Positions 1-64,000 of a stretch of DNA of 64,000 nucleotides are shown here, in pieces. Position 1 is the first letter of the stretch, and every line of letters starts with the position of its first letter. Source of the stretch: Eledone cirrhosa (Eukaryota); the NCBI GenBank assembly GCA_964016885.1, contig OZ024762.1, forward strand, positions 23,994,001-24,058,000. The letters are read 5' to 3'. A program made the position numbers and the translations under genes. The notes under the pieces are model-generated. The model made no database searches. It saw only the letters and a list, made by a program, of their open reading frames with translations, and was not told the origin of the DNA.

Positions 1-53
1 CTCTCAATTCATTTATGCTTCGTCGTTCACGTATATTACTGTTACACATCCAT
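1..53 (-). mobile_element. RTE-clade LINE fragment
   Basis: Reverse complement of the segment at ~62668-62722 that encodes WMCNSYIRERQSINEL in the RTE 3' fragment. Confidence 0.7.
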
Positions 54-278
54 CCATATATATATATACAACAGGTCCGAACACAAAGGAACCAAACTTC
101 CACTGTCATTTCCTTCATCTCTCTTGGGCTGTAACAACAACATGATAGGACTGGGGACCTCTATCATTAAAACACCTGAGAAACCTCGTATGAGATGCAT
201 CTTGTAAAAGGCCAGCTAAATTTACATATGTGTGAGCTGTAACAACAACATAATAGGACTGGGGGTCCTTATCATTAA

Positions 279-465
279 CCCTTTAGCATTTAAACTGACT
301 GTATCCAGCCAGAATTCTCTCATTTCTTTCTGTTCAAACCTGTCATAACTGGCCACTCATACTGATGTTAAGGTATTGTTCTCAAAGTAAATAATATCAA
401 AATCTCATAGATTCCATATTATGTGAGGTAAAGCCTTTATTGCGAAAATAATACAATATTAAATA
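279..465. mobile_element. piggyBac-like MITE, truncated copy
   Basis: TTAA|CCCTTTAGCATTTAAAC start; homologous to the full copy at 4680-4887. Confidence 0.7.
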
Positions 466-508
466 TACTAGCAGAAAAACCACCCTCCGGTGGTTTTTCT
501 GCTAGTAT
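465..508. repeat. Perfect 20-bp-arm hairpin with CTAG near both ends (Helitron 3'-end-like)
   Basis: atactagcagaaaaaccacc-ctcc-ggtggtttttctgctagtat. Confidence 0.6.
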
Positions 509-877
509 GTGTAGTGTGTATATTGATATTATACGCAGGTATATATACATGTAGATATGATACATCAAATAAAATCGTAATTGACAATATACACAGAAAT
601 TGAACGAAGACTGCGTTACACTGTCTTATGTAATCAGTAAAGTAATCCATGATACATTTAAATAAGACGATATTATATATAAACTGCATTAGGAGAAAAT
701 TAGTGACGGAAATATATGAATCTTTATTTAAGCGATCGCTACCTGGAAGGAAGTGTTGACATTTGAAAATTCTAAAGAAGGGAATCTTAAAATATGCGAC
801 AAAATTATTTATATTTAATCAAGAATAACGAAATTTAGTAGATAAATTGTGTAATATTCATTCATTATTTACTGAAA

Positions 878-1068
878 GGGGCGGTGGATTGGCAGTATCG
901 GTAGAGGGTCGGACGCCATGCTTTCCAGCATAGTTACGTCCCTTTACGATCTGAGTTCAAATCCCGCCGAGGTTGACTTTGCCTTTCATCCTTACGGGGT
1001 CGATAAAATAAAGTACCAGTAATGCACTGGGGTAATTGCTGGCCTTGTGCCTAAAGTAGAAACAATTA
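878..1068 (+). mobile_element. tRNA-derived SINE (family S1, Meta-domain-like body)
   Basis: A-box-like TGGCAGTATCGG, B-box GAGTTCAAATCC, body gcctttcatccttacggggtcgataaaataaagtaccag, tail gtagaaacaatta; more than 20 copies in window. Confidence 0.85.
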
Positions 1069-1159
1069 TAGTTTAGATAGAGTAAAACATCTGAGAAACC
1101 TCCTATGGCATGCAACCTGTAGGAGGCCAGTTTAAATTACATATGTGTGGGCTGTAACA

Positions 1160-1475
1160 TAATGGAGGTGGTGATAATTATGATGGTGGTGTTGATGATG
1201 TGGAGTGGTGGTAATGATGATCATGGTGGTATGATGATGATGATGATGATGATGGTGTTGGTGATGATGATATTGTTAATGGTAGTGATGATGATGATGA
1301 TGGTAATGTTATTGTTAATAGTGGTGGTGGTTATGATGATGATGGTGGTAATGTTATTGTTAATGGTAGTGGTGATGATGATGATGATGATGTTATTGTT
1401 AATGGTAGTGATGATGATGATGATGATGATGGTGTTATTGTTAATGGTAGTGGTGATGGTGATGATGATGGTGAT
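1160..1475. repeat. (ATG/GTG)n trinucleotide microsatellite
   Basis: Direct inspection; source of the poly-M/V ORF. Confidence 0.95.
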
Positions 1476-1551
1476 ATCTCCTTAATCAGTTGTTCTTTGA
1501 TAGCTTCCTATTAGTGAAATTAATTAGGTCGTGTGTAAAAAAAGAAACCTC

Positions 1552-2333
1552 AAACACACACACACACACACATACATATATATAAACACACACACACATA
1601 CATATATATAAACACACACACACATACATATAAACACACATATATACATATATACATATATATATAAACACACACACACATACATACATATATATAAACA
1701 CACATATATACATATATATAAACACACACACACATACATATATATAAACACACACACACATACATATAAACACACATATATACATATATACATATATATA
1801 TAAACACACACACACATACATACATATATATAAACACACATATATACATATATATAAACACACACACACATACATATATATAAACACACACACACATACA
1901 TATATATAAACACACATATATACATATATATAAACACACACACATACATATATATAAACACACATATATACATATATAAACACACACACACATACATATA
2001 TATACACACACACATATATATAAACACACACACATACATATAAACACACACATACATATATATAAACACACACACACACATACATATATATAAACACACA
2101 CACACATACATATATATAAACACACTCACACATACATATATATAAACGTACACACACATATATATAAACACACATATATACATATATATAAACACACACA
2201 CACACACATACATATATATAAACACACACATATATACATATATATATATAAACACACATATATACATATATATATAAACACACATATACACATATATATA
2301 AACACACATATATATACATATATATATAAACAC
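1552..2333. repeat. Compound (CA)n/(TA)n microsatellite
   Basis: Direct inspection. Confidence 0.95.
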
Positions 2334-2340
2334 AGAAATT

Positions 2341-3605
2341 CATCATCATCGTTTAACGTCCATCTTCCACGCTTGCATGGGTTTGGACGGGAGGTTTCCC
2401 ACTTGAGGCAAGAGTGGTTGCCTTGCTCGTATAGGACTGTCTGGCGGGTTTTCTACGGCTGGATGCCCTTCCTAACACCAACCACGTTTACAGTGTGGAC
2501 TGGGAGGTTTTTACCGTGTTACCTACACGGCCACATTACAGCATGGACTGTGTATTTTTTTGTCGTGACACCTACACGTCTGGCAGGTTTTCTACGGCTG
2601 GATGCCCTTCCTAACACCAACCACATTTACAATGTGAACTGGGAGGTTTTTACCGTGTTACCTACACGGCCACATTACAGCGTGGACTGTGTGTTTTATT
2701 GTCGTGACACCTACACGTCTGGCGGGTTTTCTACAGCTGGATGCCCTTCCTAACACCAACCACATTTACAGTGTGGGGCTGGGAGGTTTTTACCATGTTA
2801 CCTACACGGCCACATTACAGCGTGGTCTGTGTGTTTTTTTTTGTTGTGACACCTACAAGTCTGGTGGGTTTTCTACGGCTGGATGCCCTTCCTAACACCA
2901 ACCACGTTTACAGTGTGGGGCTGGGAGGTTTTTACCATGTTACCTACACGGCCACATTACAGCGTGGTCTGTGTGTTTTTTTTTGTTGTGACACCTACAC
3001 GTCTGGCGGGTTTTCTACGGCTGTATGCCCTTCCTAACACCAACCACATTTACAGTGTGGAACTGGGAGGTTTTTACCGTGTTACCTACACGGCCACATT
3101 ACAGCGTGGACTGTGTTTTTTTGTTGTGACACCTACACGTCTGGCAGGTTTTCTACGGCTGGATGCCCTTCCTAACACCAACCACGTTTACAGTGTGGGG
3201 CTGGGAGGTTTTTACCATGTTACCTACACGGCCACATTACAGCATGGTCTGTGTGTTTTTTCTTGTTGTGACACCTACAAGTCTGGTGGGTTTTCTACGG
3301 CTGGATGCCCTTCCTAACACCAACCACGTTTACAGTGTGGGGCTGGGAGGTTTTTACCGTGTTACCTACACGGCCACATTACAGCGTGGTCTGTGTGTTT
3401 TTTTGTCGTGACACCTACACGACCTCATTTATTTCGGACTGGATGTTGTGGTACCAACATAACTTCACATTTAAGGGGGTGGTGGGACGGGGGTGTATTT
3501 TTGTTAGAGGTGCCTACTGACTGTAGGTTTCGCTTTGTACTTAGGCAAGGTGGGTCTTCTGTATGACTGTGTAGCGCCAAAGATCTCGGTCCAGTGACAT
3601 TGTCA
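2341..3605 (-). mobile_element. RTE LINE 3' end with 7 tandem ~140-bp copies of its 3' UTR (2439-3420)
   Basis: (GAT)n tail, gaagggcatccagccgtagaaaa motif, ORF end SLDRDLWRYTVIQKT as at 9818-10422; unit starts 2439, 2578, 2717, 2859, 3001, 3139, 3281. Confidence 0.85.
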
Positions 3606-3824
3606 CTCACATATGCTTATGTACATACATACACACAAATATTTGCACTCACATACATATATATAAATATATACATACATGTATACATATGTACACAGAT
3701 CAATGTATGTACACACATATGCCCATTCTCTTTCTCTCTCTCTCGCTTATATATATATATATATATATATATCAGGGGCGAAGGGTCCGTGCATGCAACG
3801 CATGCAGTGCATGTGTTATAGAAT

Positions 3825-4565
3825 CTTGTACATATAAACACACATGTACATACACACACACATGTACATACACACACACATGTACATATAAACACACATG
3901 TACATACACACACATGTACATGCACACACACATGTACATACACACACACATGTACATACACACACATGTACACACACACACACATGTACATACACACACA
4001 CATGTACATATAAACACACATGTACATACACACACATGTACATACATACGCACATGTACATACACACACACATGTACATGCACACACACATGTACATACA
4101 CACACATGTACATACACACATGTACATACACACACACATGTACATACACACACATGTACACACACACACATACATACACACACACATGTACATACACACA
4201 CATGTACATACACACACATGTACATATACACACACACATACATACATGTACACACATATGTACACACATATGTACATACACACATACATGTACACATGTA
4301 CACACACATGTACATACACAGATACATGTACACACACACATGTACACACACATGTACATACACATACATGTACATACACACGCACATACATGTACACACT
4401 TACATATGTACACACATATGTACATACACACACACATGTACACACACACACATGTACACACACGTGTACATACACACATACATGTACACACATGTACACA
4501 CATATGTACATACATGTACATACACACACACATGTACACATGTACACACACACATGTACACATGT
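3825..4565. repeat. ACATGTAC/(CA)n compound microsatellite
   Basis: Direct inspection. Confidence 0.95.
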
Positions 4566-4679
4566 AACATGGCTGATGCCCCTATTATTAAGACACCTGA
4601 AACTACTCAAACTCCTTGGAGGCCAGCTAAACCAACATGTGTGGACCTATAACAATGAAGCGGGGGCCCCCATTATTAA

Positions 4680-4887
4680 CCCTTTAGCATTTAAACAGGC
4701 CATATCCAGCTAGAATCCTCTCACCTCTTTCTGTTTAAACCGGCCGTAACTGGCCACTCATACTGATGTTAAGGTATTGATCTCAAAATGAATAAAATCA
4801 AAATTTCGTAGATGAGATTTTATGTAATATAAAGCCTTTACCACAAAAATACAATAGTAAATATAGAGTAATGTAAATGGTAAGGGG
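4680..4887. mobile_element. piggyBac-like MITE, full length, TTAA TSD
   Basis: TTAA|CCCTTTAGCATTTA ... TAAATGGTAAGGGG|TTAA; empty-site paralogue attattaagacacctga at ~4585. Confidence 0.85.
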
Positions 4888-4916
4888 TTAAGACATCTGA
4901 AAACCCTCCTTTAAAA

Positions 4917-5540
4917 ATAATAATGAAATTATTGTGTACAGTGCTCAGGTGCACTACAACTCATCAAAGGTGCATGTATAGTACATAGAATAATATACAA
5001 ATGTCAGGGAAGTGAATAGTGTATGAGTCATGATATACATGTGTGTATGTGTATGGAGGGGGAATATTAGGTGAAGTGTTGGCGAATCTCAGGAAGCATG
5101 GAGGTTTTAAAGGATGCAGTGTCTCGACAACTAATAACTGATGCAGGGAGTTTGTTCCATGGAGGTTTTAAAGGATGCAGTGTCTCGACAGCTAACAACT
5201 GATGAAGGTAGTTTGTTCCATGGAGGTTTTAAAGGATACAGTGACTCGACAGCTAAAAACTGATGCAGGGAGTTTGTTCCATGGAGGTTTTAAAGGATGC
5301 AGTGTCTCGACAGCTAACAACTGATGCAGGGAGTTTGTTCCATGGAGGTTTTAAAGGATGCAGTGTCTCGACAGCTAATAACTGATGCAGGGAGTTTGTT
5401 CCATGGAGGTTTTAAAGGATGCAGTGTCTCGACAGCTAATAACTGATGCAGGGAGTTTGTTCCATGGAGGTTTTAAAGGATGCAGTGTCTCGACAGCTAA
5501 AAACTGATGCAGGGAGTTTGTTCCATGCTTCAGCAACTCT
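4917..5540 (-). mobile_element. CR1-like LINE 3' end containing a 7x 61-bp tandem array (5097-5527)
   Basis: Minus strand encodes RVAEAWNKLPASV..CRDTASFKTSM, typical CR1 ORF2 C-terminus (WN.LP...FK). Confidence 0.75.
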
Positions 5541-5674
5541 AAACTCAGAGGAGGTGAGCTAAACATACATATGTAAACTTATAACAACATTAACAAGAAT
5601 AATGAGGTCCTTATTAAAATACTGGAAAAGTCTCTTAAAACATGCAATCTTATAAGAAGCCAGCAAAGTGCCTC

Positions 5675-5768
5675 GGTTGTTAGCTGTCAGGACACTGCAT
5701 CCTTCAAAACTTCCATGCTTCCTGAAATTCGCCAACATAACACCTGATATTCCCCCTCCATACACACA
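5675..5768 (+). mobile_element. CR1-like LINE 3' fragment, inverted relative to 4917-5540
   Basis: Reverse complement of ~5048-5140. Confidence 0.75.
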
Positions 5769-5789
5769 CGTGTAGGTAGATATCCAAAT

Positions 5790-5996
5790 AGAGATCCAGA
5801 GTTGACACTACACTCAGTGCTCCTGTGGGAGCCCCTGCATGGACACACTGGAAGAGGGAGACCGAGGTTAACGTATGTTGATGCCCTAAGGACAGACACT
5901 GGTCTCTTGGAGGTGCAGGACATGGCAGCGATAATGAGGGACAGAGACCGCTGGAGAGAACTCATCCATGGATCTCAGGAATTTTACCCGCCTTAG
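5790..5996 (+). mobile_element. RTE-clade LINE ORF C-terminus
   Basis: VLLWEPLHGHTGRGRPRLTYVDAL...RDRDRWR (GRP and DR..WR motifs). Confidence 0.8.
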
Positions 5997-6002
5997 ATAT
6001 GC

Positions 6003-6039
<37 letters not shown>

Positions 6040-6085
6040 TGGAATTAGATAGATAAATACATATATAGAGAGAGAGAGATAGATA

Positions 6086-6164
6086 TTGGGTCAAGTATGA
6101 AATTTGTAGAAATTTTGTTGTTTTTTTCCACAAATTTCTACAAATTTCATACTTGACGATCCAA
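6086..6164. mobile_element. ~80-bp Tc1/mariner-type fold-back MITE (second copy 17921-17997)
   Basis: TA|TTGGGTCAAGTATGAAATTTGTAG...CTACAAATTTCATACTTGACGATCCAA|TA. Confidence 0.75.
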
Positions 6165-6183
6165 TAGATATGTAGGTAGATAG

Positions 6184-6226
<43 letters not shown>

Positions 6227-6479
6227 CGGAAAAAATGAAACGAAATTTCATTTCCCACTCTTAGTACGGCTGTTACTTAAATATAAGTATGTACACGTAC
6301 ATACATATATGTATACAGACGTACAGTAGTATGTATATATATATATATACATACATGCACACATATATACATGTACGTATGGATTCACCGAACATTTATT
6401 ATAATGCTCAGTGTGTTTGTAAACAAACATCCCGTATTAAGCCGTAGTGTCTAGCAACCAACGTTGCTCGTTTGTTCAA

Positions 6480-7350
6480 TATAGATATCTAGATATTTAT
6501 ATCTAGATATCTAGATATCTATCATGATAGATATTTAAATATAGATATCTATCTAGATATCTATCTAGATATCTATCATGATATATAGATATCTATCTAG
6601 ATATCATGATAGATATCTAGATAGATATCTATATATCATGATAGATATCTAGATAGATATCTATATATCATGATAGATATCTAGATAGATATCTATATAT
6701 CATGATAGATATCTAGATAGATATCTATATATCATGATAGATATCATGATAGATATCTATATATCATGATAGATATCTAGATAGATATCTATATATCATG
6801 ATATGTTTCTTTTATTTGCCACCAGGGCATCAAAAGTGGGACAAGTACAAAGGGGGGGAGTTTACACAAAAAGGCGTCCTCAATAAGGAGGAGGCAATAA
6901 CAAAATATAAAAATAAAATAAAATATAACAAAAAATAAAATTTATAACAAAATCCTCAATAGAGAGGAGGCGCCTTGGGGGGTCGCACACACCCCCGAAA
7001 AAAGTGTGCAACCCTTTTCCTCAGGAGCACAGAGAGGGGTGCTCCCTCGTGCCTTCCTCTTTTCCACCTACAGGCTTATGTAAAGAGAAAGCCCATTCAC
7101 ACGGGCCATTCTCGCCACTTTCACCCACCTTTCATAAAAACGACTGGGGTGGAGCACCTCTCTCTCCATCCTGATCCGTCTTCCGAAATGATATCGGAAG
7201 AAACGGACCAGTTGTTGGCCAGAGATATCTAGATAGATATCTATATATCTAGATAGATATCTATATATCTAGATAGATATCTAGATATCTATCTATATAT
7301 CTAGATAGATATCTAGATATCTATCTATATATCTATCTAGATATCTAGAT
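6480..7350. repeat. Self-complementary GATATCTA satellite (32-bp unit), split by a LINE insertion
   Basis: Unit atagatatctagatagatatctatatatcatg; resumes at ~7222 after insertion. Confidence 0.85.
6806..7200 (-). mobile_element. Tx1/L1-like LINE 3' end
   Basis: Minus strand RIRMEREVLHPSRFYERWVKVARMARVNG; homologues at 56440-56645 and 59730-60040; clade call by resemblance. Confidence 0.6.
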
Positions 7351-7659
7351 AAGTAGAGAGGTAGGTAGATATAAATACACAGAAACATAGATAATATATA
7401 CTGGAACATTGATAAATTATCTACAAACAGATCAATATATAGAGTCAGAGAGAGGGGGGGGGGGTACATTGGTAATATAGAGAAGGGGAGAGATAGACAG
7501 AGGAAGAGAGTGAGAGAGAGTGAGAAGGGGGAAGAAGAGTGGTAAGATAGAGAGAAGGAGAGAGAAAGAAAAATTAGAGAGAAGGAGAGAAAAACTGAAA
7601 GTTAAAGAAATTAAGGTAGAAGAATTTATGTCAGAATTTTGACAGACAGAAGAGGGGGG

Positions 7660-8154
7660 TATGTGTGTGTTTGTATATGTGTGTATGTATGTGTTTGTAT
7701 ATGTGTGTATGTGTGTGTGTGTTTGTATATGTGTGTTTGTATGTGTGTGTGTTTGTATATGTGTGCGTGTGTGTGTGTTTGTATATGTGTGCGTGTGTGT
7801 GTGTTTGTATATATGTGTGTGTTTGTTTGTATATATGTGTGTGTGTGTTTGTTTGTATGTGTGTGTGTTTGTATATGTGTGTGTATGTGTGTGTTTGTAT
7901 GTGTGTGTATGTGTGTGTGTGTATGTGTGTGTGGATGTGTGTGTGGATGTGTGTGTTTGTATGTGTGTGGCTGTGTGTGTGTTTGTATATGTGTGTGTAT
8001 GTGTGTGTGTTTGTATATGTTTGTGTGTGTGTCTTTGTGTGTGTTTCTGCAAATGTGTGTTTTTGTACATGTCTTTGTGTATGTATCTGCATGTGTGTGC
8101 ATGTGTACATATCCTTGTGTGTGCGTGTGTGTGTGCACATCTGCATATATGTTA

Positions 8155-8200
<46 letters not shown>

Positions 8201-8440
8201 TTGTGTGTGTGTATCTGCATATGTGTCAATGAATATATATATTCTTGTGTGTGTATCTACATATGTTTGACTGTATATATGTTGTGTGTTTGTGTGTGTG
8301 TACCTGCATGTGTATGTATGTGTGTGTCTGTACCTGCATGTGTGTACCTGCATGTGTGTGTCTGTGTGGTGACAAGTCAAATAGAACAGTTAAAGATTAT
8401 TACTTAAATATTGACAGGTATGTATGTAAACATGTAGGTG

Positions 8441-8485
<45 letters not shown>

Positions 8486-8568
8486 TATATACATATATAT
8501 ATATACATATATATATTTATACACATATATATATATATATATGTATAAATATATATATATATTTATAC

Positions 8569-8599
<31 letters not shown>

Positions 8600-8762
8600 C
8601 ATATATATATTTATACACATATATATATATATATGTATAAATATATATATATATTTATACATATATATATATATATACATATATATATTTATACATATAT
8701 ATATATACATACATATATATATTTATATACATATATATATTTATACATATATATATTTATAC

Positions 8763-8847
<85 letters not shown>

Positions 8848-8900
8848 CATACATATATATATTTATATACATATATATATTTATACATATATATATATAG
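7660..8900. repeat. (TG)n and (TA)n compound microsatellites
   Basis: Direct inspection. Confidence 0.95.
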
Positions 8901-9085
8901 GTCCATATCATTCCACTGCAAAGTGGTCGTGTAGGTGCCACGGCAAAAAAGCACCCAGCACTCACTGTAAATGAAGTTGGTGTTAGGAAGGGCATCCAGC
9001 TGTAGAAATCAAGCCAGAATCAGTTCCCGTCTCACCCTTGCAAGCAGGGAAAAAGCGGACGTAAAATGAAATGAAATGATGATGA
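8900..9085 (+). mobile_element. 3' half of CORE-type SINE with RTE-like tail
   Basis: Reverse complement of ~20933-21115; ends ggacgtaaaatgaaatgaaatgatgatg. Confidence 0.8.
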
Positions 9086-9396
9086 TACATACATATATAT
9101 ATTTATATAAATATATATATTTATACATATATATATATATATATATATACATACATATATATATATATATACATATATATATTTATATACATATATATAT
9201 TTATACATATATATATTGATATACATATATATATATACATACACATATTTATATACATATATATATTTATACATATATATATATACATATATATATTTAT
9301 ACATATATATATATACATATATATATTTATACATATATATATATACATATATATATTTATGCATAATATAGATATATAAATCGAAAGATAGCATAC

Positions 9397-9447
9397 AGGA
9401 GTTTTAACGAAAGGACAATTTAACCTCATAAGAAATGTTTTGAAAAC
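9397..9447 (-). CDS. Candidate 51-nt internal exon ([17 protein letters not shown])
   Basis: Acceptor ctttctcccttctAG, donor GTATGC, one open frame, unique sequence. Confidence 0.25.
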
Positions 9448-9589
9448 CTAGAAGGGAGAAAGCAGGCTTTGCTAAAATCAATTTTTTCTACATGTTACAA
9501 ATATACTTTTTTATATATACCATGTGTGCTTTTCAAACCCCTTTTTTAAAAAATCATTTTCCTTACATATATATATACAGTATATATAC

Positions 9590-9632
<43 letters not shown>

Positions 9633-9777
9633 AGAACAAAAGATGGTTAAAAGAGTTCCATGTATTTTATTATGTGCATTTCTTATATATTATGTATACT
9701 CCAGTCCTACAAACTGTAGAGTGCTTCTTATCCGATATCTGCATTGCTTTATTGTACTACAATAAAACTCACCTCCT

Positions 9778-9817
<40 letters not shown>

Positions 9818-9823
<6 letters not shown>

Positions 9824-10422
9824 TAAGAGGGATCAGATTTTGTTTACTCGAGAGAAGACTACGTTGGTATGGTCACGTGATGCACATGAAAGACGACAGC
9901 TGTATAAAAAAGTGCAGGGCAATAAAAATAGACGGTAGCCATGGAGTAGGCAGACCCAGAAAAACCTGGGATGACTTGATAAATTCCGACCTCACACACT
10001 TACATCTCTCCAAGTCAATGTCACTGGACCGAGATCTTTGGCGCTACACAGTCATACAGAAGACCCGCCTTACCTAAGTACAAAATGAAACCTACTACAG
10101 TCAGTAGGCACCTCTAACAAAAATACACCCCCCGTCCCACTACCCCCACCCCATCCACACCACCCCTTCCAATGTAAAGTTGGTACCACAACATCCAGTC
10201 CGAAAAACACAGTCCACGCTGTAATGTGGCCGTGTAGGTAACACGGTAAAAACCTCCCAGTTCACACTGTAAATGTGGTTGGTGTTAGGAAGGGCATCCA
10301 GCCGTAGAAAACCCGCCAGACAGTTCTATGCGAGCAAGACAACCACTCTTGCCTCAAGTGGGAAAACTCCCGTCCAAACCCATGCAAGTGTGGAAGATGG
10401 ACGTTAAACGATGATGATGATG
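9818..10422 (+). mobile_element. RTE LINE 3' end
   Basis: RLRWYGHVMHMKDDSCIKKC...GVGRPRKTW...DRDLWR, then 3' UTR and (GAT)n tail. Confidence 0.9.
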
Positions 10423-10468
<46 letters not shown>

Positions 10469-10611
10469 ATATAAGCAAAAGGGATATTCAATTTGTTGGT
10501 AATTCAACAAATATAAATGTTTATAACTGATTTAGAGCACTCAACAAGTTTTCTGGAGTATAATATTCAATGATATTAAATAAATGGAAACTATATTTAT
10601 AAAACCATATT

Positions 10612-10670
10612 TATTCTATTACATATATTTCAATGGTACCAAAACTTTGGTACGCCCTCATCAGATAAAA
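10612..10670 (-). ncRNA. Type I hammerhead ribozyme motif, family A
   Basis: ttttat-CTGATGA-gggcgtacca aagttt tggtaccatt-GAAA-tatatg-TA-atagaa; stems I and II pair. Confidence 0.7.
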
Positions 10671-10874
10671 GTTTTTTTATAAATTTTAACATAACCAAGA
10701 AAAAGATAGCTTAACGGTTCAAGTTTTCCTTGGATATATATATAATAACAGATTAAGGGTTAAGCAAAGAATCGCTGCTTTCACCATTATAGGGATCTTC
10801 TGAAACTTTATATAAATATATATATAATCCTTATCGAGACATCTTCGGATTTTAGTCGTCACATTTAATATTAC

Positions 10875-10941
<67 letters not shown>

Positions 10942-11089
10942 CGTTTAATTGGAGGTAACCACAGTAAGTAAGGTACTCAATACAGAGCAGAGTATACATT
11001 TTTATTATAGAAATGGTTTCTACAGGATGATTTCCTTCGCATGAAACAGTTCTAGTCCTGTAGAAGCCATTTCTATATTAAGCATTTCT

Positions 11090-11486
11090 CTCTCTCTCTC
11101 TCTCTCTCACACTTCTCTCTCACTCTCACTCTCACACTTCTCTCTCACTCCTCTCTCACACTTTCACTCTCTCTCACACTCTCTATGACACCCTTTCTCT
11201 CTCACACTTTTTCTCTCTCTCACACTTTTTCTCTCTCTCACACTTTCTCTCTCTCTCACACTTTCACTCTCCCTCTCACTTCTCTCACACACCCTCTCTC
11301 TCGCTCACACCCTCTCTCTCTGTCTCCCTCTCTCTCTCAAACATACACCTACCTTTTCACCTAACAATACTAAAGGAATTAGGCAGGTGTCAAGCCTACA
11401 ATGGTAGATTGTGACATTTCTGGTAGCAAAGCGAAGGGGAGAGATGAGGAGTGATGAGGAAGAGGCAGAGGTGTCTTTGTGAGCAC

Positions 11487-11542
<56 letters not shown>

Positions 11543-11573
11543 TAGCGTGGAAGATATACGTTAAACGAAGATG

Positions 11574-11605
<32 letters not shown>

Positions 11606-11658
11606 CTCTATATATATCTTTTTTTATACACTTCTATATGTGTGTCTCTCTCTCTCTC

Positions 11659-11689
<31 letters not shown>

Positions 11690-12125
11690 ATATATATATG
11701 TATGTATCTGTGTGTGTACATGTATACATATATATGTGTATGTGTGTGTGTGTGTGTATATATATGTATGTATCTGTGTGTGTACATGTATACATATATA
11801 TGTGTATGTGTGTGTGTGTGTGTATATATATGTATGTATCTGTGTGTGTACATGTATACATATATATGTGTATGTGTGTGTGTGTGTATATATATGTATG
11901 TATCTGTGTGTGTACATGTATACATATATATGTGTATGTGTGTGTGTGTGTATATATATATGTATGTATCTGTGTGTGTACATGTATACATATATATGTG
12001 TATGTGTGTGTGTGTGTGTATATATATATGTATGTATCTGTGTGTGTACATGTATACATATATATGTGTGTGTGTATATATATATATATGTATGTATGTA
12101 TCTGTGTGTGTACATGTATACATAC

Positions 12126-12197
<72 letters not shown>

Positions 12198-12292
12198 GTA
12201 TCTGTGTGTGTACATGTATACATATATATGTGTGTGTGTGTATGTGTGTATATATATGTATGTATCTGTGTGTGTACATGTATACATATATA

Positions 12293-12339
<47 letters not shown>

Positions 12340-12366
12340 CTGTGTGTGTACATGTATACATATATA

Positions 12367-12413
<47 letters not shown>

Positions 12414-12504
12414 CTGTGTGTGTACATGTATACATATATATGTGTGTGTGTGTATGTGTGTATATATATGTATGTATCTGTGTGTGTACATGTATACATA
12501 TATA

Positions 12505-12573
<69 letters not shown>

Positions 12574-12610
12574 CTGTGTGTGTACATGTATACATATATA
12601 TGTGTGTGTG
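11090..12610. repeat. (CT)n, (TA)n and (TG)n compound microsatellites
   Basis: Direct inspection. Confidence 0.9.
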
Positions 12611-12698
12611 TTTGTAAAGGGAGAGAAATAGTGAGGAGGGAGGAAAAGTGTGAAATTAGTTCCAGAATTTTATAAGTTGGCTTATTTCAAATGAGACA

Positions 12699-12712
12699 GT
12701 TGCCATGGTAAC
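12699..12712. promoter_or_regulatory. RFX X-box-like motif
   Basis: GTTGCCATGGTAAC matches GTNRCC(N0-3)RGYAAC, in a unique island. Confidence 0.4.
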
Positions 12713-13023
12713 ATACCAAAATATATGTTCACCTCATATTTTCACATTGATGTGTCTCTTGGTACCATGTGAAGGTGTGACTATACATATATCTATAATA
12801 GTGTGTATATAGATATAAATATATAGATATATATATACACAATATTCAAATTTCTCTATATGTATACACACAAAGTTGAATAATGTGTATACGTCTCAAC
12901 TAATATCTCATCATCATCATCATCACCGTTTTACGTCCGTTCTTCCATGCTAGCATGGGTTAGACAGGTTGTCCTGTTGCGGGCAGTGTCCTGTCGGCTG
13001 ACCTTGTCTTGCTCATCCATCCA

Positions 13024-13147
<124 letters not shown>

Positions 13148-13269
13148 AGCAGCGATTCTTTGCTTAAACTTTAATCTGTTATTTTAATAAATATATATAT
13201 ATATATATGTATATGTATATATATATATACAATATTAACAAATGGAAACTATATTTATAAAACCATATT

Positions 13270-13334
13270 TATTTCATTATACATATTTCAAGGACACCAA
13301 GTTAAATTATGGTGTGCTTTCATCAGATAAAATA
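13270..13334 (-). ncRNA. Type I hammerhead ribozyme motif, family A
   Basis: tattttat-CTGATGA-aagcacacca taatttaact tggtgtcctt-GAAA-tatgta-TA-atgaaata; lies between inverted arms 13232-13258 and 13404-13430. Confidence 0.75.
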
Positions 13335-13536
13335 TAATATAGAGCAGTTTTATAAATAAATATTGACATACCCTTAAAGAATGCGACCATTACTGTTGGA
13401 ATAATAAATATAGTTTCCATTTGTTAATATCGTATTTTTACTCCAATAATTTGTTGAGTGCTTTATATCAGTTATAAAAATATTTGCTTGTTGTATCCCA
13501 ACAATTTAAATAGAACTTCTACATATATATATATAT

Positions 13537-14400
13537 CATCATCATCATCGTTTAACGTCTGTCTTCCACGCTAGCATGGGTTAGATGGTTTTGTTCCATT
13601 TGATGTGGGAATGGTCGGGAGACCATGTCTCGCTTGTAGAGAAGGGTCTCTGGCAGGTGTTTTTACAGCCCTTCCTAACACCAATCACATTTACAGTGTA
13701 GACTGGGAGTCTTTTTACTGTGTCTCGTACACGGCCACCTTACAATGTGGACTGTTGTGTGATCGACAGTGCACGGAACAGAAAAGGCAGGACGGGGTAG
13801 GGTGTGTGGGGTGGGGTGTACATTGTGTTAAGAAGTGCCTACTGACTGTAGGTGAGCAAGGTCAGTTTTTATCACCTCATCACAAGTTTTTCTTGGTCTA
13901 CCCACTCCGTAGCTTCCATCAATTTTCATTGCCCCGAACTTTTTCATACAGCTGTCATCCTTCATACGCATCACATGACCATACCAATGCAATCTCCTCT
14001 CCAGAACACAATATTTGATACCTCTTATGCTTAGTCTCTCTCTCAATTCTTTTATGCTTCGCCGTTTGCACACATTACTATTACACAGCCATCGGAGCAT
14101 GCAAGCTTCGTTTCTTTCTAATCTACGCAAGTCTTCAGCACACAATGCCCAGGTCTCACTACCATGTAATATCGCCATTTGTATACAAGCATCATAAATG
14201 TGCCTTTCACTTTTAGAGAGAAACCCCTTCTGGCCAACAGTGGTATAAGCTCTCTGAACTTTTTCCATCCCATTCTAACTCTGGCTGCAACACTTTCAGA
14301 GCACCCTCCTCCACTGCTGATTTTGTCACCCAGGTAACGGAAAGTGTCTACTATTTCTATAGAACCATCTGGGCAGTTGAAGGAGATAGATTTGGCAGAA
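13537..14400 (-). mobile_element. RTE LINE 3' region (degenerate RT C-terminal domain and UTR)
   Basis: FRYLG, LHGSETW, RRLHWYGHVMRM, GRPRKT motifs; (GAT)n tail. Confidence 0.9.
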
Positions 14401-14404
14401 TCTG

Positions 14405-14600
14405 TAGAGCATCGGACACCATGCTTACCAGTATAGAGTTATGACCCTTTACATTCTAAGTTCAAATCCTGCTGAGGTTAACTTTGTTTTTCATCCTTAC
14501 GGGGTCGATAAAATAAAGCACCAGTAATACACTGGGGTCGATTTAATTGACTTTCCCCTCCTCTAAAATTGTTGGCCTTGTGCCTAAATCAGAAAAAAAA
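14405..14600 (+). mobile_element. SINE S1
   Basis: Homologous to 878-1068. Confidence 0.8.
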
Positions 14601-14741
14601 TTATCATCATCTCCACACTGGCATGGGTTAGACGAGTTGTCCCATTGTGGGACAAGCCAGATCAGCTGACCATGTCTTGCTTATACAGAACTGTTTCTGG
14701 CTTGGATTCTATGGCAGGATGCACTTCCTAATGTCAACCTC

Positions 14742-14937
14742 ATTTACAGTGTGTACCGGGTGCTTTTTGTTGTACCTACACGACCACTTTACAGTGTGTA
14801 CCGGGTGCTTTTTGTTGTGGTCCCTACACGACCACTTTACAGTGTGTACTGGGTGCTTTTTGTTGTGGTACCTACACGACCACTTTACAGTGTGTACTGG
14901 GTGCTTTTTGTTGTGGTACCTACGCGACCACTTTACA
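14742..14937. repeat. 4x 48-bp tandem repeat from SINE/RTE tail
   Basis: Unit ctttacagtgtgtactgggtgctttttgttgtggtacctacacgacca. Confidence 0.85.
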
Positions 14938-15230
14938 TATCACATGTCCATACCAGTGCAGTCTTCTCTCCTGCACACACTACTTTTGATTCCTCTTATA
15001 CCCAGGTCTTTCTTGGTCTTCCTCTCCTGTGGCTTCTGTCCACTTCTTCAACCAATAATCATAATCCATACACATCACATGTCCACAGCAGCACAGTCTT
15101 TTTCTCTTGCATACCACTTCTAATTCCTCTTATACCGAGGACTCCCTTGGTCTTTCTCTCCTGCAGCTTCCTTCCGCTGGTATTTCTTGGCACTTCTTCA
15201 CTCTAGTGATCATTATCCATGTGCATAAAA

Positions 15231-15452
15231 TAGGGCGGTGGATTGGCAGTATCTGTGGAGGGTCGGACGCCATGCTTTCCAGCATAGTTACGTCCCTTAC
15301 GATGCATTGATGCATAGAGTTTCGGCCCTTGCCATTCTGAGTTCAAATCCCGCCGAGGTTGACTTTGCCTTTCATCCTTACGGGGTCGATAAAATAAAGT
15401 ACCAGTAATGCACTGGGTAATTGCTGGCCTTGTGCCTAAAGTAGAAACAATT
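15231..15452 (+). mobile_element. SINE S1 with 15-bp TSD
   Basis: attatccatgtgcat at 15212-15226 and 15450-15464. Confidence 0.85.
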
Positions 15453-15622
15453 ATCCATGTGCATCACATGTCCATCATCATCATCATCATCATTTAACAT
15501 CCATTTTCCACACTAGCATGGGTATGACGAGCTGTCCCTTAGTGAGAGATGAGGTCGGAGGACCGTGTTTCGCGCACACAGGATTGATTGGGGCTTGGTT
15601 TCCAGGAAGATGGTAAATTTAC

Positions 15623-15765
15623 TCTTGGAATTTACTCTCCCGTGAAGTGAATTGGATGAAAAAACTTGGGTAATGCTTGAGAGTAGAAGGTTCTTCTTCC
15701 TCTGGGATAGAACGCCAGTCCTTCTCGTGTTTAATTCCCTCCTGTAGCCCTATACTCATTTTCAG
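15623..15765 (-). CDS. Candidate coding exon with ATG at 15759 (MSIGLQEGIKHEKDWRSIPEEEEPSTLKHYPSFFIQFTSRESKFQ), product unknown
   Basis: Acceptor tctctctcctatctttctcAG, AAAATG context, only one open frame, donor GTAAAT, non-repetitive. Confidence 0.45.
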
Positions 15766-16028
15766 CTGAGAAAGATAGGAGAGAGAGAGACAGACACACA
15801 CATTGACATGGTTTTCGAAAGACTGTGAAATACACTGAGAACAGAAGCTTGAAAATAACCCCCACCCCACCCCACCCCACCCCACCCCCACCCCACCCCA
15901 CCCCACCCCACCCCACCCCCACACACTCCACCCCACAAAAAAACAAATACACAAAGAAAATTTGTTTAATGAATCAAAATTCAAAATTAACTTTGTTTAT
16001 ACACACACACATACATACATACATATAC

Positions 16029-16059
<31 letters not shown>

Positions 16060-16086
16060 CATATATATATACATATATATATATAT

Positions 16087-16343
16087 ATAATATATAAGAT
16101 CAAAAGATGGTTAAATGAGTTCCATGTATTTTATTATGCGCATTTCAAAAAAAAATATCATCATGCAATAACATTTGTGTTTTCATCAGATAAAATAGGA
16201 AGACATGATATGAAGGTTAAAAACACTTGTGGATAGTGTAGTTTTAAATCAACAAATGTTATTGCATGATGATATTTGTTTTTGAAATGCGCATAATAAA
16301 ATACATGGAACTCATTTAACTATCTTTTGATCTTATATATTAT
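16087..16343. repeat. Fold-back inverted repeat (~90-bp arms, ~70-bp spacer with partial CTGATGA motif)
   Basis: ataatatataagatcaaaagatggttaaatgagttccatg... mirrored; collapsed relative at 9630-9780. Confidence 0.85.
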
Positions 16344-16468
16344 GTATAGTCCAGTCCTACAAACTGTAGAGTGCTTCTTATCCGATATCTGCATTGCTTT
16401 ATTGTACTACTACAATAAAACTCACCTCCTATATATATATATATATATATATACTCATAATCAAAATA

Positions 16469-16538
16469 TATGCTTTATTATATATATTTCAAAGGTACTG
16501 TGTTGTTTTTTCAGTACGTCCTCATCAGACAAAATATA
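16469..16538 (-). ncRNA. Type I hammerhead ribozyme motif, family A variant
   Basis: Mirror image of 16649-16718. Confidence 0.7.
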
Positions 16539-16648
16539 TGGTTTGATATATGACATACCGCTACGGTCTTGATTATTCAATTCCAGTATTGGTAGTAATA
16601 CTGGAATTGAATAATCAAGACTGTAGTGTTATGTCATATATCAAATCA

Positions 16649-16718
16649 TATATTTTGTCTGATGAGGACGTACTGAAAAAACAACACAGTACCTTTGAAA
16701 TATATATAATAAAGTATA
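16649..16718 (+). ncRNA. Type I hammerhead ribozyme motif, family A variant
   Basis: tatattttgt-CTGATGA-ggacgtactg aaaaaacaaca cagtaccttt-GAAA-tatata-TA-ataaagtata. Confidence 0.75.
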
Positions 16719-16859
16719 TATTTTGATTATGAGAATATTTTTCATTTGTTAATATTTTGAATAATATTCAAAACTCCAGCAAAACCAACTGTTGAGTGCT
16801 TCTAATCTATTGTAAAATTGTATTCATTGAGTAATCAACGAACCACACTAATCTTTGGT

Positions 16860-16944
<85 letters not shown>

Positions 16945-18439
16945 ATATGTGTATATATGTGTGCGTGTGTGTGTATATATACAATATATATATATATACA
17001 ATATATATATATGTATATATATGTATATATACAATATATATATATGTATATATACAATATATATATGTATATATACAATATATATATATGTATATATATG
17101 TATATATACAATATATATATATGTATATATATATATACAATATATGTTTATGTATGTACAGATACACAAACATACATACATTCACACACTCATATACAAA
17201 CACACAAACACACACTCATATACAAACACACACACTCATATACAAACACAAACACACACTCATATACAAACACACACACTCATATACAAACACACAAACT
17301 CATATACAAATGCACACACTCATATACAAACGCACACACTCATATACAAACGCACACACTCATATACAAATGCACACACTCATATACAAATGTACACACT
17401 CATATACAAATGCACACACTCATATACAAACGCACACACTCATATACAAACACACACACTCATATACAAACACACACTCATATACAAACACACAAACTCA
17501 TATACAAATGCACACACTCATATACAAACACACACACTCATATACAAACACACACACTCATATACAAACACACACACTCATATACAAACACACACTCATA
17601 TACAAACACACAAACACATATACAAACACACAAACACACATATACAAACACACACACACATATACAAACACACACACTCATATACAAACACACACACTCA
17701 TATACAAACACACACACATACACAGGCTCATATACAAACACAAACAAACACACATGTAGAACAAATGAATTTATTGATGCTGAAATCTGTAGAATGGTCC
17801 ACTGTAGAGAACTTCACAGAGAATATTGTTACAAAAAGATAGAGTAGACTTGTTTCATGAACAATTACTGTGTTTATAATAAACAAGACACACGTGTGTG
17901 TGTGTATATATGTATATATATTGGGTCAAGTATGAAATTTGTAGTGAGGCATTAACAAACTTTGTTGTTTCTACAAATTTCATATTTGACGACCTAATAT
18001 ATACAGGGTGTCCAAAAAAAAAATGCATATACACTTCAACAGCATTCTAATAAATATTGTGTATACATACACACATATATATATATATGTGTGTGTGTGT
18101 ATATATGTACATATATATATACATATATATAAATATATATATGTACATATATATATATATATATATGTGTGTGTGTATATGTACATATATATATACATAT
18201 ATATAAATATATATATGTACATATATATATATATATACTTACATACATATATATACATATATATATACATATATTTATACATATATATATGTATATGTAT
18301 ATATATGTATATACATATATATATATATACATACATACATACATATATGCATATATGCATATATACACACACATTTTTTTGAATTTTTTGTGAGTTTTTT
18401 TTCTCAAATTTTTTTTCGAATTTGCTATATTGTTTATTT

Positions 18440-18515
<76 letters not shown>

Positions 18516-19010
18516 CCCAATAAAATATTTCCAGTTTAGTGTTGGCTGTGAAATGAGGTGAATCATAACAAATTTGCTGTGAATTTTTGTTGGCTTTTAT
18601 TCCTGATTTTATTATCAAAAAAAAAAAAAAGATGTGTGTTTGGGTATGTTTGTGTGCGTTAGTGTGTGTGTTTGTGTGTGTGTGTGGAAGGGTGTGTTTG
18701 TGTGTGTTAATGTTTGTGTTGGTGTTTGTGTATGTGTGTGTGTGTGGAAGGGTGTGTGTGTGTGTGGAAGGGTGTGTTTGTGTGTGTTAATGTTTGTGTT
18801 AGTGTTTGGGTGTGTGGGTGTGTGTGGGTGCGGAAGGGAGTGTTTGTGTGTGTTAATGTTTGTGTTAGTGTGTGTGTGTGTGCATGTGGAAGGGTGTGTT
18901 TGTGTGTGTTGATGTTTGTGTTAGTGTTTGTGTGTGTGTATGTGTATGTGTGTGTGTGTATGTGTGTATGTGTGTGTGTGTGTTAGTGTTTGTGTGTGTG
19001 GAAGGGTGTG
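16860..19010. repeat. Microsatellite field including a 20-bp cacactcatatacaaacaca minisatellite (17185-17750), (TA)n, (ATT)n and (TG)n
   Basis: Direct inspection. Confidence 0.9.
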
Positions 19011-19114
19011 TTTGGGTGAGTGGTGGTTGATATTTCTTCACAGCTTCATTACTCTACTCCATGCTGGCTAAAAACAAAGATTATGCATTATTTATTATTA
19101 TTATTAATTGACAA

Positions 19115-19295
19115 TAGAATCGGTAGAGCGTCGGACAACGTGCTATGCAGTGATAGAATTATGTCGCATAGAGTTACGGCCCTTTATGGTCTGAGTTCAA
19201 ATCCCGCCGCCGAGGTTATCTTTGCCATTCATCCTTACGGGGGTCGATAAAATAAAGTACCAGTAATACACTGGGGTCAATTTAATTGACTTTCC
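19115..19295 (+). mobile_element. SINE S1
   Basis: Homologous to 878-1068. Confidence 0.8.
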
Positions 19296-19304
19296 CAGGT
19301 CATA

Positions 19305-19342
<38 letters not shown>

Positions 19343-19352
19343 AACACACACG

Positions 19353-19384
<32 letters not shown>

Positions 19385-19525
19385 GGACAACATTACATGC
19401 ATGGGTGACTGGTGACTGTTGGTCTTCCACAGACAACCTTGCCCAGACCTGGGCCTCAGAGAGGAACTTTCTATGTGCAAATCCCAGGGTCATTCATGGC
19501 TGAAGGAGTCTTTACCTTTACCTGA

Positions 19526-19562
<37 letters not shown>

Positions 19563-19564
<2 letters not shown>

Positions 19565-19715
19565 AGAAAGATTTGGGGCCCGACAGCTGAGCTCCTGCCA
19601 CTTTTATAGCTAGTTTCAAAATGTTTGGAAGTCTGGAATTAGCTGTCAAACCAGCAAGAGCTCAGCTGTCGGGTCCCGAACTCTTACTAATATAGTCACA
19701 CTCTACTATCCCAAA
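19563..19715. repeat. Dispersed hairpin repeat family D (near-identical copy 20620-20775; relatives ~21455, ~37080-37240, ~61030-61180)
   Basis: ggggcccgacagctgagctc...gagctcagctgtcgggtccc. Confidence 0.8.
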
Positions 19716-19721
19716 CATTTT

Positions 19722-19772
<51 letters not shown>

Positions 19773-19967
19773 ATTATCGAGAATCGGAATCTCGGCCCAC
19801 GAAATAACGAAACACAATCTTCGAAATGCGTGGCAAAGGGCTCAATAGTTTGGATAAACCAGAGCTATAACTAACGTTTAAGTACCAACACATAGAGACA
19901 ATGCTTAAAATCATTCGCACAGCCGACAAAACGACCAGGAAAATTCGGGTCATACAAATAATAAATT

Positions 19968-20003
<36 letters not shown>

Positions 20004-20078
20004 TTTACGTCCGCTTCTCCCTGCTTGCAAGGGTGGGACGGGAACTAGCTATAAAATTAAATGAATGAAAAATCTTAC

Positions 20079-20160
20079 CTGGACCCGCTAGAGGAACGAT
20101 CGACTTTCGTCACATCGGACCGAGGGAACAAAGTTTCCGTTGGTCTTTCCAATTGCTAAT
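20079..20160 (-). other. Candidate 5' non-coding exon
   Basis: Strong donor CAG|GTAAGA, CpG-containing unique sequence upstream of the 15623-15765 exon; 5' end unknown. Confidence 0.25.
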
Positions 20161-20189
20161 ACTATCTATCGGTCGCAACTCCAGGTAGA

Positions 20190-20305
20190 AGGAGCAACGT
20201 GAAATAAAGTGTCTTGCTCAAGGACATAACGCATCGCCTGGTCCAGGAATCGAACTCACAACCTTACGATTGTGAATCCAATTCTCTAACCACTCAGCCA
20301 CACGC
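20190..20305 (-). mobile_element. CORE-type tRNA SINE 5' part
   Basis: TGGCTGAGTGG A box, GAGTTCGATTCC B box, tgtccttgagcaagacacttta CORE-like. Confidence 0.8.
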
Positions 20306-20584
20306 TAGAAGGATGTTAAATTCTAGGTTTTTGGTTTCTGCGGTTCCTAAATCAGTTACCGTCAGCTTTCATAAAAAATATCTGACTTCTGGTAAAATGA
20401 TGAACGAGGAAACCACTTTCTCAACAGGCATTTCGTTCAAAAATACAAAGGCACCCGTTACTAAATCCATGTGGGGTCTAGCAAGGGAGGGAACCCCTAT
20501 ATTAGGCGAATGAATTCAGTAGTGTATATATTTGTAAAACTACAAAATATCACATATCGAATTAGAGTTCTCAACAGACGGGTT

Positions 20585-20621
<37 letters not shown>

Positions 20622-20833
20622 AGAAAGATTTGGGGCTCGACAGCTGAGCTCCTGCCACTTTTATAGCTAGTTTCAAAATGTTTGGAAGTCTGGAATTAGC
20701 TGTCAAACTAGCAAGAGCTCAGCTGTCAGGGCCCCGAACTCTTACTAATATAGTCACACTCTACTATCCCAAATATCGAGTACTCTGATGAATAATGGTC
20801 TAACTCGTTTAGTTCTGGTTTAATCCTGATATA

Positions 20834-20874
<41 letters not shown>

Positions 20875-20932
20875 GTTTATCTCGGGTTCACTTGGGGGTA
20901 ACTACAGTAAGGTACTCAATACAGAGCAGAGT

Positions 20933-21273
20933 CATCATCATCATCATTTCATTTTACGTCCACTTTTCCCTGCTTGCAAGGGTGGGACGGGAACTGATTC
21001 TGGCTTGATTTCTACAGCTGGATGCCCTTCCTAACACCAACCTCATTTACAGTGAGTGCTGGGTGCTTTTTTGCCGTGGCACCTCCACGACCACTTTGCA
21101 GTGGAATGATAGGGACCCCAGTCCCTATCATCTCATTTCTACAGCTGAGTAAACTGGAGCAATGTGAAATAAAGTGTCTTGCTCAAGGAAACAACACATC
21201 ACCCGGTCTGAGAATTGAACTCACAACCTTTCGAATGCAAGGCCAATGCTCTAACCACTAAGCCATGTGCCTC
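20933..21273 (-). mobile_element. Full-length CORE-type SINE with RTE-like 3' tail
   Basis: tRNA head, CORE, gaagggcatccagc tail, (GAT)n; TSD cagagt at 20927-20932 and 21274-21279; inserted in a family-B element. Confidence 0.85.
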
Positions 21274-21622
21274 CAGAGTATAAATATTTAATATAAAAAT
21301 GGCTTCTACAGGACTAGAACTGTTTCATTCGGAAGAAATCATCAACAGTCCCGTAGAAGCCATTATATTAAATATAAAATATATATAAATATATATATAT
21401 GCCTTGCCTAAGTACAAAGCGAAGCCTACAGTCAGTAGGCACCTCTTAACCAAAAAAGATTCAAGACCCCGACGGCTGAGCTCCGGCCGTTTCCACAGCT
21501 ACTTCCCCAAGTATTGAGTACTCTGGTGGGTTATGGTCCACCTGGTATTTTACCACACCCTATCTGATATATATATATATATATATGTGTGTGTGTTTAT
21601 GTGTGTGTGTGTATGACCTGGG

Positions 21623-21790
21623 CAGGGCAGGATTAACCATTAAGAAAAATAAGCTTAGGGCATCAAGGAAATTAATTATATTGTCATCCCTCCACTCAAC
21701 AGTATTGTACCTCCCCACTCCCATATATAGAGGGGGGGGGGCATAATCTTTTACATGCTTAAGGCCTCAAAAAAACTTAATTCAGCTCTG
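21623..21790. mobile_element. MITE with CAG termini and 6-bp TSD
   Basis: cctggg|CAGGGCAGGATTAA...TTAATTCAGCTCTG|cctggg. Confidence 0.7.
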
Positions 21791-22121
21791 CCTGGGTCCC
21801 TAAATCACTTCCCTTACTGCAATGGAGACAAAGCTGGCCAAGCCCTAAAATGACCTCCTTAAGTTGGACTGGCTCTATCTGCTCCTTTAGCGTCTCTCCC
21901 TATCTATCTTCCTGGATAACAAATTCTCAATTCTGGCCACTGGGGCCATGAGCCAAAATTCACCCAATGGTTTTATTTTTTTGTTTGGCCAACGACATTG
22001 GAGCCTTATAGGGCAACAGGGATTTGAACTTAAACCATTAAGGACCACAATTATGTGCTGCAAAGCATGTTGTACGATGCTCTACCGATTTTTCCAATCC
22101 ATCTCCCTTGTAATGATTAAT

Positions 22122-22312
22122 AATTGTTTCTACTTTTGGCACAAGGCCAGCAATTATCCCAGTGTATTACTGGTACTTTATTTTATCGACCCCGTAAGGA
22201 TGAAAGGCAAAGTTAACCTCGGCGGGATTTGAACTCAGATCATAAAGGGCCGTAACTCTATGCTGCAAAGCATGGGGTCCGACCCTCTACCAATACTGCC
22301 AATCCACCGCCC
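22122..22312 (-). mobile_element. SINE S1
   Basis: Reverse complement of 878-1068. Confidence 0.85.
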
Positions 22313-22404
22313 TCTTGTAATAATTAATAATGATAGCTATAGTAGTTAGTATTAGTAGTTAGTATTAGTAGTTGTATAGCTATAGTATTAGTATCATCAA
22401 CAAC

Positions 22405-22739
22405 ATCATCATCATTTCATTTTACGTCCACTTTTCCCTGCTTGCAAGGGTGGGACGGGAACTGATTCTGGCTTGATTTCTACAGCTGGATGCCCTTCTT
22501 AACACCAACCTCATTTACAGTGAGTGCTGGGTGCTTTTTTGCCGTGGCGCCTCCACGACCACTTTGCAGTGGAATGATAGGGACCCCAGTTCCTATCATA
22601 TCATTTCTACAGCTGAGTAAACTGGAGCAATGTGAAATAAAGCGTCTTGCTCAAGGAAACAACACATCACCCGGTCTGAGAATTAAACTCACAGCCTTTC
22701 GATTGCAAGGCCAATGCCCTAACCACTAAGCCATGTGCA
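22405..22739 (-). mobile_element. Full-length CORE-type SINE
   Basis: Near-identical to 20933-21273. Confidence 0.85.
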
Positions 22740-22888
22740 GTATATAGTATAGTATTAATAATTGTTTCTACGTTAGGCACAAGTCCAGCAATTACCCAGT
22801 ACATTACTGGTACTTTTTTTATTGACCCCGTATAGTATTAATAATGATAGCTATAGTAGTTAGTATTAGTAGTTGTAATATTTCATAC

Positions 22889-24985
22889 TATTGGTGGTTG
22901 TACTAGTTAATATTGATGTTTATAATAATTAGTATTGGTGGTTGTACTAGTTAATATTGATGTTTATAATAATTAGTATCGGTGGTTGTACTAGTTAATA
23001 TTGATGTTTATAATAATTAGTATTGGTGGTTGTACTAGTTAATATTGATGTTTATAATAATTAGTATTAGAGGCTGTAATAGTTAATATTGATGTTTATA
23101 ATAATTAGTATTGGTGGTTGTACTAGTTAATATTGATGTTTATAATAATTAGTATTGGTGGTTGTACTAGTTAATATTGATGTTTATAATAATTAGTATT
23201 GGTGGTTGTACTAGTTAATATTGATGTTTATAATAATTAGTATTGGTGGTTGTAATAGTTAGTATTGATGTTTATAATAATTAGTATTGGTGGTTGTAAT
23301 AGTTAGTATTGATGTTAATAATAATTAGTATTGGTGGTTGTAATAGTTAATATTGATGTTTATAATAATTAGTATTGGTGGTTGTACTAGTTAATATTGA
23401 TGTTTATAATAATTAGTATTGGTGGTTGTACTAGTTAATATTGATGTTTATAATAATTAGTATTGGTGGTTGTACTAGTTAATATTGATGTTTATAATAA
23501 TTAGTATTGGTGGTTGTACTAGTTAATATTGATGTTTATAATAATTAGTATTGGTGGGTGTACTAGTTAATATTGATGTTTATAATAATTAGTATTAGAG
23601 GTTGTACTAGTTAATATTGATGTTTATAATAATTAGTATTGGTGGTTGTACTAGTTAATATTGATGTTTATAATAATTAGTATTGGTGGTTGTACTAGTT
23701 AATATTGATATTTATAATAATTAGTATTGGTGGTTGTACTAGTTAATATTGATGTTTATAATAATTAGTATTGGTGGTTGTACTAGTTAATATTGATGTT
23801 TATAATAATTAGTATTAGAGGCTGTAATAGTTAATATTGATGTTTATAATAATTAGTATTGGTGGTTGTACTAGTTAATATTGATGTTTATAATAATTAG
23901 TATTAGTTGTTGTACTAGTTAATATTGATGTTTATAATAATTAGTATTGGTGGTTGTACTAGTTAATATTGATATTTATAATAATTAGTATTGGTGGTTG
24001 TACTAGTTAATATTGATGTTTATAATAATTGGTATTAGAGGCTGTAATAGTTAATATTGATGTTTATAATAATTAGTATTGGTGGTTGTACTAGTTAATA
24101 TTGATGTTTATAATAATTAGTATTGGTGGTTGTACTAGTTAATATTGATGTTTATAATAATTAGTATTGGTGGTTGTACTAGTTAATATTGATGTTTATA
24201 ATAATTTGTATTGGTGGTTGTACTAGTTAATATTGATGTTTATAATAATTAGTATTGGTGGTTGTACTAGTTAATATTGATGTTTATAATAATTAGTATT
24301 GGTGGTTGTACTAGTTAATATTGATGTTTATAATAATTAGTATTGGTGGTTGTACTAGTTAATATTGATGTTTATAATAATTAGTATTGGTGGTTGTACT
24401 AGTTAATATTGATGTTTATAATAATTAGTATTGGTTGTTGTACTAGTTAATATTGATGTTTATAATAATTAGTATTGGTGGTTGTACTAGTTAATATTGA
24501 TGTTTATAATAATTAGTATTGGTGGGTGTACTAGTTAATATTGATGTTTATAATAATTAGTATTGGTGGTTGTACTAGTTAATATTGATGTTTATAATAA
24601 TTAGTATTGGTGGTTGTAATAGTTAATATTGATGTTAATAATAATTAGTATTGGTGGTTGTAATAGTTAGTATTGATATTTATAATAATTAGTATTGGTG
24701 GTTGTACTAGTTAATATTGATGTTTATAATAATTAGTATTGGTGGTTGTACTAGTTAATATTGATGTTTATAATAATTAGTATTGGTGGTTGTAATAGTT
24801 AGTATTGATGTTTATAATAATTAGTATTGGTGGTTGTACTAGTTAATATTGATGTTTATAATAATTAGTATTGGTGGTTGTAATAGTTAGTATTGATGTT
24901 TATAATAATTAGTATTGGTGGTTGTACTAGTTAATATTGATGTTTATAATAATTAGTATTGGTGGTTGTAATAGTTAGTATTGAT
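22889..24985. repeat. 44-bp AT-rich minisatellite, ~47 copies
   Basis: Unit tattggtggttgtactagttaatattgatgtttataataattag. Confidence 0.95.
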
Positions 24986-25014
24986 AACTGTAATAGGTAA
25001 TATTAGTGGTAATA

Positions 25015-25232
25015 ATGATTTCTTATATAGGCACAAAACCAGTGATTTGAAGGGGAGGGGAAGTTGATTAAATCGACCCCAGTGTATTACTGGTACTTTA
25101 TTTTATCGACCCCGTGGGGATGAAAGGCAAAGTTAACCTCGGCGGGGTTTGAACTCACATCGTAAAGGGCAGTAACTCTATGCTGCAAAGCATGGTGTCT
25201 GACTCTCTACCGATACTGTCAATCCAGTGCCC
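25015..25232 (-). mobile_element. SINE S1
   Basis: Reverse complement of S1. Confidence 0.85.
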
Positions 25233-25449
25233 TAATATTAGTGGTAATAAAAGTTAGTATTACTGGTAGTGGTAATAATAGTTAGCATTAGTTATTACAG
25301 GAGTTAGGTGGATGTCATAGATATTATTAGTGGCTATAATAGTTAGTATTACTGATTATGGTAGTTACTATTATTGGTAGTAATAGTTAGTATTAGTTGT
25401 TATAGTAGTTAAGTGGATGTAGTAGATATTATTAGTGACTATAATAGTG

Positions 25450-27440
25450 TCTTCTTCTTCTTCTCCCACTTATTCCTGAAAGGGTTGTGGAGGCAGAGCC
25501 CTCAAACACTCCCTCCAGCGGGTCGTGTTAGAAGCAACCATCTGCAACTGATCTGGCTGGATCCCCAAGCATGACCAGCCAAACTCATGGATGTTATCCT
25601 TGGGTCTCCTGCCAGTTGGTTCTGCCCGTAAAATCTGTCCAGCCATTCTTACCTGAGACATTCTAACCACATGTCCATAGTATCAGAGCTGTGATCTCTC
25701 AATTCAGAGAAGTAGCAGCTCTACCTGGAGTGACTCTCCAGTGATTCTTTACTGAGACATTCTAACCCCATGTCCATAGTATCAGACCTGTGATCTCTCA
25801 ATTCAGAGAAGTAGCAGCTCTACTTGGAGTGACTCTCCAGTGATTCTTTCCTGAGACATTCTAACCCCATGTCCATAGTATCAGAGCTGTGATCTCTCAA
25901 TTCAGAGAAGTAGCAGCTCTACCTGGAGTGACTCTCTAGTGATTCTTTCCTGAGACATTCTAACCACATGTCCATAGTATCAGACCTGTGATCTCTCAAT
26001 TCAGAGAAGTAGCAGTCCTACCTGGAGTGACTCTTCAGTGATTCTTTCCTGAGACATTCTAACCACATGTCCATAGTATCAGAGCTGTGATCTCTCAATT
26101 CAGAGAAGTAGCAGCTCTACCTGGAGTGACTCTCTAGGGATTCTTTCCTGAGACATTCTAACCACATGTCCATAGTATCAGAGCTGTGATCTCTCAATTC
26201 AGAGAAGTAGCAGCTCTACCTGGAGTGACTCTCCAGCCATTCTTTCCTGAGACATTCTAACCACATGTCCATAGTATCAGACCTGTGATCTCTCAATTCA
26301 GAGAAGTAGCAGCTCTACCTGGAGTGACTCTCTAGTGATTCTTTCCTGAGACATTCTAACCACATGTCCATAGTATCAGAGCTGTGATCTCTCAATTCAG
26401 AGAAGTAGCAGCTCTACCTGGAGTGACTCTCTAGGGATTCTTTCCTGAGACATTCTAACCACATGTCCATAGTATCAGAGCTGTGATCTCTCAATTCAGA
26501 GAAGTAGCAGCTCTACCTGGAGTGACTCTCTGATCTCAGAGCTACAAATCTGTCCAGCCATTCTTTCCTGAGACATTCTAACCACATGACCATAGTATCA
26601 GAGCTGTGATCTCTCAATTCAGAGAAGTAGCAGCTCTACCTGGAGTGACTCTCTAGGGATTCTTTCCTGAGACATTCTAACCACATGTCCATAGTATCAG
26701 AGCTGTGATCTCTCAATTCAGAGAAGTAGCAGCTCTACCTGGAGTGACTCTCTGATCTCAGAGCTACAAATCTGTCCAGCCATTCTTTCCTGAGACATTC
26801 TAACCACATGACCATAGTATCAGAGCTGTGATCTCTCAATTCAGAGAAGTAGCAGCTCTACCTGGAGTGACTCTCTAGGGATTCTTTCCTGAGACATTCT
26901 AACCACATGTCCATAGTATCAGAGCTGTGATCCCTCAATTCAGAGAAGTAGCAGTTCTACCTGGAGTGACTCTCTAGTGATTCTTTCCTGAGACATTCTA
27001 ACCACATGTCCATAGTATCAGAGCTGTGATCTCTCAATTCAGAGAAGTAGCAGCTCTACCTGGAGTGACTCTCTAGGGATTCTTTCCTGAGACATTCTAA
27101 CCACATGTCCATAGTATCAGAGCTGTGATTCTTTCCTGAGACATTCTAACCACATGTCCATAGTATCAGACCTGTTATCTCTCAATTCAGAGAAGTAGCA
27201 GCTCTACCTGGAGTGACTCTCTGATCTCAGAGCTACAAATCTGTCCAGCAATTCTTTGCTGAGACATTCTAACCACATGTCCATAGTATTGGAGCTGTGA
27301 TCTCTCAATTCACAGAAGTAGTGGCTCTACCTGGAGTGACTATCATCTCCAAGCTACACACTTTATCAAATAACCTTACTCCAAAGACCCTTTGGAGGAA
27401 TCCCATTTCAGCCACTTGTATTTGCAATCATATTCTTTCA
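25450..27440 (-). mobile_element. Expander/Rex3-like RTE 3' fragment with internal 99-bp tandem array (25650-27340)
   Basis: IQVAEMGFLQRVFGVRLFDKV ... SLQVEPLLL.IERSQL.YYGHVVRMS ... PTGRRP ... WR; unit starts 25653, 25752, 25851, 25950. Confidence 0.85.
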
Positions 27441-27752
27441 CTCTTACCATATTTTTTTAAAATTTTAATTTATTTTTTAAATTTTTTATAAATTCAAAAT
27501 ATTATAATAATTTACATGAATACCACTGCATGTGTGAAAATGTGTTTGTGTTTTTGTGAATGTGTGTGTGTATGAGACGGTATTTGTGTGTGGGTGTGAA
27601 AATGTATCTGTGTGTATGTGAATATGTCTGTGTGTGTGTATGTGAATATGTGTGTGTATGAGATAGTGTGTTTGTGTGTGAGAGAGAGAGAGAAAGTGAG
27701 AGAATAAGTTAAGGAATGACAAATGCTATGGTATGTTTGTAACTTATTGATT

Positions 27753-28224
27753 CACCATCATCAATACCACCACCACCATCATCAATACCACCACCACCAT
27801 CATCAATACCACCACCACCATCATCAATACCACCACCACCACCATCATCAATACCACCACCACCATCATCAATACCACCACCATCACCACCATCACCATC
27901 ATCAATACCACCACCACCACCACCACCACCACCACCACCACCATCAATACCACCAACACCATCAATACCACCACCACCATCAATACCACCACCACCACCA
28001 CCATCAATACCACCACCACCACCACCATCAATACCACCACCACCACCATCAATACCACCACCACCATCACCACCACCATCAATACCACCACCACCACCAC
28101 CATCAATACCACCACCACCACCATCAATACCACCACCACCATCACCACCACCATCAATACCACCACCACCACGACCACCATCAATACCACCAGCAGCAGC
28201 AGCACCACCACCACCATCAATACC

Positions 28225-28257
<33 letters not shown>

Positions 28258-30169
28258 AATACCACCATCACCACCACCACCACCATTATAGTGTGACAAC
28301 CTGTCTAACCTATGAAAGCCATGGAAAATAGATGTTAAATGTTATTTATGATATACTGATGATTTCAGGTAGGTAGACAGGTAGGTAGATAGACAGGCAG
28401 GTAGATAGATAGACAGGTAGGTAGATAGATAGGTAGGTAGATAGATAGACAGATAGACAGGTAGGCAGATAGGTAGATAGACAGGTAGATAGGTAGATAG
28501 ACAGGCAGGTAGATAGGTAGATAGATAGACAGGTAGATAAACAGGCAGGTAGACAGGCAGGTAGATAGTTAGACAGGTAGATAGATAGGCAGATAGACAG
28601 GCAGGTAGATAGTTAGACAGGTAGATAGATAGACAGGCAGGTAGATAGATAGGCAGGCAGGTAGATAGTTAGACAGGTAGATAGATAGGCAGGCAGGTAG
28701 ATAGTTAGACAGGTAGATAGATAGGCAGGCAGGTAGATAGTTAGACAGGTAGATAGATAGGCAGGCAGGTAGATAGTTAGACAGGTAGATAGATAGGCAG
28801 GCAGGTAGATAGTTAGACAGGTAGATATGTAGAAAGATATGTGATTCAGTGTTCACCGTGTAACAGTGAAAGCTGCAGTACCAACCATAGTGTAAGGTGA
28901 CAGTAGTATTGTTGTTGTTATAATTACTAGTAGTAGTAGCAGTAGTTATGGTAGTAGTAATGGTTAGTATATACCTGTTACCACCTGATAATGCTACCTT
29001 GCATAATTATATAAACTTGGTATGGTGGTGTGGTGTGGGGTAGTGTGGTGTGGTGTGGTGGTGTGGTGTGGTTGTGGTGTGGTGTGGTGTGGTGTGGTGC
29101 GGTGGTGGTGTGGTGTGGTGGTGGTGTGGTGTGGTGTGGTGTGGTTGTGGTGTGGTGTGGTGTGGTGTGGTGCGGTGGTGGTGTGGTGTGGGGTAGTGTG
29201 GTGGTGTGGTGCGGTGGTGTGGTGTGGTGTGGTGTGGTGGTGTGGTGTGGGGTAGTGTGGTGTGGTGTGGTGTGGTGGTGTGGTGCGGTGTGATGGTGGT
29301 GTGGTGTGGTGGTGGTGTGGTGGTGTGGTGTGGGGTAGTGGTGGTGTGGTGGCGGTGTGGTGGGGTGGTTTGGGGCAGTGCGGGTGGTGTGGTGGTGGTG
29401 TGGTGGGGTAGTGGGGGGTGGTGGGGTGGTGTGGTGGTGGTGTAGTGTGGTGTGGGTGTGGTAGTGTGGTGTGATGTGGTGGTTGTGGTGTGGGGTGGTG
29501 TGGTGTGGGGTAGTGTGGTGTGGTGTGGTGGTGGTGTGGTGGTGTGGTGTGGTGGTGGTGTGGTGTGGTGTGGGGTAGTGTGGTGTGGTGTGGTGTGGTG
29601 GTGGTGGTGGTCTCTATATATCTCCCTAGCTAAATACACATATACACACATACAGGTTCATATATATATACACATACACACACTACACTACTCTATATAC
29701 ACACACACGACTACTCTATATACACACACACGACTACTCTATATACACACACTACACTACTCTATATACACACACATACCACTACTCTATACACACACAC
29801 CACTTCTCTATATGCACACACATGTCCTACTCTATATACACACACACCACTACTCTATATACATACATACTACACTACTCTATATACACACATACTACAC
29901 TACTCTATATACACACACACACCACTACTCTATATATACACACATGCCATACTGTATACACACACTACACTACTCTATACACACACACACCACCACTCTA
30001 TACACACACACACACCACTACTCTATATACACACACACACACAACCACACACTACACACAACCACACACTACACTATACTCTATACACATGCACATCTAT
30101 ATACACACGCGTATATACACACATACACAGCTTAGATGCTTCATTCCATACACGCACACACAGTGCTAT

Positions 30170-30216
<47 letters not shown>

Positions 30217-33200
30217 TACAGTCTCCTATACATACACATACATCTATACACATATATACACAGACTAGTCATACATATACACACTTCTATATACAACCTA
30301 TATATGATGATGATGATGATGATGATGATATTTCTATACACATATACACACACATATTTGCTCTTTGATATACAAACACACACACATCTCTCTCTACACA
30401 CACATCTATGCACAAACATACACACACATCTCTCTCTCTACACACACACATCTATCTCTACACGCACACATATCTATGCACAAACACACACATCTATGCA
30501 CAAACACACACACATCTATGCACAAACACACACACATCTATGCACAAACACACACACATATCTATGCACAAACACACACACATCTATGCACAAACACACA
30601 CATCTCTCTCTACACACACATCTATGCACAAACACACACACATCTATGCACAAACACACACACACATCTCTCTCTACACACACATCTATGCACAAACACA
30701 CACACATCTCTCTCTACACACACATCTATGCACAAACACACACACATCTATGCACAAACACACACATATCTCTCTCTACACACACACATCTATGCACAAA
30801 CACAAACATTTGCTTACACTGCTATATACACATACATACACATCTATAAACACATATGCACTCACATGCATATACTTCTATATACACATACACATTTCTA
30901 TACATACATACATTCTTATACACACCATGCATACACTTTGATATATATACACACGCTTTTAAACATATAAAAACACGCACATACATACACTTCTATATAC
31001 ATATACACACATACATGCACTTCTATATACATATACACACTTGTATATACATATACACATACATACATACACTTCTATATACATATACACACATACATGC
31101 AATTTTATATACATATACACACTTGTATATACATATACACATACATACATACACACATACATACACTTCTATATACATATACACACTTGTATATACACAT
31201 GCACAATCTTCTATGTGCATATAAACACACACATGCATACACTTATATACACATAAAAACACTTCTATACATATGCATCACCTCTATATACACATACACA
31301 CTTCTATACACATTCTACACACTTCTAATATAAACACATTCTACACACTTCTAATATACACACATTCTACACACTTCTAATATACACACAATCTACACAC
31401 TTCTAATATACACACAATCTACACACTTCTAATATATAGGTGTGTTATAGAGCAGTTTGTTTTCTATCAAACATAAATATTGCATCTATATGTATGTGTA
31501 TATATGTGTGTATGTATAAGTATATATATACACACACAGGTGTGCATACACATACGTGTGCATGTATACACATACACACATGTGTTTGTGTGTGAGTATA
31601 TATATATATGCATACGCACATATATATTTTTTTCATTTTATATATATATATATATATATATATTTCTATACACACACACATGCAGATAATGTGTGCATAC
31701 ACACACAGGTATATATGTGTATGCATGCATGTATGTGCATATGCATATATGTGCACATGCATGCATGTGCCAAAAGCAGAAACAATTATTTATATATATT
31801 TAATATAGAAATGGCTTCTACAGGGCTAGAACTGTTTCATTCGAAGGAAATCATCAAGAATTAATGATTTCCTTCGAATGAAACAGTTCTAGTCCTGTAG
31901 AAGCCATTTCTATATTAAATATTTATACTCTGCTATGTATTGAGTACTTTACTTATTGTGGTTACCCCCGATTGAACCGGGGATACACACACACACACAC
32001 ACACATATATATAGGTATATACACGCACACACTACAGAGAGTGTGTGAGTGAGTCTGCGAAGCCGAAACTGCTTGGTGCCGTGGTCTGGTTTTAACTTCT
32101 CTCTCTGTGTATGTGTATATGTATACACACACATACCACACACATACACACTTATACGTACATACACACCAATATTTATGTATGTAGTGTGCATGTGACT
32201 TTACGACGTGTTTGTATGTGTCTATGTCTGTACGTATGTATATGTATATATATATGTGTGTGTGTCTGTGTGTATGTGTGTATGTCTCTATGTCTGTACG
32301 TAGGTATATGTATATATATATACATGTGTGTGTGTGTGTCTGTGTGTGTGTGTCTGTGTGTGTGTGTCTGTGTGTGTGACTAAACACAGTTTGGCAATGA
32401 TTGGTGAAGCACCTTTCTCGTTACTAATTAGTCACCAACACTATTACCACTACTACTACTACTTGTACCATTACTACTACTACTACTACTACTACTACTT
32501 GTACCATTACTACTACTACCACTACTACTACTACTTGTACCATTACTACTACTACTACTACTACTACTACTTGTACCATTACTACTACTACTACCACTAC
32601 TACTTGTACCATTACTACTACTACTACTACTACTTGTACCATTACTACTACCACTACTACTACTACTTGTACCATTACTACTACTACTACTACTACCACT
32701 ACAACTACTACTTGTACCATTACTACTACTACCACTACAACTACTACTACTACTACCACTACAACTACTACTTGTACCATTACTACTACTACTACCATTA
32801 CCACTACTACTACCACCACCACCACTACCACCACCACCACTACCACCACCACTACAACCATACGAGGGATAATATATATACATATATATACACACGTGAA
32901 CGCATATAATATATATACACACACACGCATATACAAATAAACAAATACATACATACATACATACACACATACTTATACGTATACGCATATGTGTGTGTGT
33001 CTGTTTACCTTATTCTATTAGTCTGTCTTCCCCACATTTACTTTACTTCACATTCTACTACTCTCACCGTCACCATTGTCCTTAAACACCGTTACTGCTA
33101 CCACCTCTATATTGCATTACTACTGCTACCACTGTTACACGCTCTACTCCTACTACTGTTACTATTGCTACCACCACAACCGATTCTACTTCTACCGCCA

Positions 33201-36043
33201 CCTCTATTACGACTATAGCTGCTACCACTACTTCTATCTCTCTACTGTCACCGCTACCATTATAGTTGCTACTGCTACCACCTCAACCGTATCTACTGCC
33301 ACCGCCACCACTATTGCGACTATTGCTGCTACTACCACCACCACTGTTGAGACTATTGCTACTACTACCACCACCTCGACCATATCTACTGCCACCGCCA
33401 CCACCTTTGCGACTATTGCTACTGCTACTACCACCTCGACCGCATCTACTGCCACCGCCACTACTATTGCTCTTACTACGACCTCGATCTACTCCCACCG
33501 CCACCACCTTTGCAACTATTGCTGCCACTGTTGCGTCTATAACTCCTACTACTACCTCTACTATTGCTACTACCGCTACCACCACACATATCGCTATTAC
33601 TTCTACCCCCACCACTACCACCGCTCTATCACTGCTACTACCACCACACCTGTCGCAACTACGTTCTTCCCCACCGCTCTATTATTGCTACCACCTCTAT
33701 TACCTCTGCTACCACCACTACTAACGCTAGGCTATCGTCGCTACTATCACACCTGTCGCTACCGTCTCAGTCTCTTCTACTCCCACCGCTACTATCACAG
33801 CATCCGCTACCACCTCTATCACCACTACTAACAACGCTGCCACCACCACACCTGTAGCTACTACCCCTTCCCCAACACCACCACTGCCACCGCTCTATCG
33901 CCACCACCACCACTACTAACACTAGACTATCGTCGCTACTATCACACCTGTCACTACCGTCTCAGTCACTTCTACTCCCACCGCTACCACCACAGCATCC
34001 GCTACCATCTCTATCGCCACTACTGCCACCGCTACTACCGGTCTATCGCCACCACCACCGCACTACCTCCACTAACTATAGTCTATCGCCGCTACTACCA
34101 CACCTGTCGCTACTGTCTCAGTCGCTTCTACTCCCACCGCTACCACCAGAGCAGCAGCTACCACCTCTATCGCCACTACTAACACTAGACTATTGCCGCT
34201 ACCGTCACAGTCGCTTCTACTCCCACCGCTACCACCTCTATCGCCACTACTACCACCGCTACTACCGGTCTATCGCTGCTACCACCTCTATCGCCACTAC
34301 TGCCACCGCTACTACCTGTCTATCACTGCTCCCACCCCTTGTCACCACTACTGCCACCACTACCACTATCGCTGCAGCTGCTGCTGTCGTTGCTACCACA
34401 TCAAGTGTCACTACTCCCACCGCCACTACTGCTACCACATCAAGTGTCACTACTCCCACCGCCACTACTGCTACCACTACGACTGTGATCAACGCTGGAT
34501 GCTGCTACCACGTCTACTGTTACTACTCTTACTTCTACCGCCACTTTGGCTTTTCTACATAGCTTCTCACATCAACCACTACCTTTTTTTTTTACACACC
34601 TGTCACCACCACTACTACTACCACCACCACCACTACCACCACCAACAGCACTGCTACTACTACCACCACTACTACTACTAACACCACCACTACTACTACT
34701 AACACCACCACTACTACCACTACACCTGTCACAACTATCAACACAACTACCACCACTACTACTACTACCACCACCACTACCACCACCAACAGCACTGCTA
34801 CTACTACCACCACTACTACTACTAACACCACCACTACTACCACTACACCTGTCACAACTATCAACACAACTACCACCACTACTACTACTACCACCACCAC
34901 TACCACCACCAACAGCACTGCTACTACTACCACCACTACTACTACTAACACCACCACTACTACCACTACACCTGTCACAACTATCAACACAACTACCACC
35001 ACTACTACTACTACCACCACCACTACCACCACCAACAGCACTGCTACTACTACCACCACTACTACTACTAACACCACCACTACTACCACTACACCTGTCA
35101 CAACTATCAACACAACTACCACCACTACTACTACTACCACCACCACTACCACCACCAACAGCACTGCTACTACTACCACCACTACTACTACTAACACCAC
35201 CACTACTACCACTACACCTGTCACAACCATCAACACAACTACCACCACTACTACTACTACCACCACCACTACCACCACCAACAGCACTGCTACTACTACC
35301 ACCACTACTACTACTAACACCACCACTACTATCACTACACCTGTCACAACCATCAACACAACTACTACCACCACTAGCACTACCGCCACTACTACTACCA
35401 ACACCACCACTACTGCTATGCTACTAACACCACCACTACTGCCACCAGCACCATCACAACTACCACTACATCTGTCACAACCACCAGCACAACTACTACC
35501 ACCACCACTGCCACTCCCACTATCACTACTACCACCGCCACTACCACAACTACTAACACCACCACACCTGTCACACAAGCACTCCAACCACCACCACCAC
35601 CACCACCAGCAGCATTACCACTGCTGCCACCACCACTACTACTACCGCTACCAGAACATCACCATCAGCTCAGACTATATCGCCACCACCACCACTACAA
35701 CCACTACAACCACCACCACTACTACCACCACTACCACCGCCGCCACCACTGTAACCACCACTGCATAAACTATCGCGACCACCACCACTTCTCTTACTAC
35801 TACCACTACTACAGTTGTAGTAGTAGTGGTAGTGGTATTAGCAGCAGCAGTGCCAGTGGTAGTAGTAGTAGTAGTAGTAGGATTCCGGTGGTGGTGAAGG
35901 TTGTAGTAGCAGCAATGACTGGGGAGGGGTGTGGTGGGAGGAGAGGGGACAAAACACCTGACACACATTGATGTGGTAGTTGTAAGTTTGACTAGTACTA
36001 CTACTACTATTACTACTACTACTACTATTACTACTACTACTAG

Positions 36044-36077
<34 letters not shown>

Positions 36078-36219
36078 GCTACCGTTACTACTACTACCGT
36101 TATTACTATTACTACTAGTACTGCTAGTACTACTACTACTTCTACTACAGCTACTACTACTACTACTTCTACTACAGCTACTACTACTACTACTACTACT
36201 ACTGCTGCTTCTACTACCG

Positions 36220-36251
<32 letters not shown>

Positions 36252-36760
36252 GATGCTACTACTACTACTATATTCACCACCACCACTACCACTATTGTTA
36301 CTACTATCTCTACTGCTACACTCTCATCACCACTACTACAACACTAACTCCACTAGCACCACTGCAGCGCAGCACATACCACCACGTCATACCACCACCA
36401 CCACAACCACCACGTCATACCACCACCACCACCACGACATACCACCACCACAACCACCACGTCATACCACCACCACCACCACGTCATACCACCACCACCA
36501 CCACGTCATACCACCACCACCACGTCATACCACCACCACCACCACGACATACCACCACGCCATACCACCACCACCACCACCACGACATACCACCACGCCA
36601 TACCACCACGACATACCACCACCACCACCACCACCATCACCACCACCACCACGACATACCACCACGCCATACCACCACGACATACCACCACCACCACCAC
36701 CACCATCACCACCACCACCACCACCACCACCACCACCACCAGTACAGCCACCACAGCCAA
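27753..36760. repeat. ~9 kb simple-repeat field: (CAC/CAT)n, (TAGA/CAGG)n, (GGTGT)n, (CA)n, (TAC)n, with a 123-bp higher-order unit at ~34600-35370
   Basis: Direct inspection; explains poly-H/G/T/P/V/Y ORFs. Confidence 0.9.
31796..31922. repeat. Family-B palindrome with degenerate hammerhead cores
   Basis: ggcttctacagggctagaactgtttcattcgaagg...ccttcgaatgaaacagttctagtcctgtagaagcc. Confidence 0.8.
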
Positions 36761-37344
36761 TAACGACGAAAAAAATCAACTCCCGTCACGTGCTAACGAC
36801 AGTTTCACAACGAAGTCATTAAAACTGCTAGAAATAGCAGCCTAATCTCTCTTCTGTTTTAGAAAAAGATGTTAGATAACAAAGACGTCATCACCACCTT
36901 CACTACCACCATTATCATCATCACCAACAACATCTTAATTGCTTTAACCCTTTCGTTATCATATTTTTAATGAAAGACTGCCTGTGGGTATTCAAAAAAT
37001 GTTGAATATTATCAAGAATTTTGAAAGATTTAATTAATCTTTAATCTATCTTTCGCATTATTAATCAGATAAGGTGTGGTAAAAACCAGGTAGACCATAA
37101 CCCACCAGAGTACTCGATACTTGGGGTAGTAGAGTGGGTAATATGAAAAGATTCAGGATCCCGGCGGCTGAGCTCCGAGTTCGGGTATAGCTGTCGAAAT
37201 GGCCGGAGCTCAGCCGTCGGGGTCCTGAATCTTTTCCATATTTCGCATTATTAAGCTACTGGCTGTATTGAACATAACTAAGCTTCTAATATATAATTTA
37301 TAACGGAAAGTTTTTAGATAAATATAAACACTTTAGTATAAACA

Positions 37345-37540
37345 CAGACCTATCAAACTCTCCCCCGTCGGACGGGGAAATCTCCCAGTTATTTCGGCGT
37401 GGGTCAGAGATATCTTCTCTTGTGAAAATGGCTATAGTTTTCATTATGTAAAACTCCCTATTTTGCCTAATTTCTCCCCGTTTTGGGACACTTTTTTTCA
37501 TGGTACTCCCCGTTGGGGTTTTAAGAGGTTGGCAGGTCTG
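37345..37540. mobile_element. MITE with CAGACCT termini and 6-bp TSD
   Basis: taaaca|CAGACCTATCAAACTCT...AGAGGTTGGCAGGTCTG|taaaca. Confidence 0.75.
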
Positions 37541-37689
37541 TAAACAATTTTCTATCATAAAATTAGGGGTGTTTTCAGGTGGTTTGGTCTCAAGTTTTAA
37601 TTTTCTTACCATATTTCTAGTGAAATACACTGCGTGTGGTTTTCAAATAATTTTGAAAATAGTGAAGAATTTGAAAGTACTATAACTAT

Positions 37690-37873
37690 CTCAGTGGAGA
37701 CTTCTGGTGTCCCTAGGGCCACCACCCTGCTTACCACTATCTGCACAGAGTTGGCTACCCACAGGTGTGAGCCCCGCAAGCTGGAATGGCTCTTCCACCA
37801 CATCACCCGCACCATCCTTCGGGGAAATGCCTACTCTATTCTTTCTATCTGGGTCCCCATTTGCTTACAATAG
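37690..37873 (+). mobile_element. CRE-like (restriction-like endonuclease) LINE C-terminus
   Basis: SVETSG...WLFHHITRTILRGNAYSIL resembles the conserved VET.G...QR.S...RGNA..IL tail of CRE-clade elements. Confidence 0.6.
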
Positions 37874-37877
37874 TGAA

Positions 37878-40355
37878 AGATGGGGAGAGTGGGAGAAACG
37901 GAGGTTGTGACAGTGGGAGTTTGGTTCCTTTGTGTTCGGCCCTGGTGTATATATGAGAGATGGGGGAGAGTGGGAGAGACGGAGGCTGTGACAGTGGGAG
38001 TTTGGCTCCTTTGTGTTCGGACCTGGTGTATATATGAGAGATGGGGAGAGCGGGAGAGACGGAGGTTGTGACAGTGGGAGTTTGGCTCCTTTGTGTTCGG
38101 ACCTGGTGTATATATGAGAGATGGGGGAGAGTGGGAGAGACGGAGGCTGTGACAGTGGGAGTTTGGCTCCTTTGTGTTCGGACCTGGTGTATATATGAGA
38201 GATGGGGAGAGCGGGAGAGACGGAGGCTGTGACAGTGGGAGTTTGGCTCCTTTGTGTTCGGACCTGGTGTATATATGAGAGATGGGGGAGAGTGGGAGAG
38301 ACGGAGGCTGTGACAGTGGGAGTTTGGCTCCTTTGTGTTCGGACCTGGTGTATATATGAGAGATGGGGAGAGCGGGAGAGACGGAGGCTGTGACAGTGGG
38401 AGTTTGGTTCCTTTGTGTTCGGACCTGGTGTATATATGAGAGATGGGGGAGAGTGGGAGAGACGGAGGCTGTGACAGTGGGAGTTTGGCTCCTTTGTGTT
38501 CGGACCTGGTGTATATGTTAGAGATGGGGAGAGCGGGAGAGACGGAGGCTGTGACAGTAGGAGTTTGGCTCCTTTGTGTTCGGACCTGGTGTATATATGA
38601 GAGATGGGGAGAGCGGGAGAGACGGAGGTTGTGACAGTAGGAGTTTGGCTCCTTTGTGTTCGGACCTGGTGTATATATGAGAGATGGGGAGAGTGGGAGA
38701 GACGGAGGTTGTGACAGTGGGAGTTTGGCTCCTTTGTGTTCGGACCTGGTGTATATATGAGAGATGGGGAGAGTGGGAGAGACGGAGGTTGTGACAGTGG
38801 GAGTTTGGCTCCTTTGTGTTCGGACCTGGTGTATATATGAGAGATGGGGAGAGTGGGAGAGACGGAGGTTGTGACAGTGGGAGTTTGGCTCCTTTGTGTT
38901 CGGACCTGGTGTATATATGAGAGATGGGGAGAGTGGGAGAGACGGAGGTTGTGACAGTGGGAGTTTGGCTCCTTTGTGTTCGGACCTGGTGTATATATGA
39001 GAGATGGGGAGAGTGGGAGAGACGGAGGTTGTGACAGTGGGAGTTTGGCTCCTTTGTGTTCGGATCTGGTGTATATATGAGAGATGGGGAGAGTGGGAGA
39101 GACGGAGGTTGTGACAGTAGGAGTTTGGCTCCTTTGTGTTCGGACCTGGTGTATATATGAGAGATGGGGAGAGTGGGAGAGACGGAGGTTGTGACAGTAG
39201 GAGTTTGGCTCCTTTGTGTTCGGACCTGGTGTATATATGAGAGATGGGGAGAGTGGGAGAGACGGAGGCTGTGACAGTGGGAGTTTGGCTCCTTTGTGTT
39301 CGGACCTGGTGTATATGTTAGAGATGGGGAGAGCGGGAGAGACGGAGGCTGTGACAGTAGGAGTTTGGCTCCTTTGTGTTCGGATCTGGTGTATATATGA
39401 GAGATGGGGAGAGTGGGAGAGACGGAGGTTGTGACAGTGGGAGTTTGGCTCCTTTGTGTTCGGATCTGGTGTATATATGAGAGATGGGGAGAGCGGGAGA
39501 GACGGAGGTTGTGACAGTAGGAGTTTGGCTCCTTTGTGTTCGGACCTGGTGTATATGTTAGAGATGGGGAGAGCGGGAGAGACGGAGGCTGTGACAGTAG
39601 GAGTTTGGCTCCTTTGTGTTCGGACCTGGTGTATATGTTAGAGATGGGGAGAGCGGGAGAGACGGAGGCTGTGACAGTGGGAGTTTGGCTCCTTTGTGTT
39701 CGGACCTGGTGTATATGTTAGAGATGGGGAGAGCGGGAGAGACGGAGGCTGTGACAGTAGGAGTTTGGCTCCTTTGTGTTCGGACCTGGTGTATATGTTA
39801 GAGATGGGGAGAGCGGGAGAGACGGAGGCTGTGACAGTGGGAGTTTGGCTCCTTTGTCTTCGGACCTGGTGTATATGTTAGAGATGGGGAGAGCGGGAGA
39901 GACGGAGGCTGTGACAGTGGGAGTTTGGCTCCTTTGTGTTTGGACCTGGTGTATATGTTAGAGATGGGGAGAGCGGGAGAGACGGAGGCTGTGACAGTGG
40001 GAGTTTGGCTCCTTTGTGTTTGGACCTGGTGTATATGTTAGAGATGGGGAGAGCGGGAGAGACGGAGGTTGTGACAGTGGGAGTTTGGCTCCTTTGTGTT
40101 CGGACCTGGTGTATATATGAGAGATGGGGAGAGCGGGAGAGACGGAGGCTGTGACAGTAGGAGTTTGGCTCCTTTGTGTTCGGCCCTGGTGTATATATGA
40201 GAGATGGGGAGAGCGGGAGAGACGGAGGCTGTGACAGTAGGAGTTTGGCTCCTTTGTGTTCGGCCCTGGTGTATATATGAGAGATGGGGAGAGCGGGAGA
40301 GACGGAGGTTGTGACCGTGGGAGTTTGGCTCCTTTGTGTTCGGACCTGGTGTATA
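37878..40355. repeat. 80/81-bp minisatellite, ~31 copies
   Basis: Unit gagatggggagagygggagagacggaggytgtgacagtrggagtttggctcctttgtgttcggacctggtgtatatatga. Confidence 0.95.
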
Positions 40356-40482
40356 TATGTGTGTGTATAAGAGAGAATGAGTCTAAAAGCTGTTTTTTTA
40401 TAATCTTTAGATGACTAACTTTGTACAACACACCGGATTGTCATAAACTCACACAGAACCATCTCATTATTAAGTTGGTGCA

Positions 40483-40885
40483 GGGCAGCAGATTGGCAGT
40501 ATCGGTAGAGCGTCGGACAACATGCTTCGCAGCATGGAGTTACGGGCCTTTGCGTTCTGAGTTCAAATCCCGCCGAGGTTCACTTACCGGGTCGATAAAA
40601 TAAAGTACCAGTAATGTACTGAGATAATTGCTGGCTTTGTGCCTAACGTAGAAACAATTATTAAGTTGGTGCAGGGCAGCGGATTGGCAGTATCGGTAGA
40701 GCGTCGGACAACATGCTGCGCAGCATGGAGTTACGGGCCTTTGCATTCTGAGTTCAAATCCCGCCAAGGTTAGCTTTGCCTTTCATCCTTACGGGGTCGA
40801 TATAAAATAAAGCACCAGTAATACGCAGGGGTTGATTTAATCGACTTTGCCCTCCCCTTCAAATGTCTGGCCTTGTGGCTAAAGT
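40483..40885 (+). mobile_element. Tandem SINE S1 dimer
   Basis: Two copies, each preceded by attattaagttggtg. Confidence 0.85.
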
Positions 40886-40887
40886 GG

Positions 40888-41263
40888 CACAAGTTGTGCC
40901 TTAAGCTGCACAAGTTGTGCCTTAAGCGGCACAAGTTGTGCCTTAAGCTGCACAAGTTGTGCCTTAAGCGGCACAAGTTGTGCCTTAAGCTGCACAAGTT
41001 GTGCCTAAAGTGGCACAAGTTGTGCCTTAAGCGGCACAAGTTGTGCCTAAAGTGGCACAAGTTGTGCCTTAAGATGCACAAGTTGTGCCTAAAGTGGCAC
41101 AAGTTGTGCCTTAAGCGGCACAAGTTGTGCCTTAAGCGGCACAAGTTGTGCCTAAAGCGGCACAAGTTGTGCCTAAAGTGGCACAAGTTGTGCCTTAAGC
41201 GGCACAAGTTGTGCCTTAAGCTGCACAAGTTGTGCCTTAAGCTGCACATGTTGTGCCTTAAGC
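40888..41263. repeat. 20/21-bp array of short palindromes, ~18 copies
   Basis: Unit gcacaagttgtgc-cttaag-ct/cg. Confidence 0.9.
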
Positions 41264-41347
41264 TGCTACTTGGAACAGCTAACATGATAAAAGGTTTTTA
41301 GACAGAAAAACAAATTCTAGCTAAGGTTTTCAAATGACTTTGAAAAT

Positions 41348-41760
41348 AATTGTTTCTACTTTTGGCACAAGGCCAGCAATTACCACGGTGTATAACTGGT
41401 ACTTTATTTTATCAACCCCGTAAAGATGAAAGGCAAAGTTAACCTCGACGGGATTTGAACTCAGATCATAAAGGGCCGTAACTCTGTACTGCAAAGCATG
41501 GCGTCCGACCTTCTACCGAACTGGCAATCACGTTGAAAATAATCAAATATTGTAAGGATTTAGTTGTATAAACTTTCTCATTATTAAAATGTTGTTAATG
41601 GCGTTGAATGGGCAGCATCGGTAGAGCGTCGGACACCCTGCTCCGTAGCATAGTTACGGCTCTTTACGTTTGCCTTTTATCCTTACGGGGTCGATAAAAT
41701 AAAGTACCAGTTACGCACTCCCCAAAATTGCTGGCCTTGTGCCTAAATCAGAAACCGTTA
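41348..41760. mobile_element. Two SINE S1 copies (41348-41530 minus, 41610-41760 plus)
   Basis: Homology to S1. Confidence 0.8.
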
Positions 41761-41926
41761 TTAAAGTGGTGTTTGGAACATAACTTAACAAAGGTTCTTA
41801 CATATAATTATGAAGGTTCTTAGATAAATATGAATATAAACTTTTTTTTTTATTTGAAATTTAGCATCAACTTCGTTTGACTATGAAAAATATTCCAAAA
41901 AGTTGAACATTTAAGCCTCTAGAGAC

Positions 41927-42091
41927 CAGTACCAGATTTACCATTGCGCTTGGCTGTGATTAACCACAGGGCCACGTTGACCAGGTGGGGACATCTTCCT
42001 GCCCCAAAATTGTTTACCTCCTTTAGGGCCCGAGTAAGGGCCCTCATAACTTAACTAGCACAGGACCTCATTTGTCCTAAATCCGTCACTG
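41927..42091. mobile_element. hAT-like MITE with 8-bp TSD
   Basis: ctagagac|CAGTACCAGATTTA...TAAATCCGTCACTG|ctagaaac. Confidence 0.7.
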
Positions 42092-42332
42092 CTAGAAACA
42101 GAAAAAAAAATGTGTAGGGCCCCACCCGTATATTGCAAATGTGAGTTCGAACTCTACAGATGGTGGTGTACCTATTTTTTCCGTCTTTATGGTTTATATA
42201 TTCAACTTATTGAAATATTTTTCTGTCATAAGGATTTCCACTCTAGGCACAAGGTCAGCATTTCGTGGCTCTATTTGACGAGCTCTACTTCCATTCGGTA
42301 AACGAATGAGGTTTGGAATCTTATTGATTAGG

Positions 42333-42746
<414 letters not shown>

Positions 42747-42962
42747 ATATATTTAGTCAGTTTCTACATGCTGTCGAAATGTTGGATAAATACTCGACTG
42801 AGGCCGCCGCGAAGAGGCTACGTTCGGTTATTTGTCGGAGATTTCTCCATAAGAGCATTTATTCTTATAGCTTGTTCTAATTGTTTTTTTATATGGTTAA
42901 TTATGCTAATTAGAAGAAGAAATAGTATATATTTTATCTGATGATTCTAAAGACATGATTTA

Positions 42963-43037
<75 letters not shown>

Positions 43038-43039
<2 letters not shown>

Positions 43040-43530
43040 TGCCTTTGCTCACTATAAAAGCTTCACGGCACAGGCACTGCTTTATATCTGGAGATCTCTC
43101 TGCACTTGTCGTCACATGGTACAATGGGCCCAGCACTATGTGTCAATAATTGTCACAAGTGTAGTGTTTGTACCAGAGTTTTCAAGTCGCTGGCTGGACT
43201 AAAAAGTCACACTTGTTCAGCACATCGGTAGGGGTTCTCCTACATGGATATAAAGTAGTGGCCGTACTCGAAAACGAGTTGGCAGCCACCATATATGTGT
43301 GTGTGTTGATTGCAACTTCTTGTCAGAAGAGTGCCATCCCTTCATTGAACATTTGACGATCATGTGCACGCAGGTATGTTGACAGATGTCACACTTGAAC
43401 TGTCTGGCCCCTGGCAATACTGGCTAGGGTCTGTCTTTATGCATTCTACCATGTCTGCCCAGTTCACCCGCTGACTTGCAAATGAAGCCACACTCACTGC
43501 AAATGTACTGAGGAGTGTGTGGCGGTAGAA
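43038..43530 (-). mobile_element. Dispersed repeat, probably a LINE 3' end with decayed C2H2 fingers (UTR copy at 51645-52050, plus strand)
   Basis: CSECGFICKSAGELGRHGRMH and FKCDIC motifs with stops/frameshifts; downstream ~250 bp repeated inverted at 51645-51900. Confidence 0.55.
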
Positions 43531-45534
43531 CCCCCTTATATATATATATATATATGTATGTATATGTGTGTGTGTGTGTGTATGTATATATAATTGTTTC
43601 TACTTTTGGCACAAGGCCAGCAAATACCCAGTACATTACTGGTACTTTATTTTATCGACCCCGTAAAGATGAAAGGCAAAGTTAACCTCGGTGGGATTTG
43701 AACTCAGAATGGCAAGGGCCTGTATATCATGTGTGTGTAAAAGGTAAACAGAAATAACAACACAAACGGTACAGTATATGGAAGCAATATATTAGTTTAA
43801 TGCTTGAAATAGCAGGAAGAGGGTCCTACCGTTTTGGATGCTAGTCTTTCATCAGAAAAAAGGAGGAGAAATTAGAAAGATTGAGAGGACTGGCAGGGCG
43901 GAAACGGATGTATATATTTAATATAGAAATGGCTTCTACAAGACTAGAACTGTTTCATTTGGGAGAAATCATCAGGAACTTCGCTTGAACCCGGGATAAA
44001 CATATATATATGTGTATGGGCGTTGTTAAATTGATAGATTGACTATGAAGGAGTGACGCTTGAGCTATGAAATCTCTTCTTATTAGTGACAGCATTGCTT
44101 CTTCACAGGGACTATGTAGAGAAATGAACCTCATTTGGTCATTCCATGAGAGTATCTTAGTCAGCCTATAAACTTTTTCGTCGACCCTCATTTATAACAT
44201 TTTATTATCATTATTATTTTTTACAGTTTTGTTTTTTAAATTTTATTTTCTCGGAAAGTCTTTTTTTAAAAATTATTATTCAAAATACTTTAGTAATCTA
44301 CATAATTAGTGTAAAGAAATTAGTCTTTTAATCAATGTCTTGCTGCTGTGCTTGAGGGTATGTTATATTTTCACAAGATTATTAGTTTTGGCTGTCTAGA
44401 GTTAAAAGACAAAATTTCAACAAAAAATTAAACCAAAAATCACAAAATACTTTAGTTCATAAGCAACCATCTTTTGAAAAGATATGTCTCAGTGATAAAT
44501 ATTTCATATAATGATTTTAAAAATACTTGACTACAACTTCGATCTCAAATGTTTATATATATAGATATATATATATATACACACACGCGCGCATATACAC
44601 ACGTACACGCATATATACACGTACACGCATATATATATACACAACGCATTGCACTGCATCACCACCACTACCATCGCTGCACCATTTCGAACTAAACTAC
44701 ACCACACTTACACATGACGGCACAAACCACTTCACTACACCACACCACACCACACTTACACATCACGGCACAAACCACCACACTACACCACACCACACCA
44801 CACTTACACATCACGGCACAAACCACACCACACTACATCACACACATCAATATACAGACACAGCATACTACACTACACCGCTCCACACCTCACTATATAC
44901 TACACAAACCTAACCACGTCACAGTATTGAACCTATCCACACAAAACTTCACAACACTAAAGCACTCACACACACACTACACAACATACCACACACCACT
45001 ACACTACATCACACCACACTAAACTATACCATACTACATAGCACACACTACTACACTACATCACACCACACTAAACGATACCATACTACACACAACACAC
45101 CGCTACACTACATTACACCACACACAACACACCACTACACTACATCACATCACCACATACACACCAACACACCACACCACACGCACACATGCACTCACAC
45201 ACTATTTATATTTGTCCCTCTATATTATATTACAGTATATATATACATACACAGAAAAAGAAAGGGTGAAAAAGACACACACACAATTTTAAAATCCCCG
45301 CGATATCCCCTCCTCCAATATCTGTGTAAGGGTGGTAAATACGTTACAATAGTTAAATGAGAGTTACAGCCCTTGCATTATACCTCTTTAGTTTGGCCCA
45401 AAACTCACTCTGTCACTTCGTAACTCTCTTTCTCTCTATCTAAATATCTCTTTCTTTCTGTTACTGATATTTCTGTGTTTCTTAGTCCGTCTATGTGTAC
45501 GGTTTGTGTGTAGTCTGTCTGTATGTGTGTGTAA

Positions 45535-46520
45535 TACTAGTAGAATATAGTTTAAAGACTGGAGACGTGTGTGTTTACTGTGTGTGTGTGTGTAATACTA
45601 GTTGAATATAGTTTAAAGAATGGAGACGTGTGTGTTTGTGTAATACTAGTTGAATATAGTTTAAAGACTGGAGACGTGTGTGTTTACTGTGTGTGTGTCT
45701 GTGTAATATTAGTTGAATATAGTTTAAAGACTGGAGACGTGTGTGTGTAATATTAGTTGGGTAAAGTACAAGGTGTTCCCCCAAAATGTATACACAATTC
45801 AACAGCATTCTAATAAATATGTATACATTTTGGGGGGACACCCTGTAGTCTAAAGGCTGGAGACGTGTGTGTGTAATACTAGTTGAATATACAGGGTGTC
45901 CCCAAAAATGTATACACACTTCAACAACATTCTAATAAAGGTGTATACATTTTGGGGGGACACCCTGTAGTTTAAAAACTGGAGACGTGTGTGAGTGTGT
46001 GTAATACTATTTGTGATATAGTTTAAAGACTGGAGATGTGTGTAATATTAGTTGAATATAGTTGAAAGACTAGAGATGTGTGTGTGTTTAGTGTGTTTAC
46101 TGTGTGTAATGCTGGCTGAATATACAAGGTGTCCCAAAAAATGTGTACACAATTCAACAGCATTTTCATAAATATGTGTATACATTTTGCGGGGACATCC
46201 TGTAGTTTAAAGACTAGAGTCGTGTGTTTGTTTGTGTGTGTGTGTAATACTATTTGTGATATAGTTCAGAAATTGGAGATGTGTGTGTAATGATATTTGT
46301 GATATAGTTTATAGACCGGAGATGTGTGTGTTTTTAGTGTGTTTACTGTGTTTGTGTGTGTGTAATACTATTAGTAATATAGTTTAGAACGGGCATGTTT
46401 AACATGCCTGGTTTAGAGGCTGGAGATGTGAATGTGATACTAATGGTGATATAGTTTAAAACCTGGGGATGTGTGTGTGTGTGTGAAACTAGTTGTAATA
46501 TAGTTTAGAGGCTGGACATG
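45535..46520. repeat. Degenerate satellite (gtaatactagttgaatatagtttaaagactggagac + (TG)n) with three inserted CAGGGTGTCCC Tc1/mariner MITEs
   Basis: TA|CAGGGTGTCCCC...GGGGACACCCTG|TA at 45892-45967, also ~45769-45845 and ~46124-46202; further copies ~18004 and ~55691. Confidence 0.8.
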
Positions 46521-46704
46521 CATGAAAGTATCCGAAACGGGAAGACTCTCTTCCTACTATTTCAAGCATTAAACTAATATATTCCTTCCATGTACTGTTT
46601 TGTTATTTTTGTTTACCTTTTATATACAGACACACACACATATACATACATATATATATTCATATATATATATATATATTCATATATTTATAGATATATA
46701 TGAA

Positions 46705-47580
46705 TATCTTAGTCTTAGATTCTTCCGCACTGTTCAGTGCACCGAGCAGTAAGTACTCGCCAATGGTCACGATCTGCGGCAACCTTTTCGAGACCGTGCC
46801 AGGTGTTGTTGGCTGCCATCAGGTCCTTCCGGAATGCTCGTCGCTAGGTCTTCTCATATTATTTAAGGGCGGTGGATTGGCAGTATCGGTAGAAGGTTAC
46901 CACCAGCGGAGTCCAGTTCATCGCTGTTTTCGAATGCCGTTCATTTGGCAGATGCAGAATATGGCCAGCGTCCACAACTCGGTTCTCAGCAGGATCTCCT
47001 CGTGTCACACTCGGTCGCCCCAAGACACACGAAGGATCTTTTGTAGGCACCGCTGGTGGAAAACATTCAGCCCTCTCTCTATTTTTGCCGTACTCTTCCA
47101 GGTCTCGCTCGCATAAAGCACTGTCGGCAGCACGATGGTCTTGTACAGGCGGAGCTAGGTCTTGGTGCTAATGCATGAAGACGACCAGACTGGACACAGC
47201 CGCTGTAAAACTGCGGCTCCTCTGCCGATCCGTCAGTTGATGTTGAGCTCCGCATCGCCGCTGCTTGTCAGGATGCTGTCCAGATAGGTGAAGTGATCGA
47301 CTTCCTCGAGGTCCTGTTGGTTGACTCTGATCACTGGACCTGTGTTGCTGGCCGTTCTCATGACCTTCGTCTTTTTCGTGTTGATTCTCAGGCCGATCTT
47401 TTCCGCCCTCTCTTGTAGGGAAGTTGTTAGGGTCTGCAGATCTGCACTGTTTTCAGCGACCAAAGCGATGTCGTCGACGAATGCCAGGTCCCTCAGCCTC
47501 GACTGCCCTCTCCATGGGATTCCTCGACCGGGTCCTTCATCCATTCGCCTTAGTACGAAATTGGTTGCCAGCAGGAACAA
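46705..47580 (-). mobile_element. GC-rich RTE-clade LINE 3' fragment with RT core
   Basis: LFLLA..FV...LRDLAFVDDIAL...GLRINTKKTKVM...FTYL; (CTAAGA)n tail. Confidence 0.9.
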
Positions 47581-47617
47581 CAGTATATATATGCATGCAT
47601 ATGTGTGTGCGTGTGTG

Positions 47618-47672
<55 letters not shown>

Positions 47673-47755
47673 GTTTATCCCGGGTTCAATCGGGGGTAAC
47701 CACAGTAAGTAAGGTACTCAATACATAGCAGAGTATAAATGTTTAATATAGAAAT

Positions 47756-47806
47756 GGCTTCTACAGGACTAGAACTGTTTCATTTGGGAGAATTCATCAG
47801 GAAGCC
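47756..47806 (-). ncRNA. Type I hammerhead ribozyme motif, family B (intact)
   Basis: ggcttc-CTGATGA-att ctccca aat-GAAA-cag ttctagtc ctg-TA-gaagcc; left arm of a palindrome ~47745-47862. Confidence 0.7.
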
Positions 47807-47861
47807 CTGATGATTTCTCCCGAATGAAACAGTTCTAGTCCTGTAGAAGCCATTTCTATAT

Positions 47862-47895
<34 letters not shown>

Positions 47896-47911
47896 GAAAG
47901 GCTTCTACAGT

Positions 47912-47950
<39 letters not shown>

Positions 47951-48355
47951 TGAGAGTGAGAGAGAGAGAGAGAGAGAGAGCAAAGGTACAAATGCAACTC
48001 TATTTGTATGTAGAGAGACTCTATAGGAGGGTATATGATTAAATGATTACCAAATAGTTATATACAAAGCTTAATGTATTTATGTAGTTATAGATGAAGA
48101 TATGAGAGATATTCTTCAGGTAAAATATACAGAAAGTTAGATATAAACACAGAACATATCCAACCAAAGAAAATGCTAGACTAAAGATCTTATCTCATAT
48201 CATTTAACATCTATATTCCCATGCTTGTTTATATATAAAGTAGGATAGAAGTCAGTGTTGCAGCATATAATATACAAACTTTGTCATATTACAACTGTTT
48301 CAATATCAACCAAAGAAAATGCTAGAATAAAGATCTTATCTCATATTATTTAACA

Positions 48356-48545
48356 GCGGTGGATTGGCAGTATTGGTAGAAGGTTGGACGCCATGCTTTG
48401 CAGCATAGAGTTACGCCCCTTTATAGTCTGAGTCCAAATGCCGCCAAGGTTCACTTTGCTTTCCATCATTACGGGGATGATAAAATAAAGTACCAGTAAT
48501 GTACTGAGGTAATTACTGGCCTTGTGCCAAAAGTAGAACCAATTA
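48356..48545 (+). mobile_element. SINE S1 with 11-bp TSD
   Basis: attatttaaca at 48345-48355 and 48542-48552; empty paralogous site at ~48200. Confidence 0.85.
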
Positions 48546-48585
48546 TTTAACACCTATATTTCCATGCTTGCTTATATATAAAGTA

Positions 48586-49808
48586 CTGTATTTCCCGGTG
48601 TCGAAGATGTTATTTTCCCCCTAAAATAAGTCTAAAAAATCTACCATGGGTCTTGGAGACTGAAGGTTGTTTATTATTTACCAGTAATACACTGGGTAAT
48701 TGCTGGCCTCGTGCCTAAAGTAGAAACAATTATTTATTTTTCAAAGGGCGGTGGATTGACAGTATCGGTAGAGAGTCGGACGCCATGCTTTCCAGCATAG
48801 TTACGTCCCTTTACGATCTGAGTTCAAATCCCGCCGAGGTTAACTTTGCCTTTCATCCTTACGGGGTCGATAAAATAAATTACCAGTAATACACTGGGTA
48901 ATTGCTGGCCTCGTGCCTAAAGTAGAAACAATTATTTATTTTTCAAAGGGCGGTGGATTGACAGTATCGGTAGAGAGTCGGACGCCATGCTTTCCAGCAG
49001 AGTTACGTCCCTTTACGATCTGAGTTCAAATCCCGCCGAGGTTATCTTTGCCTTTCATCCTTACGGGGTCGATAAAATAAAGTACCAGTAATACACTGGG
49101 TAATTGCTGGCCTTGTGCCTAAAGTAGAAACAATTATTTATTTTTCAAATCCCGCCGAGGTTGACTTTGCCTTTCATCCTTACGGGGTCGATAAAATAAA
49201 GTACCAGTAATACACTGGGTAATTGCTGGCCTCGTGCCTAAAGTAGAAACAATTATTTATTTTTCAAATCCCGCCGAGGTTGACTTTGCCTTTCATCCTT
49301 ACGGGGTCGATAAAATAAAGTACCAGTAATACACTGGGTAATTGCTGGCCTTGTGCCTAAAGTAGAAACAATTATTTATTTTTCAAATCCCGCCGAGGTT
49401 GACTTTGCCTTTCATCCTTACGGGGTCGATAAAATAAAGTACCAGTAATACACTGGGTAATTGCTGGCCTTGTGCCTAAAGTAGAAACAATTATTTATTT
49501 TTCAAATCCCGCCGAGGTTAACTTTGCCTTTCATCCTTACGGGGTCGATAAAATAAATTACCAGTAATACACTGGGTAATTGCTGGCCTTGTGCCTAAAG
49601 TAGAAACAATTATTTATTTTTCAAATCCCGCCGAGGTTGACTTTGCCTTTCATCCTTACGGGGGCGATAAAATAAAGTACCAGTAATGCACTGGGTAATT
49701 GCTGGCCTTGTGCCTAAAGTAGAAACAATTATTTATTTTTCAAATTTTGGTTGTCAAAATTAGGGTGAGTTCTCGAGGACGAAACGTCTTCAGCCCCGGG
49801 AAATACAG
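48586..49808. mobile_element. Tc1/mariner (Tc2/pogo-like) MITE carrying a SINE S1 tandem array (48680-49745)
   Basis: TA|CTGTATTTCCCGG...CCGGGAAATACAG|TA; inside are two 201-bp units and five 119-bp units. Confidence 0.8.
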
Positions 49809-50251
49809 TAAGTAGGATGAAAGTTAGTGTTGCAGCATATATACACACTTTGTTGACATATTACAACTGTCTTGATATCAATCAGCCCGGGGTAGAATCA
49901 TAATTGTTTCTACTTTAGTGAAGGCAAGAGGAAAGTCGATTAAATCAACCCCTAGTGTATTACTGATACTTTATTTTATCGCCCCCGTAAGGAGAAAAGG
50001 TAACGTTAACCTCGGCTGGATTTGAAAAATAAATAATTGTTTCTACTTTAGGCACAAGGCCAGCAATTACCCAGTGCATTACTGGTACTTTATTTTATCG
50101 ATCCCGTAAGGATGAAAGGCAAAGTCAACCTCGGCGGGATTTGAACTCAGAGAGCAGATAGCCGAAACGAATGCCGCAAAACATTCTATCTGACGTTCTA
50201 ACAACTCTGCCAAGTCGTTGGCTTCTCTGTAGTTCTAGATAGGCGGCAAAT

Positions 50252-50860
50252 TGGCAGAGTGGTTAGAACGTCAGATAGAATGGCAGAGTGGTTAGAACGT
50301 CAGATAGAATGGCAGAGTGGTTAGAACGTCAGATAGAATGGTAGACTGGTTAGAACGTCAGATAGAATGGCAGAGTGGTTAGAACGTCAGATAGAATGGC
50401 AGAGTGGTTAGAACGTCAGATAGAATGGCAGAGTGGTTAGAACGTCAGATAGAATGGCAGAGTGGTTAGAACGTCAGATAGAATGGTAGACTGGTTAGAA
50501 CGTCAGATAGAATGGCAGAGTGGTTAGAACGTCAGATAGAATGGCAGAGTGGTTAGAACGTCAGATAGAATGGCAGAGTGGTTAGAACGTCAGATAGAAT
50601 GGCAGAGTGGTTAGAACGTCAGATAGAATGGTAGAGTGGTTAGAACATCAGATAGAATGGCAGAGTCGTTAGAACGTCAGATAGAATGGTAGAGTGGTTA
50701 GAACGTCAGATAGAATGGCAGAGTGGTTAGAACGTCAGATAGAATGGTAGAGTAGTTAGAACGTCAGATAGAATGGTAGAGTGGTTAGAACGTCAGATAG
50801 AATGGTAGAGTAGTTAGAACGTCAGATAGAATGGTAGACTGGTTAGAACGTCAGATAGAA
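50252..50860 (+). repeat. 21x 29-bp array of a SINE 5' head (A-box) inside SINE 50240-50975
   Basis: Unit tggcagagtggttagaacgtcagatagaa; single B box gagttcaaatc follows at ~50897. Confidence 0.9.
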
Positions 50861-51057
50861 TGTTCTATGGTACTCGTTCCGGCTCTCTGCTCTCTGAGTT
50901 CAAATCACGTCGAGGCCAACTTTCCCTTTCATTCTTTCGTGGGCAATCAAAAAGTACCAGTCTCGTACTGGGCTCGATTCTTCCTCTATATCTCTTTATC
51001 ATTTCCTCTCTCTCTCTTTCTATCTTTCTCTGGAAGAAATCTGCTGTACTCAGGCTT

Positions 51058-51545
51058 GGAGAGGGATGGGCTCCACCAGGTCAGGCCTGGAGATGGATGG
51101 GCTCCACCAGGTCAGGCCAGGAGAGGGATAGGCTCCACCAGGTCAGACCTGGAGAGGGATGGGCTCCACCAGGTCAGGCCAGGAGGGGGGTGGGCTCCAC
51201 CAGGTCAGGCCAGGAGAGGGATGGGCTCCATCAGGTCAGACCTGGAGAGGGATGGGCTCCACCAGGTCAGGCCAGGAGGGGGGTGGGCTCCACCAGGTCA
51301 GGCCAGGAGAGGGATGGGCTCCACCAGGTCAGACCTGGAGAGGGATGGGCTCCACCAGGTCAGACCTGGAGAGGGATGGGCTCCACCAGGTCAGACCTGG
51401 AGAGGGATGGGCTCCACCAGGTCAGACCTGGAGAGGGATGGGCTCCACCAGGTCAGACCTGGAGAGGGATGGGCTCCACCAGGTCAGACCTGGAGAGGGA
51501 TGGGCTCCACCAGGTCAGGCCAGGAGGGGGTGGGCTCCGCCAGGC
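51058..51545. repeat. 31-bp GC-rich minisatellite, ~16 copies
   Basis: Unit ggagagggatgggctccaccaggtcagacct. Confidence 0.95.
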
Positions 51546-52358
51546 TTAAAATGCCCAAGAAATGCTGTATATTAATATAGCGCCTCTACGACTCTATCAG
51601 GAGTTACGGGACTATATTTACATACATACATACATATATATATATATGGTGGCTGCCAACTAGTTTTCGAGTATGGCCACTACTTTATATCCATGTAGGA
51701 GAACCCCTACCGATGCGCTGAACGAGTGTGACTTTTTAGTCCAGCGAGCGACTTGAAAACTCTGGTACAAACACTTCACTTGTGACAATTATTGACACAT
51801 AGTGCTGGGCCCATGGTACCATGTGAGGACAAGTGCAGAGAGATCTCCAGATATAAAGCAATGCCTGTGCCGTGAAGCTTTTATAGTGAGCAAAGGCACT
51901 GCACAAAGCCAGTCCCACTCTCTTAACCAAGATGATATTTACCAAAAAGAAGAACAAGTCAACATCATTGGATACCATCAGGGTTGCAGGTGTTATATCA
52001 GAGTTTTCCTTCTCCTAGAATTCTGCCTTGACAAAGGCTAAGGAGTCATCTCTCCCGGACATGCATACATACATACATATATTTACATACATACATACAT
52101 ACATATATATATATACATACATACATATATACACACAAACACACATTATATCATCATATCATCTCATTTCATCTGAGCCAACTTTCAGATCGAACTAATA
52201 CCAGATGTGACACTCCAACACCAGATGTCTCACACACCACCACACACCACCACCACCATTCATATATCTGTTACAGTCATCAGACCTGGATCACTTTTGA
52301 AGTCTCTCAATGAAGTTATAAATTATTGGTTTCCCACGGTTTCCTTGCCCTTGTACTG

Positions 52359-52372
52359 GTTGCCACGGTAAC
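52359..52372. promoter_or_regulatory. RFX X-box-like motif
   Basis: GTTGCCACGGTAAC in a unique island. Confidence 0.35.
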
Positions 52373-52418
52373 ACATTTCAGGCGATTTCCTCAGGATGTC
52401 TCATTCAATGTCCTGCTA

Positions 52419-52465
<47 letters not shown>

Positions 52466-52541
52466 GTGTATGTGTGTGTGTGTGTGTGTATATTATGTAT
52501 GTATCCTGGTATGAAAACCAGGAAGACCACTTCATTAATAT

Positions 52542-52598
<57 letters not shown>

Positions 52599-52804
52599 GT
52601 GTGTGCGTATTCGTGAATGAATAATAGCATAACATTATTAATATTCAGTTTGTTTACAAGTAAACAGCCTCATAAAACACCATGTGGTAGATGACATCAT
52701 ATATATATGTATATCAAATGAATATAATTAACCACGTTTAAATTAGATTAAATTATTTAATTGATTTACAAATGTTTCTATCAATACAGTAAGAAGTTCC
52801 ATTT

Positions 52805-53783
52805 TTTGTGAACACCAACTTTTACACTAAATTCATCACAATATTCATTGTTAATTCTAACCTTACTGACTGTTTCATTATACATAGCTTGTATAGCTCT
52901 CACAAGCCATTCATCTACACCTAGTTTTCTAAGAGCCCACCAGATAATGGAGCGGGGGACTCTGTCAAAGGCTTTTTCCAGGTCTACAAAAGCTAAGTAG
53001 AGGGGTTTACTTTTAGCTAGGTACTTCTCTTGTAGTTGTTGTACAAGGAAAAGAGTGTCTGTGGTACCTGACACAAACCCAAACTGCATTTCATCTAGAT
53101 CAATTTGCTCTCTGATTAGTTGCGCTATAACTCTTTCTGTGACCTTCATGACCTGGTCAACTAACTTAATGCCTCTATAGTTTCCTCTATCTAGAGCATC
53201 TCTTTAACCCTTGTAGCAGTTAATGATGATGCTGCTACGCCAGTCTTTTGGTATGACCCCATTCTGTATTACTTGGTTAACTATATGGGTGACCATAGTA
53301 TGTCCCACCATTCCAGATGCCTTCAACATCTCAGCAACTATCTCTGAAGGCTCAGCTGCCTTGCCTGTCTTCATATCTTTGATTGCCTTACTTTTTATAC
53401 TACCTTTAACTTGCACCGCTGGTCCTTCTATTGGATCAATTTGGGGCAGACTCTTTTTCCCACTTATTCTTCTCATTTAATAGTCTCTCGTAGTGACACT
53501 TCCAGGCTATCTTCTTATCGGCATCAGTGAGGGCAAGTACACCGTTATCATTACGGACCCACTTCTCCCCGACAATATCATGGTTTTCCTTGACACATTG
53601 TCTAGCAATCCTGAACACCTCACGTTTTTGGTCCTCACGTTGTAGAACATGCTTGAACTTTCTATCCTCTGCTTCCCTTTTTGCAAGGTACACTTGTCTC
53701 CTAGCTTTTCTCCTGGCCACTTGATAGTGCTCTCTACTTCCCCCATCCTACCATACTTTCCAAGCCTGCTTTTTGGCCTTGAT
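52805..53783 (-). pseudogene. RTE LINE ORF fragment, RT N-terminal region, frameshifted
   Basis: KGDALDRGNYRGIKL, QFGF, FVDLEKAFDRVPR, WALRKLGV, VGVH motifs split over frames. Confidence 0.9.
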
Positions 53784-54359
53784 TATATATATATGTGTGT
53801 GTGTGTGTGAGTCTGTCTTCAATCTCTCTATTTCGTCTTTAATTTCTCATTCTATCTTCTGATGAAGGCGTCTGAAACATTAAGACTCTCTTCCTGCCAT
53901 TTCAAGCGGTAAACTAGAATATTCTCTCCATCTACTACACCGTTTGTAAATAATTTAATGTAATTTAATCCTGGTTATTTTTATTCAATTTATATATGCT
54001 CTGTGATATGAAAGTACTGTGATTGGAAATTTACCAATTGGATTAAACTGTGAACTGTCTTGTACCTATCGTGCTGTGGATTATAAAATCGTGTTTGAGC
54101 TTTGAATTATTCTTTGCCTTTATATGGTTGTGTTATCAATTATTGTCAACTCGTCTAAACTTCTATATCATCATCATCACTGTTTTACGTCCATTCTTCC
54201 ATGCTAGCCTGGGTTGCATGGGTTGTCCTGTTGTGGGCGGGCAGTGCCAGGTTGGGTGACCCTATCATGCCCATACGGGAACTGATTTTGGCTTGACTTC
54301 TACAGCTGGATGCCCTTCCTAACACCAACCTCATTTACAGTGAGTGCTTATATATATAT

Positions 54360-54457
54360 GGCTTCTACAGGACTAGAACTGTTTCGTTTGAAAGAAATCA
54401 TCAGGAAAGCCGTTTGATTTCTTTTTAATGAAACAGTTCTAGTCCTGTAGAAGCCAT
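54360..54457. repeat. Family-B palindrome with hammerhead-like core on the minus strand
   Basis: ggctttc-CTGATGA...GAAA-cag..ctg-TA-gaagcc on minus strand; weak stem II. Confidence 0.65.
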
Positions 54458-54556
54458 TTCTATATTAGATTTGTTATATACACTCTACTAATTTATTGAG
54501 TACTTTACTTACTGTGGTTCCCCCCAATTGACCCAGACTCTCGCACACACACACAC

Positions 54557-54590
<34 letters not shown>

Positions 54591-54622
54591 GTCAAAATCT
54601 TTTCCTGAGTTCAGTTATTTTC

Positions 54623-54636
54623 GTTGCTATGGCAAT
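54623..54636. promoter_or_regulatory. RFX X-box-like motif (imperfect)
   Basis: GTTGCTATGGCAAT in unique island 54590-54790. Confidence 0.25.
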
Positions 54637-54794
54637 GTGGCCAGACTATCGGTCGCTATATTTGATTTGCAAAGCTGTCTAAAAGTATTATTATAACTCT
54701 GGGGTAATATTCTCCTTCGAGTGCTAAGCTGCATTCAGAATCTGCATTCATTAGCTTGGGCCGCTGCCAAAAGCTTCGTTGATGCTGTACTAAA

Positions 54795-54827
<33 letters not shown>

Positions 54828-54828
<1 letters not shown>

Positions 54829-55428
54829 CATCATCGTTTAACGTTCATTTTCCACGCTAGCATGGGTCTGGACGGGAATTGTCCCACTTGAGGCAAGATT
54901 GGTTGTCTTGCTCGTATAGGACTGTCTGGCGGGTTTTCTACGGCTGGATGTCTTTCCTAACACCAACCACGTTTACAGTGTGGACTGCGAGCTTTTTACC
55001 GTGTTACCTACACGGCCACATTACAGCGTGGACTGTGTGTTTTTTTTGTCGTGACACCTACACGACCTCATTTATTTAGGACTGGATGGTGTGGTACCAA
55101 CATAACTTCACATTGAAGGGGGTGGTGTGGATGAGGTGGGGGTAGTGGGACAGGGGTGTATTTGGTTAAGCGGTGCCTACTGACTGTAGTAGGTTTCGCT
55201 TTGTACTTAGGCAAGGCGAATCTTCTGTATTACTGTGTAGCGCCAAAGATCTCGGTCCAGTGACATTGTCTTGGAGAGGTGTAAGTGTGTGAGGTGAGAT
55301 TTTATCAAGTCGTGCCAGGTTTTTCTCGGTCTGCCTACTCCATGGCTACCGTCTATTTTTATTGCCCTGCACTTTTTTATACAGCTGTCATCTTTCATGC
55401 GCATCACGTGACCATACCAACGTAGTCT
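54828..55428 (-). mobile_element. RTE LINE 3' end
   Basis: RLRWYGHVMRMKDDSC...GRPRKTW; single-copy version of the UTR amplified at 2439-3420. Confidence 0.9.
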
Positions 55429-55471
55429 GGTTATATATATATATAACAGTTTTGTAGCTTGCTTGAAGCAG

Positions 55472-55526
55472 ATGTAAAGAGAGAGGAGTAGTATGAGGTA
55501 GTGACACTACTCCTCTCTCTTTACAT
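55472..55526. repeat. Perfect 21-bp-arm hairpin
   Basis: atgtaaagagagaggagtagt-13 nt-actactcctctctctttacat. Confidence 0.8.
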
Positions 55527-56439
55527 GTTGTGTTAGAATCCCAGAAATTTATATATAGATTGTTGGCTTTGCTTTCAGAATGTATTATTTGTATATAGAG
55601 ACATTGAATAATTGCTTAGCGTTTGTTCTAGGTATATTTGCATTCAAATTTATGTATTTGATGGTCCTACTTGCTTATTTGCATATATATAGGGTGTCCC
55701 CCAAAAATGTATTCACACTTCGCCAGCATTCTTATCAGAGTTTTATGTATTTTTTGGGACACTCTGTATATATATATGAAATAAACATTATGACAGATGT
55801 TGCTTAATTATATGAATATGTGTTAGTGTTTATTCCTTACATAGAAATTTCATTGTTTGATTGCCACCTGTATGATGAATAGATACAACTGACGTAGAGT
55901 GTTTTTTTCTGTTTACACCTGTTATCAATGAGACGTTTCTACACAACCTTACAGATAATCAACAAAGTAACTAGTAACTATATATATATGTCCAACTCTT
56001 ACTAGCAAGGAAAGGGGACATTGAAACCACGATGACGATGATATGTGTGTGTATCATCATCACTGTTAAATGTCCATTTTTCCATGCTAGCATGGGTTAG
56101 ACGAGTTGTCCTGTTGTGAGCAATGCCAGGTCAGGTGACCATATCTTGCTCATACAGAACTGATTTTGGCTTGGTTTCTACAGCTGGATGACCCTCCTAA
56201 TGCCAACCACATTTACATTGTGGACTGGATGCTTTTTGTTGTGATACCTACACAACCTCTATTACAGTAAGGGCTGGGAGTTTTTGTCGTGACACCTACA
56301 CAACCACATTACAGTGTGGGCTGAAGGCTTCACTGGATGTATGTGTATATATGTGAATGTGTGTATATATGTGTGTGTAAAAATGATGGTTGTGATGAGG
56401 TGTATATGGAAGTAAATAAAATATATTTGTTTATAGTAA

Positions 56440-56645
56440 ACATTCATAAGTCTTCCCCACAGCCTATTAACCCACTTCATTATATCGCCGAATCTACCGC
56501 ATCCATCTCCATCCACCTCCAACTGTGGAGAAATCCCACAAAATCCAGCAAGCGCCCTCTCCCTGTTGTCCTCCTTCAATACTATAGGCACATGTTCAGG
56601 GCAGACCCATTCACATGGGCCATGCTTACCCCCTCTCACCCACCT
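56440..56645 (-). mobile_element. Tx1/L1-like LINE 3' fragment
   Basis: RWVR..SMAHVNGSALNMCL*, homologous to 6806-7200. Confidence 0.55.
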
Positions 56646-56652
56646 TATAATA

Positions 56653-57430
56653 ATAATTGTTTCTACTTTTGGCACAAGGCCAGCAATTTACCCCAGTGTA
56701 TTACTGGTACTTTATTTTATTGACCCCCGTAAGGATGAAAAGCAAAGTTAACCTCGGCGGGATTTGAACTCAGACCATAAAGGGCCGTAACTCTATGCGT
56801 CAAAGCATGGTGTCTAACCCTCTACCGATACTGCCAATCCACCGCCCTAATAACAATAATAATAATATTGTTTTCTGATTCAGGCACAAGGCCATCAATG
56901 ATTGGGGAGGAGAAAGTCGATTAAATCGAGCCCAGTACATTACCGGTATTCGGCAGGGTTTCAAATCAGACTATAAAGGGCCGTAACTCTATGCTGCAAA
57001 GCATGGCGTCCGACCCTCTACCGATACTGCCAATCCACTATATAATAATAATTTCATGTGTGAACCTGTATTAAGTAAAAGACGACTGTTATAATTGATA
57101 TTTGGGTCCAATAACCTTAAATCTATAAAGAATCATTCAATTACAAAAAGCTAGTCTGACAAATGTGTCCAAACATGGAAGAACTCCCATTGTCATCGCC
57201 TCCATATTGGTTTCTTTTATAGGCACAAGGCCAACAATTTTTGGGGAAGGGAAAGTCGATTAAATCGACCATCCCCAGTGCGTGACTGGTACTTTATTTC
57301 ATCGACCCCGTAAGGATGAAGGGCAAAGTTAACCTCGGCGGGATTTGAACTCGGATCACAAAGGGCCGTAACTCTATGCTGCAAAGCATGGCGTCCGACC
57401 CTCTACCAATACTGCCAATCCACCGCCCTT
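56653..57430 (-). mobile_element. Three SINE S1 copies (56653-56848, 56870-57040, 57207-57430)
   Basis: Homology to S1. Confidence 0.85.
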
Positions 57431-57547
57431 CATCGCCTCCATGATAATAATAATAATAATAATAATAATAGTTATACTTTGGGAGGGTCATGCTGCCAAT
57501 AATAATAATGTTTAAACCACAAGGGTTGACACAAAGTATAACATTAA

Positions 57548-59730
57548 GGACAACACAGGACGGTACAGGAGGGTACAGGACAGCTCAGGAGGGTACAGGA
57601 CAGCACAAGATGGTACAGGCGGTGCAGGACAGCTCAGGACAGCACAGGACAGCACAGGAGGGTACAGGACAGCACAGGAGGGTACAGGACAGCACAGGAG
57701 GGTACATGACAGCACAGGACGGTACAGGACAGCACAGGACGGTACAGGACAGCACAGGAGGGTACAGGACAGCACAGGAGGGTACAGGACAGCTCAGGAT
57801 GGTACAGGACAGCACAGGATGGTACAGGACAGGAGGGTACAGGACAGCACAGGAGGGTACAGGACAGCACAAGATGGTACAGGCGGTGCAGGACAGCTCA
57901 GGACAGCACAGGACAGCACAGGAGGGTACAGGACAGCTCAGGACAGCACAGGACAGCACAGGAGGGTACAGGACAGCACAGGAGGGTACAGGACAGCACA
58001 GGAGGGTAAAGGACAGCACTGGAGGGTACAGCACAGGAGGGTACAGGACAGCACAGGAGGGTACAGGACAGCACAGGAGGGTACAGGACAGCACAGGAGG
58101 GTACAGGACAGCACTGGAGGGTACAGGACAGCACAGGAGGGTACAGGACAGCACAGGAGGGTACAGGACAGCACAGGAGGGTACAGGACAGCACTGGAGG
58201 GTACAGGACAGCACTGGAGGGTACAGGACAGCACTGGAGGGTATAGGACAGCACAGGAGGGTACAGGACAGCACTGGAGGGTACAGGACAGCACAGGAGG
58301 GTACAGGACAGCACTGGAGGGTATAGGACAGCACTGGAGGGTACAGGACAGCACAGGAGGGTACAGGACAGCACTGGAGGGTACAGGACAGCACAGGAGG
58401 GTACAGGACAGCACTGGAGGGTACAGGACAGCACAGGAGGGTACAGGACGGCACAGGAGGGTAAAGGACACCACAGGAGGGTACAGGACAGCACTGGAGG
58501 GTACAGGACAGCAGATGAGGGTATAGGACAGTACAGGAGGGTACAGGACAGCACAGAAGGGTACAGGACAGCACAGGATGGTACAGGACAGCACAGGAGG
58601 GTACAGGACAGCACAGGAGGGTACAGGTCAGCACAGGAGGGTACAGGACAGCACAGGAGGGTACAGGACGGCACAGGAGGGTACAGGACACCACAGGAGG
58701 GTACAGGACAGCACTGGAGGGTACAGGACAGCACAGGAGGGTACAGGACAGCAGATGAGGGTACAGGACAGTACAGGAGGGTACAGGACAGCACAGGATG
58801 GTACAGGACAGCACAGGATGGTACAGGACAGCACAGGATGGTACAGGACAGCACAGGAGGGTACAGGACAGCAGATGAGGGTACAGGACAGTACAGGAGG
58901 GTACAGGACAGCACAGGAGGGTACAGGACAGCATAGGAGGGTACAGGACAGCACAGGATGGTACAGGACAGCACAGGAGGGTACAGGACAGCACAGGAGG
59001 GTACAGGACAGCACAGGATGGTACAGGACAGCACAGGAGGGTACAGGACAGCAGATGAGGGTACAGGACAGTACAGGAGGGTACAGGACAGCACAGGAGG
59101 GTACAGGACAGCATAGGAGGGTACAGGACAGCACAGGAGGGTACAGGACAGCAGATGAGGGTACAGGACAGTACAGGAGGGTACAGGACAGCACAGGATG
59201 GTACAGGACAGCACAGGAGGGTACAGGACAGCACAGGAGGGTACAGGACAGCAGATGAGGGTACAGGACAGTACAGGAGGGTACAGGACAGCACAGGATG
59301 GTACAGGACAGCACAGGAGGGTACAGGACAGCACAGGAGGGTACAGGACAGCAGATGAGGGTATAGGACAGTACAGGAGGGTACAGGACAGCACAGGATG
59401 GTACAGGACAGCACAGGAGGGTACAGGACAGCACAGGACGGTGCAGGACAGCACAGGAGGGTACAGGACAGCACAGGAGGGTACAGGACAGCAGATGAGG
59501 GTACAGGACAGTACAGGAGGGTACAGGACAGCACAGGATGGTACAGGACAGCACAGGAGGGTACAGGACAGCACAGGAGGGTACAGGACAGCAGATGAGG
59601 GTACAGGACAGTACAGGAGGGTACAGGACAGCACAGGATGGTACAGGACAGCACAGGAGGGTACAGGACAGCACAGGACGGTGCAGGACAGCACAGGAGG
59701 GTACAGGACAGCACTGGAGGGTACAGGACG
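57548..59730. repeat. 20-bp minisatellite, more than 100 copies, with higher-order variants
   Basis: Unit ggacagcacaggagggtaca; recurring gcagatgagg/gtacagg/ggatgg variants. Confidence 0.95.
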
Positions 59731-60040
59731 GTTCAAATGGGTATTTCTGCATGTAAAAAAAACAAAAACAAAGGATGTAACACAAAGAAAAAATGAAACA
59801 AAGGAAAATTCCCCAATAGGGGTGAGACCTCTGAGGGTCACTCATGGAGAAAGCCCATTTAAAAAAGCCATGGTAACCCTGACCACCAGAGCAAGTGCCC
59901 TCTACCAGTTTTCCACCTCCAATCTACAGGCAGCATACACAAAGCAGGCCCATTCACTCGAGCCATGCTCGCCTCTCTCATGCATCCTTCAACAAATTGC
60001 TGGGAAGGGAGCCCCTCCCTCTCCACCCTGATTTTTAAGA
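59730..60040 (-). mobile_element. Tx1/L1-like LINE 3' end
   Basis: LKIRVEREGLPSQQFVE...ASMARVNGPAL, homologous to 6806-7200. Confidence 0.6.
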
Positions 60041-60295
60041 AGAAGAAGAAGAAGAAGAATAAGAAGAAATACATAAACTACCCCCCCCCCTCCTTCTAAG
60101 ACATCTGTTTGTAAGTTTGAAAGAAACGTGAAGTTATTTGGTTAGATTGGAAACAGGAAGCTGACTGATAGATTGTGTGGGTGGGGGTGTTGTGGTGCTG
60201 GTGGGGTAGGGGTGGCGGGGTGGTAGTGATGATGCACAAATACACACATCTATATATATATATATATACATATATATACATATATACATATATAT

Positions 60296-60328
<33 letters not shown>

Positions 60329-60845
60329 TATATATACATATATACATATATATGTGTGTGTATATATATATATATATTGGTGGTGGTTGTGGTGGGGTTA
60401 GTGATGGTGGTGGCTCTAACGATGGTATTGCCTGTGGTGGGAGTTTTGGTCGGGGGTGGGGGATGTTGGTAGTGATGGTAGTAATGGTGGGGTCTGGTGG
60501 TGGTGGGTAATTTGGGGTGGTGATAGAGATGATAACAGTGGCAGTGATGGTGGTGGTGTTGGGTGTGGTGATCGCACTCACACACACACACGCGCACACA
60601 TACACACACACACACACCAAAGAACCACCAACACCACTGCATACCAAAAGACTATAATTTAATGCTAACAAGATGGTTGAAGAATCTTGAGATTCTGCTT
60701 CCAAAGTTGATTGACCCACCCACTATCCCTACCATACACACTCTCTCTCTCGCTCTCTCTATATATATATATATATGTATATACAATCACACATATATAC
60801 ACACACACACATACATACACACACATATATATATATATATATATA

Positions 60846-60924
60846 AATGGCTTGCACAAGACTAGAACTGTTTCATTCAATGGAAATCATCAATGAAACA
60901 GTTCTAGTCCTGTAGAAGCCATTT
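60846..60924. repeat. Family-B palindrome, collapsed
   Basis: aatggctt..actagaactgtttcatt...aatgaaacagttctagt..aagccatt. Confidence 0.75.
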
Positions 60925-61181
60925 CTATAATAAATCTTGTATATACTCGACTATGTATTGACTACCTTACTTACTATGGTTACCCCTGATTGATATATAT
61001 ATTGATTTATATTATAACATGAAGGAAGTGTGGTAAGTAACCAGGTGGACCATAACTCACCAAAGTACTCAATACTGGGTAGTAGAGTGGGTAATGGGAA
61101 AAGTGTCAGGACCCCGACGGCTGAGCTCCGGCCATTTCGACAGCTAGATCTGAACAGTTCAGTCGGGGTCCTGACTCTTTT

Positions 61182-61224
<43 letters not shown>

Positions 61225-61250
61225 ATGTAATAAACAACATAAGGCAATTA

Positions 61251-61310
61251 TTCCATTTACCAGTGGTTTCTTAAAAGCAAAAGATTTTGCTTTCAATCCT
61301 CAGAATGAAA
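61251..61310 (-). ncRNA. Type I hammerhead ribozyme motif, family E
   Basis: Mirror of 61333-61392. Confidence 0.7.
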
Positions 61311-61332
61311 AAATCCTGGTCGACCAGGATTT

Positions 61333-61392
61333 TTTCATTCTGAGGATTGAAAGCAAAATCTTTTGCTTTTAAGAAACCACTGGTAAATGGAA
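61333..61392 (+). ncRNA. Type I hammerhead ribozyme motif, family E
   Basis: tttcatt-CTGAGGA-ttgaaagcaaaa tc ttttgcttttaa-GAAA-cc act gg-TA-aatggaa. Confidence 0.75.
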
Positions 61393-61617
61393 TAATTGCC
61401 TTATGTTGTTTATTACATAATAATAATTAAGCTCTGTTACCTACATAGAGCACTCTTTTTTCCTGGACTTTTCCGACGGAATTACTTCATGGTCTATTCA
61501 ATTTGTTGGTAATTCAACAAATATATATTTATAACAGATTCGAAGCACTCAACTGGTTTTCTGGAGTATAATATCAATGATATTAATAAATGGAAAGTAT
61601 ATTTATAAAACCATATT

Positions 61618-61678
61618 TATTCTATTATATATATTTCAAGGGTACCAAAACTTTGGTACGCTCTCATCAGATAAAATA
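61618..61678 (-). ncRNA. Type I hammerhead ribozyme motif, family A
   Basis: tattttat-CTGATGA-gagcgtacca aagttt tggtaccctt-GAAA-tatata-TA-atagaata; left arm of palindrome 61613-61867. Confidence 0.75.
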
Positions 61679-61801
61679 CAAAGTTTGTTTTATAAATAGT
61701 GACATATCCAGGAAGGAGATCGTAACGGTTCAAGTTCCATTTCAACTTGAACCGTTAAGGTCTCATTCCTGGGTATGTCAATATTTATAAAACAAATTTT
61801 G

Positions 61802-61862
61802 TATTTTATCTGATGAAAGCGTACCAAAGTTTTGGTACCCTTGAAATATATATAATAGAATA
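61802..61862 (+). ncRNA. Type I hammerhead ribozyme motif, family A
   Basis: tattttat-CTGATGA-aagcgtacca aagttt tggtaccctt-GAAA-tatata-TA-atagaata. Confidence 0.8.
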
Positions 61863-61919
61863 AATATATATATATATATGGAGGAAGTTATAGTTCACTT
61901 GAAGCATTGTGTAATGAGG

Positions 61920-62179
61920 TATAAACGTTTGTATATGTATAATAAAGCCAAAACAATGCAGGTATGGACATAGAATAATGACTTGGCAAGCTATTTAGAA
62001 CACTGGTTTAACCGCTTTACTTCCCTCCGAAGAAGAGATATTATCTCGAAAATTAAGGACATTTAAATAAATCTAAGGTAAAAGACTAATTGTCAACAAT
62101 ATCTTTTGCATTTGCATTCTTTATTCTATGTCCATACCTGCATTGTTTTGGCTTTATTATACATATACAAACGTTTATA
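61920..62179. repeat. Inverted repeat (59-bp perfect arms, ~140-bp spacer with degenerate hammerhead-like motif)
   Basis: tataaacgtttgtatatgt...tagaataa mirrored at 62121-62179; spacer cct-CCGAAGA-agagatattatctc-GAAA-at-TA-agg. Confidence 0.85.
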
Positions 62180-62631
62180 TATATATATATACACATATAC
62201 ACAGAGTGCAGCATCTTTTCACACATTGTGATTCTTTGTTATCTCCTCTGTGAGTCTCAGTGATTTGAGATCAGCTCTCACAACCTCTGCCCACATCTTT
62301 CTTGGTCTTCCTCTACTGCAGCTTCCTTCCACTGGCACTTTTTGTTCAAACTGGCCATAACTGGCTGCTCAAATTGATGTTCAGGTATTATTCTAAAAAT
62401 AAATAGTATCAAAATCTCATGGATTTGATATTATGTGCGATAAGTATGTGAGATAATGCCTTTACCGTGAAAATATAATAGTAAATATAATGTAAATACT
62501 ATGTGATATTATGTGAGGTATTTTGTGAGTTAAAGCCTTTACCGTGAAAATATAATAGTAAATATAGAGTAATGTAAATGTTATGTGGGATATGTGAGTT
62601 AAAGCCTTTGCCTTGAAAATATAATAGTATA

Positions 62632-63340
62632 CGCAGACTGGAAAGGAATGAAGCATGCATGCTCCGTTGGATGTGTAATAGTTATATACGTGAACGGCAA
62701 AGCATAAATGAACTAAGTGAGAAATTAGGAATAAGAGGGATCAGATGCTGTTTACTTGAGAGAAGACTACGTTGGTATGGCCACGTGATGCGCATGAAAG
62801 ACGACAGCTTTATAAAAAAGTGCAGGGCGATCAAAATTGATGGTAGTTACGGAGTAGGTAAACCCAGAAAAACTTGGGACGATTTGATAAATTCCGACCT
62901 TACACACTTGCACCTCTCTAAGACAATATCACTGGACCGAGATCTTTGGCGCTACGCAGTATTACAGAAGACCCGCCTTGCCTATGTACAAAGCGAAACC
63001 TACAGTCAGTAGGTACCTCTTAACTAAATATACACCCCAATCCACCCACTCCCACCAACACCACCCTCTCTCTGTAAAGTAGGTACCACAGCATCCAGTT
63101 CAAATAAATGAGATTATGAGATCGAGATCGTGTAGGTGTCACGACAAAAGAAAAAAAAAAAACACACAGTCCACGCTGTAATGTGGCCGTGTAGGTAACA
63201 TGGTAAAAAGTTCCCAGTTCCACACTGTAAACGTGGTTGGTGTTAGGAAGGGCATCCAGCCGTAGAAAACCTGCCAGATAGTCCTATATGACCGAGACAC
63301 GGTCACAAGATGGTCGTTAAACGAAGATGATGATGATGAT
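62632..63340 (+). mobile_element. RTE LINE 3' end, inserted into piggyBac-like MITE/array
   Basis: ERNEACMLRWMC...RRLRWYGHVMRM...GKPRKTW; (GAT)n tail. Confidence 0.9.
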
Positions 63341-63869
63341 ATAGAGTAATGTAAATGTTATGTGAGATATTATGTGAGGCAAAGCCTTTACTGTGAAAAT
63401 ACAATAGTATATATAGAGTAATGTAAATGCTATGTGAGATATTATGTGAGGTAAAGCCTTTACTGTGAAAATACAATAGTATATATAGAGTAATGTAAAT
63501 GTTATGTGAGATATTATGTGAGGTAAAGCCTTTACTGTGACAATACAATAGTATATATAGAGTAATGTAAATGTTATGTGAGATATTATGTGAGGTAAAG
63601 CCTTTACCGTGAAAATACAATAGTATATATAGAGTAATGTAAATGTTATGTGAGATATTATGTGGGGTAAAGCCTTTACCGTGAAAATACAATAGTATAT
63701 ATAGAGTAATGTAAATGTTATGTGAGATATTATGTGGGGTAAAGCTTTTACCGTGAAAATACAATAGTATATATAAAGTAATGTAAATGTTATGTGAGAT
63801 ATTATGTGAGGTAAAGCCTTTACCGTGAAAATACAATAGTATATATAGAGTAATGTAAATGCTAAAGGA
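63341..63869. repeat. 7x 72-bp array from the right end of the piggyBac-like MITE
   Basis: Unit matches ~4815-4880; array ends with TIR TAAATGCTAAAGGA|TTAA; MITE body begins ~62340. Confidence 0.85.
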
Positions 63870-64000
63870 TTAAATCCAGTTTCAAATATATACTGTTTTA
63901 GCATAAAATATTTGTGATTTGTAAATTAATAAATGATTTTCCTATTCTATAATTAAATAATAATAATTTGTTTATCTATCTATTTATTTATTTATTTATC

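Follow-up and report, generated by a model that had tools for sequence, protein, structure and literature searches.

The cluster at positions 60846–62179 of the window, the whole 64-kb stretch of DNA analysed, is best read from its sequence as a group of ORF-less insertions of Hydra-type Penelope-like elements (PLEs), in which the palindrome is built at each insertion. Elements of this kind have an asymmetric anatomy, copy-specific centres, TA flanks and hammerhead ribozyme motifs, and one of them is enclosed as a whole unit by a 14-bp target duplication. The cluster is real and largely of a known kind: hammerhead palindromes are an expected product of PLE insertion, and it is therefore not a new class of RNA element. 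New here is a bulged hairpin found across unalignable families and across phyla; this and the possible existence of short master elements are the part worth following.

The four unrelated inverted repeats listed in a preliminary description were recovered at their positions. A fifth, family X, was added between families B and E, as were the tails that extend beyond the palindromes (Table 1). No two of the five long arms can be aligned (the lowest shuffle p among 14 different-family pairs is 0.03). From left to right, the elements are B, X, E, A and D, the tail being on the right in B and E and on the left in X, A and D; little besides TA tracts separates them, and the tails of A and E abut. 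About 22 elements of this kind were counted in the window, and families B and X are represented by 8 copies or fragments and by 5 copies, respectively. Neighbouring elements are also found elsewhere (16082 and 16449; 19527–21560), and the occurrence of five centres within 1160 bp has a post hoc P of ~0.009 under uniform placement. In contigs of four public runs, which derive from a single study with no more than two samples, perhaps the source of the window itself, and in which depth does not equal copy number, all five families are clearly highly repeated; none of these contigs spans the whole cluster. The cluster is preceded by a long 20-bp G-rich satellite (57500–59730) and followed by a 59-bp tandem array (63340–63870). 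A ~100-nt inverted repeat enclosing a 61-bp tandem array is located at 5045–5769.

Table 1. Features of the 60846–62179 cluster. Positions are those of the window; motifs on the minus strand are read in that sense.
Feature	Position	Strand	Remarks
Family B insertion	60846–60993	+	inverted repeat 60840–60929, 81% identity; short inverted arm 60846–~60892 (− sense); long arm + sense; tail up to 60993
B long-arm ribozyme remnant	60895–60914	+	GAAA-helix III-GUA site, without CUGANGA
B tail hairpin	60945–60963	+	broken at 60949 and 60962 in cluster copy
Family X insertion	61027–61186	−	inverted repeat 61095–61186; tail 61027–~61094; long arm − sense; short arm ~61162–61186
X long-arm hammerhead 3' half	61138–61116	−	GAAA to GUC
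X tail hairpin	61067–61088	−	intact
Family E insertion	61218–61493	+	perfect palindrome 61218–61425, arms 104 + 104 nt, 100% identical; long-arm tail 61426–~61493
E long-arm complete type I hammerhead motif	61333–61392	+	predicted cut after 61385
E short-arm hammerhead motif	61251–61310	−	identical to long-arm motif; predicted cut after 61258
E tail hairpin	61431–61451	+	compensatory outer pair (G-C for A-U)
Family A insertion	61494–61867	−	inverted repeat 61601–61736/61744–61879, arms 91% identical; tail 61494–~61612, tail-to-tail with E; long arm − sense; short arm 61744–61867, + sense
A tail hairpin	61547–61567	−	inner stem broken in cluster copy, fails descriptor here
A long-arm complete hammerhead motif	61618–61678	−	predicted cut after 61626
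A short-arm complete hammerhead motif	61802–61862	+	predicted cut after 61854
Family D insertion	61880–62179	−	40-nt tail 61880–61919; arms 61920–61981 and 62118–62179, 98% identical; spacer 136 nt; no shared-type tail hairpin
D-spacer degenerate hammerhead-like motif	62024–62058	+	U4 is C, stem II with G-C base, 3-bp stem I (by eye)
(TA)n tract between X and E	61187–61217		
Shorter TA tracts	60826–60845, 60994–61002, 61868–61879, from 62180		

A type I hammerhead descriptor gave nine matches in the window from 27 CUGANGA sites, compared with a mean of 0.03 (maximum 1) in 100 shuffles. Four of the nine correspond to E and A, each of which has a complete hammerhead on either strand, and the plus-strand cut sites are those proposed earlier; the remaining matches map at 16473–16534, 16648–16719, 16127–16197, 13270–13334 and 47756–47806. 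A stricter scan caught E alone, because stem II of A is mismatched after 3 pairs. The 47756–47806 match belongs to family B and features a 6-bp stem I, a short stem II with a U.U pair, a 4-bp helix III and a GUA site. Among 13 B arms, four keep CUGANGA, 10 keep the half from GAAA to GUA, and one is complete. The B copy of the cluster and the D core had rightly been called degenerate. The former has lost CUGANGA on both arms, and the D spacer (62027–62051) features CCGAAGA, stem II and GAAA, with a stem I of just 3 bp by eye, and was missed by both descriptors. Only the 3' half of the motif is found in X, the CUGANGA half being absent from all five window copies. Confirmation by the Rfam models, to which the preliminary description had looked, was not obtained: no hammerhead was found among 81 matches to E = 10 in 60700–62300, or among the 150 of 292 window matches listed, and in both cases only unspecific miRNA-hairpin matches were obtained.

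The best-preserved B element (47665–47873) carries on its minus strand the complete hammerhead at 47756–47806, for which a monomer fold is predicted. Further elements of the A group (A, A2 and A3) are located at 9618–9778, 10475–10735, 13225–13490, 16088–16428, 16449–16861 and 42917–42950; these have the A-type hammerhead layout and the tail hairpin, but differ in stem II and in the palindromes of helix III. Three copies of another repeat (53850–53940, plus strand; 43760–43875, minus strand; 46522–46596, plus strand), in which CUGAUGA is accompanied by a very short stem II and by letters resembling GAAA, possibly represent a different, non-palindromic family of minimal hammerheads.

Among the 40 of 150 variants listed for the contigs of the four public runs, none touches the invariant bases of the hammerhead core. 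The listed E variants fall on N7, on loop II, on the hairpin loop and on one pair, changed from G.U to A-U. Stem II of A has three listed variants (61658, 61659 and 61663), two of which could not be paired up. Helix III self-complementarity is not significant in any single family (p 0.06–0.40). In folding predictions for A and A2, the best fold is more stable than the hammerhead fold by 3.6–6.4 kcal/mol, and no double hammerhead results for the dimer; the isolated E arm is predicted to dimerize in a form resembling a double hammerhead, and stem I is retained in the intact B arm (0.96). For all full palindromes, the ribozyme fold is excluded in prediction (stem I probability < 1e-47), in support of the earlier proposal that a read-through RNA would form a long dsRNA competing with the ribozyme. 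Such an RNA may be a substrate of ADAR or Dicer.

Every element is larger than its palindrome. A long arm, consisting of the hammerhead, a 3' extension and an unpaired tail of 40–74 nt followed by (TA)n, is joined to an inverted, shorter arm, and the tail is restricted to one arm in 15/15 pairs compared. The tail measures 40 nt in D and 62–89 nt from the hairpin in the other families. By eye, no open reading frame runs through the tails, and no ORF start was seen in them. In one X element (37065–37242), tail, long arm and short arm are framed together by a 14-bp direct repeat (37051–37064/37241–37254), which indicates that the asymmetric unit results from one insertion event. A target duplication is visible only in this one of 20 elements; within TA tracts, including those at all five cluster elements, a duplication would not be discernible. 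The preference for (TA)n that had been suggested is borne out, as at least one end lies no more than 10 nt from a TA tract of four or more repeats in 18/20 mapped elements, compared with 9.7% of all positions, an enrichment inflated by the fact that ends were partly drawn where TA begins. The X element at 37065–37242 is one of the two exceptions.

The preliminary description had regarded the palindromes as fixed, bidirectional elements, a view that the arrangement of the centres does not support. The seven two-armed B copies have seven different centres, and all their junction sequences differ. In the contigs of the four public runs, the summed depth over A is 2.6 million close to the cut but only ~430 at the centre, which makes the latter private to this copy; the E tail is covered as deeply as the E arms, and the D spacer and tail are also deeply covered. 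It is very improbable that the palindrome itself is the mobile unit, a bidirectional cassette with ribozymes that would be transcribed and copied in its entirety. Such a cassette would account for the complete hammerheads that E, A and A2 have on either strand, and for the common centre of the X copies at 19527 and 20616, but these two copies are 1.1 kb apart and may have arisen by local duplication. Tails are one-sided, single-armed copies exist (10607), and RNA of the whole palindrome is predicted to exclude the ribozyme fold.

Short fold-backs in a TA context are typical of Tc1/mariner MITEs, and symmetric fold-backs do occur in the window (6084–6166 and 17911–18005). That the cluster consists of MITE-like DNA transposons, or of hairpin repeats with hammerhead letters present by chance, is nevertheless scarcely credible in view of nine hammerheads against 0.03 by chance, asymmetric ends, variable centres, the 14-bp duplication and a tail hairpin also found in PLE consensi. 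Symmetric terminal inverted repeats, a constant interior and a short fixed duplication, the hallmarks of MITEs, were not observed in these elements. The fold-backs at 6084–6166, 17911–18005 and 45762–46209 are tail-less, have TA ends, contrast with the PLE stubs, and resemble Tc1/mariner MITEs.

The positions at which the arms start, relative to the cut, were compared in the B copies. The short/long values are −36/−6, −37/−8, −41/−35, −41/+70, −39/−44, −41/−34 and −37/−22; these are BLAST ends, uncertain by a few nt, and the −37/−8 copy has a full tail on neither arm. The furthest-reaching arm ends at −36 to −44 in all seven B copies. Among the A-group copies that reach the 5' side of the hammerhead, five have this end at −104 to −125. 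Loose ends upstream of B in the contigs of the four public runs agree poorly past the core. This 5' wall suggests either that the templates are short or that copying is strongly halted at the ribozyme.

The clustering of the furthest B 5' ends at the first hammerhead stems is also what might be expected from the main rival account of the second arm. According to this, the insertion is the same, but the inverted arm derives from fold-back self-priming of cDNA or of an antisense template, rather than from a second start on the other target strand. Head-to-head junction palindromes are read in this manner in Arkhipova 2013 (PMC3846280), and the E centre is perfect and lacks a spacer. Self-priming is nonetheless unlikely. 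In several copies, the short arm extends further 5' than the long arm, with little or no overlap (B at 43900, −41 vs +70; X at 21440, −30 vs +31). Within a single insertion, the two arms can differ by as much as 9% or more, and those of X at 20616 resemble two subfamilies. Moreover, two start sites on both strands have been shown in vitro for another PLE (PMC11167929).

Families B, X and E and the A group, although unalignable, feature a common bulged hairpin where the tail begins. The layout is RCUC, an inner stem of 3–4 bp, a loop often rich in A and C, a 2-nt bulge, and GAGY-RCU, located 28–65 nt past the cut and 62–89 nt ahead of the tail end. The hairpin is present at 11/18 sites chosen by the 3' motif alone, versus 0.44 expected; of the seven failing sites, five lie in element copies that are damaged or truncated, one is a passing site read on the opposite strand, and one is unrelated. 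Inner pairs vary between families with pairing kept (U-A/C-G; G.U/A-U/G-C; C-G/G.U/A-U/G-C/U-A), and the outer pair is A-U or G-C. Thus, one outer and all three inner pairs change type, a covariation seen in eight related representatives and hence given without a formal statistic. Pairs were counted by descriptor, because a MAFFT alignment of the tails lost the structure. At the breaks found in the cluster (60949 and 60962 in B, 61554 in A), the majority letter in the contigs of the four public runs restores the motif. Only about half of 18 tails have the hairpin as their fold of lowest energy, and the D tail has no hairpin of the shared type. An extra match at 19865, with a G-C outer pair, falls in a stretch (19760–19960, minus strand) without hammerhead and without a second window copy, which probably represents a sixth family, cut off by the end of a LINE.

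The hairpin likely marks where copying starts. The short arm stops upstream of it in 14/14 hairpin-bearing pairs among the 15 pairs compared (about four further two-armed copies lie outside the comparison). The distance between the end of the short arm and the hairpin is at most ~12 nt in 11 pairs and ~20, 35 and 44 nt in the other three, and short-arm ends always lie in AT-rich sequence merging into the flank. Neither the tail hairpin nor the window families were found described in the text of the open-access papers and preprints searched.

The same hairpin connects the window to the Hydra clade of EN+ PLEs (Craig et al. 2021, PMC8557442). Within the 583,898 characters of the supplement searched, a 9-nt half of the E hairpin has two matches, both at Hydra-clade consensus termini, and two other variants of the hairpin half gave one internal non-Hydra match and none, respectively. 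By eye, the full hairpin is found at an end of 3/6 new autonomous Hydra consensi, and partial forms are found in the other three (Hydra-1_Crog, Hydra-1_Amil and Hydra-1_Obim). In Hydra-2_Amil and Hydra-2_Ajap, the full hairpin is at the 3' end, ~40 nt past the hammerhead, and the inner stems, of 5 and 4 bp, differ in sequence. In Hydra-1_Ajap, it is at the 5' start, ~110 nt before the ATG, and the 3' end is AT-rich at the hairpin point, like a short arm. The hairpin as a Hydra marker is a criterion of this analysis rather than a published one, and 21 Repbase Hydra families lie outside the comparison. The passages of PMC8557442 on these elements do not mention a hairpin.

Other features agree. 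(TA)n is the target preferred by 26/27 listed Hydra families, a type I hammerhead lies near their 3' end, and the clade, which occurs in molluscs, has an Octopus bimaculoides member; Naiad elements likewise insert at (TA)n (PMC8557442). The repeat style of the window would suit an octopus host. Helix III is palindromic in the Hydra clade, with ACAG/CUGU in several elements, as in B, and ACCA/UGGU in Hydra-1_Obim, as in E; the 8-nt palindromes of the A group are absent from the motifs listed. A U.U pair is often found at the base of stem II, as in B, and Penelope-13_HM features an inverted 5'-truncated copy like those of the window. Beyond helix III, no likeness of any window family to Hydra-1_Obim was seen by eye. 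An 11-nt stretch found ~60 nt upstream of the A core (61744–61757 and 10725–10712) also occurs ~80 nt upstream of the Hydra-1_Amil core, which may be due to chance. In contrast to Hydra elements, which are 2–3 kb long, window units measure 140–400 bp and are ORF-less; stem II is longer in A and E, loop III is longer in B and X, and window tails are 62–89 nt long.

A derivation from PLEs of another clade (Neptune or Penelope/Poseidon), with a hairpin that is PLE-wide or convergent, is quite unlikely. Neptune elements also favour microsatellites (PMC8557442), D lacks the hairpin, and the stubs carry no PLE protein and were compared with Hydra consensus ends, Neptune and Penelope ends lying outside the comparison. 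Yet both matches of the 9-nt half fell at Hydra termini, where the other variants had none, and the helix III letters and (TA)n agree with Hydra. We considered D as a Naiad end, but the 3' end of Naiad_Obim is unlike D by eye. Since the Hydra clade is defined by protein motifs (RWK, DKT, a CxCX5C linker, no CCHH) and by RT phylogeny (PMC8557442), the stubs, which have no ORF, are filed as Hydra-like and not as members.

A scan of the window's 310 complex frames, covering the 150 longest, gave no PLE domain. Two RVT_1 matches were obtained, one with AP-endonuclease-bearing relatives and the other RTE-like by eye; both look like AP-endonuclease LINEs and were rejected as remains of an autonomous PLE. 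Broken LINE RT fragments are located at 47236–47685 and 52784–53203 (minus strand), 13575–14274 and 62617–63009, and one has relatives that carry AP-endonuclease and PHD domains. A frame at 43427–43651 (minus strand) has a weak C2H2 zinc-finger match (E 3e-5, below the Pfam cut-off), and a second finger-like stretch follows past the stop. Motif scans for families B and X gave no matches in metagenome and viral contig collections. The earlier attribution to PLE-type hammerheads of several families without ORF is supported, and it is plausible that the window elements are non-autonomous.

The window elements share with the minimal PLE hammerheads of metazoans (Cervera and de la Pena 2014, PMC4209133) the type I layout and a weak, palindromic helix III suited to dimers. 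Pairs of minimal hammerheads on opposite strands, 100–700 bp apart, are ascribed there to truncated PLEs, and many families are reported per genome. In contrast to these motifs, A, B and E lack the G10.1-C11.1 pair, and helix III of B is a 4-bp stem predicted to be able to form in the monomer. A typical PLE insertion consists of a direct pLTR, an inverted shorter pLTR, a one-sided tail and a TSD of 8–10 bp (PMC3846280; PMC11167929), and inverted 5'-truncated copies with a one-sided tail have been published (PMC8557442; PMC3846280). Head-to-head inverted ends, a one-sided tail, AT-rich targets and a stem-loop at the start region are common to typical PLE units and window elements, and a target duplication is seen in one of the latter. 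However, the typical tail is ~30–40 bp long and falls within the ORF start (PMC3846280, PMC11167929), whereas window tails are longer and, by eye, lack an open frame.

Non-LTR retrozymes (PMC7229834; bioRxiv 10.64898/2026.07.22.740005) are likewise short, ORF-less hammerhead repeats, proposed to be non-autonomous PLE derivatives. They form head-to-tail tandems yielding circles, whereas window elements lie scattered, as single arms or as arms joined head to head; no tandem of hammerhead-bearing units in head-to-tail order was found among them. The available text of Li et al. 2026 (bioRxiv 10.64898/2026.07.22.740005) does not mention palindromes, tails, stems or octopus, and hammerheads and palindromes are unmentioned in the two papers of the octopus repeat literature searched.

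We consider it probable that each palindrome is one short ORF-less insertion, made up of an end with hammerhead motif and tail and of an inverted tail-less copy, and laid by a Hydra-clade PLE enzyme that cuts both strands of a (TA)n target and copies one RNA twice from two starts. The PLE protein would bind the hairpin, which would act as a protein-binding or start-site signal. One target strand would start copying 60–90 nt downstream of the hairpin, giving the long arm, and the other would start immediately upstream, within an AU-rich stretch, probably through base pairing to the TA target, giving the short arm. Both copies would stop early and then join head to head. The tail may be non-coding because it would correspond to the 5' UTR in Hydra elements. 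Flanking TA would survive and draw the next insertion, leading to the chain of five. The ribozyme would be part of the parent RNA, where its dimer likely serves to process tandem precursors; in the palindrome, it would be a mere passenger. For an anole PLE protein, cleavage and extension of the two strands of AT-rich DNA have been shown in vitro, with two internal start sites in a stem-loop region and the tail in between, and hammerhead cleavage is dispensable (Frangieh et al. 2024, PMC11167929). How PLEs choose two start sites and make inverted copies is described as an open question in both Craig 2021 (PMC8557442) and Frangieh 2024 (PMC11167929).

More tentatively, Hydra-type PLE proteins might load on the bulged hairpin RCUC-stem-loop-stem-UW-GAGY-RCU as a clade-wide cis signal setting the two copying starts. 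The genome might then host a zoo of non-autonomous masters of 140–300 nt with fixed 5' ends, composed of hammerhead and hairpin and comparable to PLE 'SINEs', and each insertion would build a fresh palindrome, seeding very many dsRNA-forming loci. The hairpin, kept by unalignable window families and by Hydra elements of coral and sea cucumber, provides a defined 20-nt target for mutation. It may also serve as a marker for ORF-less Hydra derivatives missed by protein-based annotation, and the hairpins formed de novo would be candidate substrates for A-to-I editing, if the host is a cephalopod.
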